Source of the DNA: Pseudidiomarina andamanensis
Lineage (GTDB): Bacteria; Pseudomonadota; Gammaproteobacteria; Enterobacterales; Alteromonadaceae
Direction of reading: 5' to 3'
Assembly (NCBI RefSeq): GCF_009734345.1
Contig: NZ_CP032551.1
Location: 330,001 to 362,000, forward strand
DNA: 32,000 nt
How positions within the stretch are numbered: the first letter of the stretch is position 1; the number at the start of each line of letters is the position of its first letter. Positions 1 to 32,000 of the stretch are shown in pieces. The notes under the pieces are model-generated. The model was not told where the DNA came from. It saw only the letters and a list, made by a program, of their open reading frames with translations, and made no database searches. A program made the translations under genes and the position numbers.

Positions 1-54
1 CTAATCGCGGCGTTTCACTGTAATCTGATTACAGAGCATTGTTAAATATTGAGT

Positions 55-83
55 AAAACCCCGCTTTTTAGCGGGGTTTTTTT
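55..83 (+). terminator. Rho-independent terminator (bidirectional shape) ending a gene that lies upstream of the window
   Basis: AAAA-CCCCGC-TTTTTA-GCGGGG-TTTTTTT. The 6-bp GC stem pairs 59-64 with 71-76, the loop is 6 nt, the T-run is 77-83, and an A-run sits on the 5' side. Confidence 0.6.
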
Positions 84-169
84 GTTTCTCTTGAACTATT
101 GTTATAGAAGACATGTCGAATTAAAAAATGCTAGTCTATTGATCGAGAACAACATAAGAGGAATTCTCC

Positions 170-514
170 ATGAAAGCGATGAAAAAATCAGTTTCAGTAG
201 CAGTGGGTGCATTATTAGTAAGTGCAGCGGGTGTAACAGCTTCTGCGAATCCATTTGGTTTTACTGAGTTACCTGGTGGCTATCAGCAAGAGCAGCAACA
301 GCAACAGAAGCAAGAAATGCGTTGCGGCGGAAACAAAGATGCCAAGAAAGCCAAAGAAGGCAAATGTGGCGAAGGCAAGTGCGGTGAAGGCAAATGTGGT
401 GGCGACAAAGCCATGGAAAAAATGGACGAGAAAGCTAAAGAACGCATGAGCGAGAAAGCCAAAGAAGGTAAATGTGGCGAAGGCAAATGTGGCGAAGGGA
501 AGTGCGGCGCATAG
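170..514 (+). CDS. Secreted Cys-Gly repeat RiPP precursor (HvfA-like / MNIO substrate), 114 aa
   Basis: RBS AAGAGGA at 155-161, 8 nt before the ATG. The N-terminus MKAMKKSVSVAVGALLVSAAGVTASA|NP is a Sec signal with an AxA cleavage site. The mature part has a polyQ stretch, one RCGG site, and two blocks of AKEGKCGEGKCGEGKCG separated by a Lys/Glu/Met-rich spacer. All 7 Cys are followed by Gly. The gene sits immediately upstream of, and overlaps, a DUF692 gene. Confidence 0.85.
   Translation: MKAMKKSVSVAVGALLVSAAGVTASANPFGFTELPGGYQQEQQQQQKQEMRCGGNKDAKKAKEGKCGEGKCGEGKCGGDKAMEKMDEKAKERMSEKAKEGKCGEGKCGEGKCGA
356..400 (+). repeat. Three tandem 15-bp units (GAAGGCAARTGYGGY), each encoding EGKCG; block 1
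   Basis: Read directly: gaaggcaaatgtggc / gaaggcaagtgcggt / gaaggcaaatgtggt. Confidence 0.95.
464..508 (+). repeat. Three tandem 15-bp units, each encoding EGKCG; block 2, a duplicate of block 1 including the preceding GCCAAA (AK)
   Basis: Read directly: gaaggtaaatgtggc / gaaggcaaatgtggc / gaagggaagtgcggc, followed by GCA TAG. Confidence 0.95.
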
Positions 515-1314
515 TTGGTTTAGGATTACGACGGGAGTTCTTAGCGGACGTTTTGCAACAGAATCCCGTCGTCGATTTTTGGGAAATCGCACCAGAAAAT
601 TGGCTCGAGCGTGGCTATGAAGCAACCTATCAGCTTGATCGCCTGCGCGAGCATTACCCGTTGTTTTGCCATGGTCTCTCGCTGTCTATTGGCAGCCCCG
701 ATCCGTTAGACGAATCTTTTATATTAAAGATTAAAGCATTTCTCGAACGCTTCAATATCGACCGTTATAGCGAACATTTAAGCTATTGCTCGGCAGGCGG
801 TCATTTGTATGATTTACTGCCTATCCCTTTCAGTGAAGAAGCTGCCGATTATGTTGCACAGCGTGTGAAGCGCGTTCAAGAGCTATTAGAGCGTCCTTTG
901 ATATTAGAAAATGTTTCGTACTATGCGCCGGCCGCAACGGAACTTAATGAACTTGAGTTCATTAATCGCGTGTTAGAACAAGCCAATTGTGAACTGTTAC
1001 TTGATGTGAATAATGTGTTTGTGAATAGCGTCAACCATCAGTACGACCCAATTCAATTTATCAAGGGATTACCAACTGAGCGCATCAGTTATGGGCATAT
1101 TGCCGGACACTTTGAAGAAGAACCTGACCTGCTCATTGATACGCATGGTGCACCAGTGCGCCCCGAAGTATTAGAGTTACTGGCATTAAGTTATGAGCAT
1201 CATGGCCCATTTCCGGTGTTGTTAGAACGTGACTTCAATATTCCACCTTTAGCCGAGCTATTGAAAGAAATGCAGGCAGTCAAAAATGTAACGCAACAGC
1301 CTGAGGTTGCATGA
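502..1314 (+). CDS. DUF692 / multinuclear non-heme iron oxidase (MNIO; MbnB/HvfB/BufB family) peptide-modifying enzyme
   Basis: The translation has family hallmarks: VGLGLRREF near the N-terminus, FWEIAPENW, HGLSLSIGS, SEHLSY, YDLLPIPF, LILENVSYY, LLLDVNNVFVNS, GHIAGH, IDTHG and LLERD. The start is ambiguous. The ORF is open from ATG 472, with ATG 487 and GTG 502 also in frame. I chose GTG 502 because it leaves only about 5 residues before the conserved GLGLR. All candidate starts overlap the precursor 3' end. Confidence 0.85.
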   Translation: MRRIVGLGLRREFLADVLQQNPVVDFWEIAPENWLERGYEATYQLDRLREHYPLFCHGLSLSIGSPDPLDESFILKIKAFLERFNIDRYSEHLSYCSAGGHLYDLLPIPFSEEAADYVAQRVKRVQELLERPLILENVSYYAPAATELNELEFINRVLEQANCELLLDVNNVFVNSVNHQYDPIQFIKGLPTERISYGHIAGHFEEEPDLLIDTHGAPVRPEVLELLALSYEHHGPFPVLLERDFNIPPLAELLKEMQAVKNVTQQPEVA

Positions 1315-2099
1315 GTAATTTTCAGCGTATTCAACAACAATGGTCGCAGTGGTTGCGTCAACCGGATAGCGCTGAACGGCCAAATGTCGAAGGGCGACGT
1401 TTAAAGGTGTATCAGCGGTTGGTTCGTAACAACATAGAAAGTTTTATCACAAGAGGCTTTCCGGTGTTGTTCAGCACTCTGACTACAGAGCAGGAACGTG
1501 AAATGCTGCGCGCCTTTGTGGCAACGCATCAATCAAAGTCACCGCTATTTTCGGCGATTGGAGCTGAATTTGTTGAATTTTTAGCGACGTTTGAAGCGCC
1601 ATGGTTACCTGAATGGAGTTATCAACTCGCTGTTTACGAACGTATGGAAGTTGATGTCTATCATTTTGACTTGCCTTGTATTTTACCGCCGCTTGATACC
1701 GAACTAGAGCAAGTTGTTTGGCAAGTAAACCCATCACTGCAGTGGCATGCATTTGATTATCCCGTGCACACCATTCAACCTGACATCATTCCGAGTGAAC
1801 CGCTTGAGCAGCCATGTTATTTGGCGGTATATCGCGTTGATGACATCGGCAATGATAATTTCACGTCCGCGGTCAAATTTCTGCAACTTAATGCTGTTAC
1901 CATGATGCTTGTCGATTATTTGATTCAGCGTCCTCATCTTACACTGCTGGCAATTGCTGAACATCTAGCCGGTCAGTTACCACAATTTTCGCCAGAACAA
2001 TTGCATCAAGGTTTGCTCGCGACGGTGCCAGAAACTATACCAAAGAGCTTTGTTGTTCCCGAGCCACAATTAAAGTATGATCCGCACCGCAAATTTTAG
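1311..2099 (+). CDS. DUF2063 protein (MbnC/HvfC/BufC-type partner of the MNIO; predicted substrate-recognition subunit)
   Basis: An ATGA start/stop overlap joins it to the DUF692 gene. The N-terminus FQRIQQQWSQWLRQPD...RRLKVYQRLVRNNIESFITRGFPVL...SPLFSAIGAEFVEFL matches the DUF2063 N-terminal pattern. Its position is the same as in known MNIO operons. Confidence 0.8.
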   Translation: MSNFQRIQQQWSQWLRQPDSAERPNVEGRRLKVYQRLVRNNIESFITRGFPVLFSTLTTEQEREMLRAFVATHQSKSPLFSAIGAEFVEFLATFEAPWLPEWSYQLAVYERMEVDVYHFDLPCILPPLDTELEQVVWQVNPSLQWHAFDYPVHTIQPDIIPSEPLEQPCYLAVYRVDDIGNDNFTSAVKFLQLNAVTMMLVDYLIQRPHLTLLAIAEHLAGQLPQFSPEQLHQGLLATVPETIPKSFVVPEPQLKYDPHRKF

Positions 2100-2117
2100 T
2101 CAGTGAGGTTGTATTTT

Positions 2118-2243
2118 ATGGCACATGATGAAAACTTCCGTGATGAATCGGGCGTAAAAATGGGCTGGCTTGCAGTAATCGTATTTGTTGCAGTACCAGT
2201 ATTACCAGCAATTTTAGGTTGGTATAAGTTCTTTTCAGCATAA
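2118..2243 (+). CDS. Small single-pass membrane peptide, 41 aa (MAHDENFRDESGVKMGWLAVIVFVAVPVLPAILGWYKFFSA); below the ORF-track length cutoff
   Basis: GAGG at 2105-2108 lies 9 nt upstream of ATG 2118. The peptide has a charged N-terminus followed by a roughly 22-residue hydrophobic helix with aromatic ends, and stops at TAA 2241-2243. It starts 18 nt after the DUF2063 stop. No homolog recognised. Confidence 0.45.
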   Translation: MAHDENFRDESGVKMGWLAVIVFVAVPVLPAILGWYKFFSA

Positions 2244-2267
2244 GCTGTTAACTTAAATAGGCATATT

Positions 2268-2663
2268 ATGTCACTTCAATTATTGCTGGTTGAGGATAAA
2301 CCAGCGACGCGGGAGCAATTGCTGCAAATTATTGAGCAAAGCCCGTTTACGGTTAGCTGTGCCAATGATGGCCTCGACGGCTTAAATCGTTCTAAAAGTC
2401 AGTATTTCGATGTGGTGTTGGTGGATCACAAGATGCCATTGATGGACGGCTTGGCGCTGATTAAAAATCTGCGTCAGTCGGAACATTACCAACAAACGCC
2501 AATTATTTTGATGACCACACAAGATGCTGCGCAAGTTCAACCACTAGCAGATAAAGCTGGTGCGAATTTGTGCTTGCCAAAACCTGTAGAAGCGCAACGT
2601 CTTTTGGGATTACTCAATGATCTTGCTGCGACAACAGGTAATCCGCAACAAACAACTGCCTGA
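2268..2663 (+). CDS. Single-domain response regulator (CheY-like REC only, no output domain)
   Basis: LLLVEDKP (acidic pocket), VLVDHKMPLMDG (phospho-acceptor Asp), ILMTT, and LPKP (conserved Lys). At 131 aa there is no DNA-binding domain. Confidence 0.85.
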   Translation: MSLQLLLVEDKPATREQLLQIIEQSPFTVSCANDGLDGLNRSKSQYFDVVLVDHKMPLMDGLALIKNLRQSEHYQQTPIILMTTQDAAQVQPLADKAGANLCLPKPVEAQRLLGLLNDLAATTGNPQQTTA

Positions 2664-2671
2664 GATATTCA

Positions 2672-3190
2672 ATGCAGATAGAAAGCTTTATCCGAGCCAT
2701 TCCGGATTATCCAAAACCCGGCATTTTATTTCGTGATATCACACCGCTACTTGCTGATGGTGAAGCATTTCGGCACACGATTAATGTACTTGCTGAGCGT
2801 TATCGTGAACAAGGTGTTACCAAAATTGTAGGCATTGAAGCTCGTGGGTTTATTTTTGCCACCGCATTAGCTTACGCGATGGGAATTGGCTTCGTGCCCT
2901 TACGGAAGCCGGGTAAACTGCCACGCAAAACCGTGTCACAAACGTATGCGCTGGAGTATGGTGAAGATAAATTGGAACTTCACGCTGACGATATTAACGC
3001 TGCCGATAAGGTGGTGGTCGTTGACGATTTACTGGCGACCGGTGGCACAATTTTGGCAGCGGTAGAAATGCTCAAGAAGCAGCAAGCGACCATTATTGAA
3101 TGCGCATTTATTATCACGCTTGCAGATTTACCAGGTGCTCAGCGGTTACAACAAGCCAAGATTCCATACTATACCCTGTGCTCATTTTAA
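2672..3190 (+). CDS. apt: Adenine phosphoribosyltransferase
   Basis: IPDYPKPGILFRDITPLL, GIEARGFIF, and the PRPP loop VVVVDDLLATGGT. It sits upstream of dnaX, as in E. coli. Confidence 0.95.
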   Translation: MQIESFIRAIPDYPKPGILFRDITPLLADGEAFRHTINVLAERYREQGVTKIVGIEARGFIFATALAYAMGIGFVPLRKPGKLPRKTVSQTYALEYGEDKLELHADDINAADKVVVVDDLLATGGTILAAVEMLKKQQATIIECAFIITLADLPGAQRLQQAKIPYYTLCSF

Positions 3191-3238
3191 GGTAAGTTAG
3201 CTACTTATCTGAAGCGACAGATTGAGAAGATATTGGCC

Positions 3239-5254
3239 ATGAGCTATCAAGTTCTCGCACGTAAGTGGCGACCCCGCAATTTTGGCGAAGTAGTTGGGCA
3301 ACAACATGTGTTGAAGCCGCTCTTTAATGCCTTACAAACAGGTCGATTACATCACGCCTGGTTACTCACCGGTACTCGCGGTGTTGGTAAAACAACCATT
3401 GCTCGAATACTTGCAAAAAGCCTCAATTGTGAGCAAGGGATCACCGCGGAACCTTGCGGTCAATGTAGTGCCTGCACGGCTATCGATCAGGGACGCTTTG
3501 TTGATCTTCTAGAAATCGATGCCGCTTCACGAACCAAAGTTGAAGATACGCGTGAATTACTCGATAACGTACAGTACGCACCAACCCAAGGTCGCTTTAA
3601 GGTCTATCTGATAGACGAAGTGCACATGTTATCGCGCCATAGCTTCAATGCGTTGTTAAAAACGCTTGAAGAGCCGCCTGAGCACGTTAAATTTTTATTA
3701 GCGACAACTGACCCGCAAAAACTGCCTATTACGGTGCTATCCCGCTGTTTACAGTTCAATTTGAAAGCGTTGTCGCGCGATGAAATTGCCAACCACTTAA
3801 TGCAGGTACTCAAATCCGAGAATATCGCTTTTGAGGAGCCGGCAATACAGGCATTGGCGCGTGCCGCGCAGGGCAGTATGCGCGATGCTTTGAGTTTAAC
3901 AGACCAAGCCATTGCGCAAGGCGACCATTCGGTAAGCATGCATGGCGTGCAACAAATGCTTGGCAGTGTTCCGAGTTTCCAATTAATTAACCTGATGCAA
4001 AATGTGTTGAGTGGTGATGCGGAAACAATGCTTAGTACGCTAGAGCAAGTTGCGGGACAAGTACCTGATCTCAGTGGGTTATTGCCAGAGCTGCAAAACC
4101 TTATTCACCAGATGGCATTGTACAAAGCGGTGCCAGAAACCGCCCATGCCACCGGTTTAGAGCAAGCTGGGCAGCATTTAGCACAGCAGTTACCAGCTGA
4201 GTTATTACAGGTGTTCTACGACATATTGGTTCAAGGTCGTCGTGATTTAAATTACGCGAGTGACGTTCGTAGTGGTGTCGAAATGACGCTACTGCGCTTA
4301 ATGGCATTTCGGCCAGAATATCTCGAGGTAGTAGAAACGCCGGCCGAGATGGTCACCAAGATAAAGCCAGTAACAGCAACGGCACCACCGCCATCGGCCC
4401 TGACTGATGATATGCCAGCAGAGCGGTTGCATCAGGTAGATAATTCGAATCATCACGATGCGGCAAATTATGATGCGGTTGCTGAAGAACCTGAGTCTCA
4501 TACAGAAGTTCGTGGCGAAGTTAATCCAGAAGCGAATGCAGAACAAGCTGCCGACTTTAATGAAAGTGTCGCGCCATCTGAATTAGAAGGGACGCAAGAG
4601 CCCACCCCGCAAAGTGATTTACAGGCGCTGTTAGCAACACGTAGCGCACTGGCGCAAAAAAAAAATCGTGAAGTAACAACAAGTGAAGCTGCCAACGAGC
4701 CGGCTCAGAAACAACCTGCAGTTGAACAAGCTGACACCAAGTTGAATCAACAGGCTAAGCATGAACCGCCTCAAGAGCAGCCTCAAGAAGCTGCTCAAAC
4801 AGCGCCTCAATCAGCGGAAAACACGCCGATTGAGATGCCAGAAATTGATGCGCAAATCACCGATAGCACGCAACGGGCCGCAGAAATTGATCGTTGGTCA
4901 GCCATGATTGATGCACTCGATTTGCATGGTTTGACGCGGCAGTTGGCGCGTAATAGTGTGTTGCAAAAAGAACACGACCAGTATGTGTTAATGGTGAGAA
5001 AAAACTGGGCCTACCTGTTGAATGACGGCGCAGTCGGCACCATTAAAGAAGCCATGGCGACGCAATTTGATATGACGTTGCGTGATATTTTGGTGGGTGA
5101 TGCCGAGGCTGCAACGCCGGTTGAAATTCAGCAGCGCATTAATACTCATCGATTGAACATCGCGCAGCAAACGCTGGCGAAAGACCCGATTGCGCAGCAA
5201 ATTGAAAGCGAATTTGGAGCACAGCTAAAGGCTGACTCCGTCAAACCAGATTAA
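3239..5254 (+). CDS. dnaX: DNA polymerase III subunit tau (and probably gamma through recoding)
   Basis: MSYQVLARKWRPRNFGEVVGQQHV, Walker A GTRGVGKTT, Zn module CGQCSACTAI, and DEVHML. The track start at TTG 3233 is rejected in favour of ATG 3239, which aligns with the E. coli MSYQVLARKWRP. Confidence 0.95.
   Translation: MSYQVLARKWRPRNFGEVVGQQHVLKPLFNALQTGRLHHAWLLTGTRGVGKTTIARILAKSLNCEQGITAEPCGQCSACTAIDQGRFVDLLEIDAASRTKVEDTRELLDNVQYAPTQGRFKVYLIDEVHMLSRHSFNALLKTLEEPPEHVKFLLATTDPQKLPITVLSRCLQFNLKALSRDEIANHLMQVLKSENIAFEEPAIQALARAAQGSMRDALSLTDQAIAQGDHSVSMHGVQQMLGSVPSFQLINLMQNVLSGDAETMLSTLEQVAGQVPDLSGLLPELQNLIHQMALYKAVPETAHATGLEQAGQHLAQQLPAELLQVFYDILVQGRRDLNYASDVRSGVEMTLLRLMAFRPEYLEVVETPAEMVTKIKPVTATAPPPSALTDDMPAERLHQVDNSNHHDAANYDAVAEEPESHTEVRGEVNPEANAEQAADFNESVAPSELEGTQEPTPQSDLQALLATRSALAQKKNREVTTSEAANEPAQKQPAVEQADTKLNQQAKHEPPQEQPQEAAQTAPQSAENTPIEMPEIDAQITDSTQRAAEIDRWSAMIDALDLHGLTRQLARNSVLQKEHDQYVLMVRKNWAYLLNDGAVGTIKEAMATQFDMTLRDILVGDAEAATPVEIQQRINTHRLNIAQQTLAKDPIAQQIESEFGAQLKADSVKPD
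4655..4676 (+). other. Candidate dnaX recoding site: an A10 tract (4656-4665) with stops in both alternative frames immediately downstream
   Basis: Zero frame: CAA AAA AAA AAT CGT. The -1 frame reads AAA TCG TGA (stop 4669-4671). The +1 frame reads ATC GTG AAG TAA (stop 4674-4676). The layout resembles E. coli A AAA AAG followed by a nearby UGA. Confidence 0.5.
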
Positions 5255-5275
5255 TGATAGAAAACAGAGGTAGTT

Positions 5276-5608
5276 ATGTTTAAAGGTGGTGGTTTAGGCA
5301 ACATGATGAAGCAGGCGCAGCAAATGCAGGAGCGTATGCAAAAAGCGCAGGCTGAAATCGCAAACCTTGAAGTAACGGGCGAAGCCGGTGCTGGTATGGT
5401 TAAAGTAACCATGTTAGGTAACCATAATGTTCGTCGCGTGAGCATCGACCCTAGCTTGTTTGAAGACGACGACAGCGAAATGATTGAAGATTTGGTTGCT
5501 GCGGCAATTAATGATGCAGTGCGTCGCGTTGAGCAAACCAGCAAAGACAAAATGGCTGAAGTCACTGGCGGTATGAATTTACCACCAGGTTTTAAAATGC
5601 CTTTCTAA
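5276..5608 (+). CDS. ybaB: Nucleoid-associated protein YbaB/EbfC
   Basis: [21 protein letters not shown]...[14 protein letters not shown], 110 aa. It lies between dnaX and recR. Confidence 0.95.
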
Positions 5609-5621
5609 ATGCGGGTGAAGC

Positions 5622-6230
5622 ATGCGTCTTAGTCCGGCAATACAAGAGCTTGTGCAAGCGTTACGGTTATTACCAGGCGTTGGCCCAAAGAGCGCGCAAC
5701 GCATGACATTTCAGTTGCTAGAACGGCAGCGCGAAGGCGCTTTGCGGCTAGCACATGCGTTAACGGAAGCCGTGGAGAAAGTGGGGCATTGTAACCAATG
5801 TCGCACGCTCACCGAGGAAGAAACGTGCGCGATTTGCGCCAACGCCAAGCGTCGTGAGAGTGGCTTGCTGTGCATTGTCGAGACACCTGCGGACGTATTA
5901 GCCATAGAGCAAACAGGACAGTACCAAGGTTGTTACTTTGTGCTAATGGGGCATTTGTCACCGTTAGATGGCATAGGACCCGAAGATATTGGCTTGGATG
6001 TATTGGCAAAACGTTTGCAACAAGAAGCGATTGAAGAAATTATTCTTGCAACCAACCCTACTGTTGAAGGTGAAGCCACAGCTCACTTTATCGCCGATTT
6101 AGCGCGGTCTCGAAACATTCGAACCTCGCGGATTGCACACGGCGTGCCGGTAGGAGGCGAGCTTGAATATGTGGATCAAGCAACACTTGGGCACGCCTTC
6201 AGTGGTCGTAAGGTTATCGATCACAACTAA
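5622..6230 (+). CDS. recR: Recombination protein RecR
   Basis: [15 protein letters not shown] (HhH), the C4 zinc finger [16 protein letters not shown], and the Toprim segment [16 protein letters not shown]. Confidence 0.95.
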
Positions 6231-6255
6231 CCTGCATAAATTACTGAAAATGGCG

Positions 6256-6283
6256 CTTGAAAAGCGAAGCGCCATCCCCATCT
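6256..6283 (+). promoter_or_regulatory. Sigma-32 (RpoH) heat-shock promoter of htpG
   Basis: CTTGAAA (6256-6262), a 13-nt spacer, then CCCCATCT (6276-6283). This matches the TTGAAA-N13-15-CCCCATnT consensus and lies about 60 nt upstream of the htpG ATG. Confidence 0.65.
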
Positions 6284-6343
6284 TTCTTCTATACCCATCT
6301 AATCATTGTTGATTAATCGTAAGATAGTGTAGGAGAAATCACT

Positions 6344-8230
6344 ATGGCGGAGACCCGTCAAGCAGAAACCCACGGTTTTCAAACCGAAGTGAAGCAGTTG
6401 CTTCATTTAATGATTCATTCACTTTATTCAAATAAAGAAATCTTTCTGCGCGAGCTCGTATCGAATGCATCGGATGCTGCCGATAAGCTACGTTTCAAAG
6501 CATTAAGCGATAGTACGTTACTCGCTGACGATGCTGAGTTGTTCGTGCGCGTGAGTGCTGATAAAGATGCTGGTACCATTACCATCAGCGATAACGGTAT
6601 TGGTATGACGCGCGATGAAGTCATGACGAATCTCGGTACTATCGCAAAATCGGGTACCGCTGATTTCTTTAGTCAATTGTCTGGTGACCAGGCAAAAGAT
6701 AGCCGCTTAATTGGTCAGTTTGGTGTTGGCTTCTATTCGGCATTTATTGTCGCCGACAGCGTGACCGTTCGCACCCGTGCCGCTGGTTCGGACACTGCTA
6801 TTGAGTGGTTCTCACGCGGAGAAGGTGAGTACGATCTGCGTGATATCGAAAAAGCGAAACGCGGTACCGATATTATCTTGCATTTGCGCGATGACGCGCA
6901 TGAGTACCTTGATGAGTGGCGCTTAAAGAGCATCATCACAAAATACTCAGACCACTTAAGTATTCCTGTTCAAATGCCGAAGCGTGACGATGACCAGAAA
7001 CAAGACGGTTGGGAATCGGTTAACTCTGGGCAAGCGTTGTGGACTCGTGAAAAGTCAGAAATATCAGATGACGAATACAAAGAGTTCTACAAGACTATTG
7101 CGCACGATTTCGATGAACCGTTGTTGTGGAGCCACAATAAGGTTGAAGGCACATCAGAATATACCAGCTTACTTTACATTCCGAAGCGCGCGCCATGGGA
7201 TTTATGGAATCGTGAAACGCAACACGGTATTAAACTGTATGTAAAACGCGTATTCATTATGGATGACGCCAAGCAGTTAATGCCGACCTATCTGCGTTTT
7301 GTGCGCGGTTTAATGGATTCATCGGATCTGCCGCTGAACGTGTCTCGCGAAATTTTGCAGGACAACAAAATTACTCGCTCCATGCGCAATGGTAGCACTA
7401 AGAAAATTCTAAGTATGCTGAGTAAGCTGGCCAAAGACGATGCCGAGAAGTATCAAGAATTTTGGAATACCTTTGGTGCGGTATTAAAAGAAGGGCCAGC
7501 GGAAGACCAAGGCAACCAAGAAACCATTGCGAGCTTACTACGTTTTGCCTCAACTCATGAAGATACAAGTGAAGCGAAGGTTAGCTTAGACGCTTACATT
7601 GAACGCATGCCTGAGAAGCAGGAAAAGATCTACTACATTGTCGCGGACAGTTATGAAGCTGCTCGTGATAACCCAGCGTTGGAGATTTTCCGCAAGAAGG
7701 GCATCGAAGTATTGCTGCTGTCTGAGCGTATCGATGAGTGGCTAATGAGCCATTTGACCGAGTACAAGGAAAAATCATTCCAGTCAGTTACTCGCGGAGA
7801 CCTTGACCTTGGCGAGCTTGATGATGCTGAAACCAAGAAGCAGCAAGAAGCTTCTGAAAAAGCCTTTGAAACTCAGCTGAAGCGTTTTGAGAAAGCGTTG
7901 GGTGATACGGTTAAAACAGTGCGTGTGACGCATCGTTTGACTGAATCACCGGCGTGTATTGTTACCGATGACAATGACATGAGTACGCAAATGGCCAAGC
8001 TGATGGAAGCGGCTGGACAGAAAGTACCAGAAACGAAGTATATTTTTGAAATAAACCCAGAGCATACCTTGGTTCAACGCATTGTCGAATTGGATGACGA
8101 CAGTCGCTTCAGTGAGTGGGCACACGTATTGCTTGATCAAGCAACACTTGCGGAGCGCGGTAGCTTGAAAGATCCGGCTAAATTTGTCGCTCGTATGAAT
8201 AAGTTGATGCTCGACTTAACGCAAGCATAA
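6344..8230 (+). CDS. htpG: Molecular chaperone HtpG (Hsp90)
   Basis: [47 protein letters not shown], 628 aa. RBS AGGAG. Confidence 0.97.
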
Positions 8231-8404
8231 GTGCAAGCATAACTGTTAATAGCAGCGAGTATTCGACAAAGGTGCGGAAAATTCCAGCAATTAGCTTGAG
8301 TAAGAGCATTGTCCGACGAAAGTCGGCAATACTCGGACTTGTAAAGCCTGTTGGTGCAAGGTAAAGTTCGACCTTAACTTATCCGCATTAAACAAATTAA
8401 GTAA

Positions 8405-9061
<657 letters not shown>

Positions 9062-9085
9062 GCTTCGCGTTATCTGAAGAATTCC

Positions 9086-9112
9086 AAAAGCCCACCTTGT
9101 GTGGGCTTTTTT
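9086..9112 (+). terminator. Rho-independent terminator after adk
   Basis: AAAA-GCCCAC-CTTGT-GTGGGC-TTTTTT. The stem pairs 9090-9095 with 9101-9106, and the T-run is 9107-9112. Confidence 0.7.
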
Positions 9113-9166
9113 GTATAAACTCACAGTTCGTTCATACACTCTTTGTTCATAAAAAGGATAACAATC

Positions 9167-9571
9167 ATGGACATGACGTTAACGATTAGTATGTTGTATG
9201 CAGGCTTATTGACGCTGCTTTATGTTGCGCTTTCGGTCAATATTATTCGGTTACGCTGGCGTGACCGTGTCGGCATCGGTACCGGTGATTCGCAAGACTT
9301 GAAAGTCGCAGTACGCATTCATGGTAACTTCGCTGAGTATGTTCCATTGTCATTAATTCTGTTTGTTTTAATGGAATTGCAAGGCGCTTCAGCAGCGCTT
9401 CTTCATGCACTAGGCGCAGCATTTTTCGTTGCCCGCGTGTGTCATGCACTAGGTCTAACGATGTCTATTGGACCGTCATGGGCACGCACTGTGGGTGTAC
9501 TCGGTACCTTTGGTGTGTTGCTGTTGCAAGCCGGCTTTGTCATTGGCGTATTTATTGGTGGCTCGTTATGA
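9167..9571 (+). CDS. yecN: MAPEG-family inner membrane protein (YecN-like)
   Basis: LRWRDRVGIGTGD...LKVAVRIHGNFAEYVPLSLILFVLMELQG aligns with E. coli YecN (RIHGNAVEYIPIAIVL). AAGGA precedes ATG 9167. Confidence 0.7.
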   Translation: MDMTLTISMLYAGLLTLLYVALSVNIIRLRWRDRVGIGTGDSQDLKVAVRIHGNFAEYVPLSLILFVLMELQGASAALLHALGAAFFVARVCHALGLTMSIGPSWARTVGVLGTFGVLLLQAGFVIGVFIGGSL

Positions 9572-10371
9572 CCTCATTACCTGGCGTGCATCGCTTCGGA
9601 GTCGCTGGAAAACAACCGCTACTCTTATTGCACAGCTCGCAAAGTAATAGTGGTCAATGGCGCAGCCTGATTACGCAGCTTGAAGCTCAGTTTGATATTT
9701 TAGCGGTTGATTTACTGGGATATGGTAAAGCGCCGGCTGCTGAAGATATAGAACCTGAAGCATTTCGGTTTACCGATGAATTACCTCGTGTCTTAGAAGC
9801 AATTGTGGCCGCGCAATGGCAACAACCCATCACCGTTGTCGGTCATTCCTATGGCGGCGCATTGGCATTGAAGATTGCGTTAGAAAAGCCGGTTTCAGTG
9901 CGTGAATTGGTGGTGTTTGAGCCGGTGGCGTTTCATATACTTGAAGCGAATGAACCAGCCCGTATTGAAATAGAAAAAATAGCGGCGCAAATGTATCAAC
10001 ATGATGCCGAAGCGGCGACGCGGGCTTTCGTCGACTATTGGAATCAGCCGGGCTATTTTGATGCATTACCAGAGCGAATTCGTGCGGGTATGGTACTTCA
10101 GGCCGGTAAAGTCACAAAAGATTTTGCGGCGTTGATGGGCGAACCACATAAGTTATCTGATTACCGTCATGTCGATATGCCAGTGTTGGTGTTGCAAGGC
10201 AAGCATACGCAAGAAAGTGCCCGTTGTGTGGCGCATCATCTGCTGCAAGTGATGCCAAATGCCCAAGCGGAAATTTTGAATTGTGGTCATATGGGACCCG
10301 TGACGCATGCACCATTAGTGAACCCTGAAATTGTTGCATTCGTTACTAAAGAGCATGAAGTGGTGGCATGA
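9568..10371 (+). CDS. Alpha/beta-fold hydrolase
   Basis: PLLLLHSSQSNSGQW, nucleophile elbow VVGHSYGG, and a C-terminal His (NCGHMGP). ATG 9568 overlaps the MAPEG stop (ATGA). The track N-terminal extension 9439-9567 lies inside the MAPEG gene and is rejected. Confidence 0.75.
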   Translation: MTSLPGVHRFGVAGKQPLLLLHSSQSNSGQWRSLITQLEAQFDILAVDLLGYGKAPAAEDIEPEAFRFTDELPRVLEAIVAAQWQQPITVVGHSYGGALALKIALEKPVSVRELVVFEPVAFHILEANEPARIEIEKIAAQMYQHDAEAATRAFVDYWNQPGYFDALPERIRAGMVLQAGKVTKDFAALMGEPHKLSDYRHVDMPVLVLQGKHTQESARCVAHHLLQVMPNAQAEILNCGHMGPVTHAPLVNPEIVAFVTKEHEVVA

Positions 10372-11543
10372 ATCAATTCGCTTTGTTTCGTGAGCATCCG
10401 CAACTCATTTATTTCGATAGCGCCGCAACCTGTCAGGTTCCTGACGTGGTTATGCAAGCGTTTACGGACTATTACCAACAGCATCATGCGAATGTACACC
10501 GAGCAAGTCATCAACTGGGGCGTGCGGCAACCAGTGCTTTAGAAACAGCGCGCTCGACGCTCGCTTCATTTATAGGCGCGAGTGCTGCGAATGTTGCGTT
10601 ACTGCCATCGACCACCGCGGCACTAAACGGTTTAGCGCAGCAAGTGCCAGTGAAATGGCAAGCTGGCGATGAAATTTTACTCTCGACAGCCGAGCACCAT
10701 GCCAATATTTTACCGTGGCAACGTCTAGCAAATGAACACCAGTTAATCCTGCGATATATTCCAATTGATCCAGAAACTGGTGACTTAGGCGACTGGCAAG
10801 CGTTACTCAACGAGCGTACGCGGGTAGTAAGTATCACTGCAGCGAGTAATATTACAGGCGCTTTGTTTTCGATTACACCGTTATTGCTGGCGGCACAAGC
10901 ACGGGGCGCGTGGACCATTGTTGATGCTGCTCAAGCGGCTGCACATACATCAATTCAAGTCACTGAGCTTCATTGTGATGCACTCGTTTTCAGCACGCAC
11001 AAAGTTTATAGCGTGAATGGTTGTGCCGTGGTGTATTTGAGTGATGCACTGCGTGACAGTATGGCGCCATTTCAGGTTGGTGGCGGCATTGTACAGCGTG
11101 TCACGTTTACAGAAGCTGAATTTATTGATGGTATTCATAAATTTGAAGCTGGTAGCCCCAATACAGCTGCGGCAGTGGCTGCGGCGACAGCCGTGACATG
11201 GCTTCAAAAGCAAAAAGATGTCGCTCATTTAGCGCAGTTACGCCAACAACTGGTGCGTGAATTACACCAACGCCCGTGGCTTACCGTATTGCCGAGTGGG
11301 GCGCACGCAACACCCACAGTGGCATTTTACAGCGACGCATTTCAAGCCTTTGACATTGCCGCTTGGTTAGACCAACACCAGATTGCCGTGCGCGCAGGGC
11401 ATCACTGCGCACAATTATTATTACAACAATGGCAGTTACCAGCGGTCGTCAGAGTCTCATTAGGGGCGTATAATACCGCCTCGCAAATAACCCGTTTTCT
11501 TGAAACCTTGGACGCTGGCTGGGCCTTGTTCGGCTCAGACTAG
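10368..11543 (+). CDS. Class V aminotransferase, cysteine desulfurase / selenocysteine lyase family (SufS/CsdA-like)
   Basis: YFDSAATCQVP, ANVHRASHQLG, STHK (PLP lysine), and RAGHHCAQ (catalytic Cys loop). An ATGA overlap joins it to the hydrolase gene. Confidence 0.8.
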   Translation: MNQFALFREHPQLIYFDSAATCQVPDVVMQAFTDYYQQHHANVHRASHQLGRAATSALETARSTLASFIGASAANVALLPSTTAALNGLAQQVPVKWQAGDEILLSTAEHHANILPWQRLANEHQLILRYIPIDPETGDLGDWQALLNERTRVVSITAASNITGALFSITPLLLAAQARGAWTIVDAAQAAAHTSIQVTELHCDALVFSTHKVYSVNGCAVVYLSDALRDSMAPFQVGGGIVQRVTFTEAEFIDGIHKFEAGSPNTAAAVAAATAVTWLQKQKDVAHLAQLRQQLVRELHQRPWLTVLPSGAHATPTVAFYSDAFQAFDIAAWLDQHQIAVRAGHHCAQLLLQQWQLPAVVRVSLGAYNTASQITRFLETLDAGWALFGSD

Positions 11544-11553
11544 GAGTACAGAA

Positions 11554-12951
11554 GTGGAACAACCCAACCATTGGTGGACTGAGTCAATTAAGTTAGCTCG
11601 GCTCACGGGCCCTATTTTGATCGCTCAACTGACGCAAATGCTGATGAGCGTTGTCGATACCTTAATGGCAGGGCGTGTCAGTGCCACTGATCTTGCAGCT
11701 GTTTCTGTAGGCGGCAGTATGTGGGTACCGTCTACGTTAATTATCATGGGGCTTGCACTGGCATTGGCACCAATCATTTCTCATTTTGATGGTGCGGGTA
11801 AACACCATAAAGTTGGGAATATGGTGCAGCAGGGCATCTATGCCGCATTAATAGGTGGTGTTCTGTGCTTTGTTGTTATCCAAGCGGCACCGCTGATTCT
11901 CAACGCCATGTCGGTTGAAGATGAGTTTCGTCGGGTCACGCTCGATTACCTATTTTACGTGAGCTTTGGTATTCCAGCGCTGGTGCTTTACATGGTGCTG
12001 CGCAACTTTTGCGAAGGGTTATCACACACGGTGCCCTCGTTAGTGATTGGCGTACTCGGTCTGCTGGTCAATATTCCGGTGAACTATATCTTTATTTATG
12101 GTGAGTTTGGTATGCCTGCCCTCGGTGGCGCTGGCTGTGGCTTGGCGACAGCCATTGTGTTGTGGGTGATGGCACTCGGCATGCTGGTTTATGTGTCGGT
12201 GGTTGAACGATTCAAAAAATTGCAGATATTTAAAACCTTCCACGCGCCGAACTGGGATGATATTTGGTACATCGTGCGTATTGGTTTTCCGATTGCAACG
12301 TCGATGTTTTTTGAAGTGAGTTTATTTGCCGCCGCGGCGTTGGTTATAGCGCCGCTGGGTGCCACGGTGGTCGCCAGTCATCAAATTGCACTGAATATTT
12401 CGTCGTTGGTTTATATGGTGCCATTAAGTTTATCGATGGCCGTTACGCTGCGCGTTGGCTTTGCGTTGGGAGCTGGTAATCCAGCTAACGCAATGTTAAG
12501 CCACAAGCTCGCAACGGTTTATGGGATGACTTTTGCTGCCGTTAACGGTCTCATTATGTATCTTGCTGGCGCATGGTTAGCTGGTTTGTACACCGATGAT
12601 CAGGCGGTTATTCAACTATCTGCAACCCTGATGGGATTAGCGGCAATTTTCACGCTCTCGGATACCTTCCAAGCCATTGCGATGGGAACATTGCGTGGCT
12701 ACAAAGATACCAAAGTGGTGATGTTCATTACCTTTGTGTCGTATTGGCCGTTTGGCTTAAGCTTAGGGATTATTCTGTCGCTGACCGACTGGATTGTGCC
12801 ATCAATGGGCGCTGCCGGTATGTGGATTGGCTTTATCGTAGGCTTAAGCTGCGCCGCGGTATTATTGAGCTGGCGACTGTTGATAGTCAGTCGCCGTTAT
12901 AAAGTCGCTCATGCGGCGCGGTTTGTAGAAGAGTCAACGGCTCACGATTGA
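11554..12951 (+). CDS. norM: MATE-family multidrug efflux transporter NorM
   Basis: IKLARLTGPILIAQLTQMLMSVVDTLMAGRVSATDLAAVSVGGSMWVP resembles the NorM N-terminus, and the protein has 12 hydrophobic segments. AGGAG lies 7 nt upstream of GTG 11554. The track start at 11500 overlaps the previous gene. Confidence 0.85.
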   Translation: MEQPNHWWTESIKLARLTGPILIAQLTQMLMSVVDTLMAGRVSATDLAAVSVGGSMWVPSTLIIMGLALALAPIISHFDGAGKHHKVGNMVQQGIYAALIGGVLCFVVIQAAPLILNAMSVEDEFRRVTLDYLFYVSFGIPALVLYMVLRNFCEGLSHTVPSLVIGVLGLLVNIPVNYIFIYGEFGMPALGGAGCGLATAIVLWVMALGMLVYVSVVERFKKLQIFKTFHAPNWDDIWYIVRIGFPIATSMFFEVSLFAAAALVIAPLGATVVASHQIALNISSLVYMVPLSLSMAVTLRVGFALGAGNPANAMLSHKLATVYGMTFAAVNGLIMYLAGAWLAGLYTDDQAVIQLSATLMGLAAIFTLSDTFQAIAMGTLRGYKDTKVVMFITFVSYWPFGLSLGIILSLTDWIVPSMGAAGMWIGFIVGLSCAAVLLSWRLLIVSRRYKVAHAARFVEESTAHD

Positions 12952-13556
12952 TGCCGCTGATGCAATACTTCGAGTACGTCATTCAAGGTTAAATCGCGGG
13001 CAGCCAATGTCACTAAAAGGTGATAGAGCAAGTCCGCGCTCTCATTCAATAGTTCTTTAGAATCGCCAGCCGCTGCGGCTAAAGCAACCTCGACACCTTC
13101 CTCGCCAACTTTTTGTGCCGCACGTTTAACACCTTCGGCAAATAGCGAAGCGGTATAACTACTATCAACTGGGGCACCACGACGTGATTCAATGGTATCC
13201 ATTAAGCGTTGCAGCATCGGTTGCGATTGCGCATCGGTAAAACAGCTGCGAGTGCCTAAATGGCAGGTAGGGCCCGACGGCTTAACCAATATCAATAGGC
13301 TATCTTGGTCACAATCGGTGTGCACGCTAACAAGTTCAAGCGTGTTACCTGAGCTTTCACCTTTCGTCCACAAACGTTGCTTGCTGCGACTATAAAAAGT
13401 CACTTGGCTGGTTGCCAAGGTTTGCTGCAGCGCCTCGCTATTCATATAGCCTTGCATCAGTATTTCACCGCTTAATGCATGTTGCACAATCGCCGGCAAT
13501 AAGTTGTCACCTTTCGCAAAATCGACGGTGTCGATATTCGTTTGATTTATTCGCAT
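12942..13556 (-). CDS. hisI: Bifunctional phosphoribosyl-AMP cyclohydrolase / phosphoribosyl-ATP pyrophosphatase
   Basis: LPAIVQHALSGEILMQGYMN, CDQDSLLILV, and the C-terminal HisE helix bundle LLYHLLV. It is the last gene of the his operon. Confidence 0.95.
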   Translation of the reverse strand: MRINQTNIDTVDFAKGDNLLPAIVQHALSGEILMQGYMNSEALQQTLATSQVTFYSRSKQRLWTKGESSGNTLELVSVHTDCDQDSLLILVKPSGPTCHLGTRSCFTDAQSQPMLQRLMDTIESRRGAPVDSSYTASLFAEGVKRAAQKVGEEGVEVALAAAAGDSKELLNESADLLYHLLVTLAARDLTLNDVLEVLHQRHQS

Positions 13557-13577
13557 GAGTTACTCCTTGTCGCCGAT

Positions 13578-14354
13578 TCACACCGGCCGAATGGCAATGC
13601 CTGCCCGCTGTAATGCTTGCTTGAGTGCTTTAATTTTGATAATTCCTTTATGAAATACCGAAGCGGCAAGGGCACCATCAACATCTGCTTGATCAAAAAC
13701 TTGCTCAAAATGTTCAATGCTACCGGCACCGCCCGATGCAATTAACGGCACCGGACAATCAGCACGCAACATTTTTAATTGGTCAATATCGTAACCTTTA
13801 CGCACGCCGTCTTGATTCATACAGTTCAGAACGATTTCTCCAGCACCGCGAGCAATTACCTCACGCAACCAATCACGCGTTTGCCACGCAGTTTTTTGGG
13901 TACGCGTTTCATCGCCAGTGAATTGATAAACTTCGAAGGCATTCGTTTCCGCGTTATAAAAGCTATCGATGCCTATGACAATGCATTGCTGCCCAAATTC
14001 TTCAACGAGAGTGTTGATCAGACTTGGGTCGCGCAGGGCAGGCGAGTTGATTGAAATTTTATCGGCACCCATCGCCAGAATTTCTTGTGCTTGTGTAATT
14101 GAGCTGATGCCACCGGCAACGGTAAATGGAATATCGATCAAGCGTGCAATCCGCTCAACCCAGGATTTATCGACAACGCGAGCATCGGATGACGCGGTAA
14201 TATCGTAAAATACCAATTCGTCAGCGCCAGCTCGCGCATAACGCTCAGCTAATGGCTCAATGGCTCCAATCACTTCGTGATTACGAAATTGAACGCCTTT
14301 CACCACTTCACCGTTACGAACATCAAGGCATGGAATTATGCGTTTGGCCAGCAT
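13578..14354 (-). CDS. hisF: Imidazole glycerol phosphate synthase, cyclase subunit
   Basis: [23 protein letters not shown] and ADKISINS. Confidence 0.97.
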
Positions 14355-15073
14355 TGTAGTGCCTCCGTCAAGGTGAACTTACCAGTCAACAATGCCTTTC
14401 CAAGAATTACGGAATCGCAGTTAATGGCCTGCAATGCCTCTAAATCATCTAAGCTGGCAACCCCGCCTGACGCTTGCAGTTGAAGCTGCGGATAAAGCTG
14501 TTTGAGCTGTTGGTAAAGCGCAACATTGGTACCGGTTAACATGCCATCACGGCTAATATCGGTACAAAGCACATGGCGAAGCCCATATGGCAAATAGCTA
14601 TCAATGAGCTCGGTCAACGTTGTCGTTGAGGTTTCCTGCCAGCCGTGGGTGGCAACATAAGCAACGCCGTTGCTGTCGATATTCACGTCTAAGGCGAGCA
14701 CAATGGCATCTGGTCCGAATTCTTGTAGCCACTGCTGCACCAGTCGCGGCTCGCGCACGGCAACCGAACCGACAACCGCACGCTGCACACCAGCTGCATA
14801 AAGCTGTTCGAGGTCGGCTTGGTTGCGGATACCACCGCCAACTTGTACGTTCATGGTGGTATTCGCGGTAATGGTTTTGAGTAACGCTAGTTGGCGTTGT
14901 GAGGTATCACGCGCACCATCTAAATCGACTAGGTGTAACCACTCTGCACCTGCTTTCTCGTAAGCTTCAACCAGTGTGAGCGGATTACTCGAATAGGTCG
15001 TTTGCCGTGCGAAATCACCTTGCTGTAAACGCACAACTTCGCCATTAATCAAATCAAGCGCGGGTATCAGCAT
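14336..15073 (-). CDS. hisA: ProFAR isomerase
   Basis: [29 protein letters not shown] and QVGGGIR. Confidence 0.97.
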
Positions 15074-15671
15074 CAGTTAACTCCAAAAAATTCTTTAATA
15101 ATTGAGCGCCGGCGTTGCCAGAGCGTTCTGGGTGAAATTGCGCACCAAAATAGTTCTTATGCCGAATCATGGCAGCAAACTCTTGGCCATAATCACATTG
15201 CGCGATGGTTGAATCGTCTTTCGCAACGGCAAAGCTATGCACAAAGTAAAACCACGCCTCGGTGTCCATGTTTCGCAATAGCGGGTTGCATCCAATCGCG
15301 GTTACCGTATTCCAACCCATGTGTGGTAGTGGCAGCTCACCAGCTTGCAGACGCACCGTTTTTGCAGGAATCACACCTAAACAATCCACCTCGCCTTCGG
15401 CTGACCAATCGGTTAATAACTGCATACCTAAACAAATACCAAGCACCGGCTGCTGCAAGTTTTGCAAGGTTTCGACAAGCTCAAGACGCTGTAAGTTGCG
15501 CATGGCTGCTTGCGCCGTACCAACACCCGGTAGTATGACCCGGTCCGCTGCAGCAATTCGAGCGGCATCAGCGGTGACTTCTGGGGTAACGCCTAAGCGT
15601 TCAAAAGCAAACCGAACCGAGCTCAAATTTGCGCAAGCGGTGTCAACAATCACTAAATTCTGTTGTGTCAT
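15054..15671 (-). CDS. hisH: Imidazole glycerol phosphate synthase, glutaminase subunit
   Basis: [16 protein letters not shown] (catalytic Cys), and [10 protein letters not shown]. Confidence 0.97.
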
Positions 15672-16753
15672 GCCAACATTCCTTTACTGGATGGCAGTTC
15701 ATCACTGGTGCCTTTGGCAATGGCTTGACGCAAGGCACGACCAAACACTTTGAATAAACTCTCAACCTGGTGGTGCGCATTTCCCTCCGTGGTGCTTAAG
15801 TGCAGCGAAATGGCCATCGCGTCGCTCAACGAGCGGAAAAAGTGACTGACCATTTCGGTAGATAGCTCACCGACGGTGTCGCGACTGAATTGTGCATTCC
15901 ACTGCAAATAAGGACGACCAGACAAATCAATCAAACATTCGGCACGGCACTCATCCATCGGTAATGCAAAACCGAAGCGGCCAATACCACGCTTATCACC
16001 TAAGGCTTGGCGCAACGCCTGACCAATTGCGAGGGCGGTATCTTCGACCGTGTGATGCTCGTCAATGTGCAGATCGCCAGATACGTCGAGTGCTAACGAA
16101 AAGCCGCCGTGCGTCGCAATTTGCTCGAGCATGTGATCGAAAAAGCCAATACCAGTGCTGATGCGAATCGGCTGCGCTTTATCTAAATCGACGGCCACTT
16201 TTATATCGGTTTCGCGAGTTGTACGCTGCACCGAAGCAACCCGTGGGCGGCTGATTAACTGGTGCGCAATATCTTGCCAGGTATTGTTCGTACGATCATA
16301 ACGAATGCCTTGAATACCCATGTTCTTAGCAAGCTGCATGTCGGTATCGCGGTCGCCGATAACGTATGAATCAGTGAAATCAACTTTGCCTTGCACCAAG
16401 TAATCGCGCACTAAGCCAAGTTTCGGCTTGCGGCACGAGCAGTTGTCTTCGTCAAAGTGCGGGCAAATCAACACATCGTCAAAGCGGACCCCTTGCGAAG
16501 TGAAAATTGCCATCATCAGGTCATGTGGCGCATCAAAGTTGGCTTGCGGAAAGCTATCGGTACCTAAACCGTCTTGATTCGATACCATCACCAGACGATA
16601 GCCTTTGTTTTGTAGCGCTAACAAGGTTGGAATCACCTGCGGCTCAAACACTAACTTCGCAATGCTATCTAACTGCTTATCCACTGGCGGCTCTTCAACT
16701 AACGTGCCATCGCGATCGATAAATAAAATTTTCTGTGGGCTGTTTGAACTCAT
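15668..16753 (-). CDS. hisB: Bifunctional histidinol-phosphatase / imidazoleglycerol-phosphate dehydratase
   Basis: FIDRDGTL (HAD motif), GIGFFDHML, and HHTVED. Confidence 0.97.
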
Positions 16754-17859
16754 GGCAATACCTCCATTAACTGCTGCATCTCTGCTGCGCTTCCGATGCT
16801 GACACGGACGCTGTTGTTTAGGCCGCGTTGTGCTGACTGATTACGAATTAAGACACCACCAAGACGACATTGCTCGACGAGCTGTTCCGCATTTTCGACA
16901 TCCAGTAAGACAAAGTTGGTGCAGCTTGGCCAAACCTTTTTAACCCAAGGCTTATTTGCTATGGCTTCTACAAAGGCTAGGCGTTGGGCTGTGGTTTCGG
17001 CAATTGCTTGCTGCATTGCCGCTATACCCTCGACAGATAGCGCTTTTTCAGCAATATCTAAGCACGGCTGTGGCATTGGGTACGGTGCTATCACTTTACG
17101 CAGTACGTCAATCACATCCGTGTTGGCAAGCGCGAAGCCACAGCGGATTGCCGCTAAGCCAAAGGCCTTTGACAAGGTTCGCATCACCACAAGCTGCGGG
17201 TACTTCGCTAGCCACTGGCTTACTTCATTCAATGCTTGAACGTTTCTGTTTGTCGTTAATTCATGCGCCGCAAACTCGATATAGGCTTCATCCACAACCA
17301 CAAGAGCTCGGTCGCCAACGCTGTCAATCAGTCGCTTTAGTTCCGCTAAATTTAGTTTATTGCCAAGTGGGTTTGACGGATTACATACGAAGACTAATTT
17401 GATGCGTTGTGAGCTTGAAGCCATTGCCGCCAACATACCATCCACATTCAACTGAAAAGTACCATCTTCGGCGCTAACCAGCGGCACATCAACCACACCA
17501 GCGCCTTGGGTTTGAGCACTAATGGCGTACATACCGTAAGTTGGGGTTGTGATCATGATGGCATCTTGCCCAGGTTCGCAGAAGCTGCGAATCAGCAAAT
17601 CAATCGCTTCGTCGCTGCCTCGACAGCTCAATACTTGCTCGGCGTTGACTTGGGCATAGTTAGCGTAGGCTTGGTTGAGCGTCGCACTTTGAAAGCTTGG
17701 GTAACGATTCAACTGCGTTGCTGTTTCCGCCAAAACCGGCGTGACTGGCGCTTCGTTGGCATTAAGCCAAACCGCACCACCGCTCATGCTACGACGTGCC
17801 GATGCGTACGGTGTTAACTCGGCTAAGTGCGTACGTTGTAAAGTTGCGGCTAGCGTCAT
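16750..17859 (-). CDS. hisC: Histidinol-phosphate aminotransferase
   Basis: LNANE, DEAYIEF, and [10 protein letters not shown] (PLP lysine). Confidence 0.95.
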
Positions 17860-19154
17860 GATTGATTCTCCAAGCGAATGCTGACGGCACGAGCATGTGC
17901 TCTCAAACCTTCTGTTTCAGCGAGTGTGATAATCGCTTTACTCAGTTGCGCTAACCCTTGCTTCGAAACGGTTTGGGTGGTGTAGCGGCGATAAAAATCA
18001 AGCAAGCCAAGGCTACTGTAGTTGCGCGCAAAGCCATATGTTGGCAACACGTGATTTGTTCCGGTGGCGTAATCACCACCAGACTCAGGGGTATAGTGGC
18101 CGATAAAAATGGAGCCCGCCAACGTGAGTTGTGGAAGATACTGTTCGGCATCATCCATCTGCACTGATAAGTGCTCTGGCGCGTAGCGTTGGCTGATCTG
18201 GCAAGCTTGTTCAAGCGATTCAGTTTGAATCAACGCACTTTGTTCTAGCGCCTTACGAGCTGTTGCAGATCGCGGTAGTACTTCAAGTTGCTGCTCGATA
18301 GCCGATTGCGTGGCTTCAATGAGAGACGTGCTTGGGCTCACCAAGATAACCTGTGAATCAGCGCCGTGTTCGGCTTGCGATAATAAATCGGCTGCAACAA
18401 AAGCAGGATTGGCCGTGTCATCAGCAATGACAAGTAACTCAGAAGGGCCCGCAGGCATATCAATGGCAGGACCGCCGCTGCGCTGCGCAACTTGTTGTTT
18501 TGCTGCAGTTACAAAGCTGTTTCCTGGGCCAAATATTTTGGCTACCGGCGCAATACTTTCGGTACCCACTGCGAGTGCTGCAATCGCTTGTGCTCCGCCA
18601 CATCGATACACTTCGGTAATGCCACATTTTTGCGCCACATACATTAGGGCTGGGCTAAGCTCACCATTCTTATCTGGCGGACTGACAAGCACACGACGTG
18701 GATTATTCGCGATTTGTGCCGGCACACCTAACATCAGCGCGGTCGATGGCAATACGGCAGTACCGCCCGGGATATAAAGACCTACTGCGTTCAATGCGTC
18801 AAAGCGTTGCGTACAAACAACGCCCGGCGCGGTTTCAACACGAATGTCTTGCGGTTGTTGCTGTAAGTGAAACGCACGAATAGTCGCATAGGCCGTATCA
18901 ATCGCTTGTTGCACATCGGTTGAGAGTTTATTCGCTTGCGCTGCGATGTCAGCCTCACTGTAGCGCAATTCGTTTAATGTTTCGCAATCAAACTGACGGG
19001 TGTAGCGCAAGACGGCAACATCGCCTTCATTGGCAACGGCATCAATGATTGCCGCAACTTGTTGCTGCAATTCAGCCGATTGGCTTTGCGCTGGTCGCGC
19101 AAGCACATCAGCTTGTTGTTGGTCGGATAATTGTGACCATTGAAATACGCGCAT
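17856..19154 (-). CDS. hisD: Histidinol dehydrogenase
   Basis: YIPGGTAVLPST, SQAEHG and GDYATGTNHVLPT. Confidence 0.97.
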   Translation of the reverse strand: MRVFQWSQLSDQQQADVLARPAQSQSAELQQQVAAIIDAVANEGDVAVLRYTRQFDCETLNELRYSEADIAAQANKLSTDVQQAIDTAYATIRAFHLQQQPQDIRVETAPGVVCTQRFDALNAVGLYIPGGTAVLPSTALMLGVPAQIANNPRRVLVSPPDKNGELSPALMYVAQKCGITEVYRCGGAQAIAALAVGTESIAPVAKIFGPGNSFVTAAKQQVAQRSGGPAIDMPAGPSELLVIADDTANPAFVAADLLSQAEHGADSQVILVSPSTSLIEATQSAIEQQLEVLPRSATARKALEQSALIQTESLEQACQISQRYAPEHLSVQMDDAEQYLPQLTLAGSIFIGHYTPESGGDYATGTNHVLPTYGFARNYSSLGLLDFYRRYTTQTVSKQGLAQLSKAIITLAETEGLRAHARAVSIRLENQS

Positions 19155-19157
19155 GGC

Positions 19158-20066
19158 TTACCCCATCATCTTCTCAATCGGCAGCACTAAAATAGAGCTG
19201 CAACCAATTTCCTTTAATTCTTCCATGGTTTCCCAGAACAATTTTTCAGTGCTGACGACGTGCACTGCCACAAGCTCATCGGTGTGGCTTAACGGCAGTA
19301 TGGTAGGGCGCTCGGCACCAGGTAATAACTCAACCACTTGCTCAAGTGCTTTCACAGGGGCGTGTAGCATGATGTATTTGCTTTCGCGCGCCATTTGCAC
19401 ACCGTCAATGCGTGGCAGTAATTGATCGACAATAGCCTGCTTTGCCGCTGATAATGGTTCAGGGCGTTGAATCAATTGCGCTTGCGAGCGGAAAATTACT
19501 TCTTTTTCGACCAAACCGTTGGCCTCTAACGTTGCGCCGGTTGAGACTAAATCACATACCGCATCAGCCAGCCCCGCACGTGGTGCCACTTCAACACTAC
19601 CGGTAAGAATCGCGTTGTTAGCTGATACGCCACGGTCCTGTAAATAGTTCTGCAGCAAGTACGGGTAAGTTGTTGCAATGCGCTTGCCATCAAGATCTTG
19701 AATACCGTTGTAGGCTTCTTCCTTTGGTACCGCAATGGATAAACGGCACTGGCCAAAATCAAGCGCACGTAAACGCTGCACGTCGCAGGCAAGTTGGGTA
19801 GCTTTGCGCTCAAGTCGTACTTCTTCCAACACGTTTTCGCCAACCAAGCCAAGATCAACCACACCATCCATCACTAAACCTGGAATGTCGTCATCGCGCA
19901 CCCGCAACAAATCAACTGGCTGGTTACTGCTGTGCGCTAATAAGCGTGCTTCGTGCAAACTGAATTTGAAGCCACAAGCTTGCAAAAGAGCAATGGATTC
20001 TTTACTTAAACGTCCTGATTTTTGAATCGCAATGGTTAAACGCTGTGAATTCTTATCGACGACCAT
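19158..20066 (-). CDS. hisG: ATP phosphoribosyltransferase, long form
   Basis: [27 protein letters not shown], and [13 protein letters not shown]. At 302 aa it includes the C-terminal regulatory domain. AGGAG lies 6 nt upstream of the ATG. Confidence 0.97.
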
Positions 20067-20080
20067 GTAAAACTCCTAAT

Positions 20081-20110
20081 AAAAAACCCCGCAAAGGGCG
20101 CCTTGCGGGG
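20081..20110 (-). terminator. his attenuator terminator
   Basis: The minus strand reads CCCCGCAA-GGCGCCCT-TTGCGGGG followed by TTTTTTATT. It lies between the leader peptide and the hisG RBS. An upstream GAAGGC...GCCTTC hairpin (20128-20160) offers alternative pairing. Confidence 0.8.
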
Positions 20111-20174
20111 TTCGTTATGAATTCAGTGAAGGCAGCCCCAAAATATTTGAGTTAGCCTTCAGAGAATGTCTGGG

Positions 20175-20216
20175 CTAACACAGATGTAGATGATGGTGAT
20201 GCTGCTTTAAAATCAT
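20175..20216 (-). CDS. hisL: his operon leader peptide MILKQHHHHLHLC (13 aa)
   Basis: The minus strand reads ATG ATT TTA AAG CAG CAT CAC CAT CAT CTA CAT CTG TGT TAG. Five of six consecutive codons are His. It sits directly upstream of the attenuator and hisG. Confidence 0.8.
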   Translation of the reverse strand: MILKQHHHHLHLC

Positions 20217-20220
20217 AAAA

Positions 20221-20258
20221 TCGTTGTTCGTTATTCGTTGTTCGTTATTGGTTATTCG
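20221..20258. repeat. Heptamer array, left arm: 5.4 units of TTRTTCG (CGAAYAA on the minus strand)
   Basis: tcg ttgttcg ttattcg ttgttcg ttattgg ttattcg. Positions 20228-20253 are the perfect reverse complement of 20413-20438. Confidence 0.95.
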
Positions 20259-20295
20259 AAGGGCTTGTTTAGCTCTTCGATTAAAGTACGGGTTA

Positions 20296-20323
20296 ATTGT
20301 ATAGGTATTTTTGCCGCTATCAA
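20296..20323 (-). promoter_or_regulatory. Candidate sigma-70 promoter of the his operon
   Basis: The minus strand reads TTGATA (20323-20318), a 16-nt spacer, then TACAAT (20301-20296), with an AT-rich tract upstream. The predicted TSS near 20289 would place the left heptamer array in the leader 5' UTR. Confidence 0.4.
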
Positions 20324-20393
20324 CCAATAAAAACAAAGAAAATGTAATTTCCTGTATCAAGTTGTATATTTAATTTTAGCCTTTCTCTTTTCT

Positions 20394-20444
20394 CGAATAA
20401 CGAATAACGAGCAACCAATAACGAACAACGAATAACGAGTAACG
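20394..20444. repeat. Heptamer array, right arm: 7.3 units of CGAATAA-type repeats
   Basis: cgaataa cgaataa cgagcaa ccaataa cgaacaa cgaataa cgagtaa cg. It is inverted relative to the left arm, with a 26-nt perfect match. Confidence 0.95.
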
Positions 20445-20495
20445 CTTTCGTGTTTTATGTTACATTTGTCGCATCACTAATTTCGAACCCATTTC

Positions 20496-22421
20496 ATGTC
20501 TAAAGTTACCTCACAATTTCAAGCTGATGGTGTGCTGGCGCGCACTCTACAAGGCTTTCGGCCTCGTGCGGCGCAAAGCGAGATGGCGGCTGCGGTCGAA
20601 CGTGCCTTGGTAAAAAAATCACAACTCGTAGTAGAAGCGGAAACTGGTACCGGCAAAACCTTTGCTTATTTAGTGCCGGTGTTACTGGATGATGGTAAAG
20701 CGATTATTTCGACCGGCACCAAAGCCTTGCAAGAACAGTTGTATCACCGCGATTTACCCGCGTTACGTGATGCGTTAGCGCCAAAGAAGATGGTGGCGCT
20801 ACTGAAAGGCCGCGCGAACTATTTGTGTCTGCACCGCATGAATCAGGCCGTGGCGCACAGCGGTGAAATGAGCAAAGAGCTACAAGGTCAGTTAGTTGAA
20901 GTGAGAAAATGGGCGCAGCGAACGGATGATGGTGATGTCGGTACCATCAACATTTTGCAAGAAGACGCAGCCATTCTGCCCACGGTAACCAGCACGGTAG
21001 ACAATTGTTTGGGGCGTGATTGTCCCGATTATGACGATTGCTATCTGGTGAAAGCCCGTAAACGCGCCATGGATGCTGATTTAGTTGTGGTGAATCATCA
21101 TTTGTTTTTTGCGGATATGGCGCTTAAAGATGTTGGTTTTGGCGAGCTGGTACCGCAGGCCGATGCCGTTATTTTTGACGAAGCCCATCAGCTACCTGAT
21201 ATTGCCAGCCAATATTTTGGTGAAGCGGTTTCCAGTCGTCAGTTACAAGAATTAGCCCACGAGCTCAAAGTACTGTATTTAACCGAGCTCAAAGACTTGC
21301 GCCAACTCGATAAAGCCGCCGATAAGCTACTTGGTAGCTTAAATGATTGGCGCTTGGTGTTTCCGAAAGATCCGATGCGGGGCAATTGGCGTCAGTTTTC
21401 GCAGCAGCCGGCGGTGCGACTTGCTGCCGATGTGGTGGCAGAGCATCTCACATTCTTGCGTGAGGTATGCAAGAGTGCGCTCGGGCGCAATCAAGATCTT
21501 GATAACGCTTATGAGCGTTGTGTGCAGTTCTTACATAAATGGGAACAGCTGCAGGATGTGAGCCGCACAGGTTATAGCTTCTGGTTTGAAACCACCGCTC
21601 GACAGGTCACCTTGCATCAAACGCCATTAAGTGTCGCTGAGAAGTTTGGTGGCTATCTTGAGCGTAGTGAGATGGCGTGGGTATTCACCTCAGCAACATT
21701 AGCGGTAGGTGAAGATTTTCGTCATTTTACTGAGCAGCTTGGTATTAATCACGCGAAAACCTTGTGTTTAGCGAGCCCATTTAATTTTGCTGAACAGGCT
21801 TTACTGTGTCTGCCGCGTTACTTGCCGCAACCGCATGAGCGGGGGATGCCGGCAACCCTGCTTGAGATTGTTGAGCAAGTGATTGAACACAATCAAAGTG
21901 GCGGTACATTCGTGTTATTTACCAGCCATCGTATGCTGCAAATGATTGCCAAGCAATTAGAGCATAAAACCGACCGGCCTCTTTTTGTGCAGGGCAGTAC
22001 TAGTAAACGTGAGTTGTTACAGCAGTTTATCGCGGCAGGTAATGGCGTATTGCTTGGTACCGCCTCTTTTTGGGAAGGGGTAGATGTGCGTGGCGATGCT
22101 CTGCGTTGCGTGATCATTGATAAACTGCCATTTGCGAGCCCCGACGATCCGTTACTGCAGGCGCGCGTGGAAGACTGTCGTCTGCGTGGAGTTGACCCGT
22201 TTGCTCAGGTACAATTACCGCAAGCTATTATTGCGCTGAAGCAGGGCGCAGGGCGACTTATTCGCGATGCCGATGATCGAGGTGTATTGATTGTGTGTGA
22301 TCAGCGCCTCGTCACCAAGCCCTATGGCGGCGTATTTTTGCAAAGCTTACCAGCCATGCGTCGCACGCGTGACTTAACGGTAGCGCTTGAGTTTTTAGAT
22401 ACTTTGGAGAATTCAGAGTGA
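20496..22421 (+). CDS. yoaA: DinG-family ATP-dependent DNA helicase, YoaA type
   Basis: EAETGTGKTFAYL (Walker A), the Fe-S Cys cluster CLHRMN...CLGRDCPDYDDC, DEAHQL, and SFWEGVD. The 641-aa length matches YoaA rather than DinG. It is adjacent to tsaB, as in E. coli. Confidence 0.8.
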   Translation: MSKVTSQFQADGVLARTLQGFRPRAAQSEMAAAVERALVKKSQLVVEAETGTGKTFAYLVPVLLDDGKAIISTGTKALQEQLYHRDLPALRDALAPKKMVALLKGRANYLCLHRMNQAVAHSGEMSKELQGQLVEVRKWAQRTDDGDVGTINILQEDAAILPTVTSTVDNCLGRDCPDYDDCYLVKARKRAMDADLVVVNHHLFFADMALKDVGFGELVPQADAVIFDEAHQLPDIASQYFGEAVSSRQLQELAHELKVLYLTELKDLRQLDKAADKLLGSLNDWRLVFPKDPMRGNWRQFSQQPAVRLAADVVAEHLTFLREVCKSALGRNQDLDNAYERCVQFLHKWEQLQDVSRTGYSFWFETTARQVTLHQTPLSVAEKFGGYLERSEMAWVFTSATLAVGEDFRHFTEQLGINHAKTLCLASPFNFAEQALLCLPRYLPQPHERGMPATLLEIVEQVIEHNQSGGTFVLFTSHRMLQMIAKQLEHKTDRPLFVQGSTSKRELLQQFIAAGNGVLLGTASFWEGVDVRGDALRCVIIDKLPFASPDDPLLQARVEDCRLRGVDPFAQVQLPQAIIALKQGAGRLIRDADDRGVLIVCDQRLVTKPYGGVFLQSLPAMRRTRDLTVALEFLDTLENSE

Positions 22422-23122
22422 ATTTGAATGCAGTTTTAGCACTCGATACTTCCACTGAGCAATGTTCGGTGGCACTGAAAGTCGGAGATACCCTAGTCAC
22501 TCGTGCCGCAGTGACACCACGTGAGCATTCACAGCGTATTTTGGGCTTCGTACAAGAAGTACTCGATGAGCAAAACATCACACTGGCCGACCTCGATGCG
22601 CTTGTTGTTGGTAACGGCCCAGGAAGTTTTACCGGCGTACGTATTGGCGTTTCTGTCGCACAAGGTTTGGCTTTTAGTCACACTTTGCCGGTAATTCCCG
22701 TCAGTACATTAACAGCACTTGCTCAGCAGGCGATTCGTCAACATGATGCAAAAGCGGTGATCAGCGCGATTGATGCCCGTATGCAGGAAATTTACGTTGC
22801 GCCGTTTCGCAACAATAACGGCATGGCAGAACAGTTATCGCCTGAACAAATGGCACCATTATCAGATATTACTGAATTAGCATGGTGGTCTGACGTTGCT
22901 GCGACTGATGCAGTGAAAGGCGCTGGAACTGGCTGGGAAGCCTATGGTGAGGCATTGAATCCGAACCAGCAGGTGACTGTGCTAGAAGCTGTGACATTGC
23001 CTTTAGCTGAAGACATGTTGCGTTGGGCACTCGTTAACGGCAAGGCCGTTGAAGCTGCCGATCTTGAGCCGCTGTATGTACGTAATGAAGTTGCTTGGAA
23101 AAAGTTACCGGGGCGTGAATAA
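22418..23122 (+). CDS. tsaB: tRNA t6A37 biosynthesis protein TsaB (YeaZ)
   Basis: VLALDTSTEQCSVAL and GNGPGSFTGVRIGVSVAQGLAF. The GTG start overlaps the yoaA stop (GTGA). Confidence 0.9.
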   Translation: MNLNAVLALDTSTEQCSVALKVGDTLVTRAAVTPREHSQRILGFVQEVLDEQNITLADLDALVVGNGPGSFTGVRIGVSVAQGLAFSHTLPVIPVSTLTALAQQAIRQHDAKAVISAIDARMQEIYVAPFRNNNGMAEQLSPEQMAPLSDITELAWWSDVAATDAVKGAGTGWEAYGEALNPNQQVTVLEAVTLPLAEDMLRWALVNGKAVEAADLEPLYVRNEVAWKKLPGRE

Positions 23123-23208
23123 AACACCAAAATACCGGAACTTACTGAGCAAAAGCTTAATCTAAGTGCTATAACTAGTACGAATCAAATTTCAGTGAGG
23201 TACCGATT

Positions 23209-23781
23209 ATGAAACGCATCGCCGCTATTTTTTCAGCATTGCTGCTCAGTGCTTGTTCGTCGTTTCCTGACGCATTACAAGTTGCTGATGATGAGCAATT
23301 GGTTTCGTATAGCGCTGCGCTAGAACAGCCAGAAGTTGCTGTTGGCAAAACCGCACGCTGGGGTGGCGTCGTCGCTGACGTGCGTAACTCAGATTCGGGA
23401 ACGGTGATTGAGGTGGTCAACTTCGACCTACAGCGTTGGGGTCGACCATTAACAAGTGACCAGAGCCAAGGCCGTTTTCGCGCCAAGATAACTGGCTTCG
23501 TTGATCCAATGGTATGGAAACAAGGTAGTTCGGTGACCTTTGTCGGCACCGTAGCTGAGCCAGAAACTGGCGCGATTGATGAGTACACCTACTTATTTCC
23601 AGTACTCAACGTTTCAAGCAAATACCTATGGCCGGTACGAAAAGAGCCTGCTCGCTTGGAAGTGAATTATGATGCGCTGTGGTATCGTCACTATTGGTAT
23701 TCGCAACCGACGTATCCACGCCGCATTTATTATCCAGGTCCAGTGATGGATAAAAACCCTCAGCCGACGAAAGATAATTAA
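23209..23781 (+). CDS. Slp-family outer membrane lipoprotein (YeaY-like)
   Basis: Lipobox LLLSAC|SS, and GKTARWGGVV...GTVIEVV...GRFRAKITGFVDP matches Slp/YeaY. It occupies the same position as E. coli yeaY, between tsaB and fadD. Confidence 0.8.
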   Translation: MKRIAAIFSALLLSACSSFPDALQVADDEQLVSYSAALEQPEVAVGKTARWGGVVADVRNSDSGTVIEVVNFDLQRWGRPLTSDQSQGRFRAKITGFVDPMVWKQGSSVTFVGTVAEPETGAIDEYTYLFPVLNVSSKYLWPVRKEPARLEVNYDALWYRHYWYSQPTYPRRIYYPGPVMDKNPQPTKDN

Positions 23782-23804
23782 TTAAACGGAAGTAGTAAAA
23801 TTCA

Positions 23805-24716
23805 ATGATTGAAGAAACATTGGTATATAAACAGGCTCGGCAGTTTGCTGAGCCTGTTTCTTTTGAGTTGCCGTGGGGCAATGTTCGCGGGCTCAGCTGG
23901 GGTAACCGGAAAGGCGAACCGCTACTTGCACTGCATGGCTGGCTTGATAATGCGCATAGTTTTCTACCGATAGCTGAGGCATTTTTACAAAGCCCACTTG
24001 CTGAAAAGTATCACCTCATTGCACTCGATTGGGCAGGGCACGGTCATAGTGATCATCGTCCGGCAGGCAATTACTACCCATTTATGGATTATGTTTATGA
24101 CCTTTGGCACATTTGTGAGCAGCAACAGTGGCAAAAAGTAAGCATTGTCGCCCATTCAATGGGGGCTTATGTCGCCAATATGTTTGCGGGTATTGCGCCA
24201 GAGAAAGTATCTTTGCTCTTGGCGATTGAAGCCTTTGGACTGCTCGCTTCGAAAGCAAGCGATACCACCACCGACTTACGCCAAGGGTTTGAAAGCCGTT
24301 GGCAGCAGCAATTCAAGCACCGCCCACACTATCGCGATTTACAAACCGCAGTAATGGCACGCAAACATGCCGGTGATTTTAGCCGAGAACTTGCGGCGCT
24401 CTTGGTCGAGCGCGGTATCGAGAAGCTTGGTGACAATGACTTCCGGTTTCGCGCCGATGGCCAACTACGTCTAAAATCTCCTGTACGGCTAACCGCCGAA
24501 CAAATTGCTGACGTGCTGAAACATATTCAATGTCCGTTTCAAGTGATTCTTGGAAGCACCGGTCATCAACGTTTGAAACAAGCGCTTGAGCAGTGGCAAG
24601 CGTTTGTGCCACATCTTGAAGTGGCAGAAGTTGAAGGTGGGCATCACGTGCATATGGAGCAACCAGCTGCGATTATCGGTGCATTATCACAGATGGTTCG
24701 TGCACACAACGGCTAG
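23805..24716 (+). CDS. Alpha/beta-fold hydrolase
   Basis: LLALHGWLDNAHSF, nucleophile elbow VAHSMGAY, and a C-terminal GGHHVHMEQP. Confidence 0.75.
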   Translation: MIEETLVYKQARQFAEPVSFELPWGNVRGLSWGNRKGEPLLALHGWLDNAHSFLPIAEAFLQSPLAEKYHLIALDWAGHGHSDHRPAGNYYPFMDYVYDLWHICEQQQWQKVSIVAHSMGAYVANMFAGIAPEKVSLLLAIEAFGLLASKASDTTTDLRQGFESRWQQQFKHRPHYRDLQTAVMARKHAGDFSRELAALLVERGIEKLGDNDFRFRADGQLRLKSPVRLTAEQIADVLKHIQCPFQVILGSTGHQRLKQALEQWQAFVPHLEVAEVEGGHHVHMEQPAAIIGALSQMVRAHNG

Positions 24717-24718
24717 GC

Positions 24719-24735
24719 AACACTGGTCGGATATG
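24719..24735 (+). promoter_or_regulatory. Candidate FadR operator upstream of fadD
   Basis: AACACTGGTCGGATATG compared with known FadR sites (for example fabA AACTGATCGGACTTGTT and the consensus CTGGTCCGAC). It shares the core TGGTCGGA with the site at 30609-30625. Confidence 0.5.
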
Positions 24736-24786
24736 CGATGATTGCGCGTTATTAACATATAAAAATGACATAAATTGTTCAGGAGC

Positions 24787-26475
24787 ATGAAGCGCGTGGA
24801 TAAAATTTGGCTTAAACGTTATCCAGCTGGCGTACCGGAGACTATTGATCCGGACCATTTTAATTCGCTGGTCGACATTTTCGAGCAAAGTATCCAAAAC
24901 TACGGTGACAAAGTTGCCTATGTAAATATGGATACCGAACTAACTTTCAACGAACTTGACGTACTTTCGCGTCATTTCGCTGCATATTTGCAACAACAAG
25001 GCCTTAAGAAAGGCGATGCATTGGCAATTATGATGCCAAACTTGTTGCAGTATCCCATTGCGCTATTTGGTGCCTTACGTGCGGGTCTCGTGGTCGTTAA
25101 CGTGAATCCGCTGTATACCCCCCGTGAATTAAAGCATCAGCTGTCAGATGCCAACGCGAAAGCGATTGTGATTCTGGATAACTTTGCCAACACCCTTGAA
25201 AAAGTTGAAGCGGACGTTCCGGTTGAGAAAGTTATCTTAACCGCTATTGGCGATATGCTCCCGGCACCCAAACGTTGGCTTGTGAATGCGGTCGTTAAAT
25301 ATGTGAAGAAAATGGTTCCGAGTTATACGCTCAAAAACACCGTTAACTTCCGCACTGCGCTGAATCAAGGTGAGAAGGCGAAATATGAGCGCCCGCAGAT
25401 GTCTGGCAACGATCTCGCCTTTTTACAGTACACCGGTGGTACCACTGGTTTAGCCAAAGGCGCGATGCTGTCGCACCGCAATATGGTTGCGAACTTAGAG
25501 ATGGTTTCAGCCATTGTTGCGCCATTGGTGAACGACGGTGAAGAGACCATTGTGACAGCACTTCCGCTGTATCATATCTTCGCTTTAACGGCGAACTGCT
25601 TAACCTTCATGAAGCACGGTGGTCGTAATATCTTGATCACCAACCCGCGAGATATGAAAGGCTTCGTCAAGGAACTCCAGAAATATCCGTTCTCAATGAT
25701 TTCGGGCGTGAATACGTTGTTTAACGGGTTACTTCATGCCGAAGGCTTTAAAGACTTAGATTTTTCGCATCTGAAAATTGCCCTAGGCGGCGGTATGGCA
25801 GTGCAACGATCAGTTGCTGAGCATTGGGAACGCGTAACCAAATCGCGCTTGTTGGAAGGTTACGGCTTAACGGAATGTTCTCCGGTTGTGACGGTGAACC
25901 CAACCGATATCGAACATTACAACGGCACCATTGGTATTCCGCTGCCATCAACCGATGTGCGCATTGTTGACACTGAAACGGGTAAAGAAGTGGTGCAGGG
26001 CGAACCCGGTGAAATTCAGGTACGTGGCCCACAAGTCATGGTTGGTTATTTAAATCGTCCAGAAGAAACCGAAAAAGTCATGAAGGACGGCGACTGGTTC
26101 GCGACCGGCGACATTGGTGTAATGGACGAAAATGGCTTCTTCAAAATTGTCGATCGTAAGAAAGACATGATTTTGGTCTCAGGCTTTAATGTGTACCCGA
26201 ACGAAATTGAAGATGTGATTGCCGACCATCCAAAAGTTCTAGAAGTTGCGGCCATTGGCGTACCTCATGAAGCCTCTGGTGAGCAAGTTAAAATATTTGT
26301 GGTACGCAAAGACAACAGCTTAAGCGAAAAAGAGCTGATTACCTATGCGCGCGAAAATATGACCGGCTACAAAGTTCCGAAGTTGGTTGAATTCCGTGAT
26401 GAGTTACCGAAAAGTAACGTCGGTAAAATACTGCGTCGCGAACTTCGCGACGAAGAAGAGGCAAAGTCGAACTAA
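24787..26475 (+). CDS. fadD: Long-chain-fatty-acid--CoA ligase
   Basis: [15 protein letters not shown] aligns with E. coli FadD KKVWLNRYPADVPTEI. The AMP-binding motif is [14 protein letters not shown], and GWFATGD is present. The start is either ATG 24787 or GTG 24796. GTG 24796 aligns best and lies 10 nt after AGGAG. Confidence 0.92.
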
Positions 26476-26478
26476 CAC

Positions 26479-27612
26479 ATGCTGCCATTTCAGCTTATTA
26501 CCACCCATGCTGACTTGCTCGCTTTCTGCGAGCAAGCTCGGCAAGCGCCTTATCTCGCTCTTGATACTGAATTTGTTCGCACGCGCACTTATTATGCCCG
26601 TTTGGGTTTACTACAGGTACGCGCGGCTGATCAGTTAGTGTTGATTGATCCCACCTCAGGCGTTGACCTAGAGCCGTTTTGGCAATTGCTCAAAGATCCC
26701 AACGTGCATGTTGTGATACATGCTGGCGGCGAAGATTACGAAATCTTGGCGCAAAACATGGGGCAAATTCCGACCCATATCTTCGATACTCAGATTGCAG
26801 CAGCTTTTGCGGGGCATGGCGAAGCGATGGGGTATGCGGCGATGGTCAAGCATTACGACGATGTTGAACTCGATAAGTCGCAATCGCGAACCGATTGGTT
26901 ACAGCGACCATTGTCGGCCGAGCAACTCGATTATGCTGCTGCCGATGTGTTCTATTTACATGATATTTATCCACGCTTACGCGCTGAGCTCAGTGACGAG
27001 AAAATTGCATTAGTGGAAGCCGAGAGCGCAGAGCAGGTAATTCGTCGAGCGCAGCAAGTGCCGCCGCAGTGGTTGTATTTGTTTTTTGGTAATGCCTGGC
27101 AATGCAATCAACAGCAACTGGCCGTGTTGCGTGAGTTAATGATGTGGCGTTTAGAGCGCGCGAAGAAGTCAGACATTCCGCTCGGCTTCGTGGCGAAAGA
27201 CCACACCTTACTTGAGCTGGCGCGTCGCATGCCAGAGAATCTGGGGCACTTGCGTGGTATTACCGACTTATCGCCGGTTACAATTCGTTATGCGGGCGAG
27301 TCATTACTCGCCGCCGTTCGAAAAGGGCAGGCAGTAGAGAGTTTTCCAGCACTACTTGAACGTCTGACGGATATGCGTGGTTACAAGCCAGTATTCAATG
27401 CCATTAAGCAAGCAGTAGCGGCCTTAGCAAAAGAGCTAGGCGTCGAGCCGGGCTTAATTGCATCGCGCCGCCAAATCAATGATGTGATTCATTGGGAATG
27501 GCAAATACCTGCCGCTGCCAAGTCAGACCTGTCACTCCCTGACTTGTACCGAAGCTGGCGAGGGGCTAAGCTGAAAGCATCTTTGGAAGCGATATTACAG
27601 CGAGATCGTTAA
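26479..27612 (+). CDS. rnd: Ribonuclease D
   Basis: LALDTEFVRTRTYYARLGLLQV (DEDD exonuclease), YAAADVFYL, and an HRDC region. It lies downstream of fadD, as in E. coli. Confidence 0.92.
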   Translation: MLPFQLITTHADLLAFCEQARQAPYLALDTEFVRTRTYYARLGLLQVRAADQLVLIDPTSGVDLEPFWQLLKDPNVHVVIHAGGEDYEILAQNMGQIPTHIFDTQIAAAFAGHGEAMGYAAMVKHYDDVELDKSQSRTDWLQRPLSAEQLDYAAADVFYLHDIYPRLRAELSDEKIALVEAESAEQVIRRAQQVPPQWLYLFFGNAWQCNQQQLAVLRELMMWRLERAKKSDIPLGFVAKDHTLLELARRMPENLGHLRGITDLSPVTIRYAGESLLAAVRKGQAVESFPALLERLTDMRGYKPVFNAIKQAVAALAKELGVEPGLIASRRQINDVIHWEWQIPAAAKSDLSLPDLYRSWRGAKLKASLEAILQRDR

Positions 27613-27614
27613 TC

Positions 27615-27896
27615 ATGTTGTGTGCGATTTATCGCAGCCCACGTCGGGCTGATACCTATCTTTACATGCCGCACCCTGCGGACTTTACAAAAATCCCTGA
27701 ACCTTTGCAGAAAAGCTTTGGTCAACCTATACACGTGATGACCATTGCGCTAAAAGCCGAGCGCAAATTGGCACGATTGAGCGTTGAGGAGTTAACCAAG
27801 CACCTCAATGAAGCGGGATTTTATTTGCAGATGCCACCGAAAGAAGAAAATTTATTGGCGACGCATAAGCAACAACAAAAGGAGTCTGCGTCATGA
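27615..27896 (+). CDS. ycgL: YcgL-domain protein
   Basis: CAIYRSPRRADTYLYMP...DFTKIPEPLQKSFGQP...GFYLQMPP matches E. coli YcgL. Confidence 0.85.
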   Translation: MLCAIYRSPRRADTYLYMPHPADFTKIPEPLQKSFGQPIHVMTIALKAERKLARLSVEELTKHLNEAGFYLQMPPKEENLLATHKQQQKESAS

Positions 27897-28891
27897 TTCA
27901 AGTAGTCCGTAACTTAACTTTAGCCGTCATTTTTATGGCAGTGCCTTGGCTGGCGGTGGCAGAAGAAAATGCCGAGAAGGGCGAAGAGGGCTTTACCGCC
28001 TATGTTGAGCAGATTAAACAAGAAGCGCTTGCAGATGGTTACAAAGCTGAGACGTTAGAGACGGCTTTTGCCGGCGTTCAGTTTTACCAACGCTCAGTGA
28101 AAGCGGATCGCAATCAACCAGAATTCAAACTGACTCTGGATACCTATTTACCGCGCGCAGTGCCTGAGTGGAAGGCAAAGAAAGCGGTAGAAATGTACGA
28201 GCAGCATCGGGAACTTCTCGAGAAAATTGGCTCAGAGTACGGCGTTCAACCGCGCTTTATTGTGGCGTTATGGGGAATTGAGACAAACTTTGGTTCATTT
28301 ACTGGTGGTATGGATGTTATTTCAGCTTTAACCACCATGGCCTATGAGGGGCGTCGTGAAGCGTTCTTCAAAAAAGAGCTATGGCATGCCCTGACCATTG
28401 TTGAAGAAGGCCACATTCCAATTGAGCAAATGAAAGGCTCTTGGGCTGGTGCGATGGGCCAGGCACAGTTTATGCCGAGTTCATTTATGTCGTACGCGGT
28501 GGATTATGATGGCGACGGTCGTAAAGACATTTGGGGTTCGCAAGGTGATGTGTTTGCCTCGGCCGCAAATTACTTGAAATCGGTTGGCTGGCGTGACGAT
28601 GTGACGTGGGGCCGTCAGGTGCAACTGCCTGAAGAATTTGATACTGAGTTAGCGTCATTGAATGTGAAAAAGCCATTATCTGAATGGCAAGAACTTGGCG
28701 TACGTCGCTATGATGGTGGTGATTTGCCGCAGCGCGACGACATTGAAGCATCGGTTGTGATACCAGACGACAAACAAGGTCGTGTGTTTTTAGCGTACAA
28801 CAACTATGACGCTTTAATGCGTTGGAACCGCTCACATTATTTTGTGGCCGCGGTAGGGTATTTGTCTGATCGTATTCGTTTCCCGAGGTAA
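27893..28891 (+). CDS. Lytic murein transglycosylase (MltB/Slt35-like, soluble)
   Basis: Signal peptide with no lipobox. Catalytic-Glu motif ALWGIETNFG, GAMGQAQFMPSSF, and DYDGDGRKDIW. Confidence 0.85.
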   Translation: MIQVVRNLTLAVIFMAVPWLAVAEENAEKGEEGFTAYVEQIKQEALADGYKAETLETAFAGVQFYQRSVKADRNQPEFKLTLDTYLPRAVPEWKAKKAVEMYEQHRELLEKIGSEYGVQPRFIVALWGIETNFGSFTGGMDVISALTTMAYEGRREAFFKKELWHALTIVEEGHIPIEQMKGSWAGAMGQAQFMPSSFMSYAVDYDGDGRKDIWGSQGDVFASAANYLKSVGWRDDVTWGRQVQLPEEFDTELASLNVKKPLSEWQELGVRRYDGGDLPQRDDIEASVVIPDDKQGRVFLAYNNYDALMRWNRSHYFVAAVGYLSDRIRFPR

Positions 28892-28897
28892 GCACGT

Positions 28898-29542
28898 ATG
28901 GGATTACAACCGCCAAGCAAAATTGTCTGTGTGGGCCGCAACTATGTGGATCATGCCGCTGAATTAAATAACCCCGTGCCGACTCGGCCGTTGTTATTTA
29001 TGAAGCCGCCGTCGTCCATTACACGCCTGCCAGAGGTGCGTATTCCAACGGATCAAGGCGAATGCCAGCACGAGATTGAATTGGCAGTTTATATCGGTAT
29101 TCCACTGCGCAAAGCGACGCCTGAGCAAGCCATAAAAGCCATTGCGGGATACGGTGTCGCGCTCGATTTAACGCTGCGTCAGGTGCAAAGCGAATTAAAA
29201 GCACAAGGCCAACCGTGGGAGCGAGCGAAGGCATTCGATGGCTCCTGTGTACTCGGGCCGATGGTTGGGCGCGTTGAGTTTAATTCGGATGCTGATTTTG
29301 ACATTGCGTTGTCAGTGAATGGCGAACGTCGGCAGCACGGCAAATCAAGCGAGATGATTTTTACTATTGCCGACTTGCTCGCGGATATTTCACAGCAATT
29401 CACGCTAGTACCGGGTGATGTGGTATTGACTGGCACGCCTGCGGGTGTTGCCGCATTAAGCTTAGGCGATGAACTTGAACTAACTCTCAAAAACGACACA
29501 CAACAGTGGCAATGGGCCGGTGTTGTGCGTGCCGCCGAGTAA
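28898..29542 (+). CDS. ycgM: Fumarylacetoacetate hydrolase family protein (YcgM-like)
   Basis: KIVCVGRNYVDHAAE, HEIELAVYIG and PGDVVLTGTPAGV. Confidence 0.85.
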   Translation: MGLQPPSKIVCVGRNYVDHAAELNNPVPTRPLLFMKPPSSITRLPEVRIPTDQGECQHEIELAVYIGIPLRKATPEQAIKAIAGYGVALDLTLRQVQSELKAQGQPWERAKAFDGSCVLGPMVGRVEFNSDADFDIALSVNGERRQHGKSSEMIFTIADLLADISQQFTLVPGDVVLTGTPAGVAALSLGDELELTLKNDTQQWQWAGVVRAAE

Positions 29543-29545
29543 GCC

Positions 29546-30004
29546 GTGAGCGGTCATTTTTGGGAAGCCAAAGCATTACACGAATTAACCCACGAGGAGT
29601 GGGAGAGTCTTTGTGATGGCTGTGGCAAGTGTTGCTTGCACAAACTCATTGACGAAGCTGACAACGAAGAAGTGATTCATTACACCGACGTTAGCTGTCG
29701 ATTACTCGATACCAAAACGGCGCAGTGCAGTGATTACGCCAACCGCAAACAACATGTGCCGGACTGCGTCGTCATTACCCCTGAAAACGTTCATGATTTG
29801 GATTACATGCCGACCAGTTGTGCGTATCGGCGTTTAGCTGAGGGACGTGGGTTGGCGTCATGGCATCCGCTTTACCATGCCGGCTCCCGGGCACCAATGA
29901 TTGCCACTGGCATGAGCGCAGCAGGCTTAATCGACAATGAAGACGCAGTAGAAGAAGACCTTGAACTTCGTATTGTGACTTGGCCGCTACGCGATACCAA
30001 TTAA
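29546..30004 (+). CDS. ycgN: YcgN (UPF0260) Cys-cluster protein
   Basis: FWEAKALHELTHEEWESLCDGCGKCCLHKL and MPTSCAYRRLAEGRGLASWHPL match E. coli YcgN. GTG start. Confidence 0.85.
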   Translation: MSGHFWEAKALHELTHEEWESLCDGCGKCCLHKLIDEADNEEVIHYTDVSCRLLDTKTAQCSDYANRKQHVPDCVVITPENVHDLDYMPTSCAYRRLAEGRGLASWHPLYHAGSRAPMIATGMSAAGLIDNEDAVEEDLELRIVTWPLRDTN

Positions 30005-30522
30005 ACCGTTTTGAATTTCACCAAGCGCGCTAGCAGAACAGCAACACCGATTATGGTGTAGGTTGCAAAGATAACCTGCATCCAACCTGGCATGCTTAAG
30101 CCGATAAACTGCCAGTCAATTTCCCCACATTGCCCAGGGGCAGCAAAGAAATTCGGAAACCATTCATGCAGCGGCATCCAGCTAGGAAAGTTTGGGAAGG
30201 TGTCGCAAACAATAAACCATGAGTTTTCTGAGTTTTGAATTTCGAGATGCTCGCGCGCAATCAGCCAGCCCCAAATAGAAGCCACTAACCAACCCGCAAA
30301 ACCCAGCACTCGCGTGATCAGTAATTGCGGTGCGAATAGCGGAATTAATGCGGCTAAACCAATGGCTAGCACGGCGGTGCGTTGATAAATACATTTTACA
30401 CAGGGCTCTAAGCCAAGTTGATATTGAAAAAATAAAGCCGCAGCTAACAATGCAAAGCATGACGCTGAAAGAATTGCCCAGGCCTTTCGTTGTGCCGGGA
30501 GTTTGGCTAAAAAAGTTACCAT
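30001..30522 (-). CDS. dsbB: Disulfide bond formation protein B
   Basis: Four TM segments, a PCVKCIYQR CxxC pair and a second Cys pair (CDTF...GQCGEIDW). It is adjacent to fadR, as in E. coli. Confidence 0.9.
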   Translation of the reverse strand: MVTFLAKLPAQRKAWAILSASCFALLAAALFFQYQLGLEPCVKCIYQRTAVLAIGLAALIPLFAPQLLITRVLGFAGWLVASIWGWLIAREHLEIQNSENSWFIVCDTFPNFPSWMPLHEWFPNFFAAPGQCGEIDWQFIGLSMPGWMQVIFATYTIIGVAVLLARLVKFKTV

Positions 30523-30608
30523 AAAATCACCGCCTTATAATTATTTGCCAAGAACGATACCTGAGCCTAAATTGATTGTCGATAAGATTGGGTTAAGAAG
30601 CTTTACAA

Positions 30609-30625
30609 AACTTGTCCGACCATTG
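30609..30625 (-). promoter_or_regulatory. Candidate FadR operator in the dsbB-fadR intergenic region (possible autoregulation)
   Basis: The minus strand reads CAATGGTCGGACAAGTT. It has the same TGGTCGGA core as the fadD site and overlaps the putative fadR -35 element. Confidence 0.45.
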
Positions 30626-30641
30626 AAAAGACTGGTAGAAT
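30612..30641 (+). promoter_or_regulatory. Candidate fadR promoter with an extended -10
   Basis: TTGTCC, an 18-nt spacer, then TAGAAT (30636-30641) preceded by TGg (30633-30635). It lies about 68 nt upstream of the fadR ATG. Confidence 0.35.
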
Positions 30642-30708
30642 CAAGCAACTGATTATAACAAATAGTAACCCTACATTAGGTAACGTTATTCAAAATACAG
30701 GCCACTTC

Positions 30709-31419
30709 ATGATTATTAAGGCACAAAGTCCAGCAGGTTTTGCCGAGGAATATATCGTAAAATCAATCTGGAACGGGCATTTTGCACCCGGCACTATCTT
30801 ACCAGCAGAGCGTGAGTTGTCCGAGCTGATTGGTGTTACCCGTACGACCTTGCGCGAAGTGTTGCAGCGTCTTGCCCGAGATGGTTGGTTAACTATTCAG
30901 CACGGCAAGCCAACGCGCGTCAACAATTTCTGGGAAACCTCAGGTCTGAATATCCTCGAAACGTTAGCGCGCCTTGATGAAGATGGCATGCCAGAATTGG
31001 TCGATCAGTTATTGTCTGCTCGCACCAATATTAGTGCTATCTATATTCGTCAAGCGGTTCGCAATGCACCAGAGAAGGTTGTCGAGTTATTGAAAGAAGC
31101 CGAGTCACTCGAAGACTCAGCTGAAGCCTTTAGCCAGTACGATTACCGTTTGAATCACGATTTAGCGCTGGCATCGGGCAATCCAATCTACGTATTGGTA
31201 TTGAACGGTTTCAAAGGATTGTATTCGCGCATCGGTAACTTCTATTTCTCTAACGCGGATGCTCGTAAATTGGCACGTAAATACTACGCAGACCTCAGTG
31301 AAATGGCCGCCGATTCGCGTCGTGATGATGCGGTATTACTGGTTCGTGAGTATGGTTACCAGTCTGGCCGTATTTGGCACGGCATGCGTGGTGATATTCC
31401 TGCTAACCTAGTTGAGTAA
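30709..31419 (+). CDS. fadR: Fatty acid metabolism regulator FadR (GntR family)
   Basis: [69 protein letters not shown] is nearly identical to the E. coli FadR N-terminus. At 236 aa it has no Vibrio-type insertion. Confidence 0.97.
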
Positions 31420-31444
31420 AGTTGAATAAAGTCGATTAAAGAAG

Positions 31445-31472
31445 TTGTCGAGTAACAGGCGTTACTCGACAA
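31445..31472. terminator. Hairpin between convergent fadR and the OYE reductase gene (probable bidirectional terminator)
   Basis: TTGTCGAGTAAC-AGGC-GTTACTCGACAA forms a perfect 12-bp stem. The flanking U-runs are weak. Confidence 0.5.
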
Positions 31473-31486
31473 GCCTTCATTCCGAT

Positions 31487-32000
31487 TTATTCGACGCCTT
31501 GTTGAGCACGCCACTTCCACTCGTTTTCCAACGTGGCTTTTGGTAATAACATTTGAAAATCCAAATCAGCCAAGGTGTCACCTGCTTTAAAACGCTCCGG
31601 GAAGTCTGGGTTCGCTAACGCTTTTTTACCTAACGCCAGCAGTGCATTTGGGAATTGCGCGGCGTAGTCTGCGTAGTTGGTCTCATCAATACCGCCATTG
31701 ATAATCAAACCAACGTTCGTTTCAGCCGCAACCACCTCGGCCAGTGTCTTCTTACTGTTATCAGCAAAGGGCTTGCGGTCAACTGTGGTGTCCGTGGTAT
31801 GAATAAAATCAACGCCGGCATCGGTTAACACACGCACTAACTTCACCGCAGCAGCTTCGCCTTCAGGCCATTGATAGTCATTGTCAGTGACCGTGATTTG
31901 CCCAATTCGGATGCCGACGACAAAGTTGTCACTGACGGCGTTTCGAACAGCACGAACCACGCGTTCAACAAACGCGATTCGCTTGTCGAGCGAACCACCG
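31487..32000 (-). CDS. NADH:flavin oxidoreductase, Old Yellow Enzyme family; C-terminal part only, with the 5' end beyond the window
   Basis: The reading frame stays open to the window edge. The last codons read GGSLDKRIAFVERVVRAVRNAV, which fits the OYE YGGSxENRxRF motif, and VGIRI and INGGI are also present. Confidence 0.7.
   Translation of the reverse strand, partial: GGSLDKRIAFVERVVRAVRNAVSDNFVVGIRIGQITVTDNDYQWPEGEAAAVKLVRVLTDAGVDFIHTTDTTVDRKPFADNSKKTLAEVVAAETNVGLIINGGIDETNYADYAAQFPNALLALGKKALANPDFPERFKAGDTLADLDFQMLLPKATLENEWKWRAQQGVE

Follow-up and report, generated by a model that had tools for sequence, protein, structure and literature searches.

The stretch of DNA analysed here, a window of 32,000 nucleotides from the genome of Pseudidiomarina andamanensis, carries at positions 87-2067 what is very probably an hvfABC-type cassette, and a mechanism like that of FonABC, HvfABC and NgoABC offers the best explanation for its predicted products. 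Three consecutive, overlapping genes, hvfA, hvfB and hvfC, lie at 170-2099 (Table 1), and each of their products scores above the cut-off curated by NCBI for its family (HvfA, HvfB or HvfC). The initial annotation had described a 114-aa Sec precursor, an overlapping DUF692 gene and a DUF2063 gene joined to it through ATGA, and both the ORFs and their overlaps were confirmed. Its core reading, a putative secreted and copper-binding RiPP of some 88 aa in which as many as seven Cys residues would be modified, is likewise supported by the profile matches and motifs. The P. andamanensis hvfABC locus is an ordinary, already annotated and already known member of a recently described system; the remark that such genes are usually annotated as hypothetical or UPF0276 is out of date, since NCBI names the exact HvfA sequence 'HvfA family ... 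RiPP metallophore' and places the exact HvfB sequence in the HvfB family, while an Hvf-family name is attached to a 253-aa strain form of HvfC. MNIO-PME1 'EGKCG' metallophore clusters are present in about half of the surveyed Pseudomonadota reference genomes (PMC13097082), and the Pseudidiomarina locus, albeit a textbook-grade example, carries little weight beyond correct bookkeeping. The class has also been named Buf_EGKCG/oxazolin, Lys-Cys 'captophorin' and MNIO-PME1.

Table 1. Features in and around the hvf cassette (positions in the window)
Feature	Position	Strand	Basis or detail
Rho-independent terminator of upstream TPR gene	55..83	+	11-bp stem then T-run; left boundary of hvf cassette
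Candidate hvfA promoter, ECF-sigma-like	92..120	+	TGAACT 92-97, ~17 nt spacer, GTCGAA 115-120; predicted only
hvfA, 114-aa precursor	170..514	+	ORF; NF050137; 45% identical to FonA over 115 aa; NCBI name
hvfA signal peptide (putative)	170-247	+	read from sequence
hvfA conserved N-region ANPFGFTELPGGY then poly-Q tract	after signal peptide	+	
hvfA EMRCG	314-328	+	Cys52
hvfA first (EGKCG)3	356-400	+	Cys 66, 71, 76
hvfA Lys/Glu-rich linker	between the two (EGKCG)3 blocks	+	
hvfA second (EGKCG)3	464-508	+	Cys 102, 107, 112
hvfB, 270-aa MNIO maturase	502..1314	+	PF05114; NF003818; 3BWW match; FonB identity
hvfC, DUF2063 partner (PME1 type, RRE domain), 262 aa	1311..2099	+	PF09836 + PF22106; NF050145; ATGA overlap with hvfB at 1311-1314
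Remnant promoter of resident small gene, within hvfC 3' end	2053..2081	+	comparison with hvf-less loci
41-aa single-TM protein (MAHDENFRDESGVKMGWLAVIVFVAVPVLPAILGWYKFFSA), neighbour	2118..2243	+	conserved in hvf-positive and hvf-less genomes
Single-domain response-regulator receiver (CheY-like, REC), neighbour	2268..2663	+	PF00072, E = 8.8e-24

The precursor has the organization expected of an EGKCG peptide. As had been claimed for every Cys, all seven are in an (R/K)CG context, six of them in perfect EGKCG units and one in EMRCG, and the DNA encoding the two triple blocks repeats with a 15-nt period (356-401 and 464-509). The putative signal peptide is composed of a Lys-rich n-region (MKAMKK), a hydrophobic core of 16-17 residues and ASA followed by N, with predicted cleavage after residue 26 to give a mature peptide of 88 aa, and this signal and cleavage region aligns with that of FonA. 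HvfA scores 37.7 bits in three stretches against the HvfA-family domain model NF050137 (cut-off 19.5), and 23.1 bits against the Haemophilus influenzae HvfA equivalog NF050188 (cut-off 95), with which the repeat region alone aligns; it is thus a family member and not an ortholog-grade equivalent.

The open frame of the DUF692 gene extends from 472 to 1314, and we place the hvfB start at GTG 502, which falls within the last EGKCG repeat of hvfA and produces a 13-nt overlap with that gene. This start is supported by an ATG (MRHRVGLGLRREF) at the corresponding position in four related loci and by the 270-aa form in which the exact protein stands at NCBI. HvfB matches PF05114 (E = 7.7e-103, 343.8 bits; cut-off 25), the NCBIfam HvfB model NF003818 (399.9 bits; cut-off 360) and 3BWW (2.8e-72), and is 56% identical to FonB, 47.5% to NgoB and 43% to H. 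influenzae HvfB, the Fon, Ngo and Hvf comparison sequences being those of PMC13097082 SI Table S6. Its ligand motifs are HGLS (H57), SEHLS (H92), LEN (E136), LDVNN (D168, N171), HIAGH (H199), DTHG (D213, H215) and LLERDF (E242), and the iron-ligand motifs (sites 1-3) together with the catalytic Asp motif are invariant across FonB, HvfB, NgoB and 3BWW. D244 aligns with the FonB catalytic base D249 and F245 with the specificity residue F250, while R10 and R11 (GLGLRR) align with FonB R15 and R16, so that the Lys-Cys substrate signature is present; N171, D213 and H215 align with the mutated H. influenzae HvfB residues N175, D242 and H244 (residue roles and mutations of FonB and HvfB: bioRxiv 10.64898/2026.07.17.739211; PMC13097082). 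With both models exceeded and a full iron-ligand set, the proposal that this DUF692 protein is an MNIO holds, and the profile searches suggested in the initial annotation gave matches to the PF05114 and HvfB models for this protein and to the DUF2063 model for its partner.

The same gene logic, a Sec precursor with an MNIO and a DUF2063 partner, is found in the BufABC systems (Buf1/DUF2282 and Buf2), which make 5-thiooxazoles and have a role in copper stress (PMC11626156, PMC12452194), and HvfB matches the BufB model strongly, with 276.5 bits. This score is nevertheless below the BufB cut-off of 310, whereas HvfB exceeds its own; the precursor, made of EGKCG units, has no Pfam match, including none to DUF2282, and therefore belongs to another precursor family; and HvfB has the Arg-Arg and Asp-Phe residues that mark MNIOs of the Lys-Cys type. 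Assignment to a bufferin system in place of Hvf/EGKCG is in our judgement scarcely credible. Bufferin clusters also differ in that they usually contain DoxX and, in many cases, an ECF sigma factor together with NrsF. The initial annotation had remarked on the lack of a DoxX-type gene, and in the 32-kb window we found no DoxX or copper-related gene among 20 further ORFs scanned, a set outside which dnaX to adk and most of the his operon were assigned by synteny only. The scanned ORFs are housekeeping genes (MAPEG, hydrolases, aminotransferase, MatE, three his-operon genes, helicase, TsaD-family protein, Slp, acyl-CoA ligase, RNase D, transglycosylase, DsbB and FadR). While the observation therefore stands for these ORFs, it is not distinctive, as the fon and mmr clusters list genes A-C only. 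A quick search of dnaX for the slippery heptamer AAAAAAG found none.

Of the characterised systems, FonABC (fontiphorin) of Fontimonas thermophila (Gadgil et al. 2026, PMC13097082) comes closest; its cluster is listed without DoxX, with genes A, B and C only, and its product contains seven 5-thiooxazoles and binds copper. In addition to the likeness of FonB, FonA is 45% and FonC 31% identical to the Pseudidiomarina proteins, the R-R and D-F residues are conserved, and FonA shares the Sec-type signal, the N-region pattern F..[DE]L.GGY, seven Cys set in EGKCG units of which three form a triple block, and Lys-rich linkers. The blocks are however arranged 2+3+2 in FonA and 1+3+3 in Pseudidiomarina HvfA, which also has a longer Met/Glu-rich linker and a poly-Q tract; host and genomic site are different. 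The NCBIfam families matched by all three proteins were founded on HvfABC(X)/oxazolin of nontypeable H. influenzae, which has EGKCG repeats and a Sec signal, with a loss of 4 Da per Cys, Cu(I) binding and a requirement for HvfC (PMC11252979; bioRxiv 10.64898/2026.06.05.730506, 10.64898/2026.07.17.739211). It differs in its DoxX gene (hvfX), in three AEGKCGEGKCG double units, in an N-terminal disulfide pair instead of the single EMRCG Cys, and in an HvfB insertion of about 22 aa that is lacking in Pseudidiomarina. MmrABC/bulbicupramide of marine Microbulbifer, which we compared by description only, is similarly an A-B-C-only cluster at a conserved chromosomal location in a marine gammaproteobacterium; its product contains thiooxazoles and binds Cu(I), and 5-8 Cys stand in EGKCG units, depending on the strain, although MmrA is described as divided into leader and core, with di-Cys cassettes, and its product may remain inside the cell (PMC12538549).

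From homology to FonABC, HvfABC and NgoABC we infer, as follows, how and at how many sites the peptide would be modified, its binding of copper and its physiological role. The 114-aa pre-peptide translated from hvfA would be bound by HvfC, which would be needed for the active mixed-valent Fe(II)/Fe(III) state of HvfB. HvfB would then use O2 to oxidize every Cys in E-x-(K/R)-C-G units by four electrons (-4 Da) to 5-thiooxazole; activity in the HvfB family is recognized by iron- and O2-dependent conversion of Cys to 5-thiooxazole, with a loss of 4 Da and absorbance near 302-305 nm. The two (EGKCG)3 blocks should provide six sites, to which the conserved EMRCG may add a seventh. FonBC accepts Arg at position 3 and residues other than Pro at position 2 and depends on a small one at position 5, so EMRCG fits the substrate rules; FonBC also leaves a single-repeat substrate unmodified in vitro, and modification of the lone EMRCG is therefore uncertain. 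Sec export and cleavage by signal peptidase I after ASA26 would release the Lys/Glu/Gly-rich peptide to the periplasm or the medium, where the thiooxazole N and S donors would bind Cu(I), most likely sequestering excess copper. Copper binding and 5-thiooxazole chemistry have been described for the family (PMC11252979, PMC13097082, PMC12538549, bioRxiv 10.64898/2026.06.05.730506). For EGKCG peptides in vivo, the roles considered in the literature include detoxification, with either intact or proteolysed products (PMC13097082), and no expression of the mmr genes was seen in Microbulbifer under the conditions tested (PMC12538549).

A methanobactin-type pathway, in which Cys would be converted to oxazolone/thioamide and the product would serve as a chalkophore taken up for copper acquisition through the adjacent TonB system, might be suggested by two observations: in 2024 the modification of HvfA was first assigned as oxazolone/thioamide (PMC11252979), and the cassette is directly downstream of a TonB/ExbB/ExbD/TPR operon, of which the TPR gene is the last. 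However, two groups have since, in 2026, replaced this assignment of the HvfBC product by 5-thiooxazole (PMC13097082; bioRxiv 10.64898/2026.06.05.730506), and with it the contrast between Hvf and bufferin chemistry drawn in the initial annotation no longer exists. HvfB scores 37.3 bits with the MbnB model against a cut-off of 325, and excess copper and oxidative stress, but not copper starvation, are reported to induce family members (PMC13097082). A strong terminator separates the TonB operon from hvfA, and there is no gene between this terminator and hvfA and no extra gene inside the cassette, hence no cassette-specific receptor or exporter. Moreover, TonB-linked uptake of HvfA was rejected because the TonB operon is identical in hvf-less genomes. 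MbnABC does share four-electron Cys oxidation by an MNIO in a ribosomal peptide and a copper-ligand product, and is unlike the Pseudidiomarina system in its oxazolone/thioamide, its leader peptide without a Sec signal, its dedicated transport genes and its MbnC partner in place of an HvfC-type protein. We consider a methanobactin-type system highly improbable, and favour the Hvf-type mechanism.

The boundaries of the cassette are indicated by closely related genomes with and without this 2-kb unit at a single fixed site. Left-hand homology to the hvf-less loci L003 and L004 stops at about 86 and right-hand homology to hvf-less loci starts at 2068, and six related loci have the cassette at the identical site. 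As signs of a mobile element, flanking direct or inverted repeats and a GC anomaly are absent. An Rfam scan of 1-3400 at permissive E-values gave sub-threshold matches only, all on the terminator hairpin (~50-130), and none in or downstream of the cassette. Near relatives with and without the cassette, and precursor alleles with 6-9 repeat Cys, provide a clean natural comparison, which lends itself to testing the hypothesis of copper sequestration in a marine, non-pathogenic host. The number of EGKCG blocks differs between relatives, with six repeat Cys here and up to nine among the close relatives found; copper capacity could conceivably be tuned through recombination that adds or removes (EGKCG)3 blocks.

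Downstream of hvfC, the small-TM and REC genes are independent resident genes and not parts of the cassette. That they follow hvfC directly, as the initial annotation stated, is correct; their inclusion in the system is not upheld, since L003-L010 carry the order TPR - small gene - REC - apt - dnaX without hvfABC. A five-gene system, in which the two would have hvf functions such as DoxX replacement or regulation, could draw on the lack of a convincing terminator after hvfC and on the fact that in hvf-positive genomes hvfC coding sequence supplants the -35 box of the small-gene promoter, making co-transcription with hvf possible. The unit is, however, equipped with a good TTGAGA-N17-TATGAT promoter in L003-L010 and so has an hvf-independent function, and two surveys report no such partners among EGKCG-cluster genes (PMC12452194, PMC13097082); we therefore regard the five-gene reading as quite improbable, and treat both genes as neighbours. 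The small ORF encodes 41 aa from ATG, or 46 aa from GTG 2103; its product has no Pfam or NCBIfam match, and a homologue search gave four clusters only, all Idiomarinaceae-like, with no family or function. Near-perfect nucleotide conservation of its 5' half among the window, L001 and L002 prompted us to consider an RNA element, which was rejected given third-position synonymous changes throughout in the more distant L003 and L004, as for a translated 41-aa ORF.

Clusters related to hvfABC are under ECF control. A sigma-70 scan upstream of hvfA found no promoter, and the ECF-sigma-like element listed in Table 1 is a candidate by virtue of conservation, ACTATT and a downstream GT being kept in all seven hvf-positive loci. 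Within the 3' end of hvfC, the -10 box of the small-gene promoter is kept (TATGAT, 2076-2081) and the -35 box, which is TTGAGA or TTGTGA in hvf-less loci, is degraded to TTGTTC (2053-2058). It is conceivable, if rather doubtful, that in overwriting this -35 box (TTGAGA to TTGTTC) in the Pseudidiomarina lineage the cassette placed the small gene and REC, and perhaps apt, which starts 8 nt past the REC gene, under read-through from a stress-responsive hvf promoter; an orphan receiver protein would then be tied to induction by copper or oxidative stress.

HvfC retains the DUF2063 N-domain (PF09836, E = 3e-20, 72.7 bits) and the RRE-type C-domain (PF22106, E = 7e-16, 58.9 bits), and scores 203.6 bits with the NCBIfam HvfC model NF050145 (cut-off 142). 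DNA alignment reveals a 1-nt insertion in hvfC, an extra A in the run at 2032-2034, which shifts the frame past residue 241; the protein is 100% identical to the 253-aa strain form up to that residue, and in the consensus frame the stop codon would be TAA 2071-2073. Twelve C-terminal residues (consensus LYQRA(M/L)LFPxxx) are thereby exchanged for 21 unrelated ones, and the conserved C-terminus, which is kept down to relatives with HvfC 67% identical overall, is not intact. The altered tail could weaken or abolish maturation, and the cassette might even be impaired in this strain, with an inactive HvfC and HvfA exported unmodified or binding copper weakly through its thiols. HvfC is strictly required for HvfB activity (PMC11252979; bioRxiv 10.64898/2026.07.17.739211), and the insertion is seen in this assembly only, other P. 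andamanensis assemblies and six of six relatives keeping the 253-aa frame and the LYQRA(M/L)LFP tail. Yet both Pfam domains and 233 of 237 HvfC-model positions are still matched, the change is confined to the extreme C-terminus, and the extra base may be an assembly error, so that we judge impairment possible but unlikely. The frameshift allele is a natural test of the need for the conserved C-terminal tail in the partner protein.

The hvfABC locus, comprising precursor, MNIO (DUF692) maturase and DUF2063 partner genes, belongs, as already annotated, to a well-surveyed family with a close characterised analogue, the FonABC (fontiphorin) system of Fontimonas thermophila. The DUF692 ORF matches Pfam PF05114 (MbnB_TglH_ChrH; E = 7.7e-103) and passes the NCBIfam cut-off for the HvfB family maturases (399.9 bits against 360); the companion searches proposed with the initial annotation placed it below the cut-offs for BufB (276.5 against 310) and MbnB (37.3 against 325). 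HvfC matches PF09836 (E = 3.1e-20) and PF22106 (E = 6.8e-16) and passes the NCBIfam HvfC family cut-off (203.6 bits against 142), and the precursor passes that of the HvfA-family domain KCGExKCG_twice (37.7 against 19.5) and falls below that of the Haemophilus influenzae HvfA equivalog (23.1 against 95). With family cut-offs passed and active-site motifs kept, the observation of a RiPP operon built from an MNIO, a DUF2063 protein and an EGKCG precursor is confirmed, and the core interpretation placed on it is supported. The best relatives of solved structure are the Histophilus somni MNIO 3BWW for HvfB (2.8e-72) and Neisseria gonorrhoeae PME1 3DEE for HvfC (7.6e-06). An exact-sequence look-up returned the Pseudidiomarina andamanensis records QGT94927-QGT94930 (hvfC locus tag D3795_01500), and NCBI names the exact HvfA sequence 'HvfA family oxazolone/thioamide-modified RiPP metallophore', the exact HvfB sequence 'HvfB family MNIO-type RiPP peptide maturase' and a 253-aa strain form of HvfC 'HvfC family RiPP maturation protein'. 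The expectation that pipelines label such proteins hypothetical or UPF0276 is out of date: the former GenBank names were 'hypothetical protein' and 'DUF692 domain-containing protein', and the current records carry Hvf-family names.

Alignment of the window HvfB with FonB, HvfB and NgoB (PMC13097082, SI Table S6) and with 3BWW revealed invariant metal-binding motifs: HGLS (H57), SEHLS (H92), LEN (E136), LDVNN (D168, N171), HIAGH (H199), DTHG (D213, H215) and LLERDF (E242). N171, D213 and H215 align with H. influenzae HvfB N175, D242 and H244, substitution of which abolishes activity (bioRxiv 10.64898/2026.07.17.739211). D244 and F245 align with the catalytic base D249 and with F250 of FonB, and R10 and R11 with FonB R15 and R16; since these FonB residues govern selectivity for E-x-K-C-G substrates, the window enzyme is of the Lys-Cys type, which fits its own precursor. 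For FonBC the fifth residue must be Gly or Ala, Arg is accepted as the third and most residues as the second, so that by analogy the conserved EMRCG unit is a plausible seventh modification site; a single-repeat peptide is left unmodified by FonBC in vitro. Identities to these systems are approximate, as the SI Table S6 sequences were machine-read from a PDF: for HvfB, 56% to FonB over 260 aa, 47.5% to NgoB (N. gonorrhoeae) and 43% to H. influenzae HvfB; for HvfA, 45% to Fon over 115 aa, 38% to Ngo and 49% to Hvf (70 aa, repeat region only); and for HvfC, 31% to Fon over 221 aa and 31% to both Ngo and Hvf (N-terminal 83 and 87 aa respectively). The match to FonA takes in the F..[DE]L.GGY pattern of the N-region as well as the region of signal cleavage.

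A contrast drawn originally between oxazolone/thioamide products of Hvf systems and bufferin thiooxazoles no longer stands, oxazolin (the HvfA-type modified peptide) having been reassigned to 5-thiooxazoles by two groups (PMC13097082; bioRxiv 10.64898/2026.06.05.730506). The class now bears the name captophorins. Both the expected -4 Da per Cys and a chromophore near 302-305 nm still hold under the 5-thiooxazole assignment. No DoxX or copper gene is present among the 20 other ORFs scanned in the 32-kb window, but the lack of DoxX is not distinctive. The fon cluster, whose product contains seven 5-thiooxazoles, lists FonA, FonB and FonC only (PMC13097082), the Microbulbifer mmr cluster as described consists of mmrA-C only, with 5-8 EGKCG Cys (PMC12538549), and a 2025 MNIO survey with ~2,000 Buf_EGKCG/oxazolin precursors describes their clusters as carrying genes for RiPP, MNIO, DUF2063 and DoxX 'in various combinations', so a locus without DoxX falls within the described range.

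Features of the hvf locus and its borders (window positions)
Feature	Position	Strand	Description
TPR-gene terminator	55-83		strong
Upstream motif counterparts	92-97, 115-120		TGAACT, GTCGAA
hvfA	170..514	+	114 aa, MKAMKKSVSVAVGALLVSAAGVTASA/NPFGFTELPGGYQQEQQQQQKQEMRCGGNKDAKKAKEGKCGEGKCGEGKCGGDKAMEKMDEKAKERMSEKAKEGKCGEGKCGEGKCGA (ORF map, sequence)
hvfB	from 502 (best-placed start)		DUF692 ORF open from 472
hvfC	1311..2099		DUF2063 ORF, overlaps DUF692 ORF via ATGA
Kept -10 box	2076-2081		TATGAT
Small gene	2118..2243		41-aa single-TM ORF

The ORF map and sequence bear out the Sec-signal precursor as first described, with all seven Cys in a (K/R)CG context, one of them in EMRCG and the others in two (EGKCG)3 blocks encoded by 15-nt DNA repeats at 356-401 and 464-509. 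The N-terminus has Sec-signal features, as read from the sequence, and the predicted signal ends at ASA/N, which gives a mature peptide of 88 aa. Long ORFs of 64-118 aa with low-complexity translations cross the repeat region in other frames (255-449 on the forward strand) and on the reverse strand (269-625 and 283-486); they are not genes but artefacts produced by the repeated Gly/Lys/Glu codons.

The ORF map also agrees with the overlaps reported earlier, of the DUF692 ORF with the 3' end of hvfA and, through ATGA, with hvfC. At 464-504 the EGKCG codon unit GAAGGCAAATGTGGC contains an SD-like GAAGG with an ATG 3 nt later in the +2 frame, so that the last hvfA repeats offer hvfB three possible in-frame starts (ATG 472, ATG 487 and GTG 502). 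The related sequences favour GTG 502, where the start is best placed, giving 270 aa and a 13-nt overlap with hvfA: family models align from residue 15 of the 472-start ORF, four related loci have an ATG (MRHRVGLGLRREF) at exactly the same position, and a 270-aa form of the exact protein is on record at NCBI.

Precursors among the relatives range from 109 to 142 aa with 7 to 10 Cys in total. Their block layouts are 3+3, 4+3 and 3+3+3, along with one that has three units behind a five-unit first block in which a single unit has degenerated to EGKKG. The window has two (EGKCG)n blocks (356-508) and L001 and L002 have three (1043-1471 and 4776-5204) through an extra 28-aa unit, while among the L011-L014 precursors the first block is longer in L012 and L013, the degenerate unit lying in L012. 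These differences suggest that recombination has taken place inside the 15-nt repeats. Kept throughout are the signal peptide, ANPF(G/S)(F/Y)xELPGGYQQ and EMRCGG. A poly-Q-coding CAG/CAA repeat (284-313) also differs in length among relatives, reading QQEQQQQQKQ here and QQEQQQQQQQQ in L001.

At 2032-2034 the window hvfC reads AAA against AA in L001 and L002, a one-base insertion that shifts the frame after residue 241. Up to that residue its product matches the 253-aa form of other P. andamanensis assemblies at 100% identity, beyond which it reads TIPKSFVVPEPQLKYDPHRKF rather than LYQRALLFPSHN; 21 unrelated residues replace the conserved tail, and the stop is TAG 2097-2099 instead of TAA 2071-2073. 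The LYQRA(M/L)LFP tail is kept in 6/6 relatives. For the extra base the alternatives are a mistake in the assembly and a lesion, specific to the strain, in a partner protein that the system requires.

The hvf genes occupy the same site in six other loci (L001, L002, L011-L014) and are absent from all of the related loci L003-L010, in which the order is TonB/ExbB/ExbD/TPR, 133 nt, 41-aa gene, REC (a CheY-like receiver gene), apt, dnaX, ybaB, recR, htpG, adk. Pairwise alignment places the cassette boundaries at ~86, directly after the TPR-gene terminator, and at 2068, directly before the kept -10 box, so that a ~1.98-kb cassette stands in place of ~31 nt that include the -35 box; it has no flanking repeats and no GC anomaly. 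In L003-L010 the small gene is preceded by a good sigma-70 promoter (TTGAGA or TTGTGA, N17, TATGAT), whereas in hvf-positive genomes the -35 position is hvfC-coding TTGTTC (2053-2058; window 2053-2081 against L003 5934-5962), and read-through from hvf into the small gene would thus be possible. For functional tests, these natural polymorphisms in cassette presence and repeat number, together with the frameshifted hvfC allele, are of modest use.

No sigma-70-like site was found upstream of hvfA by promoter scan. The seven hvf-positive loci share ACTATT directly 3' of the terminator and GT ~18 nt downstream, and the motif (window 92-120) is similar to ECF-sigma promoters with their AAC...CGT/GTC pattern, making it a candidate of that type. 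Clusters related to hvf are often ECF-controlled; no regulator gene lies near the motif.

The small ORF has only four homologous clusters in an index of 5.8 billion proteins, and the 41-aa protein belongs to no family. The most widespread cluster, P0004 (85% identical), is that of L003-L010. The small ORF is a real gene: over all 41 codons, most of the differences between the window and L003 or L004 are synonymous and fall at third positions. The initial annotation counted the TM peptide and REC in this version of the locus; both do follow directly, but the hvf-less loci carry them too, and they are unrelated neighbours and not part of the hvf system. Features that had seemed distinctive are either already documented, as with the missing DoxX, or belong to these neighbours. 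The pair is conserved directly upstream of apt-dnaX with or without hvf (window 2118-2663; L003-L010 6001-6546). On the other side, window 1-83 (compare L002 3323-4630) covers the final codons of the gene for a 435-aa TPR protein and then its terminator. This TPR gene is the last of a DUF3450 - ExbB - ExbB - ExbD - TonB - TPR operon, whose position beside hvf is incidental since hvf-less genomes carry it unchanged.

Follow-up and report, generated by a model that had tools for sequence, protein, structure and literature searches.

A predicted HvfA/oxazolin-family metallophore precursor of Pseudidiomarina andamanensis, with a number of EGKCG units that differs among related species

The question raised by the first lines of this DNA is what a short reading frame with tandem 15-nt units encodes, and whether the number of those units changes among relatives. 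The frame lies at one end of a 32,000-nt stretch of Pseudidiomarina andamanensis (contig NZ_CP032551.1, positions 330,001 to 362,000 of the forward strand), which was analysed as a whole and is called the window below. The sequence-only reading of this DNA had proposed the precursor of an exported copper peptide with modified cysteines, and the proposal fits both the membership of the frame in the HvfA/oxazolin family and the presence of hvfB and hvfC next to it. The explanation favoured here, at a probability of roughly 85%, is that an hvfABC operon encodes a modified, multi-unit peptide that binds Cu(I), with gain and loss of its repeats in frame. The genes concerned, with the ribosome binding site of the first, are:

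156-162, + strand: Shine-Dalgarno sequence AAGAGGA, 7 nt before the hvfA ATG, read from the sequence
170-514, + strand: hvfA precursor frame with ATG start, 114 aa, from the list of open reading frames and NCBIfam NF050137
502-1314, + strand: hvfB, MNIO (DUF692) maturase, GTG start placed by homology, 13-nt overlap with the end of hvfA
1311-2099, + strand: hvfC, DUF2063/NGO1945_C partner (RRE-type, PME-1), 4-nt overlap with the hvfB stop

The identity of the locus is carried by all three genes. The hvfA product matches NF050137 (HvfA-family domain) in two stretches at 37.7 bits, over a cutoff of 19.5; a search for its homologues found 1795, and NCBI and UniRef records of close relatives bear the name 'HvfA family ... 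RiPP metallophore'. Since the equivalog-level HvfA model NF050188 gave 23.1 bits, under its cutoff of 95, hvfA is a member at the level of the family and not an ortholog of the Haemophilus influenzae protein. The HvfB product scores 398 bits against NF003818 (HvfB-family MNIO maturase, cutoff 360) and matches PF05114 (MbnB_TglH_ChrH, E=2.6e-102) and PDB 3BWW (E=2.8e-72), a solved DUF692 structure, given in the literature as 72% identical to H. influenzae HvfB. The start of hvfB is placed at the GTG at 502 because the alignment with 3BWW begins at the first residue, and the same start is used in the NCBI gene call of a 99.9%-identical contig. In that alignment, the conserved DVNN and DTH motifs coincide with those of 3BWW and hold the counterparts of the HvfB site-3 iron ligands N175, D242, and H244. 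HvfB shares 93% identity with its counterpart in 'Idiomarina sp. 34-48-12' and 84% with the one in P. tainanensis. Likewise, hvfC reaches 203.6 bits on NF050145 (cutoff 142) with matches to PF09836 (DUF2063) and PF22106 (NGO1945_C); its copy in the window carries an apparent insertion of one A around position 2032, close to the 3' end, which alters the last ~11 residues. As hvfA overlaps hvfB and hvfB overlaps hvfC, the three genes are one operon in which hvfA comes first. The hvfA frame is thus read, from sequence similarity, as the putative precursor of a RiPP metallophore of the HvfA/oxazolin family (Buf_EGKCG), and the locus is a member of a known family, with a name given by automated annotation and with minor architectural variation.

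Within hvfA, the following parts are distinguished:

170-247, + strand: Sec-type signal peptide MKAMKKSVSVAVGALLVSAAGVTASA, assigned by inspection and from the family alignment
248-283, + strand: N-terminal core NPFGFTELPGGY, conserved in a 33-sequence alignment
284-316, + strand: Gln-rich tract QQEQQQQQKQE, encoded by a CAG/CAA run
314-328, + strand: degenerate seventh unit E-M-R-C-G (Cys52), aligned with EAKCG/EGKCG of other Pseudidiomarina
356-400, + strand: module 1, (EGKCG)3 with Cys66, Cys71, and Cys76, three tandem 15-nt units
401-463, + strand: spacer GDKAMEKMDEKAKERMSEKAK with Met82, Met85, and Met93, read from the sequence
464-508, + strand: module 2, (EGKCG)3 with Cys102, Cys107, and Cys112, three tandem 15-nt units

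The peptide accordingly runs from MKAMKKSVSVAVGALLVSAAGVTASA through NPFGFTELPGGY, QQEQQQQQKQE, MRCGG-NKDA-KKAK, (EGKCG)3, and GDKAMEKMDEKAKERMSEKAK to (EGKCG)3-A, which is the order first described, except that the NKDA between MRCGG and KKAK had been left out. The start codon of hvfB falls within the last EGKCG unit of module 2, and the [AG]AGAGGA/GAGGA motif is kept together with the hvfA ATG across the related loci L001-L008. On inspection, the signal peptide has a basic n-region, a hydrophobic h-region, and an AxA c-region, that is, MKAMKK followed by a hydrophobic stretch of 16 residues and T-A-S-A ahead of N27. This layout is common to the aligned HvfA family (33-sequence alignment A1), and cleavage is predicted after the A-S-A motif, i.e. 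after Ala26. The conserved part of the precursor, NPFG..L..GY, lies ahead of the repeats; over the 33 sequences F29 and G37 are conserved at 90% or more, and L34 and Y38 are invariant. It is likely, by analogy with the H. influenzae system (PMC11252979), that NPFGFTELPGGY acts as the HvfC (RRE) recognition segment or as a 'leader-like' segment. The Gln tract represents the widespread GYQQ motif in an expanded form specific to this lineage, and Cys52 may be a seventh modification site, judging from the alignment of EMRCG with EAKCG/EGKCG of relatives.

Seven Cys in a mature, Lys/Glu-rich peptide of ~88 residues would also suit an unmodified, metallothionein-like periplasmic protein with free thiolates, beside which hvfB and hvfC would be unrelated neighbours. 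Such a protein is very improbable here. The 13-nt overlap of hvfA and hvfB argues against unrelated neighbours, as does the hvfA-hvfB-hvfC order, which recurs in every related locus examined; and the modified form of H. influenzae HvfA competes with BCA for Cu(I), whereas the unmodified form does not (PMC11252979).

The repeats themselves are confirmed. Tandem Repeats Finder reports 15-nt units in 3.1 copies at 356-401 and again at 464-509, besides the CAG/CAA array at 284-313, and the tandem units and the CAG/CAA run are therefore present as first read. In the 32-kb window, six copies of the degenerate unit GARGGNAARTGYGG were counted, all of them within hvfA; the expectation from shuffles is 0.02, and 0 of 100 shuffles reached six. 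The description of the two modules as near-identical at the DNA level was right in recognising two repeated modules but overstated their likeness: 356-400 and 464-508 match at 37 of 45 nt (82%), or at 87% across 55 nt when the KAK lead-in is included, and the longest exact stretch common to both is 20 nt. All differences between module 1 and module 2 are synonymous changes at third positions, and EGKCG is encoded by all six units despite their unlike codons.

How far the number of units varies could be judged from 60 of the 80 loci found via HvfB, from which hvfA was taken, so that the choice was independent of the HvfA sequence. The numbers of EGKCG units in successive modules are:

Window: hvfBC as reference, 3+3
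L001: hvfBC 89.8% identical to the window (nt), 3+3+3
L081 (P0002): hvfBC 88.6% identical to the window (nt), 3+2+2
L002: hvfBC 72.5% identical to the window (nt), 3+3+3
L003-L005: 1+3+3
L008: 4+3
L012, L013, and L015: 1+3+3+3

The expectation that orthologs would differ in unit number is therefore borne out among sister Pseudidiomarina. In this genus the units usually come in runs of three, and pairs dominate elsewhere. By comparison with L001 and L002, exactly one 81-nt module is absent from the window, in frame, and this module is bounded by direct repeats of ~30 nt (GAAGGCAAATGYGGTGGYGAYAAAGCCA). The L081 locus shows two separate in-frame deletions of a 15-nt unit, and the Gln run differs by 3-6 nt (1-2 codons) in L081, L001, and L002. 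Over the 1583 nt of hvfBC, by contrast, the comparison with L001 and L081 has a single 1-nt gap. Hence, in-frame repeat indels are concentrated in hvfA. Variability of repeat number in the HvfA family is already published: a survey of ~2,000 Buf_EGKCG/oxazolin precursors of 31-506 residues found it variable (PMC12452194), and the number of EGKCG Cys ranges from five to eight within the genus Microbulbifer (PMC12538549).

Three architectures among taxa that are only 10-11% diverged in hvfBC, in a gene made of tandem 15-nt units and a CAG/CAA run, could be taken to mean that hvfA is a hypermutable contingency locus, in which unit number varies within a population and tunes copper capacity on ecological timescales. 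The evidence from the species itself makes this improbable. Length variants within the population had been put forward as something to look for, and none was seen in assembled contigs of the species: six contigs encode exactly this 114-aa peptide, one of them most likely the source of the window and the other five from different samples. In hvfBC, the three of these that were aligned (L082-L084, one of them an NCBI assembly) match the window at 99.4-99.9% identity. A 99%-identical variant, P0001, also keeps the 3+3 layout. Furthermore, synonymous changes between the units leave no perfect repeat longer than 20 nt, which makes a poor substrate for high-frequency slippage. The same-species contigs are not decisive in this respect, as minority variants can be hidden in assemblies; repeat number varies between species, and among the contigs of this one no difference was seen.

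The same comparisons bear on which frame is the gene. The sense frame of hvfA is under purifying selection, with synonymous to non-synonymous codon differences of 17:5 (L081), 19:5 (L001), and 40:10 (L002), and with 0-2 synonymous changes in the other two sense frames. The complementary strand has two stop-free frames (269-625 and 283-486), and either might be supposed to be the real gene, with the EGKCG frame incidental. Both are indeed open, and the 283-486 frame is itself biased towards synonymous differences against the same three loci (16:7, 15:9, and 34:13, respectively). This bias is an expected by-product, since the third codon position of that frame coincides with that of the sense frame, and the antisense frames stay open because Lys, Glu, Gly, Cys, and Ala codons contain no stops in reverse complement. 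No signal peptide or start context was evident on inspection of the antisense sequences. The sense frame has a match to a curated family, a ribosome binding site, and a signal peptide. The likelihood of an antisense gene is thus negligible; both frames were rejected as genes, in agreement with their earlier description as spurious.

The spacer between the modules was the subject of two further suggestions, an extra Cu(I) thioether site and a recognition helix. Its three Met are present as noted (M82, M85, and M93, within the 21 residues of G78-K98), and their positions are kept in L001, L002, and L081. In the HvfB-selected set, Met makes up 7.8% and His 4.5% of the residues in Pseudidiomarina spacers, from which Leu, Ile, Val, and Phe are absent, and 30 of these 33 spacers contain Met; those of other taxa have 4.8% Met, 0.4% Val, 0.2% Ile, and 0% Leu. 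The HvfA-selected set gives the same picture of spacer composition. Across the family, the spacers retain essentially no large hydrophobic residue other than Met, which favours a Met-specific role (soft ligand or oxidant sink) over the hydrophobic face of a helix. The spacers vary in length from 4 to 82 residues (median 12) and are not conserved in sequence, which argues against a recognition element, and NPFG..L..GY is a better candidate for recognition by HvfC, consistent with PMC11252979. AlphaFold2, run on the precursor with the 33-sequence alignment, returned a low-confidence, disordered model (mean pLDDT 49, pTM 0.13), in which the sole predicted helix covers residues 40-48 of the Gln tract and none falls in the spacer; at this confidence the model speaks neither for nor against an amphipathic helix in the spacer. 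By helical-wheel arithmetic M82, M85, A89, and M93 would fall within an arc of 80 degrees, on one face, if the spacer were helical, which is a paper exercise where no helix is predicted. The recognition helix therefore finds no support, and the thioether ligand fits better on circumstantial grounds, namely the Met found family-wide; spacer Met as auxiliary soft ligands are a speculative assignment.

One of the closest known systems is HvfA of H. influenzae (NTHI1441; hvfABC + hvfX), also called 'oxazolin', in which three AEGKCGEGKCG motifs receive six Cys modifications of -4 Da, with both HvfB and HvfC needed (PMC11252979). Its signal peptide is cleaved, as shown experimentally in E. coli (PMC11252979). 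The peptide of the window resembles it in the Sec signal, the C-terminal EGKCG repeats with Lys/Ala/Glu-rich spacers, the six motif Cys, and the succession of an MNIO (HvfB) and a DUF2063 partner (HvfC). It differs in having two (EGKCG)3 triplets instead of three pairs, a single N-terminal Cys (in EMRCG) instead of two that form a disulfide, a Gln tract, a spacer with three Met, and no adjacent DoxX/HvfX gene. Precursors of the Buf_EGKCG/oxazolin group adjoin MNIO, DUF2063, and often DoxX genes (PMC12452194); DoxX (HvfX) is frequent in such clusters and not obligatory, the literature speaking of 'various combinations'. In the window, no Pfam match to DoxX/HvfX was obtained for the genes of the hvf operon or for the 26 other open reading frames scanned. 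A DoxX-like frame after hvfC was noticed in other taxa, judged from a sequence motif only.

Further close systems are Buf_EGKCG/oxazolin (Antoine/Leprevost et al., 2025; PMC12452194), the 'captophorin' Lys-Cys group, which includes fontiphorin (FonA) and gonophorin (PMC12668002), and MmrA of Microbulbifer (PMC12538549). They share with the present peptide a precursor with a signal peptide, a variable EGKCG number, adjoining MNIO and PME-1 genes, and an occurrence in Pseudomonadota; their modification is 5-thiooxazole, which is also the one proposed for the window peptide. [quoted passage not shown] The bufferins Buf1 (DUF2282) and Buf2 (BUF_6/12Cys) are alike in the type of MNIO, the DUF2063 partner, the Sec signal, and, by homology, thiooxazole copper ligands. 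They differ in precursor fold and motif, as the window peptide has EGKCG repeats and no DUF2282 match; its HvfB gives 275 bits on the BufB model, under the cutoff of 310, while being above the HvfB cutoff. Methanobactin (MbnA/MbnBC) is a more remote case, in which MNIO-modified Cys likewise yield heterocycle and sulfur ligands for Cu(I). However, MbnA has a leader peptide with neither Sec signal nor repeats, its modification is oxazolone/thioamide, and its partner is MbnC, not DUF2063; the 37.5 bits of the window HvfB on the MbnB model (cutoff 325) point to a distant relation only.

The chemistry, export, and copper binding of the peptide can be proposed from H. influenzae HvfABC, Fontimonas FonABC, the Neisseria ngo cluster, and Microbulbifer MmrABC. 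The modification in the HvfA family was first described as oxazolone/thioamide and was reassigned to 5-thiooxazole by two groups in 2025-26; the same group is assigned to the window peptide by homology and is accordingly putative. The 114-aa product would be made in the cytoplasm, where the complex of HvfB (a multinuclear non-heme iron oxidase) and HvfC (its DUF2063 partner) would oxidise the Cys of each EGKCG to a 5-thiooxazole with a loss of 4 Da per site, at six units and possibly also at Cys52. The modified peptide would then leave via Sec and lose its signal peptide after Ala26. The remaining ~88 residues, rich in Lys and Glu and presumably largely disordered, would bind several Cu(I) through thiooxazole N and S and serve to buffer or chelate copper in the periplasm or outside the cell. 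How many binding units there are would be set by the 15-nt tandem repeats and the larger duplicated modules; their in-frame gain and loss, through slippage or through recombination of one module with another, would proceed at the pace of speciation. As the units of the window are triplets and the published value of 1 Cu per modified Cys pair comes from pairs, copper stoichiometry is not directly transferable.

The surroundings of the operon were considered for what they say on copper buffering or acquisition by such a peptide, and one further feature belongs here:

55-80, + strand: intrinsic terminator of the upstream gene, 11-bp stem (6 GC pairs) and T-run behind it

In relatives, hvfA directly follows an exbB-exbD-tonB-TPR block, and a role as chalkophore has been raised as a possibility for oxazolin (PMC11252979). 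The peptide might thus serve copper acquisition with TonB-dependent uptake, like methanobactin, rather than detoxification as a buffer. This is unlikely on several counts. The strong terminator at 55-80, the position of which is kept in Pseudidiomarina loci, parts hvfA from the upstream TPR gene, with which the TonB block of the relatives ends. The TonB neighbourhood is not kept outside the lineage, Pseudoalteromonas having dus and a dksA-like gene upstream, and no TonB-dependent receptor is adjacent to the hvfA locus. Finally, the related bufferins protect against copper excess (PMC12452194). The copper buffer or chelator described above is retained as the more probable reading, on evidence that does not by itself tell the two roles apart.

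From the terminator to hvfA, a scan for the sigma-70 consensus gave no promoter. By eye, a weak candidate, AAGACA-18 nt-TGcTAGTCT, can be seen at 108-137; it is conserved only in the closest relatives. On the other side of the operon, a conserved 41-aa frame sits between hvfC and apt. It was considered as a fourth hvf gene in the place of DoxX and was not adopted: its family comprises 144 clusters, every species-named match being from Alteromonadales, and in Ningiella it remains upstream of apt without hvfBC.

The findings leave the current picture of the family unchanged, and the locus stands as a marine example from Idiomarinaceae for the actively studied RiPP metallophore family of oxazolins, bufferins, and captophorins. 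A bolder proposal is possible, with the odds well against it: the binding unit of Pseudidiomarina would be a thiooxazole triplet flanked by Met/His spacers, with a distinct Cu(I) coordination, functional Met, and a capacity tuned between species by recombination of whole modules. If this were true, each ion might be held by three heterocycles, or polynuclear sites might combine thiooxazole with thioether ligands, and the spacer Met would be a soft ligand or a sacrificial antioxidant and not filler. As essentially the only hydrophobic residue tolerated in the spacers, Met is a concrete and cheap target for mutagenesis on the question of how several Cu(I) ions are arranged by EGKCG peptides. The 3+3, 3+2+2, and 3+3+3 architectures, in taxa ~10% diverged, form a natural near-isogenic series in which copper capacity may be set against unit number.

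At the junction of hvfA and hvfB, the GTG start codon of hvfB (502-504) falls within AAG TGC, the Lys-Cys codons of the final EGKCG unit of hvfA. Over the last ~43 nt of hvfA and the first bases past it (468-518), the window and the related loci L001 and L002 share 100% identity, although hvfBC as a whole is just 72.5% identical between the window and L002. At the sequence level, this identity suggests a dual constraint, in which the same nucleotides would serve both peptide coding and translational coupling to hvfB.

The 3' side of the operon is occupied by the following features:

2118-2243, + strand: conserved 41-aa single-transmembrane ORF (MAHDENFRDESGVKMGWLAVIVFVAVPVLPAILGWYKFFSA), 19 nt 3' of hvfC
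2268-2663, downstream of the hvf operon: stand-alone CheY-like response regulator
After the response regulator, the whole stretch spanning 2268-9061: housekeeping run of apt, dnaX, ybaB, recR, htpG and adk

The 41-aa ORF gave no match in Pfam or NCBIfam, and its family comprises only 144 clusters among 5.8 billion proteins, with all species-named matches belonging to Alteromonadales. In the Alteromonadales hvf loci examined, it lies immediately 3' of hvfC, and wherever the downstream ORF was readable it was followed by apt, or by a response regulator and then apt. The response regulator in this position is confined to Pseudidiomarina, while Alteromonadaceae lack it there. In other taxa, a DoxX-like gene takes the place of the small ORF after hvfC. 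In Ningiella (locus L090), the small ORF is still found 5' of apt, with hvfBC absent. The small ORF may thus go with either hvf or apt.

The 3' end of hvfC itself differs at ~2030-2034, where the window reads CCAGAAACT whereas all five relatives compared (the same-species loci L082-L084, L001, and L002, the last read from its protein tail) carry CCAGAACT. With one A more, the reading frame changes, and HvfC of the window ends in ...VPETIPKSFVVPEPQLKYDPHRKF at 262 aa, as against ...VPELYQRALLFPSHN at 253 aa. Either a sequencing error within a short A-run or a true C-terminal variant could explain the difference; the profile match of HvfC is intact apart from the shifted C-terminus.

The window begins just past the block that lies upstream of hvfA in L081-L084, L002 and L088. 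In Pseudidiomarina and Paraneptunicella the tonB-TPR block is followed directly by hvfA, and the Pseudidiomarina block also shows exbD (L002, L081, L082 and L083) and exbB (L081-L083). Pseudoalteromonas has other genes upstream of hvfA, and therefore the neighbouring tonB block is probably a matter of lineage synteny and not of a functional link. In the window, as in the aligned Pseudidiomarina loci, a terminator stands between the block and hvfA. The non-coding stretch from this terminator to the RBS (91-145) shows high conservation in L001 and L002 and partial conservation in L003-L005, and it may represent the regulatory region. It contains:

110-117: 8-bp palindrome GACATGTC
108-137: AAGACA-18 nt-TGcTAGTCT, a weak candidate promoter missed by the consensus scan

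Within hvfA, the repeats are also readable on the opposite strand, where they translate as PHLPS in the following frame:

283-486, - strand: antisense ORF over hvfA

Substitutions in this ORF are biased towards synonymous changes nearly as strongly as in the sense frame of hvfA, because the third codon positions of the two frames coincide. Such a bias calls for caution in codon-based gene calling within repeat genes.
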